Position numbers and translations under genes: made by a program
Shown: piece after piece, positions 1 through 64,000 of the stretch
Numbering within the stretch: position 1 is the first letter of the stretch
How the letters are laid out: every line of letters begins with the position of its first letter
The notes under the pieces: generated by a model
Seen by the model: the letters and a program-made list of their open reading frames with translations, nothing else
Database searches by the model: none
What the model was told of the DNA's origin: nothing
Source of the DNA: Campylobacterales bacterium
GTDB lineage: Bacteria; Campylobacterota; Campylobacteria; Campylobacterales; Sulfurovaceae
Direction of reading: 5' to 3'
Assembly (NCBI GenBank): GCA_014763885.1
Contig: JACXUO010000001.1
Location: 62 to 64,061 of the forward strand
Length of the DNA stretch: 64,000 bases

Positions 1-1999
1 TAGAACCGATCGTGTTGAGCCTGTTGGCTTTCAGTGCCGCATCCTCGGTGTTGACCATTACATCATCAAAATAGGCATCCAGTTCACGCTTCAGGCCGAA
101 GAGCGCATCCAGCTCCTCTTTGTAGTCTTTATAGGTCGCGTTGATCACTTTTTCGTAGGCGTTGTAGAGTGTCACCTCCGCATCTTCGGCAAAGAGCGTC
201 GTATCGATCTTCATCGGTGCATCCAGGTCTACATCTTTGGAGATGTTCGCCACACGCTTGAAGGTAGAGAACTGTTCCTTGAAGACATCGCTGCTGACGA
301 TCTCATTGAGCGCGGCAACCTTCTTGGAGATCTCGTTGATATCTCTCTCCCCTGAAGCAAGGACAGCGGCGATCACCGACGGGTTGGCATCGAATGATTT
401 ATAGATACGCTCGATGATGAAGTCGCTGAGAAGCTGCAGATCAAACGCTGCATACTCCGCTTTGAGCAGTGCAATGACATCTTCGATATGAAAGCCAAGG
501 TCATTTACCGTAACGATACGCACGATACCGTTGACTGCACGGCGGAGCGCAAACGGGTCCTTGGAACCTGTCGGGATCATACCTACACTGAAAAGGCCAA
601 TAAGGGTATCGAGTTTGATCGCCATGGCAACGATACTGGAGAAGAGCGTGCTTGGGAGCTCCGCACCCTCACCTACCGGCATATACTGCTCTTTGATCGC
701 AGTATACACGATCTCCTCTTCTCCGAGCGCTTTGGCGTAGTAATAGCCCATCAGCCCCTGTAGCTCGGTAAACTCATAGACCATCTCGCTCATCAGGTCG
801 GCTTTGGCAAGCTCTACCGCTCTGTCCATTGCTTTTTCAAGCGTGACATTATCTTTGCCGCTTTGTGCTTCCACTCTCTCCATATAAAGACCGAGCAGGC
901 GCATCGCGATATGTTTCTCTCTTCTGATCTTATCTTTCAGTGTCCCCAGCCCATCAAGGAACTGTACCTTCTCCAGCCCCTCAGTACTCAGTCCCGCTTT
1001 GAGGTCGTTTCGATAGAAGAAAAGGCCGTCAGCGAGTCTTGGCTTCAATACACGTTCATTCCCTGCGATCACTTTGCTGTAGTCATCTGTATAGGCGTTG
1101 CTTACCACTACAAACTTGTTGGTGATCTTGCCGCCCTCGAATACCGGGAAGTAACGCTGGTGCTCTTTCATCGATGTGATGATCACTTCGGGCGGAAGTT
1201 CAAGGAACATCTCATCGAACTTTCCGACCAATGCCTTCGGGTTCTCTGTGATCGCAACCACCTCCGCAAGCAGGTCGGTATCTCTTTCGATAAAGATCCC
1301 TTCTTGCTCTTCCAGTGCATCAAACTGTTCCAGGATCAGTGCTTCCCTCTTTTTGGGATACAGCATGACCGCACCCTCAGCCAGTACCTGCTCATAGGCA
1401 TCTATACTCGGCACTTCTACCGCATCGTAGTTGACCATACGGTGCAGATAGGTCTTCGTACCGCTCTGTACGCCAAAAAGTTCTACCGGTACAGAGACTT
1501 CACCCATCCTTACCTGCAACCATCTGATAGGACGGATAAACTCGTCGCTTCGTGATCCCCATCTCATCATTTTGCCGAATGCCATCGATGCGATCCACTT
1601 CTCCAGCATCTCCTGCAACAATGCAGTTGTATCGGCACCCTTCTCCTCTTTTTTGAAGAAAAGTACCTCACGGCCGTTGTTATCCGCACGTCCCAGTTCA
1701 TTGACACTCACACCGCATTTGCGCGCAAACCCTTCAGCGGCCTTGGTCGGCTCACCCTCTTTGAATGCGGCAGCCACGGGAGGCCCCATCAGTTCAATCG
1801 TCTGATCTTCCTGTTTTTCCGGCATCGCACTGTGTTTCAGTACCAGTCTTCTGGGGGTATAGATAAACTCGAACGCACAGCTGAGTTTATACTCATCAAG
1901 CAGATTTTGCCAGGAGTTTTCGATATTTTTTACGATCTTTAGTAACGGTATTGCAGGTAGTTCTTCAACACCGATTTCAATAAGAAGTGGTTGTGTCAT
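1..1999 (-). CDS. glyS: Glycine--tRNA ligase beta subunit (3' end runs off the window)
   Basis: Not in the ORF track because there is no stop in the window. Manual translation from ATG 1999 gives MTQPLLIEIGVEELPAIP...TPRRLVL...MRWG...FIRPIRW...KADLMSEMVYEFTELQGLMG...GSKDPFALRRA, typical of GlyS. Confidence 0.97.
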   Translation of the reverse strand, partial: MTQPLLIEIGVEELPAIPLLKIVKNIENSWQNLLDEYKLSCAFEFIYTPRRLVLKHSAMPEKQEDQTIELMGPPVAAAFKEGEPTKAAEGFARKCGVSVNELGRADNNGREVLFFKKEEKGADTTALLQEMLEKWIASMAFGKMMRWGSRSDEFIRPIRWLQVRMGEVSVPVELFGVQSGTKTYLHRMVNYDAVEVPSIDAYEQVLAEGAVMLYPKKREALILEQFDALEEQEGIFIERDTDLLAEVVAITENPKALVGKFDEMFLELPPEVIITSMKEHQRYFPVFEGGKITNKFVVVSNAYTDDYSKVIAGNERVLKPRLADGLFFYRNDLKAGLSTEGLEKVQFLDGLGTLKDKIRREKHIAMRLLGLYMERVEAQSGKDNVTLEKAMDRAVELAKADLMSEMVYEFTELQGLMGYYYAKALGEEEIVYTAIKEQYMPVGEGAELPSTLFSSIVAMAIKLDTLIGLFSVGMIPTGSKDPFALRRAVNGIVRIVTVNDLGFHIEDVIALLKAEYAAFDLQLLSDFIIERIYKSFDANPSVIAAVLASGERDINEISKKVAALNEIVSSDVFKEQFSTFKRVANISKDVDLDAPMKIDTTLFAEDAEVTLYNAYEKVINATYKDYKEELDALFGLKRELDAYFDDVMVNTEDAALKANRLNTIGS

Positions 2000-2055
2000 C
2001 TTTTAGAGTCCTATTAAGATAAATGATACGTGATTTTATCTAAATGTTGGTAAAT

Positions 2056-2091
2056 GGGGGGTTAGTCTGTATCGCAACATCCTATCCCCCC
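2056..2091 (-). terminator. GC-clamped stem-loop (G6...C6) downstream of the FISUMP-lipoprotein gene
   Basis: ggggggttag...ctatcccccc inverted repeat; only a weak U-tract. Confidence 0.35.
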
Positions 2092-2118
2092 GTCGCTGAT
2101 GGCATAAAGATAAGATGG

Positions 2119-2796
2119 CTACTCTTTGATGCATCTCACAGGATACGCAAACGCACGTTCATCATTGAACATGGCTGCAATGCCTGGCCCAAACCCAAGA
2201 TAGCTGGATTCAGCCACAATTCCGCTCTCTGTGGCACTCCAGTAGTGCCCATATATTCCAATCTGCCTCAATCCTCCATCGGAGTAGTGTCTGTATCCTG
2301 CTGATGGCAATTTCAGGAAACTGTTAAACGCATCTACATCATCACTGACTCCCACATCTACTGTCTCTGCCTTCAATTCCTCTTTTGTAGGCACTCTAAA
2401 TCCCTGAGGGCATATAGATGATCCGTCAGATAGACTCCAGAATGCCGATCTCTCGGTACCGTCTGCATCTGCTGTAGTCCAATCATCGCTCTGAGCAATA
2501 AAATCACCATGTCCTGCATGCAGTGTATCTGAGAGTACCGTGGTGATGCTGCTGTGTGGATCTTGATGTCCATCTGCCTCGCGTCCCCATTGATAATAGT
2601 CGCCGTAACACTCCGTATCATCAAGGGACACACACACTCTGCTTGCTCCAAGATTTCTGTCTAACCATATTTTACCTGTATGGGGAGAGGTCACTGTAGA
2701 ATATCCCATCCCACTCGCTTGGCCTCCACTGCCACCACACCCCGTGATTCCCAATACAACTGCCCCTGCAACCAAACCGCTATAAAGTATTTTCAT
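2119..2796 (-). CDS. Lipoprotein with FISUMP (Fibrobacter succinogenes major paralogous)-like domain
   Basis: Lipobox ITGC after a hydrophobic signal; motifs KIWLDRNLGA, YGDYYQWGR, CPQGFRVPT, GHYWSAT and C-terminal PVRCIKE. Confidence 0.8.
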   Translation of the reverse strand: MKILYSGLVAGAVVLGITGCGGSGGQASGMGYSTVTSPHTGKIWLDRNLGASRVCVSLDDTECYGDYYQWGREADGHQDPHSSITTVLSDTLHAGHGDFIAQSDDWTTADADGTERSAFWSLSDGSSICPQGFRVPTKEELKAETVDVGVSDDVDAFNSFLKLPSAGYRHYSDGGLRQIGIYGHYWSATESGIVAESSYLGFGPGIAAMFNDERAFAYPVRCIKE

Positions 2797-3019
2797 GTTA
2801 GCCTCCTTTGAAAATATCTTCTTATATCATACCATAAGCTAACATTTTTTTCTGATCACTGTTTAAGCGGATATATTGTGGTTCCCTATGTCTATTATTC
2901 AAGGTAACGCTCAGAGAGTAAAGGGATGGTAAGATTCACTTTTTCTCTCAGTTCACAGCATAATACTCCAAAATGGAACAGTGAGAGTCAGGGCATGATC
3001 GCCGAAGAAAAGATCTGCC

Positions 3020-3244
3020 CTACTTTGAAGCGATCTTCAGAGCCAGTTTCCGTGCAAAAGGAAAGACCACCAAAATCGAAGGAAACGCAACCGCCCAGGC
3101 CACAAGCCATGCATGGATCCAGATAGCCATAAAGTGCTCCGCGATTCCAAGGTTGATAAACGAAATAGCTCCGGACATGATAAAGCTCATAAGCCCGGAA
3201 AGTAAAAAAGCTTGTACTTGATGAAGATACTTAGCCGATATCAT
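3020..3244 (-). CDS. DUF2798-family small membrane protein
   Basis: MSFIMSGAISFIN...W..AW..AW.VAFP pattern with two TM segments. Confidence 0.75.
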   Translation of the reverse strand: MISAKYLHQVQAFLLSGLMSFIMSGAISFINLGIAEHFMAIWIHAWLVAWAVAFPSILVVFPFARKLALKIASK

Positions 3245-3301
3245 CCTGCCTCCTTGATTTTGACATTATTCTTGTAAACTCTCTTTCATGACTAAAGTCA
3301 A

Positions 3302-3457
3302 TCACTGTGACGATTTATTATCGTCTTGGGTGTTGGTCATATCGATACGTTTTCCTTCATTGTCAAACTTGTTTCTAAAATAGTTTCTGATGATCACAAA
3401 GGTCATAAAGGCAAACAGTGCAAAAGCAAAAATATAAAAGATATCTCCAAAACTCAT
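3302..3457 (-). CDS. Small single-TM protein (51 aa), absent from the ORF track
   Basis: MSFGDIFYIFAFALFAFMTFVIIRNYFRNKFDNEGKRIDMTNTQDDNKSSQ; ATGA overlap with the trmL stop. Confidence 0.7.
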   Translation of the reverse strand: MSFGDIFYIFAFALFAFMTFVIIRNYFRNKFDNEGKRIDMTNTQDDNKSSQ

Positions 3458-3951
3458 GATTCTTCCTTTAGTCTATTGGGGATTTTGATCTTTTCAAATC
3501 CCTCGTAGTTCTGGCGCAGCGCCTCATAGGTGACGATCCCCACACTGACACCCAGGTTGAGACTGCGTCCGGCACCTCCCATCGGAATGGTGATACAGTT
3601 TTCGGGGTGCTCAAGAAGCACCCTCTCGTCGATCCCTTTGCTTTCAGAACCAAAAAGGATATAGTCACCCTTTTTGAAGGTTGCTTCAAAATAGAGCTTG
3701 TCGGTTTTTGTCGTCGCCATATGGGTATGCTCATCGATCGGGTGTGCAACAAGGAACTCCTCGAAACTTTCCCAGACAACCAGATCAAGATGCTTCCAGT
3801 AGTCCAGGCCGGCACGTTTGACCGCCTTGTCATCGATATCGAAACCGATCGGTTTGATCAGGTGAAGCGTGGCGCCGAGATTGACACAGAGACGTCCTAT
3901 CGTCCCCGTATTTTGAGGGATCATCGGCTCAACCAGTACAATATTAAACAT
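3454..3951 (-). CDS. trmL: tRNA (cytidine/uridine-34-2'-O)-methyltransferase, SpoU family
   Basis: IVLVEPMIPQNTGTIGRLC, RAGLDYW, FGSESKG, IPM...RSLNL motifs. Confidence 0.93.
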   Translation of the reverse strand: MFNIVLVEPMIPQNTGTIGRLCVNLGATLHLIKPIGFDIDDKAVKRAGLDYWKHLDLVVWESFEEFLVAHPIDEHTHMATTKTDKLYFEATFKKGDYILFGSESKGIDERVLLEHPENCITIPMGGAGRSLNLGVSVGIVTYEALRQNYEGFEKIKIPNRLKEES

Positions 3952-3953
3952 GA

Positions 3954-4790
3954 TTAGAATACAACCGTTTTATTTCCGTGGACAAACACACGGTCATTGA
4001 GCACATAGGAGAGGGCACGGGAGAGCACCACCTTTTCTACATCGCGTCCGGCACGCTGCATATCCCTCCACTCCATACGGTGGTTGACAGGGATCACATC
4101 CTGCGCGATGATCGGCCCTTCATCCAGATCATCGGTCACAAAGTGTGCCGTAGCACCGATGATCTTCACCCCTCTGTCATGGGCCTGCTTATAAGGGTTT
4201 GCCCCGATGAATGCGGGGAGGAATGAGTGGTGGATATTGATGATCTTCTTCTCATAGGCTTTGACGAATTTCGACGTCAGGATACGCATATATTTTGCAA
4301 GCACGATGAAATCAAACTCAAAGGTATCGATCAGTTCCATCACTTTGGCTTCATGCGCCTCCCGGTCCATCCCGTCAGCCGGGATACAATAGAACGGGAT
4401 ATCAAAACGGCGGACAAGATCTTCCAGTGTATCATGGTTGGCAATGACACACTCGATCTGCGCATCCAGTTCGCCGTCAGCATGGCGTATCAGTATATCG
4501 CCGAGCGCATGGGACTCTTTGGTAGCCATCAGTATGATCTTCTTGGGTTTGGGTATGATCACTTTGATATCTGCATCTTCAGGGACAGCAGCCTTCAGCT
4601 CCTGCAAAAGCTCCTGGGGCTCAAACCTCCCCGTCACCACAGAACGCATAAAGAACCTGCCGCTATCCTTGTCTACAAACTCACGGTTGGAATCGATATT
4701 CAGATCTTTTTCAAAAAAGACTTTCGAGATCGTATAGACCAGTCCCTTTGCATCATTACAGTCGATCAGAACCCTTGCTCTTGTTTCCAT
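3954..4790 (-). CDS. purU: Formyltetrahydrofolate deformylase
   Basis: N-terminal ACT domain; VLAKYMRIL, INIHHSFLPAFIGANPYKQA, GATAHFVTDDLDEGPII. Confidence 0.97.
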   Translation of the reverse strand: METRARVLIDCNDAKGLVYTISKVFFEKDLNIDSNREFVDKDSGRFFMRSVVTGRFEPQELLQELKAAVPEDADIKVIIPKPKKIILMATKESHALGDILIRHADGELDAQIECVIANHDTLEDLVRRFDIPFYCIPADGMDREAHEAKVMELIDTFEFDFIVLAKYMRILTSKFVKAYEKKIINIHHSFLPAFIGANPYKQAHDRGVKIIGATAHFVTDDLDEGPIIAQDVIPVNHRMEWRDMQRAGRDVEKVVLSRALSYVLNDRVFVHGNKTVVF

Positions 4791-4934
4791 TTATGTTACC
4801 CTTGACACCATAATTTATCTATAGATTATTCTAAAAGTATAGAGAAAAAAGAAAAACCATTATTTTACGTACGGCAAACTGCTGCACACAATATAGCGAT
4901 CTCTTAATAAAATTGCCATAGTGGCAACTCTATT

Positions 4935-4964
4935 AAAAGAGGCGAAACGAACGTTATTCGTTTC
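4935..4964 (-). terminator. Intrinsic terminator after leuB
   Basis: GAAACGAA-taacg-TTCGTTTC hairpin followed by gcctctttt on the minus strand. Confidence 0.6.
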
Positions 4965-4973
4965 ATCCCCTGC

Positions 4974-6044
4974 TTATTTTGATGCATAGTCAGCGATGAT
5001 ATCACCGATCTCACTGCACGAACAGATCTCTTTGGCATCATAGTCGCCCAGATCCCCTGTGCGGTACCCGTCTGCAAGCGCCTTTTTGATCGCCTCATCG
5101 ATTCTCTCCGCAGCTTTCTCTTCACCGAGTGCATAACGCAACATCATGCTTGCACTTGAGATCGTAGCAAGCGGGTTCGCGATCCCCTGGCCTGCAATAT
5201 CCGGTGCCGAACCATGGATCGGCTCATAAAGCCCTACACCTTTTCCGGTACTGGCACTCGGAAGAAGCCCGATCGAACCGCTGAGCATACTTGCCGCATC
5301 CGAGAGAATATCCCCGAAGATATTCCCTGTCAAAATCACATCAAACTGTTTGGGAGCACGGATCAGCTGCATTGCTGCATTATCGACATACATATGCGTC
5401 AACTCGACTTCAGGATAATCTTTTGCCACCTCTTCGACAATCTCTCTCCAGAACTGACTCACTTCAAGCACATTCGCCTTGTCAACGGAACAGACACGCT
5501 TGTTGCGTTTCATGGCGATATCAAATGCGACTACCGCGATACGTTCTACCTCTTCACGCGTATAGACCATGGTATTGTAGGCTCTGTCGTCCTCGATCGC
5601 TCTTGGCTGACCGAAGTAGATACCGCCTGTCAGTTCACGTACGACCATGATATCCACACCTCTGATCACCTCAGGTTTCAGGGTAGATGCATTGACAAGC
5701 TCATCATAGACCATCGCCGGACGAAGGTTGGCAAACGTTCCCATCTCTTTACGCAGGCCGAGAAGTCCTGTTTCAGGACGGAGGTGTCTCTCCAGGTTGT
5801 CCCACTTTGGTCCGCCGATCGCACCGAAAAGAACCGCATCGCACTTCTTTACACCCTGGATCGTCTCTTCAGGAAGCGGTACACCGGTTTCGTCGATCGC
5901 CGCTCCTCCAAGAAGCATCTCCTCATACTTAAGGGTAAATCCTTCTCTCACAGACACCGCGTCCAACACCTTGATCGCCTCATCCACGATCTCTGGACCG
6001 ATCCCGTCACCTTTAATCACTCCGATTTTATAACTCTTACTCAT
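4974..6044 (-). CDS. leuB: 3-isopropylmalate dehydrogenase
   Basis: [40 protein letters not shown]. Confidence 0.97.
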
Positions 6045-6058
6045 ACTATATAACCTTT

Positions 6059-6553
6059 TTACGCTTGTTGCTTTGCGATTTCTTGTTTTGCATAATTGAT
6101 CAATCCACCCGCATCAACGAGCTCCTGCATAAATGCAGGAATCGGTGTGAACTTGTAAGTTTTCGCCTGAGTTACATTGATGATCTCGCCTGCATCCATA
6201 TCGATACGGATCGTATCACCTTCCTCAATCTCTTCAGCTTCAGGAAGTTCAAAAATAGGGAGTCCCATGTTGAATGCATTTCTATAGAAGATACGTGCAA
6301 AAGTAGGTGCCACCACTGCCGCCACACCTGCTGCTTTCAGTGCGATCGGGGCATGTTCTCTGCTTGAACCACAACCGAAATTTTCACCTGCTACGATGAT
6401 ATCCCCTTCACGCATATTGTTCACGAATGACGGGTCTGCATCCTCCATCACGTGTTTAGCCAATTCTGACGCTTCAGAAGTATTCAGATATCTTGCTGCG
6501 ATGATCAAATCTGTATCGATGTTGTCACCAAATTTCCAAACTTTACCTTGCAA
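6059..6553 (-). CDS. leuD: 3-isopropylmalate dehydratase small subunit (short type-2 form)
   Basis: [40 protein letters not shown]; TTG start; adjacent to leuB. Confidence 0.9.
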
Positions 6554-6719
6554 AATCTATTCCTTACAATGAGGCTCAACCCCAAAAATATTTTCGCGAT
6601 TATAGCCAAAAAAACAGAAATCACCAAATTACCCCTATCATTTCTAACAAAATTTCGGTATAATCCAACCTTAATATTCACTGAGTTAACCCAAAGAACT
6701 CTTACGGACAAGGAAAGTT

Positions 6720-8579
6720 ATGGCAGCAGCAAAAGACAGCATGAAAAGCATAGAAACACTATTTGCATCCAAAAAAAAGGGTGATGTGATCACACTTGAA
6801 AACATCGCCAAAGAATTCAACAAACAGATCACCGCTGCACAGGCAAAAAAAATCTACAAATTATCACTTGATAATAAAATAGATATCGTAAGTTCATCCG
6901 AATATGCCAAGCTTCTAACTACACAACAGGCTGAAAAAATCGAAGAAGCCAGAAAAAAGATCGCAGCCGGAGAGGAGCTGGAGGAGTTTGACCTTCATAA
7001 AGAGAAAGAACTCCTTGAGTGGAGCCGTTCTGACTCGCCTGTACGTATGTACCTGCGTGAAATGGGAAAAATCCCCCTGCTTACCAAAGAGGAGGAGGTA
7101 GAACTTTCCCAAAGAATTGAGGAGGGGGAGAACATCATCCTTGATGCGATCTGTTCTGTGCCCTACCTGATAGACTATATCCTCAACTATAAAGGGCCTC
7201 TTTTGAACCGCGAAAGAAGGGTAAAAGAGCTCTTTAAAAGCTTTGAGGATGACAAGAACAGTGACTCTGACAAAGAGGATGATGACGATAACGATGATGA
7301 TGACGAGAATGAAAACTCACCAAAAGATGACAGCCGGGTAAAACAGGTTGTAGACAGCTTCAAACAACTTGAGAAAGCAAAAAAAGAGTGGATGAAAGCT
7401 CGTGAAGAGATGCTCAAGATCATGGAAGATGAAACGGATGAAGAGGTGATCCTTCATGAACGTCTTAAAGTGGCTTTCAAAAAAGAGCTGCTTAAACGTG
7501 CACTGATCAATCTTGGGCCGACATCAAAACTGATCAATGAACTGGTCAAGGCGATGGAGACAGCGCTTACCAGCGATGACAGCTTTGAAAGGGAGCTCAA
7601 GCGCCTTGAGTACAAACTTCCGCTCTTCAATGATATCCTGAGAAAAAATCACCAGAAGATCCTGGATAACATTATCAATATGGATAAAGATGATATCATT
7701 AATGCGGTTCCGGAAACCACCATGGTAAGTACCTATGTGGAGATCAAAAAACTCTTTGAGACACGTGAAGCAAGTAAGGGTGGATTTGACCTGAGTGAGG
7801 AAAAACTCGAAGAGGTACTGAACCAGATCCGTCAGGGTAAAGCCAAAAGCGAGAAAGCAAAAACACGTATGGCAAAATCAAACCTGAGACTGGTTGTATC
7901 AATTGCCAAACGTTATACGAACCGTGGTCTTCCCTTCCTTGACCTGATCCAGGAAGGAAATATCGGGCTGATGAAAGCCGTTGACAAGTTCGAGTATGAG
8001 AAGGGATACAAGTTCTCGACCTACGCAACATGGTGGATCCGTCAGGCCATCAGCCGTGCGATCGCAGACCAGGCACGTACGATCCGTATCCCGATCCATA
8101 TGATCGAAACGATCAACCGTATCAACAAGATCATCCGCAAACATCTCCAGGAGACAGGACGGGAACCTGATCTTGAAACGATCGCTGAAGAGGTAGGACT
8201 CTCTGTCGACAAGGTCAAAAATGTCATCAAGATCACCAAAGAGCCGGTCAGCCTTGAGACACCGGTAGGGGATGAGGATGACGGAAGATTTGGGGACTTT
8301 ATTGAAGACAAAGACACGCTCAGCCCTACAGATGCTGTACTCAAAGATGACCTCAACCTTCAGATCGATGAAGTACTTGACCAGCTGAATGAGAGGGAAA
8401 AAGCCGTCATCCGTATGAGATTCGGATTGCTTGAAGATGAAAGTGACAGAACCCTTGAGGAGATCGGAAAAGAGCTCAATGTGACGCGTGAACGTGTGCG
8501 TCAGATCGAAAGCTCGGCAATTAAAAAATTGAAACACCCGAAAGTCGGGAGAAAACTCAAAAACTATATCGAGGAGTAG
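6720..8579 (+). CDS. rpoD: RNA polymerase primary sigma factor sigma70
   Basis: [54 protein letters not shown], region 4 [19 protein letters not shown]. Confidence 0.98.
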
Positions 8580-8627
8580 TCAAAACTCCTCTCTGACGGA
8601 GGATGTTCCACCCCTCAGCAGATACGC

Positions 8628-8843
8628 TTATTGGTCCGAGATATATCCTACCGTCCCGCCGACAACGGTCCCGACAGCTGCACCTTTCAGGACATTCCCT
8701 CCGGTCACGCCTGATACGACAGCCCCACTCGCTGCACCGACCAACGCACCTTTTTTTGTATTCGGACTGGGTTGTGCACAACCACCTATCATTAACGTCA
8801 GAACAAATACTGCAGAGACTTTTTTGATTGCTGTTCTTTGCAT
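8628..8843 (-). CDS. Small glycine-zipper lipoprotein
   Basis: Lipobox IGGC; GALVGAASGAVV...GAAVGTVVGGTVG; AAGGAGG RBS; own TG-T-TATAAT promoter at 8874-8882. Confidence 0.8.
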   Translation of the reverse strand: MQRTAIKKVSAVFVLTLMIGGCAQPSPNTKKGALVGAASGAVVSGVTGGNVLKGAAVGTVVGGTVGYISDQ

Positions 8844-8924
8844 ACTGCCTCCTTTTCTCTCATATTTTGTTTCATTATAACATATAGAGAGGATTTATCA
8901 CTATGCGATATGAGACCATCACTA

Positions 8925-9091
8925 TTTTTTTAGAAAGATAAAAGGCGGGATATGGCGGTAGATTTCATCTATCCTTACAAGTACCTGAAGTGGACAAGTT
9001 TGCATGAGGGCAATCATATAATAAGGAGGTACTTCAGGCACTTGTAAAGTCAGAACCATCCGATGTACAATCGACTTTTTTCCGTGCTTAT
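8925..9091 (-). ncRNA. Candidate long-hairpin ncRNA, 6S (ssrS)-like; ends approximate
   Basis: 17-bp stem 8975-8991/9031-9047 with one G.U pair in minus orientation; weaker outer stem; extended -10 TG-T-TATACT at 9098-9106; both flanking genes have their own promoters. Confidence 0.5.
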
Positions 9092-9213
9092 GACCAAAGT
9101 ATAACATAGAGCATCCCGTTGATACGGAGCCTGTTGATTAAATTTTAACCAATATTAAAAATAGCGTGGAGTTCGTTATAATACGCCCAAAATACGCTTG
9201 CAAAAGGAACAGA

Positions 9214-9969
9214 ATGGGTCTTCCAAATTTTTTTGTACTCATTATCGGCACAGAGATACTCAACCAAAGAAGACGCGACAGGCATTTTGACTATGTTGCC
9301 TCCTCCCTGGCCAAAAAGGGATATAAGTTGACAGGCTCTTTCACGATAGAGGATGATCCTGCGCTTATCGTACAGACGATCAAATTTATCGCCTCACAGC
9401 CAAATCCTGTACTTTTCAGTTTCGGGGGAATCGGTTCGACACCGGATGACCATACAAGAAAATGTGCAGCCATTGCACTGAGAGACGGTACGCTGCCTGT
9501 TCACGAGGAAGCCAGAGAGATCATCGTTGCCCAGTTGGGAGAAAGAGCCTATCCCTACTCGGTACGAATGGCCGAACTTCCAAAAGGATCACAACTCCTG
9601 GACAACCCCGTCAACAAAATGCCGGCGTTCAGCCTGGATGAGCGCTTCTTCTTTATGCCCGGTTTTCCCGAAATGAGCCACCCCATGGTCGAAGCGATCA
9701 TCAACAGACTCATTCCCCATCAACAGACCTATTACCGCCATACCCTGACCGCCTCCTGCAAGGAGAATATCTTCATAGAAGTGATGGAAAAAATGCCCCA
9801 AGGGGTAGAGTTCTCATCGTTGCCGAAACTCTGCAGCAATGGATGGAGGGTCTCTGTCTCTGTAGCATCATATGAGGAAGAGACGGCACGGGCTGCATTT
9901 AAAATGTATACGGATCTGCTGGATGCCAAGGCAATCCCCTACACGCTTGAGGATGAAGGTAACCGCTAA
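9214..9969 (+). CDS. CinA N-terminal-like molybdopterin-binding (MoCF_biosynth) domain protein
   Basis: IIGTEILN.RRRD, SFGGIGSTPDDHT, PGFPEM. Start moved from 9166 to ATG 9214 (AAGGA RBS; TATAAT at 9177-9182). Confidence 0.85.
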   Translation: MGLPNFFVLIIGTEILNQRRRDRHFDYVASSLAKKGYKLTGSFTIEDDPALIVQTIKFIASQPNPVLFSFGGIGSTPDDHTRKCAAIALRDGTLPVHEEAREIIVAQLGERAYPYSVRMAELPKGSQLLDNPVNKMPAFSLDERFFFMPGFPEMSHPMVEAIINRLIPHQQTYYRHTLTASCKENIFIEVMEKMPQGVEFSSLPKLCSNGWRVSVSVASYEEETARAAFKMYTDLLDAKAIPYTLEDEGNR

Positions 9970-11160
9970 ATGACAGAATATATTCAGACCTTGAAACACC
10001 CCGTAGTAAAACGCCTCTCCGGGATACAGTTTCTTTCCTATTTCGGCACATGGTTTTCCCAAGTTGCCATCTTTGCCATGCTTGTCGGATACGGAGCCAA
10101 CGAGCTCACTATTGCCATGACTGCGGCAATGAGCATGCTCCCCTCTGTCGTACTTGCGCCCCTCATCGGTATCGTCGTAGACAGAGTGGATTTTAAAAAA
10201 CTGATGATGAGCCTGCTTCTCGTTGAGATCACAATGACACTCGGTTTCATACTGATAGATTCGCTGAGCTATATATGGGTACTTATGCTCTTGATCTTTA
10301 TACGCTCTTCGGCTGCCTCGATGCTTTTCTCTGCAGAGATGTCACTCTTTCCCAAGATACTTCAAGGCAAAATGCTTCAACGTACCAACGAGATACACTC
10401 CGTCATCTGGTCCCTATGCTATGCCTCGGGTATGGCCGTTGGGGGTATAGCAACACACTATATGGGATATGATGCAGCCTTTCTATTCGATGCGCTGCTC
10501 TATGTACTGGCGCTTCTGCTTCTGTTTGGACTGAAGGTGGATCTAGAGAAAGAAGAACATACCGACTCGAACTGGAAAATGTTCAAAGATGGTTTTCTCT
10601 ATCTCAAAAGGAGCCCAAAGATCGTACACCTGATACTCATACATGCCAGTATAGGGCTCACAAGCTTTGACGCACTCGTCACCCTGCTTGCCGACTTCAA
10701 ATACAAAGAGATCATCGCTGCGGCACTGGCGATAGGATGGCTGAATGCCACACGTGCGATCGCACTGCTCTTTGGCTCTATACTCTTTTCCAAAATCGTG
10801 AATCAGAATAATCTGCACTACTTTTTCATCGCACAGGCAGCTGCGATCATTACCTGGAGTCAACTGCAAGCCGACTTCTATATCTCACTGATCGCCATTT
10901 TCTGTGTAGGGCTCTTCACGACAACGCTCTGGGCCTATACCTATCTGATGATACAGGAGAATACAGAAAGAACCTATATGGGACGCATCATCTCCTATAA
11001 TGATATGTTTTTTATGATCTCAAATGTCCTTACGGCAATGTTCATCGGATACGCTGCAAAATGGGGAATGAGCCTGGAAAAAATCACAGTCACCCTGGGG
11101 ATCGGCTTTCTCTTTGCTGCCGTCTACTACCTCTGGTTCAAAAGGGTGCATTTGGTTTAA
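9970..11160 (+). CDS. MFS transporter (H+ antiporter/macrolide-efflux-like)
   Basis: About 12 hydrophobic segments; GIVVDRVDFKK motif-A-like loop; directly follows the upstream stop. Confidence 0.85.
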   Translation: MTEYIQTLKHPVVKRLSGIQFLSYFGTWFSQVAIFAMLVGYGANELTIAMTAAMSMLPSVVLAPLIGIVVDRVDFKKLMMSLLLVEITMTLGFILIDSLSYIWVLMLLIFIRSSAASMLFSAEMSLFPKILQGKMLQRTNEIHSVIWSLCYASGMAVGGIATHYMGYDAAFLFDALLYVLALLLLFGLKVDLEKEEHTDSNWKMFKDGFLYLKRSPKIVHLILIHASIGLTSFDALVTLLADFKYKEIIAAALAIGWLNATRAIALLFGSILFSKIVNQNNLHYFFIAQAAAIITWSQLQADFYISLIAIFCVGLFTTTLWAYTYLMIQENTERTYMGRIISYNDMFFMISNVLTAMFIGYAAKWGMSLEKITVTLGIGFLFAAVYYLWFKRVHLV

Positions 11161-11217
11161 CTTCTTACAAATAAACCTTATGTTATCATCACGAAAATTT
11201 TTTATGGAGATATTCAA

Positions 11218-11736
11218 ATGGATATAAGTAAAATCGGACCGGGAAAATGCCCAGATGAAGTAAAAGTGATCATCGAAGTACCACTGAACTCTAACATCAA
11301 ATATGAAATCGACAAAGAGTCAGGTGCAGTAGAGGTAGACAGAGTACTTTTTTCTGCTGTCCACTACCCTGCAAACTACGGTTTTGTAGCAAACACTCTC
11401 TCTGATGACGGTGACCCGGCAGATGTACTTGTACTTTGCGATTATCAGCTTCAGGCAGGATCATATATCAAATGTAGACTGATCGGTGTACTTTTGACAG
11501 AAGATGAAAAAGGCGGTGATGAAAAACTTCTTGCGGTACCGACAGATAAAATTGATCCGACGTATGCAAATATCCAGGACCTCTCGGATGTACCGGAGCA
11601 TACGCTCAACCGTATCAAAAACTTCTTTGAAACCTATAAAATGCTTGAGCCTAACAAGTGGGTGAAGGTATCCGGATTCAAAGACAAAGCAGCCGCTGCG
11701 GAGATCCTTGAAAAAGCGATCAAAAACTACAAATAA
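11218..11736 (+). CDS. ppa: Family I inorganic pyrophosphatase
   Basis: KYEIDK, YPANYGF, DGDPADV, DEKGGDEK. Confidence 0.97.
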   Translation: MDISKIGPGKCPDEVKVIIEVPLNSNIKYEIDKESGAVEVDRVLFSAVHYPANYGFVANTLSDDGDPADVLVLCDYQLQAGSYIKCRLIGVLLTEDEKGGDEKLLAVPTDKIDPTYANIQDLSDVPEHTLNRIKNFFETYKMLEPNKWVKVSGFKDKAAAAEILEKAIKNYK

Positions 11737-11760
11737 GCCGTCCAGTTCTTATTTAGCCTA

Positions 11761-11794
11761 TCCTGTTGATCTTTACATTTAAAGATCAACAGGA
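11761..11794. terminator. Perfect 15-bp inverted repeat after ppa, probable terminator
   Basis: TCCTGTTGATCTTTA-catt-TAAAGATCAACAGGA. Confidence 0.55.
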
Positions 11795-11975
11795 GCATCC
11801 TTTCGTTCATCCCTGACACTTATCCATCACAGATCCCATAGATATTTCATGTTTTTGCCAAATCGTGATGCAATATATCCGTAAACCTTACATGATTTAT
11901 AAAAATAATACTGTAAATTCATATTTAATTATCTTAGGATATACTTGATAATATTACTTTTGTAGGAGGAAGTAG

Positions 11976-12326
11976 ATGAAAGAAAAGGTTTTGGTGATCA
12001 AAGCGAAGTTTGAGATGGTAAAAATCGTCTTGGCCGGGAAACTCACGGCAGAAGATCTCTCTCATAAAAAATATCTTAAGGTGCTTATCGATGCGACGGA
12101 AAACACCTATCTGCAACTCAATGACAGCATCTGCGAGAGCCTTGTAATGTGCAAAGAGTGTGCCACAAAACGGGATATACTCAGTCAATACCTGAATCTA
12201 CTGGAGGATATTGAACTTGGCAAAACAATTGATGCACGCATGGAAGAGGAACTCGCAAAGTTTCCGGAAGCTATCAATGAGATAATCGACAGGATCAATA
12301 CCATTCTGATCGATATGGAGCGCTGA
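11976..12326 (+). CDS. Hypothetical helical protein with a CxxC motif
   Basis: 116-aa ORF filling the intergenic space; GGAGG RBS. Confidence 0.7.
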   Translation: MKEKVLVIKAKFEMVKIVLAGKLTAEDLSHKKYLKVLIDATENTYLQLNDSICESLVMCKECATKRDILSQYLNLLEDIELGKTIDARMEEELAKFPEAINEIIDRINTILIDMER

Positions 12327-12435
12327 ACTGCCAATCTTATTTACGATTTATATCTTTCCATAGCAGATACGAAGGCATTTTATCGTTTAGAAGAAGAGTA
12401 GGTATCTATCCGGAAGAAAAGCATCACCCTGCCCT

Positions 12436-13590
12436 TTAGAGGTCGATTTCTCTTCTTCTGTTTCTCAGATAGTTCTCAATCCCTTCGGCAATCCCTTTGG
12501 CTAACAGATTCTGATACTCTGCCGAAAAGAGGCGCTTTCGCTCTTTTGGATGAGAGATATACCCCACCTCGATCAGGACTGAGGGCCTGCTTGCACCGAC
12601 CAGTACATAAAACGGTGCATGACGTACCCCGCCATCCTTCACATCCCTGTAGAGACTTCTTGCATTGGCCATCATACGTTTATGGATATCAATCGCCAGC
12701 TTGTTCGACTCAACGATCTTCGGCCCGTTGAGTACGGAATCGATGATCACATTTTTACTGACACGGTCTGTCCCTTTCAAGACGGCTTCGTTTTCTCTGG
12801 CAGCGATACGCTGAGAACGTTCATCCCTGGTATTCTGTAGAAAAAATGTCTCAATCCCGTGCATCTTGTCACGCTTGCTTTGGGCTATGGCGTTGGCATG
12901 GATAGAGATAAAGACTTTTGCATCTTTTCTGTCGGCGATACGCGTACGCTCATGGAGCTTTAAAAAACGGTCACTGCTCCGCGTCAGATAAACCGGGAAT
13001 CCCCTTTTTTTCAACTGTTTAGTAACCTTTCTGGAGATCGCGAGCACAAGATCCTTTTCTCTTTTTCCACCTCCGATTGCCCCGCTGTCATGCCCCCCGT
13101 GACCTGCATCGATCACGATCACTTCCGTGTGGTGTTGTCTCGTTACCTTCTGTTCCCTTGGTTTTGCATATGCCTGCTTAGCAGGCGTGAAATCTTTTTG
13201 GAGATAGGCACTCTTCCTGGGCAGGGAGATATGATAGCTCGCTTTGGAAAAAAGCGGTTGGTAGGCTGTCGGCTTGAAAGGGGATTTGCTTTCTATCACG
13301 ACACGTACTGTATTGGCATTGTTCTGAGCGATACGGACATTGTTGCCCAGACCAAGCGGTACACGGCTGTGTGCAAGCTTCATCTCCTTAAAGTCATAGA
13401 TTTCGCGATGAGGGTTGGGGAGTGTAAAGTGCCTGATCTTTTTTGTATCCAGCGGATGTGCAAAAGAAAGCCTCAGTTCACCTTTTTTGACAAGTGCCTT
13501 TGTCATACTGTTCATTCCCCCGAAAAGAGAGGGGGAAAAGAAGAAGAGTGTTATGAAGAAAACGAGTACAGGATAACGCCCTCTAAACAT
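12436..13590 (-). CDS. amiA: N-acetylmuramoyl-L-alanine amidase (AMIN + Amidase_3)
   Basis: Signal peptide; IDAGHGGHD, EKD, SIHAN, LIEVGY. Confidence 0.93.
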   Translation of the reverse strand: MFRGRYPVLVFFITLFFFSPSLFGGMNSMTKALVKKGELRLSFAHPLDTKKIRHFTLPNPHREIYDFKEMKLAHSRVPLGLGNNVRIAQNNANTVRVVIESKSPFKPTAYQPLFSKASYHISLPRKSAYLQKDFTPAKQAYAKPREQKVTRQHHTEVIVIDAGHGGHDSGAIGGGKREKDLVLAISRKVTKQLKKRGFPVYLTRSSDRFLKLHERTRIADRKDAKVFISIHANAIAQSKRDKMHGIETFFLQNTRDERSQRIAARENEAVLKGTDRVSKNVIIDSVLNGPKIVESNKLAIDIHKRMMANARSLYRDVKDGGVRHAPFYVLVGASRPSVLIEVGYISHPKERKRLFSAEYQNLLAKGIAEGIENYLRNRRREIDL

Positions 13591-13596
13591 GATCTG

Positions 13597-14703
13597 TTAC
13601 TCTTCTCCGTTCATCAATTTGTCCATCAGCGCTTTGACTGTAATGATCTCATTGAGACGGTATCCGTTCGAACCGGTAAAGAAAAACCCCGTTTCCACAA
13701 TTCCGTCATAGGCATCAGTCAGTCTGTCGGCGATACAGTATCCCACAGCTTTGGCCTCTACCCCTCTGTGGCATGGCGCCACACAGTTTGAGATACATGC
13801 CACTTTCGGTGCGGTACCGGCCTCTATGGATGCCTGAAGCTGTGTCTTAACACCACGTGCAGGATAGCCTACCGGGGATTTGAAAAGCTTGATATCCTCT
13901 TCTTTTGCCTTAAGAAGGATCTCTTTCATCTCATCACTGGTATCACACTCCACTGTGCCTATGAAACGCGTCCCCATCTGTACCGCAACTGCTCCGAGCT
14001 CCAGCATCTTGACGATATCATCATGGTCCCAGATACCGCCAGCCGCGATCACGGGGATATCACCCCACTCTTTTGCCTCTTCCACAACAGGAGGAAGGAT
14101 CGCTTCAAGCTGGTTCTCGGGAAGGAAACACTCTTCGTACTTAAACCCCTGGTGTCCTCCGCTCAGAGGCCCCTCTACGATCACTGCATCGGGCAGTCTG
14201 TTATGTGTTTTCTGCCATCTGCGGCAGAGGATTCTCAGTGCCTTTGCAGTCGATACGATCGGTACCAGTGCCACATCGGGATACGCTTTTACCGCTTCGG
14301 GCATCGTCAAAGGCAACCCCGCACCGGTAATGATGATATTTGCACCGGCTTTGCACGCATCCTGTACCACACGGTCATAGTCTGTCTGTGCGTAAAGAAT
14401 GTTTGCGGCAAGCGGTTTATCCCCACAGATCTCTCTTGCATTGTCAAAGATCTTCCGGAGTGCCTTGAAAGAGTAAAAGTTGATCGCTTCCAGCGGACGG
14501 TGTTCTTTGCCGACCATCTCTTTTTCATTGAGATATTTTCTATTTTTATAGACACCCGTTCCCACAGCGGAGATCACACCAAGACCCCCCTCCTTGGATA
14601 CATTGCCGGCAAGCTGGTCCCAGGAGATGCCAACCCCCATTCCTCCCTGTATAATAGGCTTTTCGATCGTGTATTTACCGATCTTAAAAGATTTGAATGT
14701 CAC
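13597..14703 (-). CDS. fabX: FabX-type FMN/[4Fe-4S] acyl-ACP dehydrogenase/isomerase (nitronate monooxygenase superfamily)
   Basis: QGGMGVGISWD, EGPLSGGHQG, CISNCVAPC...YCI; sits between tyrS and amiA as H. pylori fabX does. Confidence 0.8.
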   Translation of the reverse strand: MTFKSFKIGKYTIEKPIIQGGMGVGISWDQLAGNVSKEGGLGVISAVGTGVYKNRKYLNEKEMVGKEHRPLEAINFYSFKALRKIFDNAREICGDKPLAANILYAQTDYDRVVQDACKAGANIIITGAGLPLTMPEAVKAYPDVALVPIVSTAKALRILCRRWQKTHNRLPDAVIVEGPLSGGHQGFKYEECFLPENQLEAILPPVVEEAKEWGDIPVIAAGGIWDHDDIVKMLELGAVAVQMGTRFIGTVECDTSDEMKEILLKAKEEDIKLFKSPVGYPARGVKTQLQASIEAGTAPKVACISNCVAPCHRGVEAKAVGYCIADRLTDAYDGIVETGFFFTGSNGYRLNEIITVKALMDKLMNGEE

Positions 14704-15903
14704 TTATTTTACCTTCACTTTCGCAAACCTTCTTTTCCCTACCTGCAGGATATACTCTCCGCAGCCCAGGTTAAGTTTATCGTCACTGATCTTCTCTTGG
14801 TTAATGCTCACGGCATTCTGTTTGATATCTCTTCTTGCCTGAGATGTCGAAGGCTCAAGGCCTGCATCCACAAGTGCCTGGCAGATCCAGATACCATCCT
14901 CCATATCAAATTCATCCATATCAGTGGGGATCTGATTTGCTTTAAATACAGAGTTGAACTCCGCTTTAGCTAGTTTAGCCAATTCTTCATTATGGAACCT
15001 AGCAGTTATCTCCACAGCAAGGTTTTCCTTCGCAGTTTTCGGATGAACGGTACCATTGTTGACATCTTCTTTCAACTGTGCGATCTCTTCCAGCGGCTTT
15101 TCACTAAGCAGTTCATAGTAGCGCCACATCAGATCATCAGAGATAGAGAGTGTTTTACCGTAAATATCTTTAGGGCTCTCTGTGATACCGATATAGTTGT
15201 TCAGAGACTTACTCATCTTCTGTACGCCATCTAGTCCTTCAAGAATAGGCATCATCAGTACCGCCTGCTCCTTGCCTACCTCATAGGCTCTTTGAAGATG
15301 TCTTCCCATCAGAAGATTGAACTTCTGGTCTGTTCCTCCGATCTCGATATCTGATTTGAGCTCCACAGAGTCATATCCCTGAAGGAGCGGGTAAAGAAAT
15401 TCGGAGATAGAGATACTCTGTCCTGATTTGAAACGTTTTTCAAAATCGTCACGTTCAAGCATTCTGGCCACATTAAAGAGTGTCGTAAGCCCCAGCAATC
15501 CGGCCGCTCCCAATTCGTTCAGCCACTTTGAGTTATAGACAACGGTCGTCTTGCTCTCCTCAAGTACATTAAAGACCTGTTCCTGATAGGTTTTTGCATT
15601 GGCCATGATGGTCGCACGGTCAAGTACCTTTCTTGTCTCGCTTTTTCCTGTCGGGTCACCTATCGTTGCGGTAAAATCACCGATCAGCAATTGTACTCTT
15701 CCGCCATGCGCCTGAAATGTCTTAAGCTTTTGAAGCAGCACCGTATGTCCAAGGTGCAGATCGGCCCCGGTGGGGTCAAAACCTGCTTTGACGGTATAGG
15801 TCTCTCCGGTCTCATAGTAACGTTTCACCAGTTTTTCTATGGCTTCCATATCTATGATCTCGGCAGTACCTCTGCGAATCTCTTCAAGTGCTTTAGTTAT
15901 CAT
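14704..15903 (-). CDS. tyrS: Tyrosine--tRNA ligase
   Basis: GFDPTGADLHLGH, GGTDQKFN, KMSKS, C-terminal S4 domain. Confidence 0.97.
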   Translation of the reverse strand: MITKALEEIRRGTAEIIDMEAIEKLVKRYYETGETYTVKAGFDPTGADLHLGHTVLLQKLKTFQAHGGRVQLLIGDFTATIGDPTGKSETRKVLDRATIMANAKTYQEQVFNVLEESKTTVVYNSKWLNELGAAGLLGLTTLFNVARMLERDDFEKRFKSGQSISISEFLYPLLQGYDSVELKSDIEIGGTDQKFNLLMGRHLQRAYEVGKEQAVLMMPILEGLDGVQKMSKSLNNYIGITESPKDIYGKTLSISDDLMWRYYELLSEKPLEEIAQLKEDVNNGTVHPKTAKENLAVEITARFHNEELAKLAKAEFNSVFKANQIPTDMDEFDMEDGIWICQALVDAGLEPSTSQARRDIKQNAVSINQEKISDDKLNLGCGEYILQVGKRRFAKVKVK

Positions 15904-15915
15904 CTGTCTCTATCC

Positions 15916-18069
15916 TTATTTGTTATATGCATCATCCAGGCTGATGATTTCAATCAGCTTGAATTTCTGTGAAATTTTCTCTGCCAGTATTGTTTTGTTG
16001 GACTGATCACTCTCTACTTCAATCTGACAATACTCTGCCGTATCGGAGCTCTGTATTCCAAGTTCGATACTGATCACATTCAGATTGAGATCTGAAAGTT
16101 TCTGAAGCAGTTCTGCAAGCACCCCTTTCTGGTTCTGCAAACTCAGTGTCAACCGATAACGAGAAAGTTTTGATGTTGACCAGTGTACATGCAGCATCGG
16201 ATGCCCCTCTTTCATCAGGGCATAGGCTTTTTTGCATAACTTATGGTGCACAACTGCTTTATTGTCCCGATAGAATGCAACAATCTGGTCACCTACTTTC
16301 GGATGGCAGCAGTAATCAAACTCCACACCCTCAATTGTTTTATTGGTAAAAAACTTAAGATGCTCTATCTCTTTGAGTAGAGGCTTTTTATACCCCTTTT
16401 TTCTCAATTCCCAGAAACGCAGCTCTTTCTCTCCCAAAAAGTCCGCAACCTGCCGGATCGTCTCCTTGTAGTAGTCAAGCTGCAGCGGCAGCTTGTGAAT
16501 CGTATCCTGCAATCCGATCTCTTTCACCAGACTTTTCATCTCCGAACTTGGCTGCCTGAATAGGTTGGCCAGGATATTATAGGCACTGAGCGTATTGGCC
16601 TCCTTGATCCTTGCACGACAGAGACTTCTAATCCCCTCCTGGGCCCTGGAGGTCCTTACCGTATCAAGCCAGGTGCAGTGCAGATGCGGCGTATCATCTT
16701 TGATGATATTCACGATATCACCGTTTTTCAGGACTGTCAGGAGCGGAGCCTCACGCTTGTTGATCATCGCAGAGACCGCATTCGCACCGACTTCAGAATG
16801 GATCAGATAAGCAAAATCCAGTGCGACCGAACCCTTAGGCAGCGTATAGTAGTCCCCTTTCGGTGAAAAGACGGTGATATCCTCTGAGAAGAGGTCACAT
16901 TTGGCAAGTTCATAGAACTCCTCGATCGACTCATTGGTATAGTTGAGCCCTTCCAGCCACTCAAGATTGATCCCTTCGCCTCCGGACTTGTATTTCCAGT
17001 GTGCAGCGACACCGTACTCTGCAAGCCGGTGCATCTCTTCGGTTCTGATCTGTGCCTCCACGATCCCCTCTTCATCAAACAGAGTCGTATGGATCGTCTG
17101 GTACCCGTTCTCCTTGGGTACGGCAATATAGTCTTTGAAACGGGAGATCAGCGGCGTGTATCCGAGGTGGAGCAGGCCGAGTACCTGATAACACTCTATC
17201 GGTTTCTTGACGATAATACGGATCGCAAGGAGGTCAAGTACTTCCTCTATGCTCACCCCTTTCCTGTGCATCTTCAGGTAGGTGGAGTAGTAGTGTTTGA
17301 CACGTCCGAAGATATCAAACTCCCCTTCTTCAAATCCATCCTTCAGCATCATCTCTGTGACTTTCTGGATAAACGCATTCAGTTTGAGCTGAAGGTTCTG
17401 CGCATTTGACTTGATATACTCATCGATATGCTTATAATCATCCGGATAGATATAGTAAAAACTCAGATCTTCAAGATGATTCTTCATGCGGGCGATACCC
17501 AGCCGGTGGGCGATAGGTGCATAGACCACCAGGGTCTCTTCCGCGATACGTTTCTGCTTGTGCGGCGGCAGGGCATCGAGTGTCAGCATATTGTGCAGTC
17601 TGTCACACAGCTTGATGACCAGAACACGGATATCCTTGATCGATGCGATAAGCATTTTTCGAAAACTGAGTGCCGAGTTGATCAGCCGTTCATCAGAGGC
17701 CGAAGAGACCAGTTTTTCGTCACGGATCTGTACAATCTTGGTCAGCCCTTCCACCAGATGGGCGACATCCTCTCCGAATAGACGCTCAAGCTCCTCTATC
17801 TCATAGTGCGTATCTTCAACCACATCATGCAGGAGTGCAGCCTGAACCATCGTTTCATCATTGGAGAAAGCAGCAGTAATCGCTGCTACAAGAATAGGAT
17901 GAACGATATAGGGTTCACCGCTTTTTCGGAACTGCCCTGCATGTGCTTTGGAAGAGAGTTCCAACGCTTTTTTGGTACCGGGGTGGGGTGAGGGTAGATA
18001 TTCCCACAGAAAAGATTCCGCCTCTTCAATCGTATTGATATGTTTGGCTTTTTCCAAAAAAGCGTTCAA
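15916..18069 (-). CDS. spoT: Bifunctional (p)ppGpp synthetase/hydrolase
   Basis: RKSGEPYIVHP, LLHDVVED, KLCDRLHNM, DYIAVPKENGYQTIHT, TGS and ACT domains. Confidence 0.96.
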   Translation of the reverse strand: MNAFLEKAKHINTIEEAESFLWEYLPSPHPGTKKALELSSKAHAGQFRKSGEPYIVHPILVAAITAAFSNDETMVQAALLHDVVEDTHYEIEELERLFGEDVAHLVEGLTKIVQIRDEKLVSSASDERLINSALSFRKMLIASIKDIRVLVIKLCDRLHNMLTLDALPPHKQKRIAEETLVVYAPIAHRLGIARMKNHLEDLSFYYIYPDDYKHIDEYIKSNAQNLQLKLNAFIQKVTEMMLKDGFEEGEFDIFGRVKHYYSTYLKMHRKGVSIEEVLDLLAIRIIVKKPIECYQVLGLLHLGYTPLISRFKDYIAVPKENGYQTIHTTLFDEEGIVEAQIRTEEMHRLAEYGVAAHWKYKSGGEGINLEWLEGLNYTNESIEEFYELAKCDLFSEDITVFSPKGDYYTLPKGSVALDFAYLIHSEVGANAVSAMINKREAPLLTVLKNGDIVNIIKDDTPHLHCTWLDTVRTSRAQEGIRSLCRARIKEANTLSAYNILANLFRQPSSEMKSLVKEIGLQDTIHKLPLQLDYYKETIRQVADFLGEKELRFWELRKKGYKKPLLKEIEHLKFFTNKTIEGVEFDYCCHPKVGDQIVAFYRDNKAVVHHKLCKKAYALMKEGHPMLHVHWSTSKLSRYRLTLSLQNQKGVLAELLQKLSDLNLNVISIELGIQSSDTAEYCQIEVESDQSNKTILAEKISQKFKLIEIISLDDAYNK

Positions 18070-18074
18070 GAGGC

Positions 18075-18281
18075 CTACTCCTCTAGATGAACTTCAATTT
18101 TGCCTTCAGCAATCTCCAAAAGTGCAATATCTGTTGCTTTCATTTTCTTCAAATCTGCATCTACTTTCGGTTTTGCCCCATTGGCGATCGCCTCAGCTCT
18201 TTTACCTACTGCATTCGCCAAAAGGTATTTGTCGTGGTTTACTTTTGCCAGTGCTTTTGCCGTTAATACTTCTGTTCTCAT
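18075..18281 (-). CDS. rpoZ: RNA polymerase omega subunit
   Basis: KYLLANAVGKRA...K.TDIAL.EIAEGKI; lies between pyrH and spoT. Confidence 0.93.
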   Translation of the reverse strand: MRTEVLTAKALAKVNHDKYLLANAVGKRAEAIANGAKPKVDADLKKMKATDIALLEIAEGKIEVHLEE

Positions 18282-18334
18282 TCTTATCCTTTCACTCTTG
18301 ATGACATTTCTGTCTGAGCAATTTGTTATGGTCC

Positions 18335-19096
<762 letters not shown>

Positions 19097-19137
19097 TTAA
19101 ACCGCAGTACAACCGCCTCTTCAAAATCCTCCACCCA

Positions 19138-20493
19138 TCAGAGTGTGATGAGCCTTAAAGGATCGATATGTTTTGAGTTTTTTGTCGCCTGAAAGATCAG
19201 TTTGCTGTTCACTTTGCCGACAACATACCCCTTTTTGATCTTGCGCCCTTTTTGGATATTCGGCGCGATCTTCGAAAGACCGGCATAGACAGTATGGAGC
19301 TTTCCGCTGTGTGCGACAACCACTACTTTTCCCAGCATACTCGTACTCCCGGAGTAGACGATTTTCCCATCCAGTACATTTTGGACTTTTGTATCCTGAT
19401 GCGGTGCCTGAAGCGTAATCGACTCATTGTAGATCTTGATATCATAGACAGGATCAACATAGGTTCCGAACTTTTTGACCACTTTTGCACCGTTGATAGG
19501 GGAAATCGTCTTACGTCCCCTGTAGGTGTAGGTCTCAGCTTTTTTATAGGAGGAGTGTACCTTTCTTACCGTTTCGCTCTGTTTCTCCGCCGCCAAACGA
19601 TTGTTTCTGGCTTCTTTCGCTGCAAGTTCTGCTGCTTTTTTCGCCTCTTTCGTCTGTGCTCTCGAAAGCGCAAGTTTCGCATCCCGCTCTTTTTCCTGGG
19701 CAAGTCTTATTTTTCTTTTACGCTCTTTTTCCAGACGTATCGCTTCTTTCCGTGCTTCTGCGGCACGTTTTGCCTCTTCTACCTCTTTCCTGTGCAAGAT
19801 GTTGAGCTCGGCCAGTGTATCCCTGAGCACATTTTGTCTATCGACAAGCATATTAAACTGCTTTTGGTACTTCTCCTCATCATCCATCAACCGCTTCACA
19901 TAAGATTCTTTCTCTTTTTTCTTTTGTGCAAAATCTTTCCGCTTCGCAATAATCTCACTAAGGGATTTCTGGGTTTTATCCCGTAAAAGAAGTCTCTCTT
20001 TTTGTGTTTTCTCCAGAGTGATGATTTCGTTTTTCAGAGATTCCAGCTCTTCATTATTGTATATTTCGTACGCCTGATACACTTCGTTCGAGATCACAGA
20101 ATCACGCGTCTCCATCTTTGACTGCTGCAGCGCGAAAATCACGGAGAACTGTTCGGTAGCCAGTGACAGAAAAGTCTCGCGCTTTTTTTTGATCTCGGCA
20201 GAAACCTGGTCAAGCTCCTTTTCCGCTTTGTCCAACTCGCTCTTCAACTGGGTATAGGCTTTTTCCGTTTTGTCCTCATCCGCTTTCAGCTGATCGATCT
20301 TCTGTTCGAGGAACGCAATGTCGTTTTCTGCCTTTTTAATATCTTCGGCAATCTTCTCCAGCTTTTTGCTTGTTTGTTTCTTCTGGCTTGAAGCGGCTTT
20401 CAACCCCTTTTCGGAATCCTTGATCTTCTCTACCGTCGTCGCACCATAAAGAAGGGAACAGGCCATCAGATATGAGAGGATAATCAGTCTCAC
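19138..20493 (-). CDS. envC: Murein hydrolase activator, EnvC family (coiled coil + degenerate M23 domain)
   Basis: Long coiled coil; LytM-like C-terminus without the HxxxD/HxH zinc ligands; follows ftsEX. Confidence 0.8.
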   Translation of the reverse strand: MRLIILSYLMACSLLYGATTVEKIKDSEKGLKAASSQKKQTSKKLEKIAEDIKKAENDIAFLEQKIDQLKADEDKTEKAYTQLKSELDKAEKELDQVSAEIKKKRETFLSLATEQFSVIFALQQSKMETRDSVISNEVYQAYEIYNNEELESLKNEIITLEKTQKERLLLRDKTQKSLSEIIAKRKDFAQKKKEKESYVKRLMDDEEKYQKQFNMLVDRQNVLRDTLAELNILHRKEVEEAKRAAEARKEAIRLEKERKRKIRLAQEKERDAKLALSRAQTKEAKKAAELAAKEARNNRLAAEKQSETVRKVHSSYKKAETYTYRGRKTISPINGAKVVKKFGTYVDPVYDIKIYNESITLQAPHQDTKVQNVLDGKIVYSGSTSMLGKVVVVAHSGKLHTVYAGLSKIAPNIQKGRKIKKGYVVGKVNSKLIFQATKNSKHIDPLRLITL

Positions 20494-21305
20494 TCCTGTA
20501 CTCCCTTGGTACTATAGACGACAGAATAGACTGAAATGATCACGATCAACAGTGCCGCAGCCAGTAAAACAGCTATATCAGTGATCCTGAAGAGAAAATC
20601 TTTGTTCTGTACCATGATCTCTATGCCGCTGTTGGCAGCCCATTGAAACTTGAGATAGAGGAAGATACTGCTGACGATCAGTGTCGCGGCGATCGCATCT
20701 ACGATTGCAACCTTGAAAAGTACGCCGCTGCGCAGCATCAGAGGTGCACCGAAGATCTCCATGATCTGCATACGCTCTTTATGTGCATATTTCCAGATCT
20801 CCATCTGCTTCATGATCAGGAAAAGACTCACGACTGTCATAAATCCGATAAAAATCTTCAGCGTAAATTTGATAAAACTGAAGAGCCTGTAGTTTGACTC
20901 ATAATTGCTTCCGAATGTCTCTACCTTTTTGATAAGCGGACTTGCCTCCAGATCCTCTTTAAGTCCGATCAGCTCTTCTGTGCTGATATACTCATCCAGG
21001 TGTACATTGTAAAAATAGGGCAACGACTTCAGGATCTTTGCCTCCCCCTCTTTTGTCACGCCTTTGGCAATCTTCGAGACAATCCTCTCACGTTCAATGC
21101 TTTCACTTTTGCTGATATGCCGGTTGAGTACACGAAACGCATCGATCTGCATCGGTTCTTTTGTCACCACAAGCATCGAATACCCCTCCTGAAGCCCTTT
21201 TTCATAGGTGTCCGTGGTACGATCAAAGACCAGATAGAACTCGATACCCAATAAGATCGCCATCAAAGGCAGTATAAACATCAGATGATTTTTAATGTAC
21301 TTCAT
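20490..21305 (-). CDS. ftsX: Cell division permease FtsX
   Basis: TM-periplasmic loop-3TM layout; IMEIFGAP motif; downstream of ftsE. Confidence 0.85.
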   Translation of the reverse strand: MKYIKNHLMFILPLMAILLGIEFYLVFDRTTDTYEKGLQEGYSMLVVTKEPMQIDAFRVLNRHISKSESIERERIVSKIAKGVTKEGEAKILKSLPYFYNVHLDEYISTEELIGLKEDLEASPLIKKVETFGSNYESNYRLFSFIKFTLKIFIGFMTVVSLFLIMKQMEIWKYAHKERMQIMEIFGAPLMLRSGVLFKVAIVDAIAATLIVSSIFLYLKFQWAANSGIEIMVQNKDFLFRITDIAVLLAAALLIVIISVYSVVYSTKGVQE

Positions 21306-21966
21306 AGACGCCCTTGCCCTCGATAATAAAGTGCCTGTACGGCAGTGAAAATACCTGGGGTATTTTGTGCGTTACAACCAGAACCGTTGTTTCAAGCTGC
21401 TGACAGGCATTCTCCATCAGATCCCATATCACATTGGATGAGTAGTCATCAAGGTTTCCCGTCGGTTCATCCGCAAGGATCAGCACCGGGTTTTTTGCCA
21501 GGGCTCTTGCGACACCTACACGCTGCTGCTCCCCACCGCTCAGCTCAAGGGGATACTTCTCTGCATGTTCGCTCAGTTTGACATGCTTGAGCAATCTGTG
21601 CGCCTGTGTATTCTGCACATCAAGCGAGTACCCGGCGATCATCAACGGCAGGACAACATTTTTCGCCACCGTCCATTCATTGACCAGTTTAAAATCCTGA
21701 AAAATGATCCCCATATGGGTACGGAGCTCCTGGAGTTTCGAGGGCTTTACATGCGCCAGGTCCACACCGCCGACCACAAGGTTCCCCGAAGTCGGTCTGA
21801 TCCTTCCGTAGAGTGATTTGAGGAGTGTTGATTTTCCCGATCCGCTGGGACCCGTGATAAAAACAAACTCCCCTTTTTTAACCGTAAAGTTGACATCGGT
21901 GATCACCTCTTTTCTGCCATTGTCATACGTCAATGTCAAATTGGAGGCATTGATAACGTTAGACAC
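21292..21966 (-). CDS. ftsE: Cell division ATP-binding protein FtsE
   Basis: [35 protein letters not shown]. Confidence 0.9.
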
Positions 21967-23155
21967 GTAGATCTCCTTCTGAAAAAATCTCTCTCATTTT
22001 TTGATGTGCTTGATAGTTGACCGTAGTCTTCACAGGTACGGATGCAAAATATCTGCATCCCTCTTTCCCCATCAGTATATACTTGTGCTCGGGCCTGTCA
22101 AAGCTTCCAAAGGCGCATTTGATCAAGAGTCTCTCTTCTCCGATCTTGAAAAGACGCTCGAAATGGATAAAGAACCCCTCAAAGACCATTGCTTTTTTGG
22201 GAAGTTTTTCCTCTATACCCTCTATATATTTTACACCATTAAAATTAAAATCTATCTCCAGTGCTTTGGGTTCGGACTCAGTTAAACATTTTACATAGAC
22301 ATCATAGATATCCTTTTCCTGACGGAGCCAACGTGCCTCGTATTTACTGGTCACTTCCAGGGCTTCATTCTTGCGAACCTCTACATGCGTTTTCGGTACA
22401 CTCTCCCCAAAGAAGGTCTCCAGGGCATACCAGAAGTAGTTGTCGCTGTCCGTACGAAGCTCGAGTCTTCCCTCCTTGCGCAATACCCTCATCGACTCTT
22501 CGAGAAAACTCGGGCTGATCACTCTTCTGTGGGGCTTTTTGTCCCACGGTACAGGGAAATGCACAAAGATCTGCTCACAGCTGTTCGAAGGCAGCATCTC
22601 CAAAAAGAGCCTTGCGTCGTAGTTGACGACCCAGATATTATCCAGCCCCTGCAGTTCGATCTGCTTGAGCACCTGCTGTGCAGAAGGGGTATGGATCTCC
22701 AGACCGATATAGAGGGTGTCAGGATTTTTCTTTGCCTGGTAAAGCAGGTGTTTCCCGCTGCCGAACCCTACCTCAACAGAGAGCTTCTTTTTCGGGTATG
22801 TTACCGTTTCAAAGTCCTCTATCTTTTTGAAGTACTCCGAAGCCAGCGGCGCTTTCGTATGAGAGATCGCGATATTGGAACTCTCGATCTCAAGGTTCAG
22901 CTCCTCGGCCGTTTTTGCCAATGCTTCTTTGAGGAGGTTGACCTTCAGAGGCCTGGTGACCTTGTCATACTTGAGCTGTGCGGCACCGTTACTCTCAGGT
23001 TTGTACTGCAGCAGGAACTCTTCGCCCGCGTACTCCACTCCCCATAACTCCTCGTCTGCTCCTACCGCTTTTGCACGAAAGGTAAGCAACGAACTCTCGG
23101 GTATCTTCATCTCTACGATAGAACTGTCAAATGGTTTGACTTTAATATGTGGCAT
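21959..23155 (-). CDS. trmB: tRNA (guanine-N7)-methyltransferase
   Basis: EVGFGSGKHL, GLEIH, FPVPWDKKPHRRV, ELRTD, TSKYE. Start moved to ATG 23155 (AAGGA RBS); the longer ORF overlaps the upstream gene. Confidence 0.93.
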   Translation of the reverse strand: MPHIKVKPFDSSIVEMKIPESSLLTFRAKAVGADEELWGVEYAGEEFLLQYKPESNGAAQLKYDKVTRPLKVNLLKEALAKTAEELNLEIESSNIAISHTKAPLASEYFKKIEDFETVTYPKKKLSVEVGFGSGKHLLYQAKKNPDTLYIGLEIHTPSAQQVLKQIELQGLDNIWVVNYDARLFLEMLPSNSCEQIFVHFPVPWDKKPHRRVISPSFLEESMRVLRKEGRLELRTDSDNYFWYALETFFGESVPKTHVEVRKNEALEVTSKYEARWLRQEKDIYDVYVKCLTESEPKALEIDFNFNGVKYIEGIEEKLPKKAMVFEGFFIHFERLFKIGEERLLIKCAFGSFDRPEHKYILMGKEGCRYFASVPVKTTVNYQAHQKMREIFSEGDLRV

Positions 23156-23171
23156 CTTTTTCCTTGTGTAT

Positions 23172-23828
23172 TTAGAGTCTGATTTGTGCTGGCTGACTTG
23201 GCCGGGAAGTCGTATCGTCGTAACTCTTGGCAGTGATACGGTAACGGTACTCCCGCCCCCGTCTGACAAAGGTGTCGATATACTCCACCATGATCCTTCC
23301 TTTGACCTTGGCAAGATAGCGCCATGCTTCCCCGTTCACCGAACGCTCGATGATATAGCCATTGATACTTTCATTACCGTGCGGTCTCCAGAGCAGTTTC
23401 ACTGCACCTTCCCCTGCTTTATACGCTTTCAGGAATGAGACGCTTCGAAGCGGAGGCAAGGCGCGAACTTCGAGCCGGGCACCTGATGCGGCCTCTTTTC
23501 CAAAACGCAGCGTCTTGAAGGTATAGCGGTAGCGTTGTCCGGGTCTGACCTGTGTATCGACAAAATGCGTGGCATAGGCATTGGAGATCGTGGCTACCAG
23601 TCTCTCTTCACCCTCCGAGCTTCTGTAGATATTGATCCCGCGTACTCTGCTGTCTGTGATCTTTGCCCACTCGAAACCGATCGTGTTTCTCTGCGGAAGG
23701 GCCTTGAGATCCCGGAGTTTTGACAAAGAGGGATCACGCTCGTAAACCGTGATACTCTGCACAACACCGCTGCAGCCGTTAAACCCCAGTAAAACGGTCG
23801 CCAAGAGTACGAGGGTCGATCTTCTCAT
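23172..23828 (-). CDS. Fibronectin type III domain lipoprotein (two FN3 repeats)
   Basis: Lipobox FNGC; W...GINIYRS / W...GYIIERS...Y.YRI FN3 patterns. Confidence 0.8.
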   Translation of the reverse strand: MRRSTLVLLATVLLGFNGCSGVVQSITVYERDPSLSKLRDLKALPQRNTIGFEWAKITDSRVRGINIYRSSEGEERLVATISNAYATHFVDTQVRPGQRYRYTFKTLRFGKEAASGARLEVRALPPLRSVSFLKAYKAGEGAVKLLWRPHGNESINGYIIERSVNGEAWRYLAKVKGRIMVEYIDTFVRRGREYRYRITAKSYDDTTSRPSQPAQIRL

Positions 23829-24732
23829 CTATTTCACTTTCATCAAAATATTTTGCCAGATACGCCTGCATATCTCCAAAAAGCGGGGCGACAAACTCCA
23901 TCTTTTCTCCCGTTTCAGGATGTGTCAGATAGAGCAGATATGCATGCAGCTTCACCCGTGAAATTCTATCCCGTTTGCTCTTAAAGCCGTATAAATGATC
24001 CCCCAGTATATGCCGTCCCAATGTTGCCAGATGCACACGTATCTGGTGGGTACGTCCGGTGAAAAGCTTGGCAGCGATCAATTCTGTATCCACCCTGCTT
24101 TGCGCCAGTTTGACAAAGGCTGTTTTTGCCTCTTTGCCATGCGGTACGACATCCATCTTCAGACGGTTGTTCGGATTGCGTCCGATAGGCTTCTCTACAA
24201 CGGTATTTTCTTTGAGCGGATAGTCGATGAGGGCCAGGTAGTAGCGCCCCATGCTCTTATCCTGCAGCTGTTCGCTGAGCTTCTCATGGGTCTTGTTATC
24301 CTTGGCGATCACCAGCGCCCCGGTCGTCTCCTTGTCGATACGGTGCACGATCCCGTGACGCTCCTCTCCACTGATGGTGGAGAGCGATATCCCCCGCTGT
24401 ATCAGCCAGTCCACCAGGGTCGGCTCCTTGACCGAAGGTGCGGGGTGCACCACAAGACCTGCAGGTTTGTTGATAACCATCAGGTATTCATCCTCATAGA
24501 TCACTTCCACATCAAAGTCCACAGGCACTGCTTCACGTCTCTCCGCTTCTTTGAACTCATAAGTGATCTCATCCCCCTCTTCTACTTTGAAGCTGGGCTT
24601 ATTGATCGTCTTGCCGTTGACGGATACCAGTCCGTCCTTGATCAGTTTTTCGATCTGGTTACGGCTGACATCCAGCGCATTGGCTAATGTTTTGTCCAGG
24701 CGGTTTTTTTCTGTTACGCTAATTTTTTCCAC
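23779..24732 (-). CDS. rluD: RluA/RluD-family 23S rRNA pseudouridine synthase
   Basis: S4 domain RLDK; VINKPAGLVVHP; GIVHRIDKETTG; TGRTHQIRVH. Likely start is GTG 24732 (GGAG 6 nt upstream); the alternative ATG 24804 lies inside a REP copy. Confidence 0.9.
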   Translation of the reverse strand: MEKISVTEKNRLDKTLANALDVSRNQIEKLIKDGLVSVNGKTINKPSFKVEEGDEITYEFKEAERREAVPVDFDVEVIYEDEYLMVINKPAGLVVHPAPSVKEPTLVDWLIQRGISLSTISGEERHGIVHRIDKETTGALVIAKDNKTHEKLSEQLQDKSMGRYYLALIDYPLKENTVVEKPIGRNPNNRLKMDVVPHGKEAKTAFVKLAQSRVDTELIAAKLFTGRTHQIRVHLATLGRHILGDHLYGFKSKRDRISRVKLHAYLLYLTHPETGEKMEFVAPLFGDMQAYLAKYFDESEIDEKIDPRTLGDRFTGV

Positions 24733-24742
24733 TCTATACTCC

Positions 24743-24763
24743 GTAGGTTTGGCACTGCCAAAC
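24743..24763 (+). repeat. GTAG-family REP element, copy 1
   Basis: GTAG-GTTTGGCA-C-TGCCAAAC: tetranucleotide foot plus perfect 8-bp palindrome. Confidence 0.9.
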
Positions 24764-24789
24764 GTCCTTATCAATTCTTGATCTCTTTT

Positions 24790-24810
24790 GTTTATCCGTG
24801 CCATACCTAC
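24790..24810 (-). repeat. Degenerate REP copy 2, inverted relative to copy 1
   Basis: GTAGGTATGGCACGGATAAAC, 17/21 identical to the REP; contains the RAYT stop TAG and the ATG at 24804. Confidence 0.75.
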
Positions 24811-25328
24811 TCAAAATCAATACTCTCATCAAACACACCCCAATCATCATCATGATATCCGGCATCCATAAATTTGCCAAACGATGAATACTCCCACGCA
24901 GCAGCGCTAGGCGCAAACTTATGTTTTACGGGATTATAATGAATATAATTCAACCTTAGCTTATAATCTCTCTCATCCCGTATGGTATGCTCATAAAAAC
25001 GTTTTTGCCAGACAGGTTTATAGTGCTGCCCTTCTCTACTGTGGGATTGCATTAAATGCCGGTAATATTTCGGATCACAATGGGACGAGAAGTACCTTTT
25101 GATAGATCCAATGATTTTAGGATACTCCTTGACATCTTCAAACATCACTATCATATGGATATGATCAGGCAGTATAACGATGGCATCGATAGTGAATGAA
25201 AACTGACGTTTGACATGCGTGAAGCTTTCTCTTAAAAGCCCAATATTTTCGATCAATATCAGATTACGTTCATAGGTTACAAGGGTAAAAAAGTAGCTAT
25301 GTCCTTCTAAAAAAACTCTTCTATAATT
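24807..25328 (-). mobile_element. REP-associated tyrosine transposase (RAYT, HUH/Y1), probably start-disrupted
   Basis: NYRRVFLEGHSYFFTLVT...PDHIHMI (HUH)...WQKRFYEH.IRDERD...YIHYNPVKH...WEYSS; an in-frame TGA at 25331-25329 precedes the conserved N-terminus. Confidence 0.92.
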
Positions 25329-25348
25329 TCAAATGTAACCTTTTTACC

Positions 25349-25369
25349 GTAGGTTTGGCACTGCCAAAC
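25349..25369 (+). repeat. GTAG-family REP copy 3
   Basis: Identical to copy 1. Confidence 0.9.
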
Positions 25370-25460
25370 GTCACATAATACCCCGAACTGATTGAAATCG
25401 TTGTCTGCATGTCATTTGTAGGAAACACTTTATTCTCTTTATTTCATATTTCCCTGAGGC

Positions 25461-25481
25461 GTTTGGCAGTGCCAAACCTAC
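25461..25481 (-). repeat. GTAG-family REP copy 4, inverted relative to copy 3
   Basis: Exact reverse complement of copy 1; 91-bp spacer from copy 3. Confidence 0.9.
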
Positions 25482-25582
25482 AAACACTCACATCACTATA
25501 GTAGATAAATTATAACGGATTTTGTTTAGTAGTAAGCAACAAAGAAAAGGTAAGAATGTTGTACTATCAGCAGAAAAAGAGA

Positions 25583-26386
25583 CTAGCTCTCTTTTTCTAT
25601 ATCGTCTCTGTCCCAACGCTCCGGGTCAAGGAAGGTATCATCGTGGATATGCTTGAAGGAAGCCTTGATCATCTTGAAGATATCACTGTTTTTCTGTTCA
25701 AGCCCCGCAAGCCACTCTTTGGTAGCAGCTCTTGCATGTGGCATCTTTACATCTTTAAGCATCGCCGGACAGGCTTCATCACCGACCACCTGCAGGTTGT
25801 TGTCCATGGCAAACCCTCGCAGCTGCGACTCGCGTACCTGGATCAGCGGGCGGATCAGATGGAAGCCTTTGCCTGTCTTGTAGATCGGTGCGAGTGCTCT
25901 CATCGTACCGTTGTAGAACATATTCATAAAGAAGCTCTCAACGGTATCGTCGAAGTGATGTCCCAAAGCTACCTTGTTGAAACCGCCCTCCTGAGCAAAG
26001 CTGTAGAGCGCTCCCCTGCGCATACGTGAGAAGTAAGAACAGAAAGAGGAGTTCTCACGAATCGCATCCTGGCTGACATCGAAGATATTGGTATCATAGA
26101 CCGTATGTTTGATCCCGTACTTTGCACAGTGTGCAGAGAGAAAGTCGTAGTGCTCGTCAGGCATCCCATACTTCACGGTACACGCTTCAAACTCGAAATC
26201 AAACGGCGCATTGCGCTGCATATGCTTCAGTGCATGTATCAGCGAGAGGGAATCTTTTCCTCCGCTTAGTCCTACCAGTACCTTGTCCCCTTCGCCGATA
26301 AGTCTGAACTCGGCATTGGTCTTACCTATCACCTTGAGCAGTTTTTTGCTCATCGGTATGGTCGGAAATTCGTCTCTTCTACCCAA
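25583..26386 (-). CDS. ttcA: TtcA-family tRNA 2-thiolation / PP-loop ATPase
   Basis: GLSGGKDS, CSYFSRMRRG, ALGHHFDD, IRPL. Confidence 0.8.
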   Translation of the reverse strand: MGRRDEFPTIPMSKKLLKVIGKTNAEFRLIGEGDKVLVGLSGGKDSLSLIHALKHMQRNAPFDFEFEACTVKYGMPDEHYDFLSAHCAKYGIKHTVYDTNIFDVSQDAIRENSSFCSYFSRMRRGALYSFAQEGGFNKVALGHHFDDTVESFFMNMFYNGTMRALAPIYKTGKGFHLIRPLIQVRESQLRGFAMDNNLQVVGDEACPAMLKDVKMPHARAATKEWLAGLEQKNSDIFKMIKASFKHIHDDTFLDPERWDRDDIEKES

Positions 26387-26403
26387 CTTACGCCTTTATC
26401 TTT

Positions 26404-27141
26404 TTAATCATTGTGATTACACGCAGAGTGTCTGCATAGTTCATCCGGATTGATCTTTTCAACCATACTGATCACAAAATCAGCTGAGACTTTTGCAGAA
26501 CTCTCCAGGAATGCATCAAAGTCAAATCCCGCATCCATATCCGCACTGTCGCTGATCGCACGCATGATAAAGAACGGCACCTTCAGTGAACTGCATGCCA
26601 CTGCCACCGATGCACCCTCCATCTCCAGTGCATCAGCCTTAAAGGTCTTACCGATCCACTCTTTACGTTCAGGATTTGCTACGAACTGGTCACCTGTAGC
26701 GATCACACCCTCTTTGAGGGTTAAGCCTTTTTCTTTTGCTACCTCTTTTGCGATATTACGAAGTGCCGGGTCTGTAGGGATACAGACTTCACCCTCAGGA
26801 ACATACCCGTGCGGATGACCAAATGCCGTGATATCCAGGTCATGCTGGCACAGCCCGTCTGCGATGATCATGTCGCCGATAGCCAGTTCATCGCTGATCG
26901 CCCCGGCCACACCGCTGAAAAGAAGCAGATCACATCCGAACTTCTCGATAAGCACCGTTGCCGTCAAGGTAGCGAACACCTTACCGATCTTTGAGTAGGC
27001 AACAACCACCTCTTTGCCCTTATAGGTTCCTTCATAATAGGTGTTAGATGCATAGACGCATGTCGTGACATGATCAAGTTTTTCCAGAAGCGGTGCGATC
27101 TCTTCGGGCATCGCACCCATGATAGCAATTTTCTTGGACAT
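26404..27141 (-). CDS. mtnN: 5'-methylthioadenosine/S-adenosylhomocysteine nucleosidase
   Basis: IMGAMPEE, SKIGKVFA, TGDQFV, EMEGAS, RAISDSAD. Confidence 0.95.
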   Translation of the reverse strand: MSKKIAIMGAMPEEIAPLLEKLDHVTTCVYASNTYYEGTYKGKEVVVAYSKIGKVFATLTATVLIEKFGCDLLLFSGVAGAISDELAIGDMIIADGLCQHDLDITAFGHPHGYVPEGEVCIPTDPALRNIAKEVAKEKGLTLKEGVIATGDQFVANPERKEWIGKTFKADALEMEGASVAVACSSLKVPFFIMRAISDSADMDAGFDFDAFLESSAKVSADFVISMVEKINPDELCRHSACNHND

Positions 27142-27153
27142 AATAATCCTTAT

Positions 27154-28101
27154 TTACTGTTCGTTTAGCTTGCTGACCTCTTCAAGTGCCAGTTGAAGTG
27201 ATGCCATATCCGAGACAACGAAATGAGGTTTTGTCGTTGCTTTTCTGTTAAGCCCTTTAAGCACAGCTCCATGACCGAACTCGATATAACAGTCCACTTC
27301 GTCATCGAACTTCGCGATCGCCTGCTTATAGAGTACCGGCGAGGTCAATTGCTTGGGAAGAAGTTCAAGTGCTTCGGCTTTAGAGCTGTAATACTCAGCG
27401 GTTACGTTGGAAACGACCGGGGCATTGAACTCGTCTCTAAGCACTTCAGTCAGTTTTTCAGCCAACGGTGCTGTAGCAGCTTCCAAAAGCGGGCAGTGGC
27501 TCGCCACTGACATATTGAGCAGCATTGCTCTTTTCGCTTTTGCTTCTTTAAGGACCGGTTCAAGCTTTTGCAGGTCAGACTTCACTCCTGCGATAACGAT
27601 CTGGCCTTCGGCATTGTAATTTACCGGCCATACTTTCATCCCTGCATCTCTCTGCTCAACACAGATACGCTCAACCACCTCATCAGAGAGTCCGAGAGAG
27701 ACCATCATCCCCACATCCTGGCCCGCACACGCTTCTGCCATCAGTTTACCACGCAGGTTCACAAGCTCTACCGCATCGATCGCATCGATCGCCCCTACAC
27801 TCACAAGGGCAGAGAACTCACCCAGAGAGTGCCCCATCGCATAGTGTGGCTTGATCGGCATTGCATTCTCAAACAGTCTATGTGCGATCGCAGAAACCAA
27901 AAGAATCGCTGGTTGGGTGTACTCTGTCTTCTCCAACTTGTCATTCTCTGTAAAGAGAAGTGCTTCAAAATCGATACCCGTACGCGCACTTGCATCGGCT
28001 ACCATCTCTCTTGCTACCTCTGAGTTGTTAAAAAAGTCCTGCCCCATACCGACAGCCTGAGACCCCTGTCCCGGAAATAAAAATGCACATTTTACTGACA
28101 T
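27154..28101 (-). CDS. fabD: Malonyl-CoA:ACP transacylase
   Basis: FPGQGSQ, TQPAIL, GHSLGE, SVASHC. Confidence 0.97.
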   Translation of the reverse strand: MSVKCAFLFPGQGSQAVGMGQDFFNNSEVAREMVADASARTGIDFEALLFTENDKLEKTEYTQPAILLVSAIAHRLFENAMPIKPHYAMGHSLGEFSALVSVGAIDAIDAVELVNLRGKLMAEACAGQDVGMMVSLGLSDEVVERICVEQRDAGMKVWPVNYNAEGQIVIAGVKSDLQKLEPVLKEAKAKRAMLLNMSVASHCPLLEAATAPLAEKLTEVLRDEFNAPVVSNVTAEYYSSKAEALELLPKQLTSPVLYKQAIAKFDDEVDCYIEFGHGAVLKGLNRKATTKPHFVVSDMASLQLALEEVSKLNEQ

Positions 28102-28270
28102 GAATATCCTTATAAATAATATTTCGTAATTTTACCATGTTTTGATTATGTGGTGATAACTCACACATTCCTCCCTTCCAAATCAACCGTTTTGATATTG
28201 ATTTTTATTTAATACTTTATTAAGGTTTTCAATATATAATCTCAAGAAATAAATATTATAATGAATTAAT

Positions 28271-28738
28271 ATGATTAAAAAATATCTTTTCTCTTCTCTC
28301 GCTACTGCAGTTTTTGCGGTGAGTGCGAGTGCCTATGATACAGCAAAAGCGGAAAACCTCAATGCTTTCTATTCACATATGACACAAAAAGCCTGTGCAG
28401 ACTCGAAACTTTTTACCACAGGAGAAGAGGTGATGAAGATGTTCAGAGAGAAAGCGAAATTTACACTCCTTGATGTAAGAACTGCAGGAGAAAATGCGAT
28501 CGTATCGGTCTCTTCAGAGAATGCACTGCATATTCCTGTAGAAAACCTTTTTGAAAAAGCCAACCCTGACAGACTTCCTACGGATCAGCCTATCATCATC
28601 ATTTGTCACTCAGGGACACGTGCTACGGTTGTGGCGATGGGGCTCAAACAGATCGGTTTTGCCCAGGTACATGTACTCAAAGGTGGGCTGGTGGCACTTG
28701 CTGAAGCAAACAATCCCAAAAATGCCCCAATCAAATAA
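28271..28738 (+). CDS. Exported rhodanese-domain sulfurtransferase
   Basis: Sec signal ending ASA; LLDVRT...E; active loop CHSGTR; LKGG. Confidence 0.85.
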   Translation: MIKKYLFSSLATAVFAVSASAYDTAKAENLNAFYSHMTQKACADSKLFTTGEEVMKMFREKAKFTLLDVRTAGENAIVSVSSENALHIPVENLFEKANPDRLPTDQPIIIICHSGTRATVVAMGLKQIGFAQVHVLKGGLVALAEANNPKNAPIK

Positions 28739-28804
28739 CTTTTCACTTCTTTCATCCTACAAAGAGCATATCCGCTCTTTGTACACCACGCTTCCCTCTT
28801 GGGC

Positions 28805-29632
28805 CTATCCTCTTTTAAAGATCATCGATTTCACCGGCTGCCCGATCTCTGCTGCCACAACACTGCACTTCACCATAAAGAGGTAGTAAATACTGCGTTG
28901 TGTTTCGCCATAAAGGCTTTCAAAGTTTCCCATCCCTTTGGAGATAACGATATCCGCCTTTTCGAAGATTTCAAGAGACGCTTTACTTGCCAAAGAAAAA
29001 TCATACCCCGGAGTGGTAACACCGGTATCTATCACCGTGGCATATGGCTTGAGCGTTTCGGTATCATCCAGTGTTACATCATTGATGATCGGGATCCCCC
29101 GGACAAAATAGTATACATGAACATCATATCTTTCTTTGATCTTCTCTATCAGCCATTGATCAAAGATATGCTCACCCACATTATCCCCGATGATTACTAT
29201 CTCCTTCGCATTTTCCAGTTCTTCTCTGAACACTTCGCTGTCGTCGATAGCCAGAGGATGGTCAAAATACGCTGCGATCATTTCATTGAGATCGAACTGC
29301 TCCTGTGCCCCGAAATCGATCACATTGCCGATCACGGAAAATTTGATGGCATCATCGATATTTTTGATCATTTGCTTATCCACAGACAAAGCCAGCTTAG
29401 TAGCCTCCATCTTGGAAACAGCAACTGGATCATCCAACCCGGTGATCTCACTGATCGAGCGATAGATGACATCTGCGATCTGCGGGGGTGTTACATCCAT
29501 ATCGTGCTCCAGAACTATTTTTGCCGTCGCATCCAGTACCTCTTTGCTTTGGCGATCATCAAGCTGCAAAAGACGGGAAACTTTCAACCCTTGATTCATC
29601 AGGCAGACGATACAGTCAGGTTTTATATTCAT
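28805..29632 (-). CDS. DUF89/ARMT1-like damage-control phosphatase
   Basis: N-terminal CxxC; GNVIDFG, GDNVGE..FD, KGMGNFESL. Confidence 0.85.
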   Translation of the reverse strand: MNIKPDCIVCLMNQGLKVSRLLQLDDRQSKEVLDATAKIVLEHDMDVTPPQIADVIYRSISEITGLDDPVAVSKMEATKLALSVDKQMIKNIDDAIKFSVIGNVIDFGAQEQFDLNEMIAAYFDHPLAIDDSEVFREELENAKEIVIIGDNVGEHIFDQWLIEKIKERYDVHVYYFVRGIPIINDVTLDDTETLKPYATVIDTGVTTPGYDFSLASKASLEIFEKADIVISKGMGNFESLYGETQRSIYYLFMVKCSVVAAEIGQPVKSMIFKRG

Positions 29633-29760
29633 AGTTACTCCTTGCAGCGAATTTTATCTTTTTTGTGAAGTGCAGGCAAGTACGAAAAAAGGAGAATGTT
29701 ATAAAGGAAAAGAGGGGGAAGGGATACACCTGCCGCTTGACAGGTGCAGAAAGATGGGGC

Positions 29761-30276
29761 TTAGTGGCAACCACATCCTGAACCGCAGTGTCCGCCGCCA
29801 TGGGATTGGCCGCCTACAACACCTGTAGCCATCTCATCCGCAGTCGCTTCTCTCGCGCTCAATACTTTGACTGAGAACATAAGGTCTTTCCCTGCAAGCG
29901 GGTGGTTGAAATCGATCGTTACCTCGTTGTCATCAAAAGACTTCACTTTTACCTGTACTGTCTGTCCGCCTTCACCCTGTCCGTAGAGTGTCATACCTTC
30001 GACAAGATCGATACCTTCAAACTGGTCTTTTGGGAGTGTCTGCTGCGCTTCAGGGTTCACTTCACCATACGCATCTGCTGCTTTGACAAGGATATCTCCG
30101 CTCTCATCTTTTTTCATGCCGACAAGTGCATTTTCAAGACCGGGGATGATCTGCCCCATCCCGATGATGAACTCCAGCGGCTCTCCGCCTTTATTGCTGT
30201 CCACTATTTCAGTCGTTCCAGCTTCTTTTACTTCGTATTCGATACCTACAACGCAGTTTTCATTTGTAATTGTCAT
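29761..30276 (-). CDS. slyD: FKBP-type peptidyl-prolyl isomerase SlyD
   Basis: QIIPGLE, DFNHPLAGKDL; His/Cys tail SHGGGHCGSGCGCH. Confidence 0.95.
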   Translation of the reverse strand: MTITNENCVVGIEYEVKEAGTTEIVDSNKGGEPLEFIIGMGQIIPGLENALVGMKKDESGDILVKAADAYGEVNPEAQQTLPKDQFEGIDLVEGMTLYGQGEGGQTVQVKVKSFDDNEVTIDFNHPLAGKDLMFSVKVLSAREATADEMATGVVGGQSHGGGHCGSGCGCH

Positions 30277-30373
30277 AAATGTTCCTCTATAGTTAATTTG
30301 GATGTATTGTAACTAAGCAAACTTTACTAATGCTTAAGGGGAATAACGGTCAAAATATGCCTATCTCAATGCA

Positions 30374-30979
30374 TCATTTTGTAGAAAAAATCGCCTCCAG
30401 CAAATTGGACGGAAAGATGGCAGCATGATCAGATACCCGTAGATCTGCCAAAGCAAAAGGCATATAACTGTGTCGGGTCACCACGACCTTCGTACTGTAG
30501 TCCGACCACTCAAACAGCTCTACTACATCTTTGGGATCGACATGGATACAGCCATGGGACATCCAGTCTACACTTCCCTTATGAAGGGCATGTCCGAAGC
30601 GGGTAAACTTCATCATATAGTCCATATTGTTCACCCCGCTGGGGTCGGGGTAGGCTGTAGACATATGAAATCTTTTTTTCTGAAAAATGGTAAATATCCC
30701 GGAGGGGCTTCGATATTTCTCCGCACCGGAAGTGACAGGACCTGACTTCCACACCTTCCCGCTTTTATCAATGGCATAAAAGCGTCCGTCGCTTCCGTGT
30801 TCTCTGACAGAGACTACGATGAATTTCTGTCCTATTAAATTAACTGTTTTAAAACCATCATTAGTCATCACTTTAAATGAGGTTTTTGAGATAGGAAATG
30901 TTGCTTTACCACTGGGTGGAGGATGTTCAGCATTGAGAAGAGTCGTAAGAGATATAACTATCAATATAATATATCTCAT
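30374..30979 (-). CDS. L,D-transpeptidase (YkuD-family) exported protein
   Basis: Signal peptide; ALHKGSVDWMSHGCIHV catalytic H/C motif. Confidence 0.85.
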   Translation of the reverse strand: MRYIILIVISLTTLLNAEHPPPSGKATFPISKTSFKVMTNDGFKTVNLIGQKFIVVSVREHGSDGRFYAIDKSGKVWKSGPVTSGAEKYRSPSGIFTIFQKKRFHMSTAYPDPSGVNNMDYMMKFTRFGHALHKGSVDWMSHGCIHVDPKDVVELFEWSDYSTKVVVTRHSYMPFALADLRVSDHAAIFPSNLLEAIFSTK

Positions 30980-30988
30980 CCTCTCCTC

Positions 30989-31843
30989 CTAGAGTTTCTT
31001 TAATTTCTCTTTTGCTATCTTTGCGGAGTTGTGTCCGCTGTAGTTCTCTATAATATTTTGATAAAAGAGCTTTGCCTGATCTTTTTTACCGGTATTTTCC
31101 AATGATATACCCGTATGTAACAATAATACATCAATATAGCTTGCCTTGTCATATAACCCGGCACTTTTTTTGAAATAGAAGATCGCATCCTCATACTGCT
31201 TCGTATAGTAGGCTATCTCCCCCAGATAGTAGTTGGAAGCTGCGGGCTTGTAGCCTTTTTCATCCGTGATCACAAAGCGCTTTTTTGCCTCATCATACTG
31301 TTTTTGTCCAAAAAGTCTTACCCCCTCTTTGTAGAGATCGGCATTCGCCTGTCCGTCAAAAGATGTTTTCTGTTCCGAAGGCGATGTCGCTTTGGTAGCT
31401 GGCGCGACAGGCTTGCCGTCCATCCCGGCAAGTATCTGCCGGAGCTCTTCTTTGCTGACATAGTTGCTGTTGATTTTGTCGATCATCTCTCCGAGCTTTC
31501 TCAGCAGTTCCGTATTCTCAGGATTGGATGGAGTCGCGACACTCCCCCTCTGCTGTTGAAGCTCGAAAAGCTGCGCACTTAACCCCTCTACCAGCGTAGT
31601 CAGTCCGTCAATTCTCTCATTCTGCCTTTGTATCTGGCGATGCAGGGAGGTAAGCGTCGGCTGCGGGGAGGAGTAAGCAGGCTGCGGGGTGACAGATCCC
31701 CTCTCCTCCTCTACAGCAATATCCTCTTCATAGTACTGACGGAGGTTATCTCTGTCCATCTCGTACACTGAAGGCTCAGCAAGAAGGGCCATGCTGCTGC
31801 ATAGCATCGCAGTAAGGCCAAAAGGTATCAGTCGTCTGAACAT
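30989..31843 (-). CDS. cpoB: Tol-Pal coordinator CpoB/YbgF-like TPR protein
   Basis: Signal peptide, coiled coil, C-terminal TPRs; immediately after pal. Confidence 0.8.
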   Translation of the reverse strand: MFRRLIPFGLTAMLCSSMALLAEPSVYEMDRDNLRQYYEEDIAVEEERGSVTPQPAYSSPQPTLTSLHRQIQRQNERIDGLTTLVEGLSAQLFELQQQRGSVATPSNPENTELLRKLGEMIDKINSNYVSKEELRQILAGMDGKPVAPATKATSPSEQKTSFDGQANADLYKEGVRLFGQKQYDEAKKRFVITDEKGYKPAASNYYLGEIAYYTKQYEDAIFYFKKSAGLYDKASYIDVLLLHTGISLENTGKKDQAKLFYQNIIENYSGHNSAKIAKEKLKKL

Positions 31844-31847
31844 GAAT

Positions 31848-32360
31848 TTATCTTACCAGCCTCAGGTCGACTCTTCTGTTTTGCGCATAGCAATCATCGG
31901 TAGTTTCATTACATACGGGGCTGCTCTCTCCGAAGCTTACCATCACGACATTGGAAGTATCTACACCCTGGTCTGCAAGTGCATCTTTTACTGCTTTGGC
32001 ACGCTTGAGCCCGAGAGCATAGTTGTATTCATCTGTACCGAATTCATCACAGTTCCCCTCCAGTTTCACCTGTCTGCTCCCTACACTCTGCACTTTTGCG
32101 GCATTATGTCTCACCCTCTTCTCCATCGAAGGTGCAATGCTGTATCCGTCAAAATCAAAATAGACACTGGCAAAACCATCGCTGCTGCTGTTGTAATGCA
32201 TACCTGATCCATCTTCGAACATGTTGTTCTCATCCAGTGTCACGGTATCCGACGTTAATGTGTTGGCATCCGCCATGTTCCCGCTTACGTCAGGAGTATT
32301 CTGTGCACATCCTGAGAACATCAGCAGTGCAATTGTAGAGATATATATTTTTTTCATCAT
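31848..32360 (-). CDS. pal: Peptidoglycan-associated lipoprotein
   Basis: Lipobox FSGC; VYFDFD, EGNCDEFGTDEYNYALG, NRRV. Confidence 0.93.
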   Translation of the reverse strand: MMKKIYISTIALLMFSGCAQNTPDVSGNMADANTLTSDTVTLDENNMFEDGSGMHYNSSSDGFASVYFDFDGYSIAPSMEKRVRHNAAKVQSVGSRQVKLEGNCDEFGTDEYNYALGLKRAKAVKDALADQGVDTSNVVMVSFGESSPVCNETTDDCYAQNRRVDLRLVR

Positions 32361-32371
32361 CTTTTATCCTT

Positions 32372-33622
32372 TTACCAATCGATTGATTGTATTTTGTTGA
32401 TACTTACCGGAAATAGCAAACTCTGAGCGCTGGCAAGGTTGATATACCCTATTGCACTGCCACGCCCGCTCTGTTTGATATAAAGCACGACCGAACCATC
32501 CGATGAAAACCTCGGGAACTGATTGCTTCCTGTGGTTGTCAAAGGCCTTGTATCTCCCCCGCGTGAAGATGTCAGATAGAGATTGAAGGTATTTCTACCG
32601 AAACTGCTTGATGACTCCCGGCTGGAGTAAACCACCCTGTTGTCGTGGGTATCGCAGGCATTGTTATTGCGCCCATGATAGACTACGGGTGCAACCCCCG
32701 GAGTATCAATCCCTTTCCTGAAGACATTGGCATACCCCAGCCTGTTGGAGACAAATACAATACTCCTCTCATCATCTACATATTTCCCGCTGACATCGAT
32801 CCCGTTGAAAGTGGTTACCCTCTTTTTGGAACCTGTTGAAAGGTCAAGTTCATAAATGTCAGCATGTCCATGCGGCGCCATAGTCAACAGAATTTTTCTG
32901 TAGTCCTTACTGACATCCGAACAGACTAGCATCCCTTCCGAACTTACTATTTTACTCTTTTTACCTGTATAAATGTCTATTTTGTAAAGAGTAGGCAGTG
33001 TCCCTTTATACGACGTGTAGTAGAGCGTTCGCTGGTTTGCATCCGCCCACTTCGGAAAGAGATTCAGTCCACCGCGTATAATAGGTTTTTGATAGGTAAA
33101 GGTATAGTCAGCCAGCATGATCTCACTCGTTTTTGAAGCGGTGTAACGCGTAAAAACAACATAGCGGTTGATCCATGAGATATCCGGATACTTCAGATAG
33201 GCATTGATATCACTGATCGCCTTATGTGCTACGAACGGCATCTTTGCACTGTTGGGGATACTGTATGATTTTTTATAGAGTTCCGTACCGTCAGATGCTC
33301 TAAGCAGACGGATATACAATTTCGTCCCGCTGTCTGCGATCAGATTGTATTTCAGCAGATAATCCCTGTTTTTCAGTTTCAGGTCTATAAAACTATCGCT
33401 GAAACCGCCTCTATGCATCTGACTGTCAGCCAGGAAGTGGCCTGAAATTTTCAGGTCTGAAAGCAATATATCGAAAAATTTTTCATGATGTTCCGCTGAA
33501 CCGTCCACCAAAGCGATACGGGCACGCTGCTCTACATCTTTTTCGATCTTAAGTGTCGCATCCACGGCCAAAAGATTTGTAGTGAACCATAGGGTCAATA
33601 ATAGAAGCAACAATCGTCTCAC
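32372..33622 (-). CDS. tolB: Tol-Pal periplasmic protein TolB
   Basis: Signal peptide; beta-propeller repeats (FVSNRLG, PRFSSDG); upstream of pal. Confidence 0.92.
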   Translation of the reverse strand: MRRLLLLLLTLWFTTNLLAVDATLKIEKDVEQRARIALVDGSAEHHEKFFDILLSDLKISGHFLADSQMHRGGFSDSFIDLKLKNRDYLLKYNLIADSGTKLYIRLLRASDGTELYKKSYSIPNSAKMPFVAHKAISDINAYLKYPDISWINRYVVFTRYTASKTSEIMLADYTFTYQKPIIRGGLNLFPKWADANQRTLYYTSYKGTLPTLYKIDIYTGKKSKIVSSEGMLVCSDVSKDYRKILLTMAPHGHADIYELDLSTGSKKRVTTFNGIDVSGKYVDDERSIVFVSNRLGYANVFRKGIDTPGVAPVVYHGRNNNACDTHDNRVVYSSRESSSSFGRNTFNLYLTSSRGGDTRPLTTTGSNQFPRFSSDGSVVLYIKQSGRGSAIGYINLASAQSLLFPVSINKIQSIDW

Positions 33623-33810
33623 GAACGTCCCTTGAGTATGTAATATGTTCTGTATATTGTATCAGGCAAAGATTAATATCTGCATTAAAAATATCGGCGT
33701 AATTCTACCATATACCGATCCCGTTTTTATACCAAAAAAACAAAATATTTTATCTCTTTTATTTTTTGGTTTGACTTATGATATGATATGGTAAAGAAAG
33801 GAGGCAGATC

Positions 33811-34059
33811 ATGCAGGCTTATCGTTATAATTCACCCATAGGACCATTTGAGATCAGACAAGTCGGACATTTGAGGTATGAACTCTGGATAGAGGAAGAG
33901 AAGCTCGGTGAGTATGAAAGTGCGGAATCGGCAGCTTTGGATGTTGCGGCCTTTAACACAGATTATGTGGAGTGGGACCGTTTCGAAAATGAGTTGGAGA
34001 ACTTCCCGAAGAGTCTGAGTGACTGGACAGCAGAAAAAGAGGCATCACCCAGAGCCTAA
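33811..34059 (+). CDS. Hypothetical acidic protein (82 aa)
   Basis: AAGGAGG RBS; first gene of a tight three-gene plus-strand run. Confidence 0.75.
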   Translation: MQAYRYNSPIGPFEIRQVGHLRYELWIEEEKLGEYESAESAALDVAAFNTDYVEWDRFENELENFPKSLSDWTAEKEASPRA

Positions 34060-34083
34060 TCTGGACCACCAAAGGAGTAAAGG

Positions 34084-34428
34084 ATGAAAAAGCGAGAAGA
34101 TCTCGACTTCAAAGAGTTTGAAGCGTTACTGAGCGAAAGATTGCAACATGCAGAGGAGAATATCGAACAACTCAAAAGCGAGTTGTTCGATGTCAGTATG
34201 GATGATATCATCAATGATATGGAGGACCTGGCATCGCTGGAGACACTCAATGACAATGACCGTCTGCTTCTGGAAAGGCAAACAACCGAGCTCCGGGAGA
34301 TTCACCATGCCCTCTCAAAGATCAAAGAGGGAACCTACGGTATCTGTGAAGAGACCGCCAAACCGATCCCTGTTGAACGGCTAAGAGCCAATCCTATTGC
34401 CAGAACCATCGTAAGCAAAACACAATAA
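34084..34428 (+). CDS. DksA/TraR-family protein, single-Cys (Zn-free) type
   Basis: Coiled-coil tip DMEDLA (DxxDxA); GTYGICEETAKPIPVERLRANP.A with only one Cys. Confidence 0.85.
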   Translation: MKKREDLDFKEFEALLSERLQHAEENIEQLKSELFDVSMDDIINDMEDLASLETLNDNDRLLLERQTTELREIHHALSKIKEGTYGICEETAKPIPVERLRANPIARTIVSKTQ

Positions 34429-34429
34429 G

Positions 34430-35570
34430 ATGAAGATCGGAGTACCCAGAGAGGTCAAGACCAAAGAGTACCGTGTCGGAATGATCCCTTCTGGGGGTGG
34501 AACAGCTGGTCGGGAGTGGCCATCAGGTCTATATCGAAGAAGGTGCCGGTGAGAAAAGTGGCTTTTGCGACAGCGAGTACGCTGAGGCAGGCGCTTCCAT
34601 CGTCCAAAGTCCCGGGGAGATCTATGATCAGTGTGAAATGATCATCAAGGTCAAAGAGCCTCAACCTGAGGAGTACCACCTTTTGAAACCCGGCCAGATA
34701 CTCTTCGCCTATCTCCATCTCGCTCCCGTACCGAAACTTACCAAAGTGCTGCAGGAGAAAAAGGTGACAGCCATCGCCTATGAAACACTGCAGGAAAAAG
34801 GGACGCTTCCTCTGCTGGACCCGATGAGCCAGATCGCAGGAGAAGTAGCACCTCTGGTCGGAAGCTACTTCCTCGCGGCACATAACGGCGGAAGTGGCAG
34901 ACTGATCAGTGGCGCGACAGGTGTGACCCCTGCGAGAGTACTCATTATCGGCAGCGGCACGGTTGCGAAAAGTGCTGCCAAAGTCGCTGCAGGTATGGGT
35001 GCGGAGGTAGTGATCATGGGAAGAAACCGACACTCCATGGCAAAACTCGAAGAGACACTCCCCGCAAATATCTCCACGGTCTACTCGAACCGGTATAACC
35101 TTGAAAAGATTTTGCCTACCGCAGACATCGTCATCGGAGCGGTCTATATCACAGGAGAGAAAACGCCCAAGCTGATCACCAGGGAGAGGCTCTCCCTGTG
35201 CAAAAGAGGCTCCATCCTGGTAGATGTCTCCATCGATCAGGGAGGATCGATAGAGACCTCCCATCCGACCACCCATGAGGACCCGGTATTTGAAGTGGAC
35301 GGGATACTGCACTACTGTGTCGCAAATATCCCGGGAAGCTACCCGGCAACCTCTACCCAGGCACTTGCCAATGCTACGGTCACCTATGCAAAACGCATTG
35401 CCGACCTGGGATGGCGTGAGGCAGTTTTGAATGATGCAGCCATCTCCAGCGGGGTCAATATCGCAGGCGGGTTTGTCACCAATGAAGCTGTCGCCAAAAC
35501 CCATGGGATAGCGTATCGCGAGTTGAGGGATATTATCGCTCTTTGTCCCGAATATAAAGTCTCTATCTGA
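34430..35570 (+). pseudogene. ald: Alanine dehydrogenase with a +1 frameshift in a G5 run (34493-34497)
   Basis: MKIGVPREVKTKEYRVGMIPSG from ATG 34430 joins VEQLVGSGHQ... only if one G is removed; KVKEP, YLHLA, GSGTV, DVSIDQGG are intact. Confidence 0.85.
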
Positions 35571-35658
35571 AACGCTCCCGCCTGGGTAGAAGGGACTAAT
35601 GCGTGAAAAGAGATCAAGTTCCCCGGAGCATCCCTGGTGCGCCGGAGAAGAAAAAGGC

Positions 35659-36743
35659 TCATCTCGCCTCCTTGGTACTTCTTGTAGTAAAGCGCCACTC
35701 TTTGCTATCCACCTCTCCATCTGCACTGTATTCAATCCTGACCGTATAGGTGTGGGATGCTTTCAATACTGACAAGAGGAAAAGCGCAAAATCTGTATCG
35801 TTGAAGAAGCCGTTGGGGTCATTGTTTGAGTCCATAAGCAAAACATTTTCCACTTTTGTACCATCGCTTTCAAACAGTTCGAAGGAGAGCATCTCTATCT
35901 TGTCCACATAGTACGGGTTGAAGGTTACGGAGATCGGGTTTCCGCTCTCGGAACTCTTCGGGCCTCTCTTCGTAGAATACCCTTCGTACGTTGATCTCCC
36001 CGGCATAGGGATAAATAATAACCTTCGCCGCATTTTTCATTCGCTCCACGACTTCATCGGCGGTAAATCCATAATCGATCACCTGTGCTTTGAAGTTGTA
36101 AAGGTCAGAGAAACCGCCGATTCCCATATCACTGACATAGTAGGCGAGAATTCCGTTTCGGTGATAGATCGCACTCATCAACTCATCGATCCCCTTTATG
36201 ACATCGCCATTTTGTCTATAGCATATCACTTCACCTGTCGATCCTGTATATCCGACCCGCTGCCCCCTTATACTTGGGTCATAGCCAGTGTAGTGCGGAC
36301 TCTCATAATTCTCATAGTGCCCCTCAAGGATATTATACCTGTCATAAATATACCCGAGATGGTTTTTGTGTGATTTTGAGGCATTTTCCAGGGAGCTGTT
36401 ATAGTTCAATGCTGTGAGTCCTGCTCCCGCCCTGAAACTGTTGTATCGTTCAAAAGCCACCTTAAGCCCTGAACTGGATGGCTTGTTTCCGCTCGAGGGC
36501 GTAGAGTAGGCATCTCCTGGATCCGTACCTATCGCTATCTCTTCTTTGTCAGAGTACCCGTCATTATCTTCATCCGTATCCACATTGCTCTCTGTCGTGT
36601 CGTTATCCAGAGCGGCTGCCGAAACCGGAGCAGCAGTATGGCTCTCATTTGCGGTGTTGCCTCCACCGCAGGCTGTAAGTCCGATTATTATGATGAAAGT
36701 GGCCATTAGATAAGAAATTTTTTTTAGCAGTAATAAAAATCAT
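35659..36743 (-). pseudogene. CAP (SCP/PR-1)-domain lipoprotein with two frame disruptions
   Basis: Lipobox LTAC; DxDxDGxSD..E..GTDP repeat; N.FRA.AGL..L, H..Y...H.E, GEVI, SAIYHR CAP motifs; breaks at the T8 run 36718-36725 and near 35960. Confidence 0.75.
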
Positions 36744-37187
36744 GTCTTCCTCCTGTTTTAAACTGATTAAAATCATCAAAGAAACTTGATTCCTATTTTA
36801 TTATATTTTATTTTAAGTAATTCTTATATTTATATATTATTAAATACCATACTATAATTTTAGTATCATTTATATATAGTTTAATTTTGAATATGGATAT
36901 AGTAGCGCGTCGTACAATCCATATCATGCAGATATAGCTTCTACTAACTTTTTTCTCTTTACCCTGGAAGTAGTGGCATGATTGCGCCATCTTCGGGAAA
37001 CTCACACTTCTATAGTTGCCCATGAAGTCATGGAAACGGAGAGATATGGGAGAAAATGAATATACAAAGGAAATCCCACTGGACACAAATTCAGTACAGA
37101 GAAGATCTGATTTTTCACATTCAGAGAGAATCTCTTCCCTGGTGGTATGCCTGCAGAATATATTCCTCCCAACGGTTGAGGCGCAAA

Positions 37188-38030
37188 CTACTCTGTAGCG
37201 ATAAACTCCACATCAAGCTTATAGGCCCTGTTTCCTTTATGCGGCCCGAATCCAAAACGCTGAAGCTGTTTGAGATAGGCATCGAGCCCGGCATTGAACT
37301 CGGGGATACTGGAAGCGGAGAGCACCCTGTAGGTAAAACTTCCCGAAGGCTCGACTTCGATCATCACCCTCGCCTTCTCGCCTGCATACTCACTTTGAGC
37401 CGGCCACCCCTTGAGCTTCTCTTCGATCTTTGCCAGGTATGCGTTTTCAACCCCCCTGTCACTGCTCTGCTGTACCTTCAGTGAACTGGAGACAAGTTCT
37501 GCCGCGCTGCTCTTCTCTTTCACCTTTATCACGTCAAGCTTCGGTTTTCTCTCTACCGGTTTCTCAGCCGCCTTTTTCGTCTCTTTTGGTTTGCTTGAAG
37601 TGATATCGGCAAAAAGGCTTTGGGGCTTGTTCACTTTTTTAGGCCGGGTTACATTCTGATCTTTTTTGACCGGTTCCTTGATCACCTTCTTGACCACTTT
37701 CTCTTTGATGACCTTCTTTTGCTCTACAGGTTTTTTGACCGTCTCTTTAGGCTTTGGCTTCGGTGCAGGTTTTGGCTTCGGCTTGGGAACGGGTTTCGGC
37801 TTTGGTTCTGTTTTTGGCGCTGGCTGCTTTTTGGGCTGAGGCGTATCACTCTTTTTTTTCTCCGGAGTCGACAAAGCAACCTGGATACGCTCTTCGTTTT
37901 TCTTGACATAGTGCGTGCTCTCTTGCCGGGTTTTCGTATTGAAATAGAAGATAAGAAGAGCGAGGATCAGGAAGTAAACCCCAAATGCCAATGATCCGGT
38001 CAAATACCTTGGTAGTCTGTTTTCCATCAT
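37188..38030 (-). CDS. tolA: TolA/TonB-family energy transducer
   Basis: N-terminal TM, Pro/Lys-rich linker, TonB_C-like end; follows tolQR. Confidence 0.8.
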   Translation of the reverse strand: MMENRLPRYLTGSLAFGVYFLILALLIFYFNTKTRQESTHYVKKNEERIQVALSTPEKKKSDTPQPKKQPAPKTEPKPKPVPKPKPKPAPKPKPKETVKKPVEQKKVIKEKVVKKVIKEPVKKDQNVTRPKKVNKPQSLFADITSSKPKETKKAAEKPVERKPKLDVIKVKEKSSAAELVSSSLKVQQSSDRGVENAYLAKIEEKLKGWPAQSEYAGEKARVMIEVEPSGSFTYRVLSASSIPEFNAGLDAYLKQLQRFGFGPHKGNRAYKLDVEFIATE

Positions 38031-38413
38031 AGGGTAATAAGAGATACCTTCTCGAATCCTGCTGCTTTGACCGTTTTAAGCAGATACATGACATCTTTGT
38101 AGGAGAGACGTTCATCGGCACGGATGTAGACTTCAGCGTTTTTATCCAGCTTAGCCGACTGATTGACAAAATCGTCTGCAAAAGTATCCAGTTTATAGGT
38201 ATCATTGCCAAGATAGATCTTTTGATCCTTATCCATACGGATCGTCAGTGTTTTAGGCTTTTCAACCTTTACCGTCTTCGAGCCCTGGGGAAGAGTGATC
38301 TGCTCCTGGAACGTAATTGTCGGTGCAGTCACCATCAAGATAGCCATAAGCACGAGCATTACATCAACCAGGGGAGTAATGTTCAAATCCGGATCTTCAT
38401 CCCATTGGAACAT
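38027..38413 (-). CDS. tolR: TolR/ExbD
   Basis: NITPLVDVMLVL; IRADERL.Y. Confidence 0.9.
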   Translation of the reverse strand: MFQWDEDPDLNITPLVDVMLVLMAILMVTAPTITFQEQITLPQGSKTVKVEKPKTLTIRMDKDQKIYLGNDTYKLDTFADDFVNQSAKLDKNAEVYIRADERLSYKDVMYLLKTVKAAGFEKVSLITL

Positions 38414-38416
38414 TCA

Positions 38417-38992
38417 CTACTCCTCGTGAGTCTGGGACAGAATCACCTCTGCCTGTGAGGAGAGAAGTGATGAGAGTTCATACGCTTTACGTTTCAATAC
38501 AAGATGAAACGTATAGGCAAAAATGGCTACAGCAATACCTGCAGCAGTAGCGATAAGTGCTTCTGAGATCGCAGGAGCGACAACACTCAAAGAGGCACTG
38601 TTTTGACTCCCCAGGTTTGTAAATGTTTCGAGGATACCTACTACGGTACCGAAGAGACCGATAAACGGTGAGGTAGAGGCAATGATCGAAAGGATCGTCA
38701 ACCCTTTGGTTGAAACACGTACCGCATCAGAGGATGCCGCTTCGAGTATCGCTTTATTCGGACGATTTACACGGGACAGGTAAGTATAGATCAAAGAGGT
38801 GGTATGAACATTGTTAGATTGCCCGGTATAGAGCGCTTTGAGAGATTTGGCTTCCGCCTCTACTCTTTTACGTAGTATATAGTATCTATCGAAAAAGACC
38901 CAGAATGCTGTGATGAAATATGCTGACAGCAAAAGCAGTACAAAGATCGTAATTGCACTGCTTTCAATGAAATAAGTTAGAAGAGAGCCCAC
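38417..38992 (-). CDS. tolQ: TolQ/ExbB proton channel
   Basis: SPFIGLFGTVVGI, ISEALIATAAG. Confidence 0.9.
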   Translation of the reverse strand: MGSLLTYFIESSAITIFVLLLLSAYFITAFWVFFDRYYILRKRVEAEAKSLKALYTGQSNNVHTTSLIYTYLSRVNRPNKAILEAASSDAVRVSTKGLTILSIIASTSPFIGLFGTVVGILETFTNLGSQNSASLSVVAPAISEALIATAAGIAVAIFAYTFHLVLKRKAYELSSLLSSQAEVILSQTHEE

Positions 38993-38994
38993 TG

Positions 38995-39381
38995 TTATAA
39001 TGTCTTGGCAAGTTGTTCAACTTTGCTAACCGCAGATGCGATAGCAGTTTTAGATGACTCAGCACTTTTGAGTAGCGCTTTTGCTTCTTCAAGTGCTTTT
39101 TCAATATCTGTATCCTCACCGGAGATTACCACTGCGCCGTCAACGATACAGGTAGTTTTCTCTTCATCCACCTTCACATATCCGGAGTTAATAGCTACCG
39201 CTACTTCACTTGAATCTGCCTTCTCGATAACAATCACACCAGCTTCAAGCAGTGAAACGAGTGTAGCATGATGTGCCAGGACACCAAACTCACCCTCGCT
39301 GCCCGGCAACGTAACCTGCTTGACTTCAGCATCAAAAATCACACCGTTGGGTGTAACGATCTCAAGCTTCATAAGTTCCAT
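38995..39381 (-). CDS. atpC: ATP synthase epsilon subunit
   Basis: LEIVTP, LPGSEGEFGVLAHH. Confidence 0.96.
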   Translation of the reverse strand: MELMKLEIVTPNGVIFDAEVKQVTLPGSEGEFGVLAHHATLVSLLEAGVIVIEKADSSEVAVAINSGYVKVDEEKTTCIVDGAVVISGEDTDIEKALEEAKALLKSAESSKTAIASAVSKVEQLAKTL

Positions 39382-39411
39382 AATTATCCTTTAGTAGACA
39401 AGCGCCAAGGA

Positions 39412-40830
<1,419 letters not shown>

Positions 40831-41718
40831 TTATTTCATTGATTCCATACCACTGATGATCTCGATGAGCTCAGTAGTAATCGCTTCTTGTCTAGCTTTG
40901 TTGTACTGTACAGTCAACTTCTTCACCATCTCTTTTGCATTGCTTGTCGCAGCATCCATTGCCTGCATACGTGCAGAGTGTTCTGCGGCAAGTGAATCGA
41001 TAAGTGAGTAGTACATTGTGTACTCTATATAACGTTTCACCAATGCTTCAAGAAGGGTATCATCCTCATCCGGTTCTACTTCAAGTTCTGACGTTGAAAC
41101 TGCGTTCAGTTCCAATGTAGAGGGATCAACCGGCAGTATCTGTGCCTCTCTGATCTCCTGAGTGATCATATTCACATATCCGTTGTGAACCATCACGATC
41201 TTGTCTGTTTCACCCTTTACGTATGAATCAGCTATCTCATTAATCAAAGCTGCTGCATCTTCATAGTTTGGTGCCGAACTGAGACCAACCACTTCGTTCA
41301 TCATATCAATATTGTTGAACTTGAAGTAATCAATCCCTTTTCTTCCTACGGCTCTGAGACGTACTTTTACATTCTTTGCTTTGTAGTCAGCCAAGAGTTT
41401 ATTCACTCTCTTGATCGTTTGAGCGTTAAAGCCTCCACAAAGACCTTTGTCTGCAGTGACAAAAACAATGTCAACCACTTTTGGGTTGCTGGCATCCTTG
41501 AAGAATACATTGTCCAGACCATCCACATTGTTCTTCTGCAACTTCTGAGCAATCTCATTGAGAAGCTCGGTAAGTTTGTTTGCATAGACTCTGGATCTTT
41601 TTGCCAACTCTTCTGTTCTTCTCAGTTTTGCAGAAGAGACAAGCTTCATCGCGCGAGTCGTTTTCTGTGTATTCTTTACACTCGAAATCTTACGCTTGAT
41701 ATCTTTTAAATTAGCCAT
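40831..41718 (-). CDS. atpG: ATP synthase gamma subunit
   Basis: KTTRAMKLVS, DKGLCG, NKARQEAITTE. Confidence 0.98.
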   Translation of the reverse strand: MANLKDIKRKISSVKNTQKTTRAMKLVSSAKLRRTEELAKRSRVYANKLTELLNEIAQKLQKNNVDGLDNVFFKDASNPKVVDIVFVTADKGLCGGFNAQTIKRVNKLLADYKAKNVKVRLRAVGRKGIDYFKFNNIDMMNEVVGLSSAPNYEDAAALINEIADSYVKGETDKIVMVHNGYVNMITQEIREAQILPVDPSTLELNAVSTSELEVEPDEDDTLLEALVKRYIEYTMYYSLIDSLAAEHSARMQAMDAATSNAKEMVKKLTVQYNKARQEAITTELIEIISGMESMK

Positions 41719-41730
41719 AATCAGCCTTTC

Positions 41731-43245
41731 TTACGCTTGAAAAGATGCTTTGAAATCTTCTAATGCTTTTCTCAACTCTGCGTCAGTATCATCAGAGATT
41801 TTCTTTTCATTTCTGATGCTTTCTAGGATGTTTGAATATTTAGCATCCATAAACGGCATCAACTCTGCTTCGAATTTAGTCACAGAAGCTACAGGGATAT
41901 CATCCAAGAATCCGTTCGCACCAGCGAAGATGATTACAACTTGTTTCTCAATTGGCACTGGAGCATATGGCCCTTGTTTAAGTACTTCAACCATTCTTTG
42001 TCCACGCTCAAGTTGTGCTCTTGTGTGATCATCAAGATCTGAAGCAAACTGTGCAAACGCTTGAAGCTCTCTAAATGATGCAAGGTCAAGTCTAAGTGTT
42101 CCAGAAACTTGTTTAGTAGCCTTGATCTGTGCAGCACCACCAACTCTTGATACTGATAGACCTACGTTGATCGCCGGTCTGATACCTGAGTTAAAGAGGT
42201 CTGTTTCCAGGAAGATCTGACCATCTGTAATAGAAATAACGTTTGTTGGGATATATGCCGCAACGTCACCCGCTTGAGTTTCAATGATCGGGAATGCAGT
42301 GATTGAACCCGCACCAAGCTCATCATTCAGTTTTGCAGCTCTCTCAAGAAGTCTTGAGTGTAGATAGAAAACATCCCCTGGGTATGCTTCACGGCCTGGA
42401 GGTCTTCTAAGGATCAAAGACATCTCTCTGTATGCAACCGCATGCTTAGAAAGGTCATCATAGAAAATTACTGCATGTCTGCCGTTGTCTCTGAAGTACT
42501 CAGCCATTGTCACACCAGCGTAAGGAGCAAGGAACTGAGCTGCAGATGAGTCAGCTGCACCAGCGTTAACTACGATTGTGTAATCCATAGCACCGTGCTC
42601 TTCAAGCTTTTTCACAGTTGCTGCAACAGTTGATTGTTTTTGACCGATCGCAACATAGATACATACAACATCCTGACCTTTTTGGTTGATAATAGTATCG
42701 ATTGCAAGCGTTGTCTTACCAGTCTGTCTGTCACCGATGATAAGCTCTCTCTGTCCTCTACCTACCGGTACAAGTGCATCGATTGATTTGATACCAGTTT
42801 GAAGCGGCTCATGTACAGATTTTCTAGCCATGATCCCCGGTGCTTTCTCTTCGATAAATCTCTCTTCAGCTGCTTCAATCGCACCTTTACCGTCCATTGG
42901 CTCACCCAGTGGGTTCACTACTCTACCAAGAAGTGCATCACCTACTGGTGTTTTAAGAAGAGAACCTTCTCTTTTTACACTCATTCCCTCTTTGATACCT
43001 GCACTCTTACCAAGTACAACAACACCAACACTTGATTCTTCAAGGTTAAGTACAAGACCTCTTGCACCATTTTCAAATTCAACGACTTCACCCGCCATAC
43101 AGTTGTTTAGACCGTATACTGTTGCAATACCGTCAGCGATACCTACTACTTTACCAACTTCGTTGATATCAACATCAATCTCAAAGTTCTCAATTCTCTC
43201 TTTGATGATCGAACTAATCTCATCTGCTTGCAATTTGTTTGCCAC
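41731..43245 (-). CDS. atpA: ATP synthase alpha subunit
   Basis: [20 protein letters not shown]. Confidence 0.99.
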
Positions 43246-43268
43246 TGCTACTCCTTTCTATTTGATAA

Positions 43269-43796
43269 CTACAATGATTTCTTGATGAAATCGATCAGTT
43301 GTTCTTTAACTCTCTGCTTAGAGAAGTTTACCTCAATACCCAAATCATCTACCGTCACACGTATTCCGTCCAAATCCGACTTTTCCTGAGCCAATTTGAT
43401 CGTTGCACCTGTATACTTCTGAAGAGTCTCTTCAAGATCAGCCAACGCTGCATCATCCAAGAGATTGGCACTTTTAACCACACCCTCATATCGGTTGGAC
43501 TTTTTTTGCAGCTCTTTGTTCAACACTTTTGAGACTACTGGAATGAGATCCAACCTCTTATTTTCACCAAGGATTTTGATAAAGTTTTTCATTGCAGCAT
43601 TAGCACTCTCACCCAATGCTTTCAAAACCATATCAGTTTTCTTCTCAGCTGCAATAATCGGTGATGTTAATGCATTCATAACTTCTTTGTTGCAGATTGC
43701 TTCTGATAGTGTGCTAAGCAGCGCTGCATCTGCTGCTATATCTTTACTTACTGCGCCAAGTGCCTGTGCATATCTTCTAGCAATTAGTTCTTCCAT
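43269..43796 (-). CDS. atpH: ATP synthase delta subunit
   Basis: IARRYAQAL; L.ENKRL; operon position. Confidence 0.93.
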   Translation of the reverse strand: MEELIARRYAQALGAVSKDIAADAALLSTLSEAICNKEVMNALTSPIIAAEKKTDMVLKALGESANAAMKNFIKILGENKRLDLIPVVSKVLNKELQKKSNRYEGVVKSANLLDDAALADLEETLQKYTGATIKLAQEKSDLDGIRVTVDDLGIEVNFSKQRVKEQLIDFIKKSL

Positions 43797-44350
43797 TATG
43801 CCACCTTCTTCTTCACGATTTCAACCACTTTGGATTCACCAAGCATAATGTCATCGTTTGTGATGCTTTCACCAAGAACTTCATCGATCACTTCTCTGGC
43901 AGACTTTTTCTCTTCGAGCTTGATCTTCTCTGCGAACTGCTTTTCCATCACTTCAAGTTCCACTGCATTTGCACGTGCAATACCTTCAGCCAGGACTACA
44001 GCCTCTTTTTTCGCATCTTCGATGATCTGGAGAGCTCTTGCTTCAGCTTCTGAAACACGCTCTTCTGCTTCTCTCTTCTCATCTTTTGCTGCCTGAAGCT
44101 TCTCTTCAATCTCTTTCAATTGAGACTCAATCCCTGCCTGTCTTCCCTTAAAGAAATTCTTGATTGGATTCGCCAACAGGTAGTAAAGCAGACCTGCAAA
44201 GATAATGAAGTTTACCAATCTCGGTACAAAGTCTGTCTCTCTTCCTGTGATCTGGAAGTAGTGACTCTCTGCAGCATTTCCACCCGATGCAAGAACAACA
44301 GCCGGAACCAAAAACAAAGCGTATAGTGCTATTTTTTTCATCTCTGTCAT
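43796..44350 (-). CDS. atpF: ATP synthase b subunit
   Basis: TM RLVNFIIF followed by a coiled coil; operon position. Confidence 0.9.
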   Translation of the reverse strand: MTEMKKIALYALFLVPAVVLASGGNAAESHYFQITGRETDFVPRLVNFIIFAGLLYYLLANPIKNFFKGRQAGIESQLKEIEEKLQAAKDEKREAEERVSEAEARALQIIEDAKKEAVVLAEGIARANAVELEVMEKQFAEKIKLEEKKSAREVIDEVLGESITNDDIMLGESKVVEIVKKKVA

Positions 44351-44356
44351 CCCTCC

Positions 44357-44779
44357 TTATAGTTTGCTGAACTTTGCTTTTAGGCTCTCTTTGAAGAGAG
44401 GCATCTGTGAAAGAAGTGAGTTCTTAAGCTCTTCTCTGTTACTTGCCAGTCTTTCAACGAAACTTGCATATTCCTGTTCAAGCTCACTCTGTTTAGTTTC
44501 GACTTTACTTGCAGCCAATGTTTTTTCATCATCGATTGCTTTCTGCCTGATCGCTGCAGCTTCAGCTTTAGCATTGCTAAGAATCTCTTCTGCTTTAGCG
44601 TTAAGTTCATCGGTATTGCCGCTCAAACCTTTTGCTGCTTCCAAATCTTTTGCTATCGAGTGATCTCTGTCATCCATGAATTTAATCAGCGGCTGAAATA
44701 GCATATTATTTAAAAGAACAAGAAGGGCGATGAACAGTACCAGAACAAACAACATTAACGGTAAATGTAGGTCAAGCAT
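44357..44779 (-). CDS. ATP synthase b' subunit
   Basis: N-terminal TM, LFQPL..FMDDR, coiled coil. Confidence 0.9.
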   Translation of the reverse strand: MLDLHLPLMLFVLVLFIALLVLLNNMLFQPLIKFMDDRDHSIAKDLEAAKGLSGNTDELNAKAEEILSNAKAEAAAIRQKAIDDEKTLAASKVETKQSELEQEYASFVERLASNREELKNSLLSQMPLFKESLKAKFSKL

Positions 44780-44841
44780 TCAAACTCCTCATGTAATTTC
44801 GCGCTATTTTACCATCTAGCACATGAGAAGCGGGTTAAATA

Positions 44842-45711
44842 TTATGCTTTTTTGAGGATTGATAAAAAGTTTTCAATTTCTTCTGCTGAGCTGAAACTAA
44901 TCTCTACACTTTTGGATTTTATTTTATGCCTGAAAGGCAACACGCTACTGATCTCACTCCTGTAGTCATCCATCAGTGCTGTTTTTGTCTGCGGTTTCAA
45001 CTTTTTTTCATGATTGTTTTTATAGTTTTTGACTATCTTTTCAGCCTCTCTCACTGAGAGTTTTTGGCCAATAATCGTATCAATGATCCTTTTTTGTTTC
45101 GCTGTATCCAGACCGACAAGCACTTTTGCATGTCCCTGGGAAATATTCCCTTTGAGAAGTTGCTTTTGTGCGTACTCACTCAGTGTCAGCAGACGCATCG
45201 TATTTGTAATCTGAGAACGGCTTTTATGGACAATTTCACTGAGATCCTCATGCCTGATTCCATGCACTTCGATCAGCTCTGCATAAGAGTTTGCAAGTTC
45301 TATAGGGTTGAGATTTTCTCTTTGGATATTTTCAATCAGCGCCAGCTCACGAAGCCTGATCTCGTCGATGTCCACATCTGCGATTACAGCTTTAACCAAA
45401 GGGATACCGGCAAGCTTATGGGCACGGAGACGACGTTCACCCGCAATAAGCATATACCCGTCATCTTTTTCGATCACTACGATAGGTTGCAGCAGTCCAT
45501 GCTCTTTGATAGACTCGCTTAGTTCTTGCAGTGCCTGTTCATCAAAATGCTTGCGAGGCTGAAACGGGTTAGGAGAGATAGATGTGACTTCTATTTCTGC
45601 CACCCTTGCACCCTGTGCTTCAAGTTCGGAACTGTCCATTGAGCTCAGATCTTTGGCATAGGCTTCTTCTACCTCTGAGAGTATTTCCCCCAATCCTCTT
45701 CCCAATGCCAT
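44842..45711 (-). CDS. parB: Chromosome partitioning protein ParB
   Basis: LGRGL, PFQPRKHF, IAGERRLRA, LIENIQRENL, HTH KSRSQITN. Confidence 0.96.
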   Translation of the reverse strand: MALGRGLGEILSEVEEAYAKDLSSMDSSELEAQGARVAEIEVTSISPNPFQPRKHFDEQALQELSESIKEHGLLQPIVVIEKDDGYMLIAGERRLRAHKLAGIPLVKAVIADVDIDEIRLRELALIENIQRENLNPIELANSYAELIEVHGIRHEDLSEIVHKSRSQITNTMRLLTLSEYAQKQLLKGNISQGHAKVLVGLDTAKQKRIIDTIIGQKLSVREAEKIVKNYKNNHEKKLKPQTKTALMDDYRSEISSVLPFRHKIKSKSVEISFSSAEEIENFLSILKKA

Positions 45712-45713
45712 AT

Positions 45714-46499
45714 TTAGTTCCTGATAATCACGTTTGCAAGTTCACTATACGCCACTGAACCTTTGGAGCTTGCTGCATACTCAGTAATCGGTTTGCCGAA
45801 ACTCGGGGATTCAGCCACTTTGACATTACGCGGTATCACGATACACTCTTTACTCTTGCTGATGTGAAAGAGTTTATCTTTAAAATGGTGCGTCAGGTCT
45901 GCAAGCACCTGCTTGGAAAGGTTGTTCTGGTTCGAATACATCGTAGGCAGGAAGCCTTTGATCTTCAGTTTGGGATTGATCGTTTTCTTCAACAGACTTA
46001 CGGTATTGAGCAACTGGGCAAGCCCCTCCAATGCGAAAAATTCACACTGAATAGGAATAATCACAGAGTCTGATGCGGAAAGCGCATTGATCGTGATCGG
46101 ACCGAGTGCGGGCGGTGAATCGATAATGATATAGTCATACCGGTCTGCAATCTCCCTGATCTTCTCTTTCAGGATCAGTTCCCTGTTTTTCTTCTTTGGT
46201 GAATAAAACTCTTTTTCTATCCCGACCAAACCGATATTGGAAGGTACGATATGAAGTTTTTTAATCTCTGTTTTCAGTATCACTTCAGAGAATTTTTTAC
46301 TTCCGATCAATACATGATAGACATTGAACTCATAGTCCCCTCTGGCAAACCCCAGACTGGTTGTTGCATTAGACTGCGGATCGATATCGATAAGAAGAAC
46401 TTTTTTATCTTTTTTTGCCAATGAAGCTGCTAAATTTACAGCAGTTGTTGTTTTACCGACGCCACCTTTTTGGTTGGCAATGCTTATTACTTCACTCAT
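45714..46499 (-). CDS. parA: Chromosome partitioning ATPase ParA/Soj
   Basis: NQKGGVGKTTT, DIDPQ.NAT, IDSPP, IPRNVKVAESPSFG. Confidence 0.96.
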   Translation of the reverse strand: MSEVISIANQKGGVGKTTTAVNLAASLAKKDKKVLLIDIDPQSNATTSLGFARGDYEFNVYHVLIGSKKFSEVILKTEIKKLHIVPSNIGLVGIEKEFYSPKKKNRELILKEKIREIADRYDYIIIDSPPALGPITINALSASDSVIIPIQCEFFALEGLAQLLNTVSLLKKTINPKLKIKGFLPTMYSNQNNLSKQVLADLTHHFKDKLFHISKSKECIVIPRNVKVAESPSFGKPITEYAASSKGSVAYSELANVIIRN

Positions 46500-47131
46500 C
46501 GTAAACTATACACCTTCTTACCATTGATTAATAATGACCCATCTTCCTCTAAAGTAGCGTCTGACAGGCTCTTTCTGAGATTTCCAATATGCACGGAGAA
46601 CCTCCTGCTTAATTCAAATTCTACCCGATACTCACTAAAGATATGCTTCCATCCTGGAAATTTCTCCAGTGCAAAAAGAAACTTTTTCAATAATATTTCG
46701 GGATGGATATCGACACCTAGGGCCCTGTAGCCATTTTGCCCATTTTTTAAATTTATTCCGATACCACACACTAAAGTCTGACCAACTTTTTTCGTGATCG
46801 TACCTCCCACTTTTTCATCATTCAGATAAAAATCGTTAGGCCATTTCAACCATATATTTTGATGATACTCCAGAAGTACCTCTTTCATCACATAGGAAAA
46901 GTAGATCGAGGCCGAAGACAAAGGCAGATCTGAAGGCAACTGATCCAAAGAGATCGCGACAGAAGCAAAAAAGTTGCCTTTCCCACCACTCCACTGATTA
47001 TCACGGCTGCCCACTCCCGCACTCTGTTCGAGTGCGATCACCGCACAGGGTGGGCTTAACCTCCCTGCCTTGAGTGCATCGACAAGGTAGTTTTGTGTTG
47101 AGGGGAGAAGATCAAAGGATAGAATCTCCAA
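46496..47131 (-). CDS. birA: Biotin--[acetyl-CoA carboxylase] ligase (no HTH)
   Basis: STQ, QSAGVGSR..W, KWPND, KVGG. Confidence 0.92.
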   Translation of the reverse strand: MEILSFDLLPSTQNYLVDALKAGRLSPPCAVIALEQSAGVGSRDNQWSGGKGNFFASVAISLDQLPSDLPLSSASIYFSYVMKEVLLEYHQNIWLKWPNDFYLNDEKVGGTITKKVGQTLVCGIGINLKNGQNGYRALGVDIHPEILLKKFLFALEKFPGWKHIFSEYRVEFELSRRFSVHIGNLRKSLSDATLEEDGSLLINGKKVYSLR

Positions 47132-48026
47132 CTTTTATCCCCCTTCCAATACAGTATGCTCTGGCAGGAACAGCCTTTTTTGAGGCAGGCTGAATAACTC
47201 CTATCCGTACAGACCCCTTACCGCATCCTACAATGGCGCTATCCTCTTCAAATCCCAGCAGCTCAAAAGGATGATGCGGTACATCTCTCTCAACCAGACT
47301 CATCTCATCAAATTTTGTGCCATTTCCAGCAAAGATGCCAGGCCAGCCTTCAAATGCACGGTATTTGTTGTAGAGCAACTCCGCATCTGCAAAGTCCACT
47401 TCGCCGTCACTCTTCCTGATCTTTTTACAGAGTGATGCCTCGGCTTCATTCTGTGGCTCAGGAGTGATCCCATTAAAATTTCTTATTGTAGAAAGCGTAA
47501 GTGCGCACGCATCGTGTGTCAGCTGCTGCATCAATGCATGCAGCCTCATATTTTCCGGAATCTCAAAGACTCTTTTCTCCAGGATCGGGCCTGTATCCAA
47601 TCCCTCTTCCATCAGCATGGATGTGACACCGGTGACTTTGTCTCCGTTCAGGAGTGACTGCTGGACAGGAGATGCTCCTCTGTATTGAGGGAGCAAAGAA
47701 GCATGCAGGTTGATACAGGGGGCAATATCGAGTACGGCTTTAGGCAGGAGCTGTCCAAAAGCCGCTACAACGATAAAGTCAGGGACTTCTGCCTTGATCG
47801 CTTCTACGATCCCTTCATCACTGAGTCTGTTGGGCTGGAGTACCTCTATCCCCTCTTCACCGGCCAGGACTTTGACAGGGGGAGGAGTAAGCACTTTCTT
47901 TCGTCCTACGGGACGGTCAGGCTGGGTGATCACCAGTCTTACATCCATCTCTTCAGCTTCAATCAATGTAGCCAATATCTCCCTGGCATAGTGCGGGGTA
48001 CCCATATAGACAATTTTATAACGCAT
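47112..48026 (-). CDS. fmt: Methionyl-tRNA formyltransferase
   Basis: YMGTP, TQPDRPVGR, INLHASLLPQYRGASP, GLDTG. Confidence 0.96.
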   Translation of the reverse strand: MRYKIVYMGTPHYAREILATLIEAEEMDVRLVITQPDRPVGRKKVLTPPPVKVLAGEEGIEVLQPNRLSDEGIVEAIKAEVPDFIVVAAFGQLLPKAVLDIAPCINLHASLLPQYRGASPVQQSLLNGDKVTGVTSMLMEEGLDTGPILEKRVFEIPENMRLHALMQQLTHDACALTLSTIRNFNGITPEPQNEAEASLCKKIRKSDGEVDFADAELLYNKYRAFEGWPGIFAGNGTKFDEMSLVERDVPHHPFELLGFEEDSAIVGCGKGSVRIGVIQPASKKAVPARAYCIGRGIKVGDSIL

Positions 48027-48034
48027 ACTCTCCC

Positions 48035-48802
48035 TTACCTTTTTGTTGTAAACAGTGTTCCGCCCTGATGTACTTTATCGATCAGAAAAGATTTCACATC
48101 ACTCAGATCAAATCCGCTTGCAAGAAACATCTCCCTTTGACGTCTCATCAGAAAATCGGCGGATTGAAGTTTGGTCACAATACCACCTGTTGCAAATTCA
48201 TTGTTTGGTGTATGAGCTGCTTTGAGTTCTGCTTCCTCAAGACAGGTTACCACCATCCTTCTCTGCGCATCTTCATACTTATGCGGATCTTTGTCATACA
48301 AGGCATCGATATCCGAGAGGATCACCAGCAGATCCGCATCAAAATAGTGTGCCACGTGTGCCGAGAGTCTGTCATTGTCACCAAACACCAGTTCATCGAT
48401 ACTGACGGTATCATTTTCATTGATGATTGGCACCACCCCATGCGTCAGGAGGGTATCGATAGCAACTTTTGCATGTGCGATAGGCTTTTCAGACTCGAAT
48501 ACATCCGCACTGAGCAATACCTGCGAACAGAGCAGGTCAAATATCTCAAACTTCTCCTGATACATTTTGAGCAGGAGCGGCTGGCCAATCGCAGCCAGAG
48601 CCTGTTTGTTTGGCACCGACTTTCGGTCAAGGGGAAGTTTCGTATACCCTGCCGCAACCGCACCGGAACTCACCAAAATCACCTCATAGCTATTTGCTTT
48701 CAGCAGCGTGATCAGCTCTACGAGCGCCAACATACGGCGTCGGGCGATCATCCCATTCTCAGTAAGTACATGGGAACCCACTTTGATAACAATGCGACTC
48801 AT
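48035..48802 (-). CDS. proB: Glutamate 5-kinase (no PUA domain)
   Basis: [32 protein letters not shown]. Confidence 0.96.
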
Positions 48803-49920
48803 TAAGCCTCCTCCTGCTCCTCTTCTTTCACTGCTTTAATATAATCATTCAGCACGTAACGTAATGCCTCAGTATTGAAATGGGTTACCGAAGAGATAGG
48901 TATCACAAAAAGAGGCTCATTTTGAGGAAGTTTTACTCCGAAATCTTTCTCGAAACCGTATGTACTGTATTCCGGATTTGCTTTAAACTTATTCAGTGTT
49001 TTATTCGCACTCAGTCCGATATCACTTAAAAACTTTTCAGTGAGCCTGTTCGCTTCTTCTGCATCAAATGCATCGGTTTTAGTTATCGCTACGGCAAACT
49101 TACGTTTTGCCAGTTCTTCAGAATAACGTTCGAGTTCTACCAACAATGACTCATATTGATATTTCATCTCCCTATAATTGGCTGCATCGATCAACAATAG
49201 TAAGGTTTTCGTTCTCTCAATATGACGTAAAAATTCCAATCCCAATCCTCTACCGTCACTTGCACCTTCAATGATTCCCGGAATATCTGCCATCATGAAT
49301 GAATCAAAGTCTCCAACCTGCACCACTCCCAGCTTCGGTGTCAATGTGGTAAATTCATAGTTCGCCACTTGAGGTCTTGCATTTGAAAGTGTGGAGATCA
49401 ATGTAGACTTCCCTACGTTAGGATACCCTACGAGTCCTACATCTGCAACCATTTTCATCTCAAGTCTGATATGCTTTGTGATACCTGGCAGACCCGGCTG
49501 TGCATACGTTGGCCTTTGGTTACTCGCATTTTTGAAGTGCATATTTCCAAGGCCGCCTTTGCCGCCTTCCAGAAAAAGTACTTTTTCACCTTCTTCAAGT
49601 AGATCGAAAAGCTCTTCCTCTGTCTCAGCATCAATGACTGTAGTCCCCGGAGGAACGATAATTGTTGTATCTTGCCCCTTACGTCCATACTTCTTGCGTC
49701 CCTCCCCAGGTCTTCCATTCTCCGCTTTGATATGGTTACGCCCGCGAAGTGCGGAGAGTGTATCGGTATTGTTGTCTACTTTAAAATAGACTGAACCGCC
49801 ACGGCCGCCGTCACCGCCGTCAGGGCCTCCTTTTACAACAAATTTTTCTGTCCAGAATGAAACACATCCTGCCCCACCCTTACCTGAGCTCACCATAAGC
49901 TCTACACTGTCTACAAACAT
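48802..49920 (-). CDS. obgE: GTPase ObgE
   Basis: [30 protein letters not shown]. Confidence 0.97.
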
Positions 49921-50121
49921 TTATAAAAACCTTTAAATATATAAAAAAATTCTCGAACTATCACGATGATTAATAAATTGTAGAATTATATCCAAAATCA
50001 GGAAATAGTGAGAATGAAAAGATGACAAAACCTATAAAACACTCGCTGCAACTATCAAGATATCTAACGATCTTCTATGAAAATGATTGGGATAGTATGA
50101 AAATTAAATAGGATAGAGATA

Positions 50122-50138
50122 TCCGGCAAAAAGCCGGA
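50122..50138 (-). terminator. Stem-loop after rpmA
   Basis: TCCGGC-ttttt-GCCGGA. Confidence 0.45.
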
Positions 50139-50153
50139 CAGAAGTATAAAAAA

Positions 50154-50408
50154 TTATGCAGGTACTACAGAAACTTTCTTTTGTTTTGCAGTATGGTTCT
50201 CAAACTTTACAACACCTTCTACCATTGCGAAGATTGTATGGTCTTTACCCATTCCAACACCCTTACCCGGTTTTACTTTTGTACCTCTTTGTCTAATGAT
50301 GATATTTCCCGGTACTACCGCTTCACCACCAGCTTTTTTAACACCTAAACGACGTCCCGCTGAATCGCGGTTGTTCTGAGTTGATCCCTGACCTTTCTTG
50401 TGTGCCAT
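50154..50408 (-). CDS. rpmA: 50S ribosomal protein L27
   Basis: [16 protein letters not shown]. Confidence 0.99.
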
Positions 50409-50430
50409 TTCGTCTCCTTACTTTACTTAA

Positions 50431-50736
50431 TTATGCGATTGAAGTAATTCTTACTCTAGTAAAGTCTCTTCTGAAACCTCTTTTTAGCTTAGAGTCTTTT
50501 CTTCTTCTCTTTTTGTAAATGATCACTTTTTTATCTCTACCTTCGTTGATCACTTCACCTTTAACTACAGCACCCTCTACAAACGGAGTTCCTACAGTTA
50601 ATTCACCATTGTCGATTGCAAGAACTTCTTTGAATTCTACTGCTGCTTTTGGCTCAAGGTTCATGTTGTCAAAAGCGATGATATCACCCTCTTTTACTTT
50701 GAACTGCTGGCCACTTGCTTTAATGATTGCGTACAT
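50431..50736 (-). CDS. rplU: 50S ribosomal protein L21
   Basis: [14 protein letters not shown]...KKRRRKDS. Confidence 0.98.
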
Positions 50737-50822
50737 TGCAAACCCTTTACTACGAATTTTAAAAGTTCGTGATTATACCCAAACAAGTTTTAATTTAATT
50801 TTAAACTAAACTTATTTTCGGG

Positions 50823-51221
50823 TCAGAATGTATAATTCGCGCCTGCAAGTGCGATACACTCTATCTCTACCAAAACATTTTTAGGCAATGTTTTTACAGC
50901 GACTGTGCTTCTAGCGGGTTTATGTAGACCAAAATAGTGTGCATAGACTTCATTGACTTTTGCAAAGTCATTCATATCTGCCAGAAAAATCGTTGTTTTG
51001 ACGACATCATTAAAGTGGGCACCTGCCGCTTCCAGTACATAGTAAAGATTTTTCATTACCTGATGCGTTTGATGTTCTATATCACCTTCTTCCAGTGTTC
51101 CATCAGGCCTCAAAGCAATCTGCCCTGATGTAAAGATAAATCCATTCGCTTCTATCGCCTGTGAATAGGGTCCGATTGCCTGTGGTGCCTCTTTTGTTGA
51201 AATCAATTTCATCATGATCAT
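50823..51221 (-). CDS. ridA: RidA-family enamine/imine deaminase
   Basis: [26 protein letters not shown]. Confidence 0.92.
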
Positions 51222-51236
51222 CCTTTTTGTTGTATT

Positions 51237-51596
51237 TTACTGGTTTTGAGTGTTTTTCTTTATATTTCTTTCATAAAAGATATAGGAGGTAGAGTAGTCG
51301 GAAAATTCGAAATATACCTTCTCTTCACCCGGATCTTTTTGATAGTTGAAGTTGGTATCATCGATACCATATCCATAACGATACGGTCTCATCTCACTGT
51401 CTTTTGTTCCAAACGCTGTCGAGAGTTTGTCGATTTTGATAAAACGGTGTACCAGCTTCTCCCCGGCATAGACATCCAATACTCCGTTCGTCCCGGTCCA
51501 GTTCTGCAATGAACGGCTCAAAGAGTTCTGTGTCTCCTGCGTACAACTCACAAAAAAGAGTGAAAGCAGCATCCAAAAGATTAACTTTGTTCTCAT
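51237..51596 (-). CDS. Hypothetical lipoprotein
   Basis: Lipobox FVSC after a basic/hydrophobic signal. Confidence 0.75.
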   Translation of the reverse strand: MRTKLIFWMLLSLFFVSCTQETQNSLSRSLQNWTGTNGVLDVYAGEKLVHRFIKIDKLSTAFGTKDSEMRPYRYGYGIDDTNFNYQKDPGEEKVYFEFSDYSTSYIFYERNIKKNTQNQ

Positions 51597-51620
51597 TTTC
51601 TTTCTCCTTTTTTACGCATT

Positions 51621-52319
51621 CTACTCAATTTTTGCTTTTGGCATCTCAAACTTCTGGGTCACCAATTCCCCTTCGGTATTGAAGTAGAGATAGTAGAGCT
51701 TGTCTTTCACTACCGGCAGCCCCGCAAGATATCTTAACGCAAGATTTGCCTGCAGCGAAGCGATATGCATGACGATCGGTGCAGTGATCCCTCCCGGCTT
51801 ATGGTCAGAGAGGTTAAAGACCTGGAAACTTGACGCTTCAAAGAAACAGACCTGCCCGTTAAACTCCTCTACGCTGGCATAGATCCATGGTGTTTCAGTC
51901 TCCTTCGCGAACTTGTCGATCTGGGCTCTTGTCGGGAGATTGTCCGTGGCATCCAGGATCAGGTCATAGCTGTTGCCCATTTCGGTAAACGCTTCAAACT
52001 CCATCTCAAAAGCTACCGGTTTGACAAACGGGTTTTTCTTCTCTATCAGCGCAGCAACTGTCCGCGCCTTGTTTTTTCCCTCATCTTCAAGCGTAAAAGC
52101 GATCTGTCTGTGGATGTTGTGATCGGAGACCGTATCGAAATCGACCATATGGATCTCACCGATCCCTGAGGTTCCGAGTGCCATTGCCAGGCTGCACCCC
52201 AACCCTCCCGCACCGATAACCACGATCTTTTTTTTCTGGAGATTCTGCTGTACGCTTGATCCCCACAGCTGAATCTGACGATTGAAATACTCTTCCTGTG
52301 TTACCCTGTCCTGTATCAT
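51621..52319 (-). CDS. ThiF/MoeB-family adenylyltransferase lacking the Zn-binding CxxC region
   Basis: YFNRQI, IGAGGLG, DFDTVS.HNIHRQ, DATDN. Confidence 0.85.
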   Translation of the reverse strand: MIQDRVTQEEYFNRQIQLWGSSVQQNLQKKKIVVIGAGGLGCSLAMALGTSGIGEIHMVDFDTVSDHNIHRQIAFTLEDEGKNKARTVAALIEKKNPFVKPVAFEMEFEAFTEMGNSYDLILDATDNLPTRAQIDKFAKETETPWIYASVEEFNGQVCFFEASSFQVFNLSDHKPGGITAPIVMHIASLQANLALRYLAGLPVVKDKLYYLYFNTEGELVTQKFEMPKAKIE

Positions 52320-53125
52320 AGCCGTCCTTTCAATTCTCGTTCAAAACCCCATGCTTTACGGTGTTCAGTTACCTCATCCCTCTCTATGACCTCAACCAGC
52401 ATAGACTCTTTATCCTCAAGCATCATCTCTACTTCACCTTCGGGATTGACAAGCATCGTATCACCGTAGAACCTCCACTTGACCTTCTCATCCTGGTACT
52501 CTCCCAGGCGATTAGCCCGCAAAATAAAACAACCGTGCAGAAATGCTTTGGTCTTGATGATCTCTCTCCACCGGTTATGAGAACCGAAGGTCGAAGCAGT
52601 CGGCAAAAGCACCAGATCCGCTTTTTTTTCTGTGACTTTCTGCCAAAAGTAATCAAAATGCAGCTCAAATCCTGCCATCACCATCACCTTGAAACCCTTG
52701 ATTGAAAAACTCATCGGGGCTTTGAGCTTATCACATGTATCGTTGGAAAAAAAATTCTTTTCGTCCCAGTGCGGATAGGGAAGCAGTATCTGCTGTTCGT
52801 AGTAGCTGATACTCTTGGGGGTAACCTTTGCTATGGTTTTATGAAACCCATCCTTTTTGGTCAGAATGATCGGCGCAATAAAAACAATCTCATATTTTTG
52901 GGCGAACCGTTTCAGCAGTTCCAGATGCTTGCGCGTCTGCTCTTTGAGCATCGCTTTGGACATCTTCTCAAACTCTTTAAAAAAGTGATTGAGCACATAC
53001 TCTCCAAGGAGTATTATATCGGCCTTGCGCTGATGTGCCTGCTTGAGATAGAACTCCAGCCTGGTTGCATTCATGCCAAGTGTTGGCAATTGCAGTGCAG
53101 CCACTACAAGTTGTTTACGCATCAC
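52316..53125 (-). CDS. Carbon-nitrogen hydrolase (nitrilase-fold) family protein with a degenerate active site
   Basis: LGEY, LLPTA, RA..., ANR.G, FYGDT.LVNP.G; the canonical K and C positions read Q and G. Confidence 0.8.
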   Translation of the reverse strand: MMRKQLVVAALQLPTLGMNATRLEFYLKQAHQRKADIILLGEYVLNHFFKEFEKMSKAMLKEQTRKHLELLKRFAQKYEIVFIAPIILTKKDGFHKTIAKVTPKSISYYEQQILLPYPHWDEKNFFSNDTCDKLKAPMSFSIKGFKVMVMAGFELHFDYFWQKVTEKKADLVLLPTASTFGSHNRWREIIKTKAFLHGCFILRANRLGEYQDEKVKWRFYGDTMLVNPEGEVEMMLEDKESMLVEVIERDEVTEHRKAWGFERELKGRL

Positions 53126-53321
53126 TCACATCTTGGTTGGACTGCTCTATCACCGAGACTTTGATCTTCGCCTCTTCAATAAGCTTTTGTGCTTCTTTGA
53201 TCGTAGTAAGCCCCTCTTCATAGAGCTTGACTGACTCCTCCAGTGTGATATCCGGCTTCATCAGCTTTTCAAGCAATGCTTTGGAATGGTCCAGCTTCTC
53301 TTCGAAAGTTTCGTTTTTCAT
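53115..53321 (-). CDS. xseB: Exodeoxyribonuclease VII small subunit
   Basis: TFEEKL...ITLEES..LYEEG...L..A. Confidence 0.88.
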   Translation of the reverse strand: MKNETFEEKLDHSKALLEKLMKPDITLEESVKLYEEGLTTIKEAQKLIEEAKIKVSVIEQSNQDVSDA

Positions 53322-54412
53322 GACAAGATGCTCCTTATATCCTCTTCAAACTTATCCAGCTCCACCAAAAAAGCATCATGCCCGTAATCACTCTCTACCT
53401 CTTTGTAGCTGTATGGCTGACCGTTTCTCTCCAGCATCTTTGCGATATGCTCCATCTCGCACGGGAAGAAGAGATAGTCTGCTTCAAAGCTGATCAGATG
53501 CACTCTGGCTTTGATACGCAGGATCGCATCATGCAGGGAGTCATATCCCCGGCTGAGATTGAATGTATTGATCGCTTTGACGATATAGAGATAACTGAGC
53601 GGATCAAACATGCGTGCGAAATTAGCCGTATTGTACTCCATATAACGCTCTACCTCATATCGCCCGAAGAGTTCAAACAGTCCGTCATTATTGACATAGT
53701 TGCGTCCAAACTTCTTATCCATTGACTCCGGAGAGAGATACGAGATATGCCCTGCGATACGGCCGATCGCCAGCCCATCCAGCCCCTCCTCTTTAAATGC
53801 ATCCCTCTCATAGTTCCCATGTTTGAACCTTGGGTCTTTACGGATCGCTTCCATCGCTACTTTGTTAAAGGCGATCGTCCATGGGCGCGTGGCATAGGTT
53901 GCGGCAAGAGAGATGATCTCATCGGCAAAGTTCGGATAGTCCACGGCGAACTGTAGGGCCTGCATTCCTCCCATCGAACCGCCTATGATCGCACGTACAT
54001 GGTAAATGCCAAGATCGGAGAGCAGCTGCATCTGTGCACGGACCATATCCTTGATCGTCACAACCGGAAACTTGAGGCGGTAGGGCTCATGGCTTGGATA
54101 GTTGTTGCTCATCGGCCCGGTACTCCCGAAACATGATCCTATCGTATTGCTGCAGATCACAAAATATCTGGTCGTATCGATCGCCTTGCCATCCCCTATC
54201 AAGCCATCCCACCAGCCCGGTTTTCTGTCACCATCATAGCGCCCTGCCGCATGATGGGAACCGCTGAGTGCATGACAAACCAAAACAACGTTGGAGCGCT
54301 CTTCATTGAGCTCTCCGTACGTCTCATAGGCGATCTCATAAGGTTCCAGGATACGTCCGCTCTCAAGATACAATGGACTGCTAAAATGTGCGATTTTTGT
54401 TTCGATTTTCAT
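53318..54412 (-). CDS. metX: Homoserine O-acetyltransferase
   Basis: CHALSG, GWWD.LIG, GGSMGGMQ, YGHDAFL. Confidence 0.94.
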   Translation of the reverse strand: MKIETKIAHFSSPLYLESGRILEPYEIAYETYGELNEERSNVVLVCHALSGSHHAAGRYDGDRKPGWWDGLIGDGKAIDTTRYFVICSNTIGSCFGSTGPMSNNYPSHEPYRLKFPVVTIKDMVRAQMQLLSDLGIYHVRAIIGGSMGGMQALQFAVDYPNFADEIISLAATYATRPWTIAFNKVAMEAIRKDPRFKHGNYERDAFKEEGLDGLAIGRIAGHISYLSPESMDKKFGRNYVNNDGLFELFGRYEVERYMEYNTANFARMFDPLSYLYIVKAINTFNLSRGYDSLHDAILRIKARVHLISFEADYLFFPCEMEHIAKMLERNGQPYSYKEVESDYGHDAFLVELDKFEEDIRSILS

Positions 54413-54513
54413 TGACTGCTTTTTACCGGTATTTCTTAATAAGCGTATTCTATCCTATTTGTACTTTTATTAAAGTGGACAGGCAGGCCCACTTTTTTGA
54501 AGTGTAGCAGATC

Positions 54514-55773
54514 TTATCCTATTGCCTGCGCCAGGTCATCTATCAGATCCTGCGTATCTTCAAGCCCTACAGAGAGCCTTACCAGCCCGCCCGGTACACC
54601 GGCATCGATCAGCTCCTGCTCGGAAAGCTGCTGATGTGTTGTAGAAGCGGGATGCGTGATGATAGACTTGCTGTCACCGATATTGACCACAAGCGAAAAA
54701 ATATTCGTAGAATCTGCAATCTTCTGTGCTGTCGCTTTATCCTCTACCTCAAAAGAGAGCAACCCGCTGTGCCCGCCCTTGAAATAGTTCTGTCCCATCA
54801 CATAGTTGTGATCTGATTCCAGCCCCGGGTAGTTGACCTTCTTCACCTTGGGGTGTGCTTCTAGAAATTTTGCGATCTCCAGTGCGGAATCGGCATGCTG
54901 TCTCATACGCAGAGAGAGTGTTTCAAGCCCCTGGATATAGAGCCATGAATTGAACGGACTCGGCGCCGCTCCAAGGTCGCGTAACAGTGACAACCTTACT
55001 CTCAGAGTAAAGAGAGGCAGCGGAAGATCAGAGTAGATAAGCCCGTGGTAACTCTCATCGGGTTCATTGAAATGGTTGTAGCGCGGATTATCTTTGATCT
55101 TTTCTACAAGATTTTCTCTCTCTACAATGATCCCGCCGATTGCAAGCCCCTGTCCTGTAGTATATTTGCTCGCAGAGTGTACGACGATATCACATCCAAG
55201 CTGAAGCGGATTACAGAAGATAGGTGTCGCCACTGTGTTATCTACACAGGTAAGGATATCGTGTCTCTCCGCGATCTCGGTAATAGCATCAAAATCCGCT
55301 ACGTCCACGCTTGGATTGGTAATACTCTCAAACAGGATCAGTTTTGTCTTTGCATCGATCAACTCTTCGAGTTCGGAAGGGTTCTGTATATTAAAGTAAC
55401 GCGTTTCGATCCCAAATCTTTTGATCGTATGACCCGTAAGTGTTGTTGTACCGCCATAGACCTGTTTTGCAACGATAATGTTGTCCCCTGCTTCAGCGAC
55501 ATTGGCAATCGCATAGAAGATCGCTGCCATACCGGATGCTGTACCCACCGCTGCGGCCCCGCCTTCCATCGCGGCAAATCGTTTTTCAAACACATCCGTA
55601 GTCGGGTTCATCAATCTCGTATAGATATTGCCAAGTTCCTTTAGTTCAAAAAGGTTTGCCGCATGTTCAGTATCTCTAAACTCATAGGCAGTACTCTGAT
55701 AGATAGGTACAGCCATTGTGCTTTGTGCGTCTTTCTCATATCCTGCATGGATCGCAAGGGTCTGTTGCTTCAT
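54514..55773 (-). CDS. metY: O-acetylhomoserine aminocarboxypropyltransferase (sulfhydrylase)
   Basis: YTRLMNPT, ASGMAA, DNTVATP, HSASKY, NIGDSKS. Confidence 0.92.
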   Translation of the reverse strand: MKQQTLAIHAGYEKDAQSTMAVPIYQSTAYEFRDTEHAANLFELKELGNIYTRLMNPTTDVFEKRFAAMEGGAAAVGTASGMAAIFYAIANVAEAGDNIIVAKQVYGGTTTLTGHTIKRFGIETRYFNIQNPSELEELIDAKTKLILFESITNPSVDVADFDAITEIAERHDILTCVDNTVATPIFCNPLQLGCDIVVHSASKYTTGQGLAIGGIIVERENLVEKIKDNPRYNHFNEPDESYHGLIYSDLPLPLFTLRVRLSLLRDLGAAPSPFNSWLYIQGLETLSLRMRQHADSALEIAKFLEAHPKVKKVNYPGLESDHNYVMGQNYFKGGHSGLLSFEVEDKATAQKIADSTNIFSLVVNIGDSKSIITHPASTTHQQLSEQELIDAGVPGGLVRLSVGLEDTQDLIDDLAQAIG

Positions 55774-55925
55774 TAGGGTTCCTTCTCTGATATATAGTCG
55801 ATCAATTATAGCTATTGAATGCTTGCAGTGAAGCGAATTTTATACTTTTTTATGCTTTTAAAATGGGGAGAGATGATTAAAGGAGTCAAGTAAATACCCA
55901 AAGTTATACTTTGGATATTTTATAC

Positions 55926-57401
<1,476 letters not shown>

Positions 57402-57482
57402 TTATTTTCTCCTTGATAAGAAGCAAAGCTCCTTATCAATTCCTCTCATCTCTAAAGATTAGGCATTCACCTAGGGAAAAGC

Positions 57483-58829
57483 TTAGCTTTTGAGATAATT
57501 TACGGCTCTTTCCATACTCAGAGCACCGTCAAACAGCGTTTTTTCATCAAATTTCCTAGCAATAAGCTGTAGACCTACCGGCATACCCTCATCATTTTTA
57601 GCTACAGGAAGCGAGATCGCAGGAAGTCCTGCAAGGTTGATCGCGATCGTATACATATCGCTTTTATACATCTCCAGAGGATCTTCGCTTGCCCCGATCT
57701 TTGGTGCAACGGATGGTGCAACTGGAGAGAGGATAAGATCACACGTATCAAAGATCGCATTGAACTCATCCTGAATAAGGTGTCTTACCTTCTGGGCCTT
57801 CAGATAGTAAGCGTCATAGAAGCCTGAGGAGAGTACAAAGTTTCCAAGAAGGATACGACGTTTCACCTCTTCACCGAATCCTTCACTTCTTGTATTAAAG
57901 AAGAGCTCTTCGGTGGTTTTCGACTCTGCCCTGGTCCCGTATCTCACACCGTCAAACCTGGCAAGGTTTGTTGCTGCTTCCGCTGTCGCAAGGATATAGT
58001 AGGTGGCAATATCATATTTCGTATTCTGCATGTTTTTATGCACGATCGTATGTCCGGATTCTTCAAGTGCTTGCACTGTTGCGGCATAGGCTTTCTGTAC
58101 ATCTGCATCCGCTTCGGAGATATAGTTGTCTATTACTGCGATCGTCAATTTTCTATCCGGATCCATGTTGTTTGCGATATCCTCGATCTCAAAATCCGCA
58201 GAAGTGGAGTCTTTCTCGTCGTGTCCCTTGATCGCATCATAGAGGATTGCTGCATCTTCCACATTTTGGGTAATGGGCCCGATCTGGTCAAGACTTGAAG
58301 CATAGGCTGCAAGGCCGTAACGGCTTACACGGCCATACGTCGGTTTCATCCCTACTACACCGCAGTATGCAGCAGGCTGGCGGATCGATCCACCCGTATC
58401 TGAACCAAGCGCAGCGATAGCGATGCCCGCTGCAACTGCTGCGGCCGATCCTCCTGAACTACCTCCCGGAACCCTGCTTGTATCATGCGGGTTTTTCGTG
58501 ATCCCGTAGTATGAACTCTCAGTCGTTGACCCCATCGCAAACTCATCCATGTTTGCTCTACCAAATGCCATCATCCCTTTTGCTTTCAGGTTTTTGATCG
58601 CTGTTGCTTCATAAGGAGCGATATACCCTTGAAGGATCTTCGATGCGGAGGTAACAGACCATCCCTTTACCTGGATATTGTCTTTGATCAGGATAGGCAC
58701 ACCCTCACCCGAACTCTCAAATCCCACATAGGCATTAAGGTCACTGGCTTTTGCCTTCGCTTCAAGTTCAGCTCTGATCTCTGCAAGCTCCTCTTTGGAC
58801 TTTGTTAATGCTTCTTTTAATGTGATCAC
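57483..58829 (-). CDS. gatA: Glutamyl-tRNA amidotransferase subunit A
   Basis: [33 protein letters not shown]. Confidence 0.97.
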
Positions 58830-58839
58830 TCTTCCTTCC

Positions 58840-58962
58840 TTATTTTCCTAGTTTCTTCTTATAATATGCTACGATACCTAAACCTACAGCTACCAATCCG
58901 AAAATGATTACGATCGATCCGATGATCACCTCATTTGGTACAGGACGGCTTAGATCAAACAT
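58840..58962 (-). CDS. Small single-TM protein (40 aa) between ileS and gatA
   Basis: [40 protein letters not shown]; TAATG overlap with the ileS stop. Confidence 0.75.
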
Positions 58963-61709
58963 TAGCTTACCACCTCGGCACATCTGGCACATACTTTTTC
59001 TTCGCTTGCGGATACGAACTTCCAACATCGAGGACATTTACAAGCAGTTGCTTTATGAATCGCGTATGTTTTGCCTTCTACTTCAAAACTAGCCAGCTTC
59101 TCACCTTCGCTATCAGGTTTCACCGCTGATACGACAAACCAGTCTTCCATATCCTTATTGCTGCTAAAGCCTTCGATCTCTCCGACCAGCTCAAGTTCCA
59201 ATGTTGCTTTGATCAGTTTCTCTTTTCTGAGTTTGTCAACCTCTTCATAGAAACCTTCTCTGATCTCCATCAGCGCTGAAACGTCAAACGGTGCCTCCAT
59301 AGCCGGCAGCGGCTCATAGAGAAGATCGAAGATATTTTCCATCTCTCCCTTGAATATCTTCGGCGCATACTCCAGGATCTCATCCGTCGTATAGGTCAAT
59401 ACAGGCGCTACAAGACCCAGCATTGACTTGGCGATCAGTGCCATTGCTGACTGCGCTGCTCTTCTGGTTGTACTCTCTTTTGCATCACAGTAGAGTCTGT
59501 CCTTACAGATATCCATATAGATACCTGAGAGTTCGTTTGTCAGGAAGTGGTTCAGTGTTGCAAACCCTTTGAGGAAATCATTTGCCTCAAATGAAGCTTT
59601 GATCGAAGCAAAGACCTCACCTGCTTTTGCAATAATCCATCGATCCAATTCACCATACGATTCAACCGGTACGATCGCATCCAGATCATCCACGTTTGCA
59701 AGCAGGAATCTGAATGTGTTACGGATCTTTCTATACTGTTCCGCTGTCTGCTTCAGAATGTTGTCTGAGATCTTGAGGTCTGACTGGTAGTCGGAAAGTG
59801 CTACCCACAGTCTGAGGATCTCCGAACCGTACTCCTTGACCACCTTGTCAGGGGCAACAACGTTCCCCTTGGACTTTGACATCTTCTCACCCTTCTCATC
59901 CACGGTAAATCCGTGAGTGATCAGTCTCTTATAGGGTGATTGTCCTGTGATCGCAGCAGAAAGAAGCAGTGAACTTTGGAACCAACCTCTATGCTGGTCA
60001 CTTCCTTCTATATATAGTGATGCCGGGTATTCTCCCGCATCATAGTTGCCGCTCTTGATCACCGAGTTCCATGTCGAACCGCTGTCAAACCACACATCAA
60101 GGATATCATTGATCTTCTCAAGGTCATCCGGGTTGTACTGACTTCCTGCAGGCAACAGCTCAGCGATACTCATCTCATACCATGCATCTGCACCCTTCTC
60201 ATCGAAGAGTGATGCGACATGCTCTAGTACCTCTTCATCCAGGATCACCTCTTTGGTACTCTTGCTTCTAAAGAATGCGATAGGAACACCCCAGCTTCTT
60301 TGACGGGAGATACACCAGTCAGGACGGCCTTCGATCATCGGCTTGAGTCTGTTCTTTGCCGAAGCCGGGAAGAATGCTACCTCTTCGATCGCATCAAGTG
60401 CTGTTTGTCTAAGCGATTTATCCTCACCTTTTGCCGTATCGTCTACCGAGATGAACCATTGGTTTGTTGCTCTGTAGATCAAAGGCTTTTTCGTTCTCCA
60501 ACAGTGTGGATAGGAGTGCACGAACTTGCTTTGTTTTAACAGGTTCTCTCCAAGCAGTTCCAGGATCGGCTCGTTTGCTTTGAAGATATGCATCCCTACA
60601 AACTCTTGTGCATTTGGAAGAAGGTTGAGACCTACTACTGACTCATCATAGCAGCCTCTCTCATCCACAGGCATCACGACATCAAGACCATACTTAAGCC
60701 CTACTCTGTAGTCATCCTCACCGTGTCCAGGTGCGGTATGTACACATCCGGTACCGCCATCCATTGTTACGTGTTCACCAAGTACAATTTTTGAACTTCT
60801 TCCGTTGAGTGGGTTGATCGCCAAAAGGCCTTCCATCTCTTTGGCCGTAAGCTTTCTGCTTGCATGGCCGCTTACGACTCCCTCTTCGATCATCGCATCA
60901 TATCTGGCATCCGCTACGATGTGTCCATCATCTGTAAGTACATACATCTCTTCAGGATTGATCGCGATACCTGTGTTTGACGGAAGTGTCCAAGGTGTCG
61001 TCGTCCAGATCACCAGTCCGGCTTTACCCTCGACTCCGATCTTCTCTTTCGCTGCATCACTGAGTTCAAAATGCACATAGATGGAGTAGTCCTCTTTATC
61101 CTCATACTCCACCTCTGCATCCGCAAGTGCTGTCTGCGCAGCCCATGACCAGAAGATCGGTTTATGACGTTCAACCAACAGCCCTCTCTTTGCTACTTCA
61201 CAAAGCGTTCTGTAGATGTTGGCTTCAAATTTGAAGTCCATCGTTACATAAGGGTTATCCCAGTCAGCGATACATCCCAGAGATTTAAATCCCTCTCTCT
61301 GGATATCGACAAACTTCGCGGCATGGTCACGGCAGAGTTCTCTGAACTTCTCTGTCGGCATCGCCTCTTTTTTCTCCTTGCCGAGCTTCTCTTCGACTTT
61401 CTGCTCGATCGGCAATCCATGACAGTCCCAGCCCGGAGTCATACGTACGGCTTTACCCTGAAAGTAGTTGTATTTAAGAATGATATCTTTGAGTATCTTG
61501 TTGAGTGCATGTCCGATATGGATATCCCCGTTTGCATACGGAGGTCCATCATGCAGTGTGAACATCTCAGCACCGGCACGTTTTGCTTTCATCTGCTCAT
61601 AGATATCTGCATCAAACCAGGCACTGTATTTCTTTGGTTCATTAGTGGGGAGGTTTCCGCGCATCGGGAAGTCTGTTTTGGGAAGGAGTAACGTCTCTTT
61701 AAAATCCAT
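58962..61709 (-). CDS. ileS: Isoleucine--tRNA ligase (type 1)
   Basis: [26 protein letters not shown]-terminal CPRC..CARC; start at ATG 61709. Confidence 0.98.
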
Positions 61710-61736
61710 CTGTGATAACACCTTGAAATGAGGCTT

Positions 61737-62005
61737 ATCACCGTACTAGATACCTACCCCGAATTTAATGCAGTGATTTCGTTCAGAATCAAGGCAGATT
61801 TTTGAAGGACTAGCCGTAGCTAATTTGAAAAAATCTAACGCAGGTTATGGGCGAAAGCACTGCACCCTTTGGGAAGAATGAAAAAGGACAATCTTCAAGC
61901 AAAAAAATCTTCGAATTACCTACAGGTAGTCCTTCAGATTTTTTCACTCACATCTCACCCTTCTTCAATCTTTTAAATGCTCGGGTAGGTATCTAGTACG
62001 GTGAT
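61737..62005. mobile_element. 269-bp non-coding element with perfect 23-bp terminal inverted repeats (MITE/ERIC-like)
   Basis: ATCACCGTACTAGATACCTACCC at 61737-61759 with exact reverse complement at 61983-62005; nested internal hairpins; no ORF. Confidence 0.7.
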
Positions 62006-62045
62006 TTACCTCGTGATAATTATCTCGTGATTGTACCCAAAAGAG

Positions 62046-62068
62046 TATTATAAAACGCTTTTATAATA
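62046..62068. promoter_or_regulatory. Palindrome carrying back-to-back TATAAT -10 boxes (divergent promoters)
   Basis: TATTATAAAA-cgc-TTTTATAATA. Confidence 0.55.
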
Positions 62069-62073
62069 AGTCC

Positions 62074-62209
62074 CAAAATCTACGCTGCCGCTAAAGCATC
62101 TTACGACTCAGCATTTCGTGCTTCGCTTACACTGTGTTTTAGTCACTTGTCAGCAGCAGGTGCCCGAAGGAAGTGCCCTTGGGGTGCTCATGTGACTAGT
62201 CACATTTTA
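62074..62209 (+). ncRNA. Candidate structured sRNA or dispersed REP-like element
   Basis: Follows TATAAT 62062-62067; GC-rich stems; ends in the 16-bp palindrome ATGTGACTAGTCACAT plus TTT. Confidence 0.35.
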
Positions 62210-62251
62210 TCTCTTGACTGCTGTATAGCGATATCTATGCTATACTTATTT

Positions 62252-62737
62252 ATGAAAAATTTAGAAAAAACCGTTAAAAAACTTATAGAAATACTAAGCA
62301 AGAGAGACCAGACTGTCAGTTTTGCTGAAAGCTGTACCGGAGGCCGTATCGCAGCAGCATTCACAGCAGTCTCAGGTTCTTCAACTATCCTGCACGGCTC
62401 ATGTGTCACTTATGCCAATGAGATCAAAGAGCAGTGGCTTGGAGTCCCAAAAGTGATATTGGAAACCAAAGGTGCCGTCAGTAAAGAGTGTGTAGAGTAT
62501 ATGCTTGCAGGGATGGAAAGGATGGCATCTTCTGATTATACACTCGCGGTATCAGGGATAGCAGGTCCGACCGGGGGCACAGAGTTCAAGCCTGTGGGCA
62601 CCGTCTATGTAGGGTTGCGTACACCTGATGGAAAGAATGAAGTCCATCACTGCCTCTTTAAAGGAGAGAGGCATCAGGTACAGGAGCAGGCAACCGCTTT
62701 TGCCATTGAACTTTTAGAAAAAAATGTAAATTCTTAA
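62252..62737 (+). CDS. pncC: CinA C-terminal domain / NMN deamidase
   Basis: AESCTGG, TYANEIK, GAVS, SGIAGPTGG...KPVGTV; start moved to ATG 62252. Confidence 0.88.
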   Translation: MKNLEKTVKKLIEILSKRDQTVSFAESCTGGRIAAAFTAVSGSSTILHGSCVTYANEIKEQWLGVPKVILETKGAVSKECVEYMLAGMERMASSDYTLAVSGIAGPTGGTEFKPVGTVYVGLRTPDGKNEVHHCLFKGERHQVQEQATAFAIELLEKNVNS

Positions 62738-62754
62738 TTTTTTCTCAAAAACCC

Positions 62755-62783
62755 TTGACAACAAAAGTATTCTGAGCTATAAT
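62755..62783 (+). promoter_or_regulatory. Consensus sigma70 promoter of the tRNA operon
   Basis: TTGACA-17 bp-TATAAT. Confidence 0.9.
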
Positions 62784-62819
62784 TCCGTCCACTTATTCAC
62801 AAGTGAGTGAGTAAAAGAT

Positions 62820-62895
62820 GACCTATTAGCTCAGCTGGTAGAGCAACTCCCTTTTAAGGAGTGGGCCCATGGTTCGAATCCATGATGGGTCACCA
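62820..62895 (+). tRNA. tRNA-Lys(UUU)
   Basis: Cloverleaf; anticodon loop CTTTTAA; TTCGAAT; CCA. Confidence 0.97.
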
Positions 62896-62970
62896 TTTAA
62901 TTTTGTAGTTTTCCTCAGCGGAAGGCTCATGCAACGTTGTTGCTTTATTTATGACTGTTTGGATCTAGAT

Positions 62971-63046
62971 GACCCTTTCATCTAGTGGCCAAGGATGCTG
63001 CGTTTTCATCGCAGACACAGAGGTTCAAATCCTCTAGGGGTCGCCA
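62971..63046 (+). tRNA. tRNA-Glu(UUC)
   Basis: Anticodon loop TTTTCAT; TTCAAAT; CCA. Confidence 0.96.
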
Positions 63047-63059
63047 AATTGACAGTTAT

Positions 63060-63135
63060 GGTCGCTTAGCTCAGTTGGTAGAGCGCTACCCTTACAAGGT
63101 AGATGTCACAAGTTCGAGTCTTGTAGCGACCACCA
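63060..63135 (+). tRNA. tRNA-Val(UAC)
   Basis: Anticodon loop CTTACAA; CCA. Confidence 0.97.
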
Positions 63136-63206
63136 TTTAAATCTTGTCTTAATTTAAGGTTAAGGTGAGTATAATTTAAGCTCAAATTAAAATTTGAGAT
63201 TACGGT

Positions 63207-63283
63207 GCGGCGGTAGTTCAGTTGGTTAGAATACCTGCCTGTCACGCAGGGGGTCGCGAGTTCGAGTCTCGTCCGCCGCGCCA
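63207..63283 (+). tRNA. tRNA-Asp(GUC)
   Basis: Anticodon loop CTGTCAC; CCA. Confidence 0.97.
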
Positions 63284-63294
63284 CTATTTTAGGT

Positions 63295-63370
63295 GACCTA
63301 TTAGCTCAGCTGGTAGAGCAACTCCCTTTTAAGGAGTGGGCCCATGGTTCGAATCCATGATGGGTCACCA
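63295..63370 (+). tRNA. tRNA-Lys(UUU), second identical copy
   Basis: Same sequence as 62820-62895. Confidence 0.97.
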
Positions 63371-63391
63371 TTTTTATACATATTTTCATTT

Positions 63392-63467
63392 GGTCGCTTA
63401 GCTCAGTTGGTAGAGCGCTACCCTTACAAGGTAGATGTCACAAGTTCGAGTCTTGTAGCGACCACCA
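63392..63467 (+). tRNA. tRNA-Val(UAC), second identical copy
   Basis: Same sequence as 63060-63135. Confidence 0.97.
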
Positions 63468-63508
63468 TGTTTTACATTAATTTTTTTAATGTCATTCTTT
63501 TTATTGGT

Positions 63509-63585
63509 GCGGCGGTAGTTCAGTTGGTTAGAATACCTGCCTGTCACGCAGGGGGTCGCGAGTTCGAGTCTCGTCCGCCGCGCCA
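63509..63585 (+). tRNA. tRNA-Asp(GUC), second identical copy
   Basis: Same sequence as 63207-63283. Confidence 0.97.
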
Positions 63586-63608
63586 CTTCTTTTAAAACAA
63601 TCAAAAAA

Positions 63609-64000
63609 TTATTTTTTATCCATTAATATCTCTGCTTTTGAACGTAGCTTTCGTGTTAAAAAAGATCTCTCTCTATCAGTCAGTGTATCTACCGATATCA
63701 CCTCTTGATCTTGATTCTTTTCTTTTGATCTATTCTTTTTATCCGGTTTATCCTCTTTGCGGAACATGGTAAGTATCAGATAGGCCGAAACAGCGATATT
63801 GGAAAAGATCACTGTCCATTTGCCTGCCAATACATACGAAAGATACTCTACCTTCTCCGAAAGCCTCAGATATTCAACAATATCCCCATAGATCCATTGT
63901 GACAGCAATACCATAGAGAGCAATACCGCTACGATCGTAAGCCTTCTGCGAAAGCGATAGATAAGTGTCCAAAGTATGAGTGATCTGACCTGTCTTACCA
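63609..64000 (-). CDS. Hypothetical membrane protein (5' end outside the window)
   Basis: The frame of ORF 63609..63923 stays open to the window edge; two hydrophobic segments. Confidence 0.65.
   Translation of the reverse strand, partial: VRQVRSLILWTLIYRFRRRLTIVAVLLSMVLLSQWIYGDIVEYLRLSEKVEYLSYVLAGKWTVIFSNIAVSAYLILTMFRKEDKPDKKNRSKEKNQDQEVISVDTLTDRERSFLTRKLRSKAEILMDKK

Follow-up and report, generated by a model that had tools for sequence, protein, structure and literature searches.

The spacer between a lipoprotein gene and a MoCF/CinA-like gene of a Campylobacterales bacterium (Sulfurovaceae) appears to encode a previously undescribed structured RNA, a candidate that is supported by covariation of its helix across 12 lineages. 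The window, which is the whole stretch of 64,000 nucleotides that was analysed, contains this element once, and the sequences compared here indicate that it is conserved in one Sulfurovum group and restricted to one lineage. Its best reading is an independently transcribed small RNA, and possibly it is a long leader. The element is not the 6S RNA of the cell, which was one of the two readings offered in the initial annotation. The positions of the element, of its predicted parts and of the surrounding genes are given in Table 1.

Table 1. Genes, predicted promoters and predicted RNA parts around the element (positions in the window; RNA motifs are written 5' to 3' on the strand given)
Feature	Position	Strand	Remarks
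leuB	4974-6044	-	
leuD	6059-6553	-	
rpoD	6720-8579	+	
YMGG-type Gly-zipper lipoprotein gene	8628-8843; with SD 8628-8856	-	71 aa; Pfam PF13441, E = 8.4e-9; SD AAAAGGAGG at 8856-8848
Predicted promoter P2 of the lipoprotein gene	8874-8883	-	TGTTATAAT; invariant across lineages; outside the RNA core
Variable pyrimidine-rich 3' segment	8887-8967	-	Lowest conservation in the spacer; the RNA would end here or read through
Hairpin 2	8968-9054	-	23-24-bp helix, 9032-9054/8968-8990 plus 9031/8991; 39-nt loop 8992-9030
Loop motif UUGUCC	8992-8997	-	3' loop edge, usual loop ending; from alignments
Loop motif CCUCCUUAU	9021-9029	-	5' loop edge, anti-SD-like; CCUCCU invariant in 12 lineages
Hairpin 1	9060-9075	-	GUCGAU-UGUAC-AUCGG; weak in the window, -2.1 kcal/mol
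Purine-rich 5' segment	9076-9091	-	AGGAGGAAGAGA in most lineages, CAUAAGCACGGAAAAAA in the window; from alignments
Predicted promoter P1	9098-9106	-	-10 TATACT 9103-9098, invariant G at -14 (9105); start predicted near 9091
AT-rich 19-bp palindrome	9134-9152		TTGATTAAAWWTTAAYCAA; column identity 0.84-0.92 across 10 lineages
-10 box of the CinA-like gene	9177-9186		Conserved spacer block
MoCF/CinA-like gene	9214-9969	+	MFS transporter, then inorganic pyrophosphatase beyond

The core of the element is an inverted repeat in which 8975-8991 (TTACAAGTACCTGAAGT, plus strand) pairs with 9031-9047 (ACTTCAGGCACTTGTAA) with a single mismatch, as had been described for this site. With a repeat finder, arms of 24 nt at 83% were obtained (8968-8991/9031-9054), separated by 39 nt. 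This repeat ranks third among the local inverted repeats of the 64-kb window, and one other is of like quality. Folding of the 182-nt minus-strand RNA gave -41.7 kcal/mol with z = -2.48, and 3 of 200 shuffles folded equally well. The plus strand of the same 182 nt gave z = -1.40. The rank of the repeat, the fold z and the conservation of the helix in 12 lineages all place the hairpin above chance. The mismatched pair of the core repeat reads A.C on plus and G.U on minus, which the initial annotation had taken as favouring transcription of the minus strand.

The alignment of the 12 lineages gave the same answer on both the stem and the strand. RNAalifold returned a single consensus helix of 23 pairs, and 8 of these 23 change on both sides with the pairing kept. 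Standard pairs are formed by 97.1% of the helix cells in the 12-sequence alignment, and none of 500 column shuffles matched the observed values for paired fraction, covariation score or double changes. When the partner strand was slid by 1-3 columns as a control, pairing fell to 32-41%. The helix is thus kept in the relatives with compensatory changes. Of the 253 helix cells, 247 can pair when read as the minus strand and 228 when read as the plus strand, and the count over the lineages is 20 G.U to 1 A.C; therefore the element folds on the minus strand of the window, in line with the earlier suggestion. The changes are not spread evenly along the helix: the sequence hardly varies in its upper 12 bp and at both loop edges, and the lower stem covaries freely. 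The near invariance of the upper 12 bp goes beyond simple scaffolding, and we count it against the reading as an sRNA with an anti-SD motif.

Three further parts of the architecture proposed earlier were not recovered. The outer segments that were thought to form an imperfect closing stem paired no better than shuffles (z of the 5'-3' duplex from -1.4 to +1.2 in 11 lineages), and no conserved closing stem is found in the RNAalifold consensus. The supposed asymmetric central bubble is the terminal loop of the only conserved helix. We found no conserved helix beyond this unpaired region; the interior of the loop holds at most lineage-specific hairpins of 3-11 bp in differing places. The small 3' hairpin (8958-8974) carries an A.C mismatch on the minus strand and falls where the spacer is least conserved (8920-8965, with column identities of 0.4-0.6), and no counterpart of it was found in L087, L088 or the other lineages.

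A 5' hairpin is predicted at the position of hairpin 1 in all 11 lineages folded, with energies from -2.1 to -14.6 kcal/mol, and in L174, L176 and L177 it is made of unrelated sequences. Because these three lineages are out of register, only 69% of the hairpin 1 cells pair in the fixed alignment. The purine-rich 5' segment contains an SD-like AGGAGG, after which no start codon is conserved; open reading frames that follow this AGGAGG occur in L170 and L087 only and, for lack of conservation, were rejected as candidate genes. Pairing of the 5' end with the loop was not above that of shuffled 5' segments. On the 3' side, the stretch from the helix to P2 holds no intrinsic terminator that is conserved across lineages; L174 and L177 alone have a clear hairpin with a U run behind it, overlapping the P2 spacer. 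Helix and lipoprotein SD are about 75 to 180 nt apart, depending on the lineage.

The column-identity profile of the spacer across 10 lineages showed that conservation falls in blocks, and two of these lie just upstream of the predicted RNA. The remaining ones are the -10 box of the CinA-like gene, the purine-rich stretch, hairpin 1, the long helix with both loop edges (9054-9021 and 8997-8968), P2 and the lipoprotein SD. G-N-TATACTTT (9105-9096, minus strand) is invariant in all 12 lineages. In Campylobacterota the sigma-70 -10 motif is gnTAnaAT, located 4-8 nt upstream of transcription starts and used without a -35 box (PMC3847290). G-N-TATACT agrees with this motif, and from this fit a start near 9091 is predicted, the same start as in the initial annotation. 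The extended -10 element TG-T-TATACT (9106-9098, minus) that had been reported is present in the window; its TATACT and the G at -14 are invariant, and its TG is not conserved. The invariant C in the -10 box is non-consensus, and this was counted against the reading as an sRNA with its own promoter. The TATAAT boxes assigned to the neighbouring genes at 8879-8874 (minus) and 9177-9182 (plus) were both found in the promoter scan.

The palindrome forms the second block, and its centre is located at about -52 from the predicted P1 start. In all lineages 31-32 nt separate it from the P1 -10 box downstream, and its distance to the promoter of the cinA-like gene shifts by about 20 nt in L174 and L177. 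Because the distance to P1 is fixed and that to the cinA-like promoter is variable, the palindrome would belong to the promoter of the RNA. It is probably a regulator site that controls P1.

The loop is 36-60 nt long across the lineages and its interior is variable, and CCUCCU is always found at its start. Variation in the motif is confined to positions outside CCUCCU, for example CCUCCUGAU in L167 and L170. The loop contains CCUCCUUA, which is the sequence of the anti-Shine-Dalgarno 3' end of 16S rRNA (its canonical terminus). CCUCCU is predicted to be single-stranded, with mean unpaired probabilities of 0.68-0.99 in 11 lineages. The loop motif is complementary over 6-7 bp to the SD of the lipoprotein gene. 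When the loop seed was compared with the 2-4 genes of each locus, the lipoprotein start region was the top partner in 7 of 7 lineages (-7.4 to -11.6 kcal/mol). In a crude duplex scan with the whole loop, the lipoprotein gene ranked 24th among the 65 translation start regions of the window, and therefore our claim is limited to generic SD complementarity. The lipoprotein gene offers a strong generic SD, not a specific site.

The element is noncoding. An ATG-initiated ORF of 61 codons covers the candidate (8922-9107, minus), and its ATG lies within the -10 box. The A run at 9076-9081 is A6 in the window and A7 in metagenome contigs with a spacer about 99% identical, so that the ORF is frameshifted there. 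Any common frame across the lineages is broken by alignment gaps of 1-4 nt that fall between stem and CCUCC and by numerous indels within the loop; the other lineages conserve neither a start codon nor a reading frame. The 61-aa ORF has no Pfam match; we rejected it as a gene on account of this and of the frameshift in near-identical strains. A repeat or mobile element was likewise rejected, the element being single copy in 492 kb by blastn and covariance model. A CsrB-like sponge was also considered and rejected: each RNA carries 2-4 GGA motifs, none of them placed in hairpin loops.

The initial annotation had also offered, besides 6S RNA, an undescribed sRNA transcribed on the minus strand from its own promoter. 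The conserved -10 box, the strand-specific G.U pairs, the covariation and the noncoding status all agree with this proposal, and the transcript itself is predicted from these features. Our search for RNA runs holding the element found none. In four marine-sediment metatranscriptomes that contain the organism, contigs cover 8423-8801, which includes parts of rpoD and of the lipoprotein gene, at low depth. No contig in these four data sets covers 8802-10100, and, as contigs only, this is weak evidence of absence. Small RNAs are often lost during library preparation.

The distribution of the element follows that of the lipoprotein gene. In the window the lipoprotein and MoCF/CinA-like genes are separated by 370 nt, and the closest named homologues of the lipoprotein come from Sulfurovum sp. 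zt1-1 and S. mangrovi. The source of the window is itself a Sulfurovum. More distant rpoD matches came from other Campylobacterota, among the matches listed. A scan of the genome collection for conserved RpoD peptides returned mostly distant phyla among the matches listed. Carriers were gathered through lipoprotein homologues and comprise the window and L082, L087, L088, L167, L168, L170, L172, L174, L176, L177 and L179, with lipoproteins 72-97% identical to that of the window. Of these, L167 is Sulfurovum sp. zt1-1 (JAQIBD010000001) and L168 is S. mangrovi (CP087124), whose spacer occupies 2121-2500 of L168 and about 1,909,7xx-1,910,1xx of CP087124. In all 12 lineages the CinA-like gene is followed by a spacer of about 320-450 nt and then by the lipoprotein gene, with the element on the lipoprotein strand (the minus strand of the window). 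The lipoprotein gene is directly downstream of the element and co-oriented with it in each of them. L090 is without the element, and its lipoprotein gene is reduced to a decayed 3' remnant. A lipoprotein paralogue located elsewhere in L178 has the same P2 promoter without the element. A covariance model built from the 12 lineages was used to search 492 kb, which took in 77 related loci and the remainder of the window; it matched these spacers only, with no second copy, and blastn concurs.

The junction between rpoD and the CinA-like gene is itself a variable site. A metagenome scan with the CinA-like protein yielded 80 loci, and in the majority of them (rpoD 82-86% identical) the CinA-like gene follows rpoD directly. 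Other loci carry other insertions at this junction. L128 and L144 have a pair resembling an RHH antitoxin and a PIN/VapC toxin, as judged by eye from translations, and L145, L158 and L162 have unrelated ORFs. A lipoprotein gene is found there in the clade of the window only, and in the 77 related loci without it the element is absent from the junction. The element does lie two genes from rpoD, as had been pointed out; because the insertions at this junction differ across Sulfurovum lineages, its proximity to rpoD is incidental.

The position close to rpoD counts in favour of 6S RNA (ssrS), which sequesters the sigma-70 holoenzyme by mimicking an open promoter. The element does resemble 6S RNA in some respects: its hairpin is long and has a large unpaired region, it has a promoter of its own, its plausible length of 130-200 nt possibly falls in the same size class, and rpoD is nearby. 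However, the Rfam 6S model (RF00013) found no match in the window (gathering score and E<=1), in the 1 kb of 8500-9500 (E<=10) or in ten homologues (E<=5), a result that depends on the sensitivity of the model for Campylobacterota 6S. Against all families of Rfam 15 at permissive thresholds, only chance-level matches to eukaryotic miRNA and snoRNA models were obtained. Unlike 6S RNA, the element has neither a conserved 5'/3' closing stem nor a conserved terminal stem past the supposed bubble. Its patchy presence, with 77 junctions lacking it, makes it a poor fit to a universal housekeeping RNA. The synteny is also different. The 6S RNA of C. jejuni and H. pylori is a transcript of about 185 nt directly upstream of purD, and in C. 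jejuni it is the most highly transcribed noncoding RNA after rRNA and tRNA (PMC3847290). We found no purD in the window or the compared loci with an approximate E. coli PurD sequence as query; with purD outside the window, the true ssrS is most likely elsewhere in the genome. The four metatranscriptomes, in which rpoD mRNA was assembled and the element was not, would probably have yielded an RNA of the abundance of 6S; the element gives no sign of high abundance. 6S RNA was rejected after each feature tested had failed (model match, closing stem, helices on both sides, universal distribution and purD synteny), and we consider it extremely improbable that this is the ssrS gene of the organism.

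The explanation that we prefer, with middling confidence, is a structured regulatory RNA that is made from its own promoter and pairs with ribosome-binding sites. Transcription of the minus strand would begin near 9091 at the sigma-70-type promoter G-N-TATACT. At its 5' end the RNA would be rich in purines and carry a small hairpin, followed by a very stable helix of 23-24 bp that would keep the large loop open. The first nine nucleotides of this loop, CCUCCUUAU, match the anti-SD 3' end of 16S rRNA. The exposed motif may pair with the Shine-Dalgarno regions of mRNAs and so block ribosome binding. Its most plausible target would be the mRNA of the co-oriented Gly-zipper lipoprotein, which would be transcribed from its own P2 about 200 nt downstream. 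P1 is probably controlled by the AT-rich palindrome at its fixed upstream distance. With 23 bp the helix is as long as RNase III requires. Near-perfect and two turns long, it is a plausible substrate of this enzyme, and the active species may be a processed fragment. Campylobacterota are without RNase E, and RNase III matures sRNAs there, among them CJnc230/FlmE and CJnc180/190 (PMC11187230).

The closest functional precedent is C. jejuni CJnc230/FlmE, from the same phylum (PMC11187230). FlmE has a conserved single-stranded anti-SD motif and represses mRNAs at their ribosome-binding sites, and RNase III acts on a stem-loop during its maturation (PMC11187230). It is also syntenic with one neighbour, and some of its transcripts read into the downstream gene, which has its own RpoD promoter (PMC11187230). 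The two RNAs share no sequence or structural homology. FlmE is 98 nt long, carries CCUU between two hairpins, is mostly cut from the 3' end of the flgE mRNA and is under RpoN control (PMC11187230), whereas the element described here would present the full CCUCCUUAU in the loop of a 23-bp helix, has a predicted sigma-70-type promoter of its own and is located upstream of its neighbour. C- or C/U-rich hairpin loops that pair with G-rich leaders or SD sequences and block translation are known from H. pylori RepG (PMC8295292), the hairpins of S. aureus RNAIII (PMC2837412) and B. subtilis RoxS (PMC8216469), all of them Hfq-independent. Their sequences are unrelated to the element, and they have small loops on short stems or terminator hairpins, in contrast to the loop of 36-60 nt and the unusually long, near-perfect stem with an invariant upper half that are found here. 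With SD-sequestering mRNA leaders, for example the anti-SD stretches in the H. pylori aapA1 toxin mRNA (PMC6733600), the element shares CU-rich anti-SD sequences upstream of a gene with a pairable SD.

The main rival to the small RNA is a cis-acting long leader, an explanation that we regard as unlikely and yet as one to be taken seriously. Transcripts from P1 would read through P2 into the lipoprotein gene, and CCUCCU motifs in the loop and in the 3' pyrimidine-rich stretch would sequester its SD, with the purine-rich 5' end as a competing partner. Translation of the long transcript would then depend on some condition such as temperature, a ligand or a protein, and expression from P2 would be unregulated. 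This fits the position of the element, which is invariably upstream of and co-oriented with the lipoprotein gene, the lack of a conserved terminator before that gene, the occurrence of the 5' SD-like AGGAGG together with 3' CU-rich motifs in most lineages, and the loss of element and gene together in L090. It is harder to reconcile with the strong invariant P2 between the two, with the L178 paralogue that keeps the same P2 in the absence of the element, with the hairpin and U run before the gene in L174 and L177 and with the variable distance from helix to SD. The 5' segment moreover pairs with the 3' segment or the loop no better than shuffles do. RNA thermometers are known leaders that sequester an SD. 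The element differs from SD-sequestering leaders in that a conserved promoter separates it from the gene, and we detected neither a toxin-like ORF nor any alternative pairing that is conserved. A protein-binding or decoy RNA, whose helix and loop are recognised by a protein that the RNA titrates or guides, seems improbable to us. Such a role would account for the invariance of the upper 12 bp and both loop edges above a covarying lower stem. The candidates would be a protein acting on the 16S 3' end, an enzyme of the RNase III family or a CsrA-like regulator at the GGA-rich 5' end; CCUCCUUA, the canonical 16S 3' terminus, and the 2-4 GGA motifs of each RNA are consistent with them. On the other hand, no gene for a partner protein is linked to the element, its neighbours being the lipoprotein, the MoCF-domain protein, an MFS transporter and a pyrophosphatase, and the GGA motifs are few and outside the hairpin loops. 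A mimic of the 16S 3' end, in which CCUCCUUA is exposed on a rigid helix and acts globally rather than on a single mRNA, is in our view a distant prospect. If true, the RNA might be an SD sponge that retunes translation initiation, or serve as a decoy, drawing off a factor or toxin by which the anti-SD tail of 16S rRNA is recognised or cleaved.

Two more readings dispense with a noncoding RNA altogether. As a DNA-level element, the repeat would act as a single-stranded DNA hairpin or a protein-bound palindrome, as a site of recombination or transposition of the attC-like or REP-like kind. A long inverted repeat at a junction with lineage-varying insertions would suit this, and since single-stranded DNA hairpins tolerate G.T wobble, the strand asymmetry by itself is no proof of RNA. 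But the element has one copy in the 492 kb searched, a conserved promoter stands directly upstream of it on the folding strand, no recombinase or transposase gene is nearby, and it keeps the same position in 12 lineages with lipoproteins 72-97% identical to that of the window, so that we give the DNA-level reading very little credence. We see almost no chance that the locus is a small protein gene, encoded by the 61-aa ORF (8922-9107, minus) or by a shorter internal ORF. The ATG-initiated 61-codon frame does match the span of the candidate exactly; its ATG, however, falls within the -10 box, the 1-nt indel shifts its frame in strains that are about 99% identical, no Pfam family matches it, and the other lineages conserve neither start codon nor frame. 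Gene callers left it uncalled in all fetched contigs with gene tables spanning the spacer.

Sulfurovum is an abundant sulfur-oxidising genus of vents, sediments and mats. Full-text literature searches for papers on regulatory RNAs in Sulfurovum found none. Our analysis corrects a mislabel, as a long hairpin close to rpoD is not by itself a 6S RNA. The seed of the element is readable, its operator is probable and its first target obvious, so that tests are feasible in cultured strains, at least two of which carry it (S. mangrovi and Sulfurovum sp. zt1-1). As a small RNA with an anti-SD loop it would extend this type of regulator to Hfq-less Campylobacterota beyond the pathogens. Submission as a new RNA family would be possible.

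The AT-rich palindrome upstream of the promoter of the RNA element, the structured minus-strand RNA candidate of the window, is kept at a fixed spacing, 31–32 nt upstream of the -10 box of the RNA. It resembles an operator for a dimeric regulator. The GC-rich hairpin at the end of rpoD is probably a bidirectional terminator common to the convergent rpoD and lipoprotein genes.

Features of the window and of related loci (window coordinates unless a locus is named)
Feature	Position	Sequence or detail
GC-rich hairpin	8571-8591	GAGGAGTAGTCAAAACTCCTC; overlaps rpoD stop codon
rpoD/CinA-like junction	8580-9213	
Homopolymer in RNA element	9076-9081	A6/A7
AT-rich palindrome, 19 bp	9134-9152	TTGATTAAATTTTAACCAA; kept in all lineages
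RAGATH-10 match	13152-13233 (+)	27.9 bits; E = 0.44
Inverted repeat	25349-25375/25455-25481	27 nt, 93%; arms 79 nt apart
tRNA array	62820-63585	Lys(ttt)-Glu(ttc)-Val(tac)-Asp(gtc)-Lys(ttt)-Val(tac)-Asp(gtc)
Lipoprotein gene remnant	L090:2216-2500	decayed 3' part
Lipoprotein gene paralogue	L178:755-1047	downstream of glutamine amidotransferase gene

Strains that are approximately 99% identical differ in the length of the homopolymer, and this polymorphism falls where the 5' part of the RNA is predicted. Around 8985-9061, metagenome contigs of run X8, which represent a variant of approximately 96% identity, end at the hairpin of the RNA element. They carry alternative bases at 9030/9031 and a C>A change at 8978, which would leave one stem position unpaired. 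These breaks and variants point to strain heterogeneity or to an effect of the inverted repeat on assembly.

Elsewhere in the window, the top local inverted repeat sits between divergent ORFs in a 300-nt spacer, and both of its arms are themselves palindromic (TTTGGCA-N-TGCCAAA). It might be a pair of operator sites or some other structured element. In the tRNA array, Lys, Val and Asp genes each occur twice, and the model scores of the two copies are the same, suggesting that a tandem duplication took place recently. The weak Rfam match to RAGATH-10 is below the gathering score of 41.2 and is probably due to chance.

The junction between rpoD and the CinA-like gene was compared with that of related loci (L087-L166), and in the majority of these relatives the two genes are side by side. 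In the clade of the window, the junction holds the lipoprotein gene and the RNA element. The junctions of L128 and L144 hold a gene pair whose members, on inspection by eye, look like an RHH antitoxin and a PIN (VapC-like) toxin, and other ORFs occupy those of L145, L158 and L162. In L090, the rpoD of which is 93.5% identical, only the remnant of the lipoprotein gene is left; L090 has lost the 5' part of this gene together with its P2 promoter, and has neither the palindrome nor the RNA element. The CinA-like promoter is retained. The paralogue of the lipoprotein gene in L178 shares its P2-type promoter and its SD with the lipoprotein gene, and its spacer of just 77 nt does not contain the RNA element. 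Within Sulfurovum, the rpoD/CinA-like junction is a site of variation.

Follow-up and report, generated by a model that had tools for sequence, protein, structure and literature searches.

A probable relic REP doublet at the ttcA-rluD junction of a Sulfurovaceae bacterium and the likely start of rluD beside it

Organization of the locus

The window analysed here is a stretch of 64,000 nucleotides from a Campylobacterales bacterium of the Sulfurovaceae (GCA_014763885.1, contig JACXUO010000001.1). Read along the minus strand, a ttcA-like gene is followed by a non-coding block, a doublet of repetitive extragenic palindromes (REPs), a gene for a REP-associated tyrosine transposase (RAYT), a second and shorter REP doublet, and an rluD-like gene (Table 1). 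The rluD product contains S4 and PseudoU_synth_2 domains and scores 269 bits against TIGR00005 (cut-off 192.7); its best equivalog is that of RluD (23S rRNA pseudouridine 1911/1915/1917 synthase), NF008385, with 205 bits against a cut-off of 351, and it is best called RluD-like on these profile scores.

Table 1. Features of the ttcA-rluD junction (window positions)
Feature	Position	Strand	Remarks
rluD-like RluA-family pseudouridine synthase, 317 aa	23779..24732	-	start GTG 24732
Shine-Dalgarno (SD) GGAG	24739..24742	-	6-nt spacer to GTG 24732-24730
Intact REP	24743..24763	+	GTAG + 7-bp stem + 3-nt loop; + strand GTAGGTTTGGCACTGCCAAAC; iREP in rluD sense
Doublet RNA/ssDNA hairpin	24743..24810	-	18/21 arm positions paired; -25.3 kcal/mol, z -6.4
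Doublet spacer	24764..24789	-	small palindrome ATCAA-GAA-TTGAT; in-frame TTG 24774
Decayed REP	24790..24810	-	17/21 bases as in family 21-mer; inverted relative to intact REP
RAYT	24807..25332	-	TTG 25332; frame open from 25328 to stop
Upstream REP doublet, REPIN-like	25349..25481	-	two intact inverted REPs, 133 nt overall
TATAAT, candidate promoter of REPtron-rluD unit	25509..25514	-	inside conserved non-coding block between ttcA and REPtron
ttcA-like tRNA thiolation gene	25583..26386	-	NF007972 best match, 198.8 bits (cut-off 272)

The RAYT frame matches NF047646 over the full profile with 151.3 bits (cut-off 80), the alignment of profile positions 1-146 beginning where the open frame begins, and it also matches PF01797 (Y1_Tnp). 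Its translation contains the motifs HIH and YIHYNPV, and by these matches the protein is an HuH-Y1 transposase of the REP-associated family; its gene is bracketed on both sides by cognate REP pairs. In the present strain the reading frame is broken at codon 3: an additional T (25326/25325) follows codon 2, and TTG 25332 is thereby out of frame. Strains X2 and X6 lack this T, as does L004, a related locus that shares ~9 kb with the window.

In many Sulfurovum, ttcA lies 0-36 nt before rluD (L015, L017, L020, L026, L032, L035, L036), and a RAYT occupies the junction only in the closest clade. By gene order, ttcA is the ancestral upstream neighbour of rluD, and the tight junction is the original state. 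The locus offers a compact natural series of REPtron evolution in a conserved operon junction, in which two RAYT/REP types, 61-65% identical, occupy one ttcA-rluD site in sister species, the RAYT is frameshifted in the present strain, the upstream REPIN-like doublet is inverted in L004, and the L003 locus is a mosaic with a deletion.

The REP family and the two doublets

The window contains three copies of the REP core, where 0.55 would be expected, and each of them flanks the RAYT. In each of these intact copies, and in the decayed one, GTAG stands directly 5' of the palindrome GTTTGGC-ACT-GCCAAAC, and a 26-nt repeat that includes the CC/GG flank is identical at both iREP copies. At least 163 exact copies of the 21-mer were counted on 120 metagenome contigs, where head-to-head doublets number 35. 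Further contigs from the same runs carry copies as well, and the 64-kb window has them at the REPtron only. The flank of the repeat is semi-conserved: of 161 metagenome copies, 53% have C at -1 and 41% have it at -2. These repeats are a real GTAG-type REP family. The arms of the upstream doublet are 93% complementary and fold with -56.5 kcal/mol (z -7.4), and its length fits the 134-136-nt class of metagenome doublets.

The downstream doublet resembles a REPIN or BIME in that two inverted REPs, separated by a short spacer, form one long hairpin. The doublet of L004 adopts the same fold (-21.2 kcal/mol, z -4.6), and the local hairpin of the intact REP by itself has -8.5 kcal/mol. A search allowing up to six mismatches found the spacer 24764-24789 only in the window and in L004, with one position different between them, so that it is unique to this locus and the doublet including its spacer is not a repeated unit. 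Since the spacer is confined to the locus and the 68 nt of the doublet fall outside the sizes of the other doublets (82-208 nt), the downstream doublet is to be regarded as a relic and not as a recently copied REPIN. An IHF-like site in the spacer was considered by analogy with the BIMEs and RIPs of E. coli. The consensus used for the IHF site is WATCAANNNNTTR, with which the candidate ATCAAGAATTGAT is out of register by eye, and this site was rejected.

The RAYT-proximal member of the downstream doublet is degenerate, as the first-pass annotation had recognized, and its membership of the family is borne out: no other match of such quality occurs in the 64 kb besides the three intact copies and their palindromic reverse-strand matches, and 20 shufflings of the window gave one match in all at four or fewer mismatches, i.e., ~0.05 expected per window. 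Its own GTAG (24810-24807) holds the RAYT stop codon, TAG 24809-24807, in agreement with that annotation. GTAG REPs often provide the TAG stop of an upstream frame (PMC3733652), and among the 163 metagenome copies 10 close a frame of at least 100 codons in this way. It had further been proposed that a T-to-A change in this REP creates an ATG in frame with rluD, from which the doublet can be read without stops. Both statements are accurate: the change is at REP position 7, ATG 24804-24802 opens a stop-free frame into rluD, and the resulting product would have 341 aa and the N-terminus MARINKRDQELIRTFGSAKPTEYRVEKISV. Such an open frame is not beyond chance, stop-free stretches of 72 nt making up 44% of random frames in the window. 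In L004 the copy of the decayed REP differs at 6 of 21 positions and the ATG is absent.

The start of rluD

Two starts had been offered for rluD, ATG 24804, giving a REP-derived N-terminal extension coupled to translation of the RAYT, and GTG 24732, preceded by a GGAG that abuts the intact REP. The anatomy of the second is as described. The GGAG at 24742-24739 directly touches the REP edge at 24743, its two G are the semi-conserved REP flank (CCTAC-GG), and it forms a duplex of -6.1 kcal/mol with the anti-SD at good spacing. The SD-like match before ATG 24804, by comparison, abuts the codon and leaves no usable spacing. The ATG also falls within the doublet stem, and neither GGAG nor GTG is part of the hairpin. 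Predicted accessibility is not decisive, as it sets neither start clearly apart from the other; in local folds the probability of being unpaired is 0.17-0.18 for the GTG codon, 0.34 for the ATG codon and 0.76 for the SD.

The comparison with relatives points to the GTG. The length of 317 aa is shared by 97 of 134 relatives, and in 107 of the 134 an R[LI]D motif stands exactly 10 residues after the initiator Met, matching the GTG form (residue 11). Counted from GTG 24732 the index of this motif is 10, and counted from ATG 24804 it is 34, the highest among the 134 relatives, none of which carries an N-terminal extension like that of the 341-aa form. Within the 90% cluster all 27 other members have at most 319 aa, and the 341-aa form is represented by the contig's own record only. 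In L003, L004 and L072 the rluD start is also a GTG, and L001, L003 and L072 keep the same start position despite unrelated sequence upstream. In L004, the closest relative with these REPs and the only other lineage carrying the doublet, the rluD frame reads stop-VVLVW-stop-NKRDQ..., with an in-frame TGA and no ATG. A comparison of rluD 5' ends with genomes lacking the REPtron had been suggested as a check. The two RNA runs found, X16 and X23, contain only relatives ~90% identical and without the REPtron, and a related transcript contig of X23 has an ATG start at the position of GTG 24732.

ATG 24804 and its open frame are unchanged in four sampled populations (X1/X4, X2, X6, X13), strains with an intact RAYT included, but the retention of the ATG says little either way, since the divergence among these populations here is at most ~1%. 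A search of JGI metagenomes for the exact REP-SD-GTG junction returned 0 matches, and the only addition from runs X8, X10, X12 and X13 was a single near-identical contig. The spacer codon TTG 24774 is in frame and is the sole upstream start codon on offer in L004. As a start of rluD it was rejected, its anti-SD match being weak (-2.9 kcal/mol) and the lengths of homologues giving it no support.

Taken on homology, these observations favour GTG 24732 over ATG 24804 as the start of rluD, and the proposed extension coupled to the RAYT is not upheld. With the start at the GTG, the longer repeat-encoded protein of the annotation is probably over-extended: the 341-aa RluD in the public Sulfurovum MAG record is most likely a gene-caller over-extension carrying 24 non-protein residues. 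Most REPs annotated inside N-termini have been recognized as extragenic misannotations, judged by shorter homologues (PMC3733652), and both this error and GTAG-supplied stops are already known. Wherever REP families abound the trap will return, be it through a REP lying in frame with the start of a gene or through a GTAG taken for a stop.

A probable REPtron in an operon junction

The downstream doublet is very probably the relic right-hand part of a REPtron at the ttcA-rluD junction, with rluD translated from GTG 24732 and the 341-aa form over-extended. According to this explanation, a REPtron, i.e., a RAYT flanked by cognate GTAG-type REPs, was inserted into the originally tight junction in one Sulfurovum clade, and 24743-24810 is its right-hand REP doublet. 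The RAYT-proximal REP has since decayed, its GTAG still giving the RAYT stop and one mutation happening to make the in-frame ATG. The distal REP has stayed intact, with rluD translation proceeding from the GTG by way of a GGAG whose GG is the usual REP flank. At the DNA level the REPs would serve as hairpin substrates of the RAYT. At the RNA level the paired REPs are predicted to form a stable hairpin across the whole RAYT-rluD gap, and the ribosome-binding site would lie immediately beyond the 3' foot of that hairpin.

Transcription of rluD would proceed by read-through from upstream. The 75-nt RAYT-rluD gap contains no TAnnnT (-10-like) hexamer by eye, and a terminator scan of 24600-25700 gave no terminator-like site, so that rluD is most likely transcribed by read-through and the hairpin is most likely intercistronic. 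One promoter-like site at 24880-24852, inside the 3' end of the RAYT, was not used as evidence because shuffling leads one to expect as many such sites as the region contains. The TATAAT upstream of the REPtron may be the promoter of the REPtron-rluD unit: the window, L004, L003 and L001 share the block around it unchanged, with diverging flanks. A sigma-70 scan did not call this hexamer, since no -35 is present.

Possible roles of the doublet and alternative readings

The relic explanation is compatible with a further, tentative suggestion, namely that the rluD leader has recruited the doublet as an RNA element acting in cis. A hairpin 5' of the SD might protect rluD mRNA from 5'-to-3' or endonucleolytic decay, or it might set the initiation rate. 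Positions 24787-24738, which comprise the spacer, the intact REP and the SD, are 98% identical to L004 and are the best-conserved 50 nt of the ~9-kb shared locus, in which coding windows show ~70-94% identity and dS of 0.65-0.67. This hints at constraint on the rluD leader, although the comparison comprises two lineages and a short recombination import would look alike. As a member of the family, the REP half of the block would be conserved in any case; the spacer occurs at this locus alone, and its conservation is consequently not a property of the REP family. The decayed arm differs between the lineages as given above, yet 18 of 21 pairs are kept in both. Four of the nine inferred arm changes are C-to-U opposite G, so that pairing survives only in rluD-sense RNA, but our own binomial estimate does not make this enrichment significant (P ~0.05-0.25), and as proof of RNA structure these wobble-preserving changes were rejected. 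Elsewhere ~10 of the 163 REP copies likewise lie at most 12 nt before a long open reading frame, with a GGAG or GGGAG made from the REP flank. Against a role in the leader, relatives manage without the element, and in E. coli REPs stabilise the upstream mRNA rather than the downstream one. An Rfam search of 24500-25700 gave no match. If the conservation of the 50 nt does reflect function, a housekeeping gene would have acquired its leader from a REP relic.

It is rather unlikely that the RAYT message is the main target of the hairpin, which would then be a 3' exonuclease barrier and/or stall the terminating ribosome, keeping RAYT output low and leaving rluD a bystander. The hairpin begins at the G before the TAG, and the recurrence of GTAG-supplied stops noted above would fit such a role. 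For an effect on translation, the REP reportedly has to lie within ~15 nt of the stop codon. An increase in mRNA stability and an involvement in translation regulation have been attributed to REPs (Liang, Rudd & Deutscher 2015, cited in PMC6006769). However, the RAYT of the present strain is already frameshifted, and the type-B loci L001, L003 and L072 end their RAYT in TAA with no REP over the stop, which means that the REP-over-stop arrangement is not required for a RAYT.

Use of ATG 24804, alone or together with the GTG, is highly improbable. Ribosomes would re-initiate 2 nt past the RAYT TAG, a geometry that permits termination-reinitiation, and the RluD they make would have 341 aa, the first 24 of them an N-terminal tail encoded by the REPs; the frame is open, a terminating ribosome would melt the base of the hairpin, all sampled close strains have the ATG, and Rickettsia expresses N-terminal segments encoded by REP or RPE sequences (according to PMC3733652). 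Such use is opposed by the relatives, L004 having a TGA and no ATG, by the position of the ATG in a -25 kcal/mol stem, by the want of a properly spaced SD and by the chance level of the open frame, and the frameshift at codon 3 implies that few ribosomes should reach the RAYT stop to re-initiate. Likewise highly improbable is the reading that a decaying REP has newly become coding and yields a minor RluD isoform with the 24-residue tail, at a level tied to RAYT translation. That the degenerate REP looks like one by chance alone, leaving a single REP downstream of the RAYT, can practically be dismissed: the four mismatches in 21 and a doublet below the 82-nt minimum of exact metagenome doublets would allow it, but against it stand the rarity of such matches in the shuffled window, the expected inverted position, the independently decayed copy at the same place in L004 and the folding of both arms together.

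Comparison with known systems

The relic doublet is closest to the GTAG REPs and their dimers that overlap gene ends (PMC3733652), with which it shares a GTAG directly 5' of a short perfect palindrome, inverted dimers between co-directional genes, a TAG stop supplied to the upstream gene and a REP annotated in an N-terminus despite shorter homologues. It differs in that the dimer here is half-decayed, shorter than the active-looking copies and flush with the SD of the next gene. GTAG REPs have already been reported in Sulfurovum sp. NBC37-1 (Di Nocera et al. 2013, PMC3733652), to which the present ones are likened by class and not by sequence or locus. The group-3 REP of S. maltophilia likewise combines GTAG with a 7-bp stem and a 3-nt loop (PMC8266576).

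As in described REPtrons (Nunvar 2010; Bertels & Rainey 2011, PMC3116915; Corneloup et al. 2021, PMC8266576), an HuH-Y1 RAYT is accompanied by inverted cognate REP pairs and REPs are probably dispersed elsewhere in the genome, whereas the RAYT frame here is broken at codon 3, two types occur at one site and L003 is a deletion mosaic. The fixed chromosomal site of the RAYT across related species recalls vertically inherited RAYTs (PMC5581495). With regard to the effects of REPs on mRNA, as 3' stabilisers and in attenuating translation near stop codons (Liang et al. 2015), the likeness is a stable REP hairpin that starts at a stop codon in an intercistronic gap; those effects are known for the upstream gene in E. 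coli, whereas rluD is the downstream gene and any effect on it is conjectural. The Rickettsia palindromic elements (RPE) provide the example of a palindromic repeat read in frame as an N-terminal peptide segment, and proteins decorated with RPEs have been shown to be expressed (cited in PMC3733652). Here, by contrast, the segment is not kept in frame, with a stop in L004 and 0 of 134 relatives extended, and for this reason the locus is not to be filed with the RPE class.

The REP family and its RAYT

The full 21-mer GTAGGTTTGGCACTGCCAAAC occurs exactly at three sites in the window, and its 16-nt core has three copies in 64 kb against 0.55 expected, each of them adjoining the RAYT gene. The decayed REP lies in the inverted orientation expected of a doublet; matches of its quality number about 0.05 in shuffled windows, and an independently degraded REP stands at the same place in L004, a Sulfurovum-like MAG that is the nearest relative sharing this repeat (RluD 88% identical). 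Outside the window, at least 163 exact copies of the 21-mer are found on 120 metagenome contigs, and the repeat is also present on further contigs of the window's own sequencing runs. Among the metagenome matches listed, 35 head-to-head doublets are formed, with overall lengths clustering at about 97-100 nt and 134-136 nt. The protein encoded between the repeats matches the RAYT model NF047646 over the full profile (151 bits, cut-off 80) as well as Y1_Tnp. Repeat family and profile matches together therefore identify a family of GTAG-type REPs accompanied by its RAYT, that is, a REPtron as defined in PMC8266576.

Features of the ttcA-rluD locus in the window
Feature	Coordinates	Strand	Remarks
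ttcA-like gene	26386-25583	minus	
Perfect 10-bp A/T-rich inverted repeat GAAAAAGAGA-GCTAG-TCTCTTTTTC	25573-25597	minus	encloses ttcA stop codon TAG 25585-25583
Conserved non-coding block TTGCTTACTACTAAAyAAAATCCGTTATAATTTATC	25487-25536	minus	TATAAT at 25514-25509
Upstream doublet, intact REPs in inverted orientation	25481-25461 and 25369-25349	minus	
RAYT gene, open frame	25328-24807	minus	stop TAG 24809-24807
Decayed REP	24810-24790	minus	17/21 bases match the 21-mer
Intact REP	24763-24743	plus	
SD GGAG	24742-24739	minus	directly after the intact REP, 6 nt ahead of GTG 24732
Pseudouridine synthase gene (rluD)	3' end 23779	minus	

The start site of rluD

The first-pass annotation had offered two readings of the doublet, either as a repeat-derived N-terminal extension of RluD or as a hairpin beside a start at GTG 24732 that might shape rluD mRNA stability and initiation, and all that it stated about the sequence of 24730-24810 proved accurate. 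The RAYT stop is the final three bases of GTAG 24810-24807; ATG 24804, 2 nt past that stop, reads into rluD through a stop-free frame and would give a 341-aa protein with the N-terminus MARINKRDQELIRTFGSAKPTEYR; and the intact REP runs directly into the GGAG that precedes GTG. The rluD product carries an S4 domain and an RluA-type catalytic domain and passes the RluA subfamily model, its best equivalog being RluD with a score below that model's cut-off. Exactly 317 aa, the length from GTG 24732, is found in 97 of the 134 relatives retrieved, and the R[LI]D[KRQ] motif begins 10 residues past the initiator in 107 of them, as it does from GTG (VEKISVTEKN-RLDK); counted from ATG 24804 its index is 34, the highest in the set. 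In the protein collection, this exact 341-aa sequence is represented solely by the contig's own NCBI record; of the 90% cluster to which it belongs, the 27 remaining members have at most 319 aa, mostly 317.

The GTG start is common to three relatives' loci (L003, L004, L072), with ATG at the same position in L001 and L002. In L004, where REP, spacer and SD are shared with the window, the frame of rluD ahead of GTG reads *VVLVW*NKRDQELIRTFGSAKPTEYR (asterisks, stops), with no ATG upstream of GTG and an in-frame TGA 19 codons up; in L001, L003 and L072 the sequence ahead of the start is unrelated. A stop-free frame of 72 nt is unremarkable, as 44% of random window frames of this kind lack a stop, and the anti-SD match before ATG (-5.5 kcal/mol) abuts the codon, while that of GGAG (-6.1 kcal/mol) has canonical spacing. 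Because of the protein lengths, the motif position, the L004 frame, the chance-level open frame and the SD spacing, we place the start of rluD at GTG 24732 on comparative grounds, and ATG 24804 is best read as a by-product of REP decay picked up by an automatic gene caller. The N-terminal extension is thus not supported, and the start whose SD adjoins the REP has the anatomy in its favor. Exactly such a situation, a REP mis-annotated into an N-terminus, has been described (Di Nocera et al., PMC3733652).

Translational coupling of the extension to RAYT, by termination at TAG and reinitiation at ATG 24804, is geometrically possible. At the RAYT 5' end (25321-25332, minus strand), TTG 25332 and AAA are followed by an extra T at 25326/25325, which shifts the frame at codon 3; the conserved frame, bounded on its 5' side by TGA 25331-25329, therefore starts right after this TGA, and the NCBIfam RAYT profile aligns from position 1 at its first codon. 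With RAYT broken so early in the window strain, few ribosomes are expected to reach TAG. The extra T is present in assembled contigs of two sequencing runs, X1 and X4, and absent from the strains of runs X2 and X6, which have an intact RAYT, and from L004, where a T-run about 13 codons into RAYT has a different 1-nt deletion. RAYT dN/dS for the window-L004 pair is 0.17, so either these frameshifts arose recently or they are assembly errors.

Hairpin and transcription

In the rluD sense, both REPs are predicted to pair into one hairpin (24810-24743; 18 of 21 arm positions paired; -25.3 kcal/mol, z -6.4), with ATG 24804 inside the stem and GGAG and GTG just 3' of it, and the same hairpin is predicted in L004 (-21.2 kcal/mol, z -4.6). 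Local partition-function folds give probabilities of being unpaired of 0.76 for the SD, 0.17-0.18 for the GTG codon and 0.34 for the ATG codon, values that are not decisive as a guide to start choice.

The scan called no terminator-like site within 24600-25700, Rfam gave no match in 24500-25700, and no TAnnnT hexamer was seen by eye in the 75-nt RAYT-rluD gap, so that rluD is most likely transcribed by read-through, with the TATAAT block upstream of the REPtron or ttcA as the likely source. This block is invariant across the window, L004, L003 and L001 and is a candidate promoter for RAYT and rluD. The inverted repeat at the ttcA stop, present in L001 too, may act as a weak terminator or processing hairpin; it has too few G-C pairs to be called by the terminator scan.

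History of the junction

The gap from ttcA to rluD is 0-36 nt in many Sulfurovum (L015, L017, L020, L026, L032, L035, L036), and RAYT stands between the two genes only in the clade nearest the window (L001, L003, L004, L072). This clade holds two RAYT/REP types at the one site: type A, with the 21-mer REP, in the window and L004, and type B in the sister species L001 (437-955) and L072 (3375-3902), whose RAYT is 61-65% identical and ends in TAA and whose REP is a different one, GTAG-GGTGGAT-GTA-ATCCACC. L003 (3696-3899), also a sister species, combines the two as a mosaic: it has lost the segment that extends from its upstream type-A REP to mid-RAYT, and its downstream REP is of type B. The upstream REPIN (25349-25481) is inverted in L004 (3248-3387; 116/140 identical reverse-complemented versus 93/150 in the same orientation), which would fit a flip brought about by recombination between the inverted REPs; farther upstream, L004 carries one additional REP doublet.

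In another Sulfurovum (L012, 3885-3975), a different REP doublet, GTAGGGTGCGTAAACACGCACC and its inverted copy, occupies the ttcA-rluD gap about 25 nt ahead of the rluD ATG, without RAYT; REPs have thus settled at this junction repeatedly. The X6 contig differs from the window by about 1% over the REPtron plus the initial ~10 codons of rluD (24704-25600) and by about 13% in rluD below 24703 (24609-24703; 12 changes in 95 nt), which indicates either a recombination breakpoint at the rluD 5' end or a chimeric contig.

A family pattern and a possible leader element

The GG of GGAG falls within 26 nt identical at both window iREP copies and corresponds to the family's majority flank (C at -1 in 53% and at -2 in 41% of 161 metagenome copies among the matches listed). 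Among the 163 copies listed, a long ORF starts at most 40 nt past CTAC in 32 and at most 12 nt past it in about 10, several of these ORFs having a GGAG or GGGAG SD formed by the purine-rich REP flank (e.g., CCTACGGAGGTATAATG, CCTACGGGAGTAGAGTATG), and in 10 the TAG of GTAG closes a frame of at least 100 codons. The rluD arrangement is thus one case of an ordinary family pattern.

Compatible with the main explanation, a GTG start beside the decaying doublet of a REPtron, the doublet hairpin might also be a selected leader element of rluD, a suggestion that we hold as tentative and less likely than not. The spacer, intact REP and SD (24787-24738, 50 nt) are 98% identical between the window and L004, the best-conserved stretch of a shared locus whose coding windows are otherwise ~70-94% identical (dS 0.65-0.67). 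Family constraint explains the REP half. The spacer is absent elsewhere in ~1 Mb of loci compared and yet shows a single change, and the spacer of the upstream REPIN is only ~80% identical. The two lineages differ at 6 of the 21 positions of the decayed arm, yet each retains 18 of 21 pairs, and 4 of 9 inferred changes are C-to-U opposite G, which hints at RNA-level constraint in the rluD sense, though from two lineages and without statistical significance, and a short recombination import would give the same pattern.

Comparison with known systems

The REPtron, the GTAG-supplied stop and the REP mis-annotated into an N-terminus are of kinds already in the literature, and the locus is a new instance of them in a Sulfurovum MAG from a hot-spring metagenome, its REP architecture resembling that of the group-3 REP of S. 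maltophilia (PMC8266576).

Follow-up and report, generated by a model that had tools for sequence, protein, structure and literature searches.

The TnpAREP protein of Escherichia coli binds single-stranded DNA that carries the tetranucleotide GTAG and a hairpin, cleaves it at a nearby dinucleotide by means of a tyrosine and rejoins the strands; it is autoinhibited by a C-terminal tail, and it is the only such protein for which cleavage and rejoining next to its own REP have been demonstrated. In the REPtron of E. coli K-12 the tnpAREP gene lies between inverted pairs of REPs that begin with 5'-GTAG, and REPs are dispersed through the intergenic DNA of the genome. The E. coli group constitutes TnpAY1 subclass 2.2, for which YIHYNP is the signature. 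The REPIN-RAYT system of Pseudomonas fluorescens follows a comparable plan, in that an inverted doublet together with its spacer is the entity that spreads, a single-copy RAYT gene is flanked by its own REPs, each RAYT has a REP class of its own, several of which can occur together in one genome (Bertels and Rainey 2011, PMC3116915). Insertion sequences of the IS200/IS605 type, represented by TnpA of IS608 and ISDra2, share the HUH/Y1 fold family, the use of single-stranded hairpins as substrates and a 5' tetranucleotide guide beside the hairpin. REPtrons, GTAG REPs, dimers with GTAG on the outside ('HH') and REPs that overlap the ends of RAYT genes have all been described already.

The Sulfurovaceae are mostly uncultured sulfur oxidisers of caves, springs, vents and sediments. 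One survey reports GTAG repeats in all proteobacterial divisions, including the epsilon division and specifically Sulfurovum sp. NBC37-1 (Di Nocera 2013, PMC3733652), and a biophysical study has dealt with GTAGGGTGTTGTACCCCTACAACACC, the REP that accompanies the RAYT of NBC37-1 (Charnavets 2015, PMC4690160). Here we describe a locus from a hot-spring metagenome, contained in a 64-kb stretch of Sulfurovaceae DNA to which we refer as the window. It is very probably a REPtron in which a domesticated, apparently single-copy RAYT gene is bracketed by two cognate REPINs, with REPs dispersed elsewhere and the RAYT recently inactivated in the strain that gave rise to the window. Its repeats form what appears to be a new sequence class of a known REP/RAYT system.

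Architecture of the locus

The locus is organised around four copies of a 21-nt repeat with a simple architecture, a 5' GTAG followed by a hairpin of 7-8 bp, GTTTGGCA-C-TGCCAAAC. Three of the copies match GTAGGTTTGGCACTGCCAAAC exactly and lie at 24743-24763 (REP1, plus strand), 25349-25369 (REP2, plus strand) and 25461-25481 (REP3, minus strand), where 100 dinucleotide-preserving shuffles of the window gave an expectation of 0.00 exact matches. The fourth, GTAGGTATGGCACGGATAAAC, agrees at 17 of 21 positions and lies on the minus strand at 24790-24810 (REP4). Beyond these four, the 64-kb window contains no GTAGGTTTGGCACTGCCAAAC-like site at up to six mismatches. The copies form two inverted pairs with their GTAG ends pointing outward, and the RAYT gene sits between the pairs on the minus strand. 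The initial annotation had placed three identical repeats and one 17/21 copy in just this arrangement, one inverted pair on each side of the gene, and its coordinates proved accurate. It had also called the REPtron complete, a description that has to be withdrawn: the RAYT gene is frameshifted after its second codon, and one of the four REP arms has decayed.

Doublet A (24743-24810) occupies 68 nt on the downstream side of the RAYT gene. Its outer arm is the exact copy REP1, which as single-stranded DNA has a predicted fold of -6.4 kcal/mol (z -2.75) and recurs without any change at the equivalent site of L030, a MAG that bears the label Sulfurimonas sp. Kbt 03 and is the nearest genome among GTDB species representatives. 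On the minus strand the CTAC end of REP1 abuts the GGAG Shine-Dalgarno sequence (24742-24739) of an rluD-like pseudouridine synthase gene (23779-24732, minus strand), whose start is likely to be the GTG at 24732-24730; the 341-aa ORF listed for this gene is over-extended and runs through doublet A. The two arms are separated by a 26-nt spacer (24764-24789) that is 96% identical to the orthologous spacer of L030. A small palindrome within it (24770-24782), ATCAA (24770-24774)-TTC-TTGAT (24778-24782), had been singled out at the outset as a hairpin; it is indeed present and forms the tip of the predicted single-stranded fold, with a stem of only 5 bp.

The inner arm of doublet A, REP4, has lost its hairpin, with four of eight stem pairs remaining and a predicted fold of 0 kcal/mol, and its equivalent in L030 is likewise degenerate. 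The TAG within the GTAG of REP4 (24809-24807) doubles as the stop codon of the RAYT gene. The same placement of the stop codon inside the GTAG of the downstream REP is seen in L030 and at two further loci, L091 and L070, where the GAG-TAG overlap involves an exact REP (L091) or a REP with a compensatory stem variant (L070).

Doublet B (25349-25481) occupies 133 nt on the upstream side of the RAYT gene and comprises the exact inner arm REP2, a 91-nt spacer (25370-25460) with 78% identity to the orthologous spacer of L030, and the exact outer arm REP3. As single-stranded DNA the entire doublet is predicted to fold into a single long hairpin (-28.3 kcal/mol, z -5.8). REP2 is separated from the start codon of the RAYT gene by 16 nt, within which lies a possible AAAGG ribosome-binding site. 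REP3 also belongs to an inverted-repeat pair, I5. Among the 234 loci compared, neither the spacer of doublet A nor that of doublet B had a match outside L030.

A ttcA-like (ATP_bind_3) gene (25583-26386), also on the minus strand, flanks the REPtron on its upstream side; like the rluD-like gene, it is a neighbour of the element and does not belong to it. The gene order mtnN-ttcA-[doublet B]-RAYT-[doublet A]-rluD is common to the window and L030 at approximately 85% nucleotide identity, and the rluD-like product, found in the same gene order, has 89% amino acid identity between the two. Both doublets, including the decayed inner arm and the spacer, are therefore old residents of this position and not recent insertions. 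Among the loci compared, rluD/ttcA synteny around the RAYT gene was found only in L030, and vertical inheritance is accordingly demonstrable as far as this sister species and no further.

The encoded protein is a RAYT

The RAYT gene extends on the minus strand from a TTG at 25332-25330 to the TAG at 24809-24807 (24807-25332). Once the frameshift is repaired, the product has 174 aa. The translation of the open frame scores 151.3 bits against the curated NCBIfam profile NF047646 (REP_Tyr_transpos; cut-off 80) and covers all of its 146 positions (1-146/146). It scores 33 bits against Pfam Y1_Tnp and 31 bits against the IS200 model NF033573, under the cut-off of 55. A search of the PDB returned a single significant match, E. 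coli TnpAREP (4ER8; E 2.3e-22), with residues 2-166 aligned on 3-152; the next match, the IS200-type structure 2F4F, had an E value of 0.21. Family membership is settled by these profile and PDB results: the window protein is, by its sequence, a RAYT and not an IS200/IS605 TnpA, and the window copy, as a pseudogene of the RAYT family, is still to be counted as a member of that family. The initial annotation had identified the gene as an HUH/Y1 RAYT and had named grouping with IS200/IS605 TnpA as an outcome that would speak against it; the protein groups with TnpAREP.

The near full-length alignment with the E. coli protein extends to the residues on which activity would depend. The HUH motif (H57/H59) lies in LPDHIHMIV, aligned on E. 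coli LPEHMHCIW, and the candidate catalytic tyrosine, Y129, lies in the YIHYNP of NYIHYNPVKH, aligned on DYIYINPVKH, so that the two proteins share a motif of the form YI(H/Y)xNP. The segment VWQKRFYEHTIR aligns on E. coli IWQPRFWEHAIR, and all five of its putative GTAG-contact residues, W108, Q109, E114, H115 and R118, are identical to W94, Q95, E100, H101 and R104, which are reported to touch GTAG in the E. coli protein. Like TnpAREP, the protein has a C-terminal extension past the IS200 core; however, its last eight residues do not align with the autoinhibitory tail of the E. coli protein. Further differences from E. coli are found in the host, an enterobacterium in one case and a member of the Campylobacterota in the other, in the frameshift of the window gene, and in the REPs themselves, those of E. 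coli and of most of subclass 2.2 having long bulged stems where the window REP has a short, perfect hairpin. The YIHYNP of the window protein is of the E. coli type, whereas the P. fluorescens RAYTs are assigned to Group 3 and carry the subclass 2.5 motif YI[VI]ANP.

The repeat is dispersed in related genomes

A genome scan with GTAGGTTTGGCANTGCCAAAC, covering one genome per prokaryotic species, returned 113 stretches from 26 assemblies, of which approximately 24 are labelled Sulfurovum, Sulfurovaceae or Campylobacterota; all the reference carriers are incomplete MAGs. These stretches contain 141 exact copies and a further 50 at one to three mismatches, with up to 29 exact copies in a single fragmented MAG. 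A scan of metagenomes found at least 120 stretches with the 21-mer. The metagenome loci compared include no contig of the window organism, whose genome is likewise absent from the species representatives. The tens of copies seen per MAG fall below the hundreds reported for Pseudomonas. Two matches were set aside. One, labelled Porphyromonadaceae (L026), is intragenic, a lone copy within an ORF of 767 aa, and in 596 Gb a string of 20 fixed bases should match about once by chance; the other, labelled 'Chloroherpeton' (L062), looks like a mis-binned Sulfurovum contig, originates from the same sample as the MAG DYMA and has a spacer that resembles that of L098.

The copies are predominantly extragenic, with 13 of 141 (9%) inside ORFs of at least 120 aa, compared with 79% of positions drawn at random from these loci. 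When each copy was assigned to its nearest partner, 72 were inverted with GTAG outside, 3 inverted with GTAG inside, 10 in tandem and 56 single. Of the 113 genome stretches no more than seven contain a transposase gene, and almost every one of the 141 exact copies is remote from such a gene. The second outcome named at the start as adverse, that the repeats would have no dispersed copies, is thus also contradicted by the data: many related genomes contain scattered copies that the gene does not accompany.

Start-to-start offsets between paired REPs are specific to the genome, at 115, 149 or 172 nt in DYMA, 111-113 nt in the MAG QKDN and 40 or 67 nt in JASFZJ. In DYMA different doublets share 94-99% identity in their spacers but no more than background similarity in their flanks, and the doublet is therefore the unit that spreads, as it is in P. 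fluorescens. The stem itself appears to be maintained, with compensatory changes at C11:G15 (to T:A in nine variants, with more than 60 copies), at T8:A18 (to G:C) and at G5:C21 (to A:T). Across 26 variants, partly hand-picked, 96.7% of cells were paired and three of seven pairs were doubly changed, values that none of 500 shuffles reached. The repeats are most often preceded by a pyrimidine (84% at -1) and followed by G (70% at +1). No run of T follows the hairpin, the flank reading G, Y, Y, and its absence rules out a reading of the REP as a rho-independent terminator.

Pairing of the REP class with its RAYT

Eight further RAYT orthologues, with 60-81% amino acid identity to the window protein, are flanked by the GTAGGTTTGGCACTGCCAAAC REP (L030, L091, L005, L080, L070, L217, L146 and L215), and the inverted REPtron layout of the window is repeated at these eight loci. 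In contrast, two distant RAYTs, L086 and L089, carry different GTAG hairpins of their own, with stems of GGTGGAA/GGTGGAT and GGTCGAT/GGTCGGT respectively, arranged with GTAG inside. The occurrence of the same REP at nine RAYT orthologues, and of other REPs at diverged RAYTs, is what one would expect of an enzyme-substrate pairing and not of coincidence. The genome that contains L086 also has a GTAGGTTTGGCACTGCCAAAC-type REP, and QKDN encodes a second RAYT, which is associated with a REP class specific to it. One orthologue of the window RAYT was seen per MAG, a copy number that is uncertain given the incompleteness of the MAGs. In the sequence blocks examined of several REP-rich MAGs (JASFZJ, JQIS) there was no RAYT, the gene being located elsewhere or missing.

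A derived frameshift distinguishes closely related populations

At the start of the RAYT gene the minus strand of the window reads TTG AAA TTA TAG, and the RAYT frame is displaced by one base (T TGA AAT TAT AGA AGA) through one extra base after codon 2, at 25325-25326. This leaves the RAYT frame of the window lacking a usable start, and the next in-frame candidate, a TTG at 25256, drops 25 residues. Other populations and the outgroup read TTG AAA TAT AGA (M K Y R) at this point, which in the former opens an intact ORF of 174 aa; the orthologues begin in a similar way, with MRYRR, MKYKR, MANYRR or (TTG)NYKR.

We compared alleles by aligning contigs of public assemblies to the locus. The extra base at 25325 is present in X1 (depth 52), X4 and X6, which represent three samples of one hot-spring study. 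It is missing from X2 and X3 (microbial mat) and from X7 (algae metagenome), which originate from two other studies, and it is also missing from the outgroup L030, from which it follows that the insertion is derived. The two groups of alleles differ by seven SNPs and the one indel over 1701 nt (approximately 0.5%). Six of the SNPs fall within the 526 nt of the RAYT gene and one within 1175 nt of flank. Five of the six are non-synonymous (L24P, G101E, P141D and V166A), and with L030 as outgroup at least four of the six are derived in the window lineage, among them the replacement by Leu of Pro24, which is conserved in seven of seven orthologues. The sister species L030 has suffered an independent frameshift of its own, in a run of T after MKYRRVFLDGHSYF, 12 codons later than that of the window. 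Taken together, this pattern of substitutions fits a RAYT that was recently inactivated in the window strain and has since been drifting under relaxed selection.

A model for the locus and its alternatives

By analogy with E. coli TnpAREP, an intact protein of this clade would bind GTAG and the adjacent hairpin on single-stranded DNA, and its tyrosine would then cut nearby, becoming covalently linked to the 5' end as a 5'-phosphotyrosine before the strands are rejoined. Such cutting and rejoining may copy or move REP doublets into intergenic DNA. In the window strain, the one-base insertion after codon 2, joined by the derived substitutions that include the lost proline, has very probably inactivated the RAYT in recent times. 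The doublets that flank it, shared with the sister species, would therefore be old and immobile relics, and any population of REPINs in the strain should now decay.

It could be argued that the locus is an ordinary insertion sequence of the IS200/IS605 type, the four hairpins being its subterminal ends and the whole unit transposing with its gene. The protein does contain a Y1_Tnp domain, hairpins with a 5' tetranucleotide resemble the ends of IS608-type elements, and in L091 two direct doublets, 99% identical to each other, stand on either side of the gene. Yet the protein falls short of the IS200 cut-off while far exceeding that for RAYTs, its similarity to IS200/IS605 structures is not significant, the repeats occur without the gene in all but seven of the 113 stretches, and its position is stable between two species that differ by approximately 15% in nucleotides. 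Moreover, we found no multi-copy units of gene plus ends, the MAGs with their one visible orthologue each being incomplete. We regard this account as scarcely credible. To read the hairpins as regulatory elements of the host, serving as mRNA stabilisers, terminators or protein-binding sites to which the RAYT is adjacent by accident and which owe their abundance to selection for that role and not to RAYT activity, is also very improbable. The REPs are indeed extragenic, REP1 is contiguous with the rluD ribosome-binding site, REP2 closely precedes the start of the RAYT gene, and secondary roles of this kind are known for REPs in E. coli (PMC3733652). However, the T run of a terminator is lacking, the same REP flanks nine independent RAYT orthologues while diverged RAYTs have different REPs, and whole doublets have been duplicated amid unrelated flanks. 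A secondary role of the REPs in the host is, in any case, compatible with their being parts of a REPtron.

Other doubts concern the state of the RAYT gene. An extra base introduced by sequencing or assembly would leave the RAYT intact, and single-base indels beside short runs are a common type of error; the alleles were read from contigs. The allele pattern does not fit such an error: three samples, each assembled independently, yielded one and the same allele, three other runs agree just as well on the alternative, and the indel co-segregates with six SNPs. An artefact is thus a most implausible source of the extra base. The possibility that the gene is disrupted but not dead, being expressed by a +1 shift at TTG AAA T|TAT, by phase variation or as a shorter active protein from the TTG at 25256, seems to us very unlikely, if the least so of these alternatives. 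In its support, a ribosome that passed over one base after AAA would produce exactly the N-terminus (MKYRR) encoded by the intact allele, the remaining frame of 172 codons is still open, and early frameshifts recur, L030 having acquired one independently. Against this, the site has no known shift-prone signal and the 0-frame stop follows one codon beyond the point of slippage; the window lineage has accumulated derived non-synonymous changes that include Pro24 to Leu; and SNPs are over ten times as dense in the gene as in its flanks, in keeping with relaxed selection. A product initiated at 25256 would, to judge from the alignment with 4ER8, also be deprived of the first beta-strand of the HUH core along with the rest of its first 25 residues. 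It is tempting to speculate that recurrent early frameshifts constitute a switch of RAYT expression, through reversible single-base slippage or rescue by +1 recoding at TTG AAA T|TAT, that gates bursts of REPIN mobility, although we consider this very unlikely.

Novelty and implications

The proposal that the repeats might represent an undescribed REP family in the Campylobacterota can be upheld in part. GTAG REPs and their RAYT are already published for Sulfurovum sp. NBC37-1, a member of the same host group in which a GTAG-tagged REP was likewise identified through its association with a RAYT. The stem class appears to be unpublished, no paper describing that of GTAGGTTTGGCACTGCCAAAC having been found in the literature searched. 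The NBC37-1 repeat GTAGGGTGTTGTACCCCTACAACACC has a 9-bp stem and a C4 loop and so differs from the GTAGGTTTGGCACTGCCAAAC class of the window; no record titled NBC37-1 was found among the 113 exact-match stretches of the genome scan, and all carriers of the GTAGGTTTGGCACTGCCAAAC class are uncultured MAGs. The locus therefore leaves the general picture of REP/RAYT function unchanged, while adding to the Sulfurovaceae a well-populated REP class together with a cognate RAYT clade. For annotation, the 21-mer flags intergenic repeats at which assemblies break, and it accounts for ORF calls that reach too far, as at the start of rluD.

The single feature most worth following up is the polymorphism between intact and broken RAYT. 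Near-identical populations that differ in having an intact or a freshly broken RAYT amount to a natural experiment, and one that bears on a published prediction, namely that loss of the RAYT is followed by decay of its REPIN population. Contig matching recovered fewer copies with a 53-nt REP stretch than with a long one, and matching to L016, an orthologous locus with a REP in the sister species, was dominated by conserved or high-depth sequence and showed only a difference in intergenic content. The metagenomes in which the locus was found, with either allele, also contain other REP-bearing contigs of similar depth (three in X1, four in X3 and two in X7, counts that are lower bounds and may include contigs of relatives), on which the repeat is found singly or in doublets whose spacers measure 46 and 100 nt.

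Coding sequence at the REP foot

Every close orthologue of the window's RAYT, the TnpAREP-like gene lying between the two inverted REP pairs (doublets A and B), terminates in (I/V)D(F/Y)E*, encoded GAG-TAG (24807-24812 in the window), so that the final glutamate codon and the stop overlap the GTAG foot of the REP. In the TnpAREP of E. coli, the autoinhibitory C-terminal tail centres on a conserved glutamate. The orthologue at 2445-2966 of L030, a stretch from the sister-species MAG labelled Sulfurimonas sp. Kbt 03, has an undamaged start (TTG AAA TAT, MKY...) and carries a frameshift of its own, distinct from that of the window, in which one base has been lost at the T run following MKYRRVFLDGHSYF. 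Two additional REPs with two mismatches each are present in L030 (at 2117 and 2144), both of which are missing from the window.

On its other side, doublet A adjoins an rluD-like gene. A mechanical ORF call gives this gene 341 residues from an ATG at 24804 and thereby runs through doublet A (region 24732-24810); this call is over-extended. From the sequence, the start is likely to be the GTG at 24732-24730, served by the GGAG at 24742-24739, which in the window immediately adjoins REP1, the exact outer arm of the doublet. L030 has an identical junction between REP1 and the rluD-like gene.

Other REP classes and composite doublets

More distant RAYTs are accompanied by other REP classes. Those at 997-1524 of L086 (MAG QKDN) and 2739-3200 of L089 (MAG JADGDQ) stand at 56-61% identity and are flanked by the GTAG hairpins GGTGGAA/GGTGGAT and GGTCGAT/GGTCGGT, respectively, whose GTAGs point inward with approximately 26-32 nt between them. 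Since the L086 gene has GTAG hairpins of its own, the QKDN genome possesses two RAYTs with one REP class each. A second GTAG REP class (GTAGGTGCGATCATATCGCAC / GTAGGTGTGACCGTGTCACAC) also occurs as an inverted pair nested within doublets of 149-172 nt in DYMA (L020, L103, L104 and L023) and JQIS (L037 and L097); these are REPINs inserted into another REPIN. JASFZJ possesses doublets of 67-nt offset (L014, L015, L043, L101, L102 and L106), in which one arm is exact and its partner is a fixed compensatory variant, GTAGGTTTGGTATCACCAAAC. Their 60-nt flanks are 65-88% alike, and hence the unit repeated in this MAG exceeds the doublet.

Matches in MAGs labelled as other groups

The doublet in L062, from a MAG labelled Chloroherpeton thalassium, has a spacer similar to that of L098, a Sulfurovum locus (DYMA) from the same sample, and L062 is therefore probably a mis-binned contig. 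The match in L026 (Porphyromonadaceae UBA7180) was discounted, as its lone copy lies within a 767-aa ORF and fits the approximately one chance match expected.

A further inverted repeat

An intergenic 30-nt inverted repeat (arms 61730-61759 and 61983-62012, 90% complementary, 223 nt between) encloses a CCTAC-AG-GTAG palindrome at approximately 61918-61929. The sequence of its arms is GG-GTAG-GTATCTAGTACGGTGAT, the GTAGs pointing inward, and its 21-mer had no match among 234 loci. A MITE or TIR-type element belonging to a different family is one possible identity for this repeat. It lies upstream of a tRNA cluster (62820-63585), Lys(ttt)-Glu(ttc)-Val(tac)-Asp(gtc)-Lys(ttt)-Val(tac)-Asp(gtc), in which the Lys-Val-Asp block is duplicated in near-identical copies.

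Follow-up and report, generated by a model that had tools for sequence, protein, structure and literature searches.

A non-coding, probably mobile four-helix element inserted in the predicted ileS leader of a Campylobacterales bacterium

The Correia or NEMIS elements of Neisseria are small, non-coding elements with terminal inverted repeats (TIRs) and TA flanks that lie in intergenic regions, are co-transcribed as long hairpins and are moved in trans. RUP is a MITE that duplicates TA and is probably moved by an IS630-type transposase, and the pneumococcal BOX elements are modular, form stable structures and are reported to keep their pairing through compensatory changes. ERIC sequences are about 127 bp long and enterobacterial. 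In a classical MITE the TIRs are conserved and the interior is not; duplications of TA, of 3 bp (TWA) and of 4 AT-rich bp are the pattern of IS630- and IS5-type DDE transposases.

The element described here lies upstream of ileS in a 64-kb stretch of DNA, the whole of which is called the window. Its family, which is absent from Rfam and has no description in the searchable literature, is undescribed and is abundant in sulfidic and hydrothermal metagenomes. Like Correia/NEMIS elements, it is a TIR element of a TA-flanked type found between and near genes. Correia elements measure about 100–155 bp, their 26-bp TIRs are conserved and they lack a conserved branched interior, whereas this element, compared with them by description, is about 270 bp long and has four helices, invariant apical loops and termini that are specific to subfamilies. 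BOX and RUP differ from it in hosts, sizes and sequences; the BOX modules A, B and C occur in variable numbers, whereas in this family the order of the modules and the overall length do not change and one architecture occurs with different ends and duplication lengths. The spectrum of duplications is like that of Tourist- and Stowaway-like MITEs (IS5 PIF/Harbinger and IS630 Tc1/mariner), as type I and probably also type III have TA flanks, type IV has TAA or TTA as direct repeats and type II has 4-bp AT-rich duplications; unlike those MITEs, this element has yielded no cognate transposase or autonomous copy in our searches. In TA flanks and co-transcription the closest described systems would, by analogy, be Correia/NEMIS and RUP; in compensatory structure BOX would come closest, and in the duplications Tourist/Stowaway.

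Three other groups were compared and set aside. An earlier reading of this DNA made from its letters alone (the sequence-only reading) had likened the core of the element to ERIC, a resemblance that is not borne out: blastn against 5,426 E. coli genomes returned no match, and the ERIC primer sequences fit at best with 11 (ERIC1R) and 10 (ERIC2) mismatches of 22 in ungapped comparison. ERIC/IRU and the element are both imperfect palindromes that can be transcribed within mRNAs, but sequence, size and host differ. REPs are 20–40 nt long, carry a GTAG/CGTC tag at one end of the palindrome, make no target duplication and are moved by RAYT tyrosine transposases (PMC3733652). The element shares with REPs, BIMEs and REPINs the dispersed extragenic palindromes, the inverted pairing and a short conserved tag, its apical motif containing CGTAGC; it is not one of them, as it is about 270 nt long and closed by TIRs, belongs to a family with 2–4-bp duplications and has GTAG inside the apical loop and not at the end of a palindrome. 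The TIRs and the duplications in the family also set it apart from PATEs derived from IS200/IS605, which have subterminal hairpins on one strand and neither TIRs nor duplications. GTAG-tagged REP-like palindromes that are unrelated to the element occur in the window at 24743, 25349 and 25461.

Position and structure of the element

Table 1. Coordinates of the element, its parts and the surrounding ileS features in the window.
Feature	Position	Strand	Basis
Whole type I element, 269 bp	61737..62005	- (ileS sense; central hairpin CCC-AAA-GGGUG)	anatomy and profile search
Terminal inverted repeat, ileS-proximal, ATCACCGTACTAGATACCTACCC	61737..61759	.	perfect 23/23 with partner, 0 expected by chance
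Terminal inverted repeat, promoter-proximal	61983..62005	.	perfect 23-bp partner
Arm A: outer stem TGCAGTGATTTCG/CGAAAGCACTGCA (61769-61788 / 61845-61864), AAGGC/AACGC internal loop	61769..61864	+	
Arm A interior: inner stem AGATTTTT/AAAAATCT; apical motif AGGACTAGCCGTAGCTAATTTGAA	61806-61829 (apical motif)	+	
Central mini-hairpin CCC-TTT-GGG, between the arms	61865..61873	.	fold; CCC-N3-4-GGG in all subfamilies
Arm B, long; apical motif AGGACTACCTGTAGGTAATTCGAA at 61910-61933	61874..61970	-	
ileS coding sequence, ATG at 61709	58962..61709	-	tRNA-synt_1, E = 4e-149; 97% identity to Sulfurovum relatives
Shine-Dalgarno (SD) AAGGTG of ileS	61719..61724	-	unpaired in centroid fold of whole leader
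Host 5'-UTR hairpin, 3' half CCTC (ileS sense)	61730..61733	-	empty-site comparison
Host 5'-UTR hairpin, 5' half GAGG (ileS sense)	62009..62012	-	empty-site comparison
Lineage promoter block TTTTGGGTACAATCACGAGA, -10 TACAAT at 62035-62030, probable ileS promoter	62023..62042	-	recurrence and relatives
Second sigma-70-like promoter candidate, TTGGGA-18-TATAAT	62047..62076	-	consensus match only, 10/12

A search with the family profile (nhmmer) covers the element end to end, from 62005 to 61737, at E = 4.5e-74. The overall fold consists of a closing stem formed by the TIRs, two long arms and the CCC/GGG mini-hairpin (Table 1). The terminal repeat reads on the plus strand at one end and on the minus strand at the other with 0 mismatches and does not recur in the 64-kb window when up to 3 mismatches are allowed; two matches were produced by 0 of 100 shuffles. 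The inverted repeat runs on into the host flanks, giving 30 nt at 90% (61730–61759 and 61983–62012). Folding of the minus strand yields -118.2 kcal/mol and that of the plus strand -108.5 kcal/mol, with z-scores against shuffles of -11.3 and -10.0, respectively. The tips of the two arms are 27-nt inverted copies of each other (61803–61829 and 61910–61936, 85%) in which the 4-bp tip stem has been swapped compensatorily, from TAGC/GCTA in arm A to TACC/GGTA in arm B. The sequence-only reading had described the perfect 23-bp TIRs and an arm A with an AAGGC-AGATTTTT...AAAAATCT-AACGC core, and both stand at their coordinates. Its arm B is also present (about 61902–61944) and is the tip of the longer arm at 61874–61970.

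The structure is hardly conceivable as a chance palindrome or an assembly artefact. The window does come from a metagenome-derived assembly, which is the sole point in favour of an artefact. Against it stand the shuffle results and z-scores given above, an independent run (X1) in which an 8.5-kb contig bears the identical sequence without a break, and near-identical alleles in at least five other runs.

A small ORF and then gatA follow ileS, and a gene with a CinA domain diverges on the plus strand. The TTTTGGGTACAATCACGAGA motif occurs four times in the window. Since the other three occurrences lie 18–40 nt upstream of leuD-, pyrH- and rplU-like starts, this block appears to be the typical promoter of the lineage; in 80 related loci the same block stands 23–57 nt from the ileS ATG. 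The second candidate, TTGGGA-18-TATAAT, lies just upstream of the block. The -10 candidates that had been noted beyond the element are real minus-strand hexamers (TACAAT at 62035–62030 and TATAAT at 62052–62047), and the proposal that the element lies within the ileS leader agrees with its place downstream of the promoter conserved in relatives. Between the element and the ileS ATG, 28 bp apart in the sequence-only reading, lie 27 bases. Because the promoter is upstream of the element, which lies between it and the SD, the element should be transcribed within the leader, for which a length of roughly 313 nt is predicted. No convincing conserved -35/-10 pair with correct spacing was seen inside the element on either strand, the consensus being judged by eye. 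In the predicted leader the element would form a self-contained four-helix domain that is closed by the TIR stem and four host pairs (GAGG/CCUC) and leaves the SD unpaired in the centroid fold.

Insertion history at ileS

The window comes from a Sulfurovum genome. The N-terminus of its IleS is 97% identical to that of two MAGs, SpSt-1228 and Ca. Sulfurovum kebritense, and 80–93% identical to that of 78 further Sulfurovaceae and Campylobacterota genomes. The element is upstream of ileS in 0 of these 80 loci, including the two at 97% identity, and the promoter block alone is recognisable of the intergenic region of the window. The empty site of one such locus reads ...ATCACGAGG-ccgga-CCTCactAAGGTGttatcacagATG, i.e. 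GAGG-ccgga-CCTC, and the filled site of the window reads ...ATCACGAGG-TAA[element]AAG-CCTCatttcAAGGTG...; alignment of the two places the element in the loop of a small host hairpin. The flanks of the window copy are AA on the promoter side and TA on the other, and no clean target duplication is visible.

Filled and empty alleles are also found in metagenomes. The 8.5-kb contig of run X1 equals the window sequence and is continuous through the element, and a related strain that is sixteen-fold more abundant in this run skips 61725–62019 and has an 18-nt GGGG-TTA-CCCC hairpin instead. Run X12 contains a filled allele that is about 96% identical together with an empty allele, GAGG-gcaaa-CCTC. 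The empty site that the sequence-only reading proposed to look for upstream of ileS is thus present in the 80 loci, the X1 strain and the X12 contig. The same insertion, with the same flanks and few differences, occurs in runs X2, X3, X4, X12, X24 and X25; in X2, X3 and X4, which are microbial-mat and algal metagenomes, it has a few indels. In X1, the source run, neither the element nor a part of it matches a further contig at 80% identity or more, and a profile search returned no second copy in the 64-kb window or the 80 related loci. On these sequence comparisons the element appears to be single-copy in the window genome; it is fixed in one clade, and the sister clades lack it. The earlier reading would have given up a mobile origin for an element that was both single-copy and deeply conserved upstream of ileS; the first is found here and the second is not.

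The very stable structure, and a location with the promoter of an aminoacyl-tRNA synthetase gene on one side and its start codon on the other, would suit a leader that senses isoleucine or tRNA-Ile and controls ileS specifically in cis (T-box-like, riboswitch or attenuator). Such a leader is highly improbable. The absence of the element before ileS in all 80 relatives indicates an insertion and not an ileS regulator, and homologues stand at unrelated intergenic sites in either orientation. Neither a T-box nor any other Rfam family matches the element region at gathering score or credibly at E <= 10, in agreement with the absence of a T-box motif noted earlier, and no terminator/anti-terminator alternative is apparent. 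(At gathering score the window contains seven tRNAs only; matches at permissive E-values were sub-threshold miRNA and sRNA noise and were discarded.) An isoleucine-sensing leader is, to judge from these comparative data, effectively refuted. Reading the oddly long, hyper-structured ileS leader as a tolerated insertion and not as a regulatory RNA explains it and stops its annotation as a T-box-like leader.

We therefore favour, with considerable confidence, a non-coding element that was mobilised in trans into the loop of a 5'-UTR hairpin of ileS and has been tolerated as a self-folding domain that leaves the SD free. The ileS 5' UTR is normally short (about 45 nt), and the insertion would have taken place in the ancestor of one species-level Sulfurovum clade, where the element would have stayed as the only copy in the genome. 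Its folding onto itself, with the SD left open, would be the reason for this tolerance.

Relatives, target duplications and hosts

An exact 20-mer of the window TIR has no match in 185,579 species genomes, and this TIR variant is, as far as sequence matches indicate, private to its clade. Partial arm A matches with different outer stems were present in run X3, which led to a search by the arm tip. A degenerate 24-mer, AGGRCTASCYGTAGSTAATTYRAA, that describes the apical loop identified 97 metagenome loci. Type I, to which the window copy belongs, has 12 full-length homologues that are 69–77% identical to the window copy and up to 92% identical to each other; they are 269–273 nt long, and the intergenic sites at which they stand are unrelated. 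At their ends TA lies on both sides (TTA|TYACCGCACC...GGTGCGGTRA|TAA). TA is found at both flanks in 11 of the 12 other copies, the remaining one (L104) being offset by one base, although the same appearance is expected from a 2-bp extension of the TIR. A thirteenth locus, L172, is a chimera in which type I arms are closed by type II ends.

The other subfamilies share the architecture of closing stem, arm, CCC-N3-4-GGG and arm, and their stems and ends are unrelated. Type II has GGGCACCTCTAAWAACCC ends and is exactly 266 nt long; type III has AGTACC ends, type IV has GGCTACTCCAA ends and the G+C-rich type V has AGTACTCCTTCAATGAG ends, and a further subfamily is formed by the AACCTGAGTTCGAC group. 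Identical AT-rich 4-mers, which vary from copy to copy, abut both ends in 23 of 35 distinct type II copies, and direct TAA...TAA or TTA...TTA repeats do so in 6 of 6 distinct type IV copies. These target-site duplications of 3–4 bp make transposition demonstrable, at the level of sequence, in the sister subfamilies. Nine near-identical type II copies occur on large contigs of metagenome Ga0256837, and one 496-kb contig carries two type II copies. Deletion derivatives and solo ends exist in the family, and all copies with detectable termini are about 120–325 nt long. Almost all copies are intergenic, with no orientation bias relative to neighbouring genes under either strand definition (37/27 and 28/35). 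A small-protein gene inside the element was considered and rejected: no ORF keeps its position or frame across the 14 type I sequences that were aligned. In blastn searches of plasmids and phages the element matched nothing save for 32 nt in an Erwinia phage, a chance match; type II had no match in plasmids and the apical motif none in viral contigs. One viral contig (L178) with a match resembling the type II TIR looked unrelated.

The mobiliser would act in trans and make short staggered cuts, and the duplication spectrum (TA, TWA and 4 AT-rich bp) points to an enzyme of IS630 or IS5 type. A search of 1.19 Mb of fetched loci disclosed neither an autonomous element nor a transposase with matching ends, and TIR pairs more than 300 nt apart and solo TIRs beside ORFs in L136 and L100 led to no transposase either. 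On a 9,161-nt contig of run X5, type II ends lie 7.1 kb apart and are both abutted by TTAA.

Contigs that carry the element range from 24 to 61% in G+C. In L151 a type I copy adjoins a P-type ATPase gene that is 87% identical to a Nitratifractor protein. In L138 a partial type V copy lies between an SDR gene and a DUF294/CBS gene whose named relatives (64–79% identity) belong to gammaproteobacterial MAGs in every case. In L179, from a genome with an 89%-identical copy of that gene, 11 nt separate the two genes, which represents the empty site for L138. Provisionally, the hosts comprise Sulfurovum, a Nitratifractor-like genome and a probable gammaproteobacterium, each assigned by the names of related proteins, so that the family would span several genera and probably two phyla.

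The window element is a non-coding sequence of less than about 500 bp (269 bp) with TIRs and empty-site polymorphism, as is usual for a MITE. Several dispersed copies per genome, another mark of a MITE, are seen elsewhere in the family (the nine type II copies of Ga0256837) and not for the window, with one copy in 64 kb and one contig in X1. By the operational definition the element is very probably a MITE, that is, a transposable element which is non-coding and non-autonomous. This agrees with the MITE reading proposed earlier, for which the empty sites, the full-length relatives at unrelated intergenic sites and the duplications of the sister subfamilies speak. The accompanying idea of a new MITE family 'in this lineage' is not supported, in view of the one copy here and the wider distribution of the family.

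The conserved fold and the copy at ileS

In comparing the subfamilies, we noticed that conservation is the reverse of that in a classical MITE. The ends differ among subfamilies and the apical loops are invariant, which a decayed IS does not predict. The 24-nt apical motif is essentially invariant in 53 distinct arm sequences and the stems around it covary; the motif, an AGGC/AAC junction, the central mini-hairpin and the overall length are kept across subfamilies. The motif lies about 70 nt from each end on opposite strands, which gives the element a pseudo-two-fold symmetry. For an alignment of 14 type I sequences RNAalifold predicts 109 pairs, 67 of which show compensatory double changes. 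Paired cells amount to 96.9%, as against about 42% when partners are slid by 1–3 columns, and 0 of 500 shuffles attain the values seen. Covariation is no weaker in the internal arms than in the closing stem, for which the family alignment gives 32 pairs. The consensus folds better on the strand with the central hairpin CCC-GARG-GGGUG, which in the window is the ileS-sense strand (-142.9 versus -126.8 for type I, -116.0 versus -109.2 for type II and -42.2 versus -28.9 for the set of arms). On the 5' arm, G.U wobbles outnumber A.C mismatches by 69 to 3 in type I and by 48 to 3 in type II. This bias was dismissed as proof of an RNA or single-stranded DNA form, as a union-of-pairs count gives 192 versus 192 and invariant C.A and G.U are symmetric.

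It is tempting to speculate that the family is a mobile structured module in which the four-helix fold with its two invariant apical motifs is itself recognised, and stems and 'TIRs', the latter a mere closing helix, are free to change. The recogniser would be the mobilising enzyme, measuring its cuts from the motif, or a host factor that acts on folded single-stranded DNA, a cruciform or RNA. This idea, which is compatible with the insertion history and differs in the kind of element, is possible and we hold it only tentatively. In its favour, the motif, the junction, CCC-N3-4-GGG and the length persist across at least six subfamilies with unrelated stems and termini, and the length is fixed within type II and nearly so within type I. 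The compensatory pairs, the wide range of hosts and of G+C content (from 24% to 61%, with the Nitratifractor-like L151 and the gammaproteobacterial neighbours in L138), the chimera with type II ends and type I arms, the want of an ORF in any copy and the better folding of one strand in all three alignments all point the same way. However, covariation in the TIRs can be explained by, and is expected under, symmetric recognition by a transposase, and quasi-palindrome correction during replication could keep DNA stems paired with no structural selection; neither explains loops that are invariant across hosts or a fixed length. The loss of the wobble asymmetry in the union-of-pairs count and the random orientation relative to genes also weigh against a structured module, and the invariance of the motif is partly ascertainment, since the motif served as the search pattern; the architecture around it formed no part of that pattern. 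The reader of the conserved apical hairpin might be a transposase, a protein of the host or a partner RNA. Some 'MITEs' are perhaps selected structural modules that swap ends to exploit available transposases. If the fold is indeed what is recognised, the family would represent an unrecognised class of mobile structured nucleic acid, with cut sites measured from the motif and a fold kept across Campylobacterota and probably Gammaproteobacteria.

A related matter is whether the copy at ileS has been domesticated, so that it would stabilise the 5' end, serve RNase III as a processing site or modulate translation for ileS-gatA, which we consider unlikely. The insertion is fixed in every clade sample seen with the element (hot-spring, microbial-mat, algal and compost metagenomes), the TIRs of the window copy are still perfect, and a 1-nt deletion at 61757 makes the closing helix longer in the X2/X3 allele. 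The element also extends a pre-existing 5'-UTR hairpin while the SD stays free. In the diverged X12 allele, by contrast, there is a mismatch in the TIRs (61998 A>G), and a change at the tip of arm B (61926 G>C) is not compensated; these changes, as read from the allele sequences, argue mildly against structural constraint at the ileS site, and together with the coexisting empty allele in X12 they disfavour a domesticated role. Moreover, few members of the family fold less stably than the window copy (-109.8 kcal/mol versus -101 to -149), and relatives manage with a leader of roughly 45 nt. For an element that was inserted and tolerated, the likeliest outcome for ileS would be no effect, or a small one on how stable the mRNA is or how it is processed, and not isoleucine-responsive control. 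The filled and empty alleles form a natural with/without pair in which to test a 270-nt rod in the 5' UTR of an essential gene. Type II was not found in metatranscriptomes. The 'RNA' runs with the window element consist of contigs without direction that may be DNA, and filled as well as empty alleles occur in them. One metatranscriptome contig, 161 nt long, covers 61980–62140, across the promoter.

Insertion site and promoter of the ileS leader

The point at which the ileS element has inserted is the loop of a small hairpin in the ileS 5′ UTR. Many relatives carry such a hairpin between the promoter and the SD, and it is absent in others. Hairpins were noted in five related ileS loci (L001, L002, L005, L006, and L011) and in the public sequencing runs X1 and X12. 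Their sequence is variable, with variants that include GAGGccggaCCTC, GGGGcaaCCCT, AGGCaaaaGCCT, and GGGGttaCCCC.

The motif TTTTGGnTAyAATCnCGArA, which heads the ileS leader, occurs at four sites in the window, all on the minus strand, and lies 18–40 nt upstream of each of the leuD-, pyrH-, and rplU-like starts. It is a promoter block typical of the lineage. The block is a possible predictor of transcription starts across this genome.

Variant copies of the element family

Altered or reduced family copies are found in metagenome loci (L102, 3438–3576; L152, 4865–5003; L137, 10120–10170; L147, 4896–5096; L156, ~3380–3500). They include shortened derivatives of ~140 nt and ~200 nt, a solo-end hairpin of ~50 nt, and an arm split by a ~25-nt insertion. 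These shortened, solo-end, and interrupted copies are decay products of the family.

A half element in L138 (3916–4062), composed of one end, one arm, and a CCCGAAGGG hairpin, takes up the space that separates an SDR gene from a DUF294/CBS gene. At the empty-site comparison locus (L179, 2989–3001), the two genes are just 11 nt apart; the DUF294 gene of this genome is 89% identical to that of L138. The host of L138 is a probable gammaproteobacterium.

In L148, elements of types I and II occupy 2285–2552 and 2775–3041, no more than ~220 nt apart, and in L165 (~100–235) the two types abut end to end. This proximity is suggestive of insertion hot spots or of mutual targeting. The element at 3587–3852 of L172 is a chimera in which type II-like ends (GGGCATCTCTAAAAACCC) enclose arms of the type I kind, which provides evidence that the family's ends and interior undergo recombination. 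A 9,161-nt contig from run X5 carries left and right type II ends 7.1 kb apart in the correct inverted orientation, each abutted by TTAA. This segment is a candidate element of the autonomous or the composite kind.

Other repeats in the window

The GTAG-tagged REP-like palindrome GTAGGTTTGGCACTGCCAAAC is present in three copies, with none expected by chance. Repeats of this kind have been described from Sulfurovum (PMC3733652); the palindrome is unrelated to the ileS element.

Seven tRNA genes cluster at 62820–63582, where a three-tRNA unit is duplicated in near-identical copies.

Repeated features of the window
Feature	Position	Strand	Remark
REP-like palindrome copy 1	24743–24763	+	GTAGGTTTGGCACTGCCAAAC match
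REP-like palindrome copy 2	25349–25369	+	GTAGGTTTGGCACTGCCAAAC match
REP-like palindrome copy 3	25461–25481	-	GTAGGTTTGGCACTGCCAAAC match
Promoter block	6592–6611	-	motif occurrence
Promoter block	19061–19080	-	motif occurrence
Promoter block	50765–50784	-	motif occurrence
Promoter block	62023–62042	-	head of ileS leader
Duplicated tRNA segment pair	62816–62898 vs 63291–63373		near-identical
Duplicated tRNA segment pair	63204–63290 vs 63506–63592		near-identical

Follow-up and report, generated by a model that had tools for sequence, protein, structure and literature searches.

A MITE-like element with two strand-specific hairpin modules in the ileS spacer of a Campylobacterales bacterium

The stretch of Campylobacterales DNA analysed here (the window, 64,000 nt) carries a 269-bp element between a promoter-like site for ileS and the ileS start codon. 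We are highly confident that it is a structured, MITE-like and non-autonomous element with two hairpin modules under selection. It looks like a hitherto undescribed repeat of the MITE type, distinguished by a structured core that is strand-specific and unusually well conserved. The fuller statement, that this 269-bp MITE-like element at ileS is moved in trans and that its modules act as protein-bound folded strands, is one to which we would give an even chance. The element and its surroundings are laid out as follows.

61735..61736, no strand: TT, the left half of a candidate target-site duplication of 2 bp, directly abutting the perfect terminal repeat
61737..61759, no strand: left terminal inverted repeat ATCACCGTACTAGATACCTACCC, perfect over 23 bp, half of the closing stem P0
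61767..61875, plus strand: hairpin unit B, matched over its full length by the A-type covariance model (60.7 bits, E 1e-12)
61804..61829, plus strand: apex motif of unit B, with a GGA/UUU stem, a C.A mismatch and a UAGC-CGUA-GCUA mini-hairpin
61865..61873, no strand: central palindromic mini-hairpin CCCTTTGGG, common to the 3′ ends of both units
61863..61974, minus strand: hairpin unit A (covariance model 102.4 bits, E 6e-23)
61910..61935, minus strand: apex motif of unit A, with a GGA/UUC stem and a UACC-UGUA-GGUA mini-hairpin
61983..62005, no strand: right terminal inverted repeat, reverse complement of the left one, perfect over 23 bp
62006..62007, no strand: TT, right copy of the candidate 2-bp target-site duplication, abutting the right terminal repeat
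62047..62076, minus strand: promoter-like TTGGGA-18-TATAAT outside the element, a consensus match only, pointing through the element to ileS
58962..61709, minus strand: ileS (Pfam tRNA-synt_1), with a probable ATG at 61709 and an ORF that extends to 61721
ATG at 62252, plus strand: CinA-family gene on the other side of the divergent spacer

The divergent spacer between ileS and the CinA-family gene is 530 nt long and holds both copies of a 26-nt motif, GAAGGACTAGCCGTAGCTAATTTGAA at 61804-61829 (+) and GAAGGACTACCTGTAGGTAATTCGAA at 61935-61910 (−). A preliminary description had reported this inverted pair, and we reproduced both its coordinates and its 22/26 identity, with one copy on each strand. 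The copies are mismatched at motif positions 10, 12, 17 and 23. Positions 10 and 17 face each other as the third pair in a stem of 4 bp (TAGC/GCTA versus TACC/GGTA), which confirms the compensatory swap between G-C and C-G that had been claimed for this stem; as RNA, the mini-hairpins read UAGC-CGUA-GCUA in the plus copy and UACC-UGUA-GGUA in the minus copy. Position 12 is the first base of the loop (C versus T), and position 23 turns G-C into G.U in the flanking helix (GGA/UUC versus GGA/UUU). A degenerate pattern spanning both copies has 2 matches in 64 kb, where 0.01 are expected, and two or more matches arose in 0/100 shuffles. A single compensated pair between two copies is weak evidence when taken alone (p about 0.02-0.03, a rough estimate); it is now strong evidence because of the family data from 128 units presented below.

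Each motif caps a long imperfect hairpin with a covarying stem, and the two hairpins make up homologous units of ~110 nt. The window was scanned with a covariance model trained only on “A-type” units of other genomes, and the model found two matches only, units A and B, both over its full length. Because both halves are matched full-length, we regard them as homologous units, one per strand. Unit A contains two tandem G.A internal loops, AGAU/AGAU and GAA/GA. The perfect 23-bp inverted repeat that encloses the units has 0 occurrences expected by chance, and imperfect pairing reaches 61730 and 62012, giving a 30-nt inverted repeat (61730-61759 / 61983-62012, 90%). As a whole, the 293-nt stretch folds on either strand with a z of about −10 into the closing stem, two long arms and the mini-hairpin. 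ORFs through the element are short and not conserved, and the stems covary as a non-coding structure. The promoter-like site, if used, would put the whole element in the 5′ leader of ileS, with unit A in sense.

Two other features of the neighborhood deserve mention. At 62162-62186 (hairpin context 62140-62198), 150 nt away from the element, is a GC-rich hairpin of 25 nt, GCCCGAAGGAAGTGCCCTTGGGGTG, and nearly the same 25-mer is found inside two unit apices of another MAG (L026 275-299 and L071 237-261), at the exact position between TAATT and CGAA. About five contigs of run X8 stack on 62138-62206, and the GCCCGAAGGAAGTGCCCTTGGGGTG region therefore appears to be a small repeat itself; its only Rfam match is a weak one to ssNA-helicase (E 0.6). 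Farther out, a tRNA cluster at 62820-63585 comprises seven genes (Lys, Glu, Val, Asp, Lys, Val, Asp), in which Lys, Val and Asp occur twice each with identical Rfam scores, suggesting a recent duplication of a Lys/Val/Asp block.

The element belongs to a family that is widespread in related genomes. We scanned genomes with a motif pattern that was unconstrained in the stem and at the first loop position and obtained 91 stretches, of which about 80 come from MAGs that bear a Campylobacterota label (Sulfurovum, Sulfurimonas, Arcobacteraceae, Sulfurospirillum and Nitratifractor). Matches are numerous in some MAGs, and many are located at contig ends. Complete genomes carry the family as well, one example being the Arcobacter sp. 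LRMN1-1 chromosome (NZ_CP182350.1, locus L037). The sequences flanking the motif are family-specific, yet always mutually complementary. The unit model identified 132 units at genome loci; another 96 came from 67 metagenome loci, and almost every unit belongs to a convergent pair whose members overlap by about 12 nt. The order within the family is fixed: a terminal repeat (closing stem), hairpin A, the CCCNNNGGG mini-hairpin, hairpin B on the other strand, and the second terminal repeat. Element length ranges over 268-275 nt at about 35 loci, with the motif beginning 66-71 nt inside one end; in genome tcs-49, at least 7 near-identical copies have an element length of 272 nt and terminal repeats of 22 bp. 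Terminal repeats in other copies measure 12-36 bp and fall into families that are unrelated in sequence (for example, TTATTACCGCACC..., TTAAGGGCACCTCTAAAAA..., TAGACTTCTTGC... and TTAAGTGCTTCTCC...).

The family also includes one-module versions of 165-190 nt with terminal repeats of their own, as well as half-elements, and many two-module elements have retained the canonical loop in a single apex. Given these one-module elements and degenerate partner apices, one module per element seems to be enough. The same apex, again with its own terminal repeats, is present in loci of 51%, 59%, 61% and 74% GC, carriers that are unlikely to be Campylobacterota, judging from their composition. Copies lie in divergent spacers more often than in convergent ones (15 versus 4), and in tandem contexts there is no orientation bias toward neighboring genes (8 versus 6), as the two-strand design predicts.

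In seven or more copies the element breaks off 0-18 nt 3′ of the apex motif, and unrelated sequence follows at once (L010 ~6376, L011 ~1215, L038, L045, L063, L066, L089 and L095 2617-2657). The ORFs that adjoin these truncated copies are ordinary genes. A break or a deletion may have occurred at the hairpin tip, or the motif may have been cut. Separately, a 61%-GC metagenome contig (L145) has a one-module unit at 216-313 directly upstream of a large serine recombinase gene (346-2055) that lies beside a tRNA gene, and this unit is possibly within an integrative element. Three loci of Clostridia MAGs (L031 6857-6879, L078 2473-2495 and L082 303-325) have a common block, GTGCGGAGGCGCACTCCCAATA, followed by a look-alike of the motif, TGAAGGACTAACGGTAGTTAATT; they have neither flanking hairpin arms nor an Rfam match and are probably an unrelated conserved element matched by chance.

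Across this family, every stem covaries and the 26-nt apex is almost invariant. In 32 diverse full elements, RNAalifold predicted 103 pairs, of which 98 show two-sided changes that keep the pair, and the pairs of the closing stem P0 covary between families. In a model-based alignment of 128 distinct units, 93.3% of stem cells are paired, in comparison to 58.9% after shuffling and 38-52% after sliding; since this alignment was fitted to the structure and the sequences are related, these pairing figures are generous, and an independent MAFFT alignment agrees. Two-sided changes were found in 44/44 pairs of the 128-unit alignment, and the observed values were reached by 0/500 shuffles. The central mini-hairpin helix is paired in 99% of cases in the 128 units. 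The preliminary description had taken the swapped pair as a sign of selection on the hairpin and had looked to further copies for pairing broken at random. The pair in fact stays paired throughout the 128 distinct units (G-C 82, C-G 36, A-U 6, U-A 1, G-U 1; unpaired in 0/128), and the 4-bp helix as a whole is 98.8% paired.

The apex has the consensus U-G-A-A-G-G-A-C-U-A-[S]-C-[Y-G-U-A]-G-[S]-U-A-A-U-U-C-R-A, in which most bases are 85-98% conserved, except for the two covarying stem positions, Y and R. It holds a conserved G.U pair (109/128), a conserved C.A mismatch and the GAA/GA loop, and it stays AT-rich even in the 74%-GC locus. A G.U pair occupies a second conserved position of the unit in 70/128 cases, and the second tandem G.A motif of hairpin A (AGAU opposite AGAU) is almost invariant. 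Selection on the hairpin structure is strongly supported by these sequence comparisons.

To compare the strands, we replaced the counting of G.U versus A.C pairs on predicted structures, which favours the folded strand, with a comparison of folding energies on both strands of 32 elements. The closing stem has no preference (A strand −44.95, other strand −44.67 kcal/mol; 17 versus 15 elements). Hairpin A folds better on the A strand in 31/32 elements (−45.2 versus −31.8 kcal/mol), and hairpin B folds better on the other strand in 30/32 (A strand −32.5, other strand −38.6 kcal/mol). In these energy models, each module is shown to be favored on the strand that reads 5′ to 3′ inward from its own end, and the terminal repeats behave as ordinary duplex repeats. 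The presence of one copy per strand, noted earlier for the window alone, thus extends to the whole family as two convergent units, each better folded on its own strand. The strand energies make this arrangement a designed property of the family, and they argue against a purely DNA-level upkeep of palindromes.

Comparison of orthologous sites demonstrates that the element is an insertion/deletion polymorphism between close relatives. A contig of a hot-spring metagenome is identical to the window, and the element is also present in a 98%-identical relative. In run X8, from marine sediment, the flanks are near-identical and 61725-62008 (284 nt) is absent, with 12 other letters in its place. Run X12 contains both an occupied allele and an empty one, the latter with the gap seen in X8, and in a more distant relative (runs X5-7) 61726-62018 is absent. 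The empty alleles differ in loop sequence and are too diverged to fix the exact insertion junction. The site itself is a small hairpin in the empty alleles (GAGG-TCTGG-CCTC or GAGG-TTTGC-CCTC), and the element appears to sit in its loop.

The occupied allele of run X12 has 8 substitutions at stem positions. Five of the eight keep or improve pairing on the unit's own strand (for example, G.U to G-C or A-U), two (61914 and 61926) break apex pairs of unit A, and one breaks a pair of the minus-strand closing stem. These pair-breaking changes indicate that individual copies can decay. The window has one copy of the element only; there is no second close copy in the source sample, whose assembly passes straight through the element. 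Being the sole copy there, the window copy may be an inert relic.

Flanking repeats are suggestive of a transpositional origin. In the TTAAGGGCACC family (family ii, three clusters), the 2 bases flanking the AGGGCACC...GGTGCCCT core match in 14/15 copies (AA, TA, AC or TT), and a 3-bp flanking repeat fits 3/4 copies in tcs-49. The candidate duplication of the window copy, TT/TT, is only 2 bp, and none is clear in most copies of the window's own terminal-repeat family. The family has the terminal inverted repeats of a MITE, its small size and lack of coding capacity, and its dispersed multiple copies and presence/absence polymorphism, though the window and the source sample have a single copy. 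Integration by a transposase acting in trans through short staggered cuts, leaving 2-3-bp duplications, is likely on the evidence of these flanks.

Searches for the machinery of mobilization had the following outcomes. Beside the units and in the plasmid collections we found no autonomous IS with the same terminal repeats, and no transposase, reverse transcriptase or other gene, and hence no candidate for the binding protein, recurs beside about 230 units. Clustering of ORFs within 2.5-3 kb of the motifs at about 150 loci yielded housekeeping neighbors only. Plasmid and phage collections had no match to the whole element or to two terminal-repeat consensus sequences, and a single pattern match in a viral contig proved not to be a unit. 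Complementarity of the guide type between terminal repeats and interiors was not detected (longest matches 6.9 versus 6.4 nt in shuffled sequences). Ends bearing guide RNAs (IS110 bridge RNA, TnpB/IscB omega RNA) were rejected, as neither guide complementarity nor an associated recombinase or nuclease gene was found. Inspection of the terminal repeat by eye for an internal promoter found no conserved −10 element.

We propose that a transposase acting in trans would move the element by short staggered cuts and that the modules would act as folded single strands, with RNA somewhat favored over single-stranded DNA. Because each strand has its own module, transcripts that run in from either side would first encounter one in the correct orientation. 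The contact surface for a conserved trans-acting protein may be the invariant apex (UGAAGGAC-stem-YGUA-stem-AAUUCRA, with its G.U pair, C.A mismatch and tandem G.A), and the closing stem of ~31 bp is a predicted substrate of the RNase III type in the ileS leader. That a protein recognizes the apex is plausible, given how little the apex varies between families and between loci of different GC content. RNA is preferred because G.U pairs are fixed at specific positions, because tandem G.A motifs are conserved, because one module per element seems to suffice and because the mirror-image design gives read-through transcripts a sense module first. Against this preference, hairpins containing G.T could form in single-stranded DNA too. 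The runs labeled as “RNA” are doubtful, consisting of unstranded contigs at DNA-like depth, and are uninformative on transcription.

The main rival to the RNA reading, possible yet the less probable of the two, has each end of the element made up of a terminal repeat and a hairpin module; the mobilizing transposase or an accessory factor would bind the module as extruded or single-stranded DNA and recognize the apex as its subterminal site. It is essentially the idea of the preliminary description, in which the motif was a recognized site; selection on the hairpin has held up, and the motif as a stand-alone site has not, since it forms the tip of a much larger mobile element that is itself structured. 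The symmetry of the modules, which lie 66-71 nt from the termini and read inward on their strands, is that of transposon ends, and the terminal repeats and candidate 2-3-bp duplications indicate transposition. The apex is kept across families with differing terminal repeats, and seven copies end 0-18 nt 3′ of it. The termini of the largest repeat family, TTAAGGGCAC, weakly resemble the 5′ half of the apex, TGAAGGACTA (11 nt are common in L028), but the similarity is missing in the window's own family. Moreover, hairpins are dispensable for transposases of the kind that leaves terminal repeats and target duplications, which bind their ends as duplex, and extrusion from duplex DNA is unlikely for a hairpin of 110 nt that has internal loops and 3-4 G.T pairs. 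Two equivalent end sites are not required, given the one-module elements and the often degenerate partner apex, and no transposase was found near the about 230 units.

Far less probable is an explanation that grants the hairpins no function, with palindromes kept by template switching or gene conversion between arms and the motif conserved by recent ancestry. Palindromic repeats can indeed gain seemingly compensatory changes without selection, many of the sampled copies are related, and the closing stem has no strand preference. However, template switching gives perfect Watson-Crick arms and no strand asymmetry, whereas the hairpins are better by 6-13 kcal/mol on one strand in 30-31/32 diverse elements and their G.U positions are fixed. 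In addition, the non-palindromic apex bases and the tandem G.A loops are invariant from 30% to 74% GC, where the stems have been fully turned over.

Slightly weaker still, and already largely refuted, is the view that the motifs are a REP doublet (REPIN/BIME) mobilized by the RAYT encoded in the same window at 24807-25256 (−; Pfam Y1_Tnp, E 3e-7; HUH and YIHYNP motifs), a very improbable reading. The motif does contain GTAG, the tetranucleotide that RAYTs recognize in REPs (PMC6006769), and its copies are inverted like those of REPINs (PMC3116915). But the definition of a REP calls for a stem of 7-20 bp, paired throughout and closed by a loop of 2-5 nt, with GTAG or GTGG placed 0-2 nt 5′ of the stem (PMC6006769), and the GTAG of the motif spans the loop and the 3′ stem of a 4-bp hairpin and is lost in many partner units. 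The RAYT gene, to which the motif had been tentatively linked, is 37 kb off and is bracketed by different, canonical REPs, GTAGGTTTGGCACTGCCAAAC, at 24743 (+), 25349 (+) and 25481 (−), in which GTAG is directly followed by GTTTGGCAcTGCCAAAC with a 7-8-bp stem, in agreement with the published definition (PMC6006769). These window REPs are absent from the 93 loci examined for them, and no RAYT homologue was found in 160 loci. REPINs are also without such terminal repeats and target duplications. The REPs at 25349 and 25481 form a REPIN-like doublet of their own, with 27-nt arms 79 nt apart.

That the motifs are half-sites for a regulator of divergent ileS and cinA promoters, as their divergent intergenic position and the small dyad in each might suggest, is already refuted by the distribution data and has next to no probability: the 284-bp block is absent from the same spacer in close relatives, it adjoins unrelated genes in many genomes, and four pair types occur in the covarying dyad arms, a degree of variation that no fixed DNA-binding protein would tolerate.

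The protein-bound, folded-strand element that we favor has no match among catalogued RNAs. In Rfam 15, only tRNAs of the window reach the gathering score and nothing at the locus falls below E = 0.6; at gathering and permissive E-values, there was likewise nothing in five GC-rich carrier loci or in the Clostridia look-alikes. Patterns of the hammerhead (CUGANGA), the hairpin ribozyme, attC (R boxes on both sides), the K-turn and CsrA sites were compared by eye and do not fit. Keyword and sequence-string searches of the literature found no description of the element.

Among known repeats, the Correia elements of Neisseria (CREE/NEMIS) are intergenic, non-coding sequences of 100-160 bp with terminal inverted repeats of ~26 bp and a 2-bp (TA) duplication. 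They occur in many copies, and when they lie in a 5′ leader, as they often do, transcription turns the inverted repeat into a long duplex that RNase III cuts. We know of no cognate transposase for them. The present element resembles them in its terminal repeats, candidate 2-bp duplication, orphan status and predicted leader insertion; it differs in being about twice as long, with two internal ~110-nt modules that have a deeply conserved apex. Its ends vary between families and its interior is conserved, the reverse of the Correia pattern. Unlike Correia elements, it spans several genera and apparently phyla. ERIC/IRU of enterobacteria, bcr1 of the Bacillus cereus group and RUP/BOX of pneumococci are, similarly, MITE-like with compensated long stem-loops (PMC3184786, a general review that also covers Correia elements), but they are without the two-module, one-per-strand design or the invariant 26-nt apex and have no sequence or Rfam similarity to the present element.

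With REP, BIME and REPIN sequences the element has in common two inverted structured units, of which one is functional per strand, the GTAG, and a RAYT in the window (PMC3116915, PMC3337134, PMC6006769). In those systems a protein recognizes the folded single strand, a likeness that holds for the present element by proposal. Its units of 110 nt contrast with the 20-40 nt of REPs, and it has terminal repeats and candidate short target duplications. Subterminal imperfect hairpins are also a feature of IS200/IS605 ends and of PATEs, the derivatives of that family that lack an ORF, where they are recognized on one strand as single-stranded DNA (PMC6006769, PMC2775950), and the IS200/IS605 family is common in Campylobacterota (IS605/IS608 of Helicobacter; PMC6006769, PMC2775950). 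Both end hairpins of IS200/IS605 are, however, on the same (top) strand, without terminal inverted repeats or target duplication. The present hairpins are on opposite strands inside terminal repeats of 23-36 bp with 2-3-bp flanking repeats, at variance with what defines a PATE.

We conjecture, as a doubtful extension, that the ~110-nt unit is a new class of protein-recruiting RNA or strand-specific single-stranded DNA module that has spread through Campylobacterota and into GC-rich phyla on MITEs with interchangeable terminal repeats. A bacterial MITE is usually recognized by its ends, with an interior that drifts; in the present family, the ends are interchangeable, and the fold of the interior is precisely conserved and duplicated, so that either DNA strand has a working copy. 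A practical consequence is that these elements break metagenome assemblies, with many copies at contig ends. The conserved, duplicated fold implies a specific molecular partner and a function that has outlasted transfer between genomes of very different kinds. Should the mobilizing enzyme prove to be the bound protein, the elements would form a transposon family whose conserved recognition information sits in a structured single strand and not in the terminal repeat. Copies in the 5′ leaders of housekeeping genes such as ileS may alter expression. The identity of the partner would either add a new structured RNA for Campylobacterota, in which, to our knowledge, few regulatory RNAs have been described, or explain how an orphan MITE family is moved.
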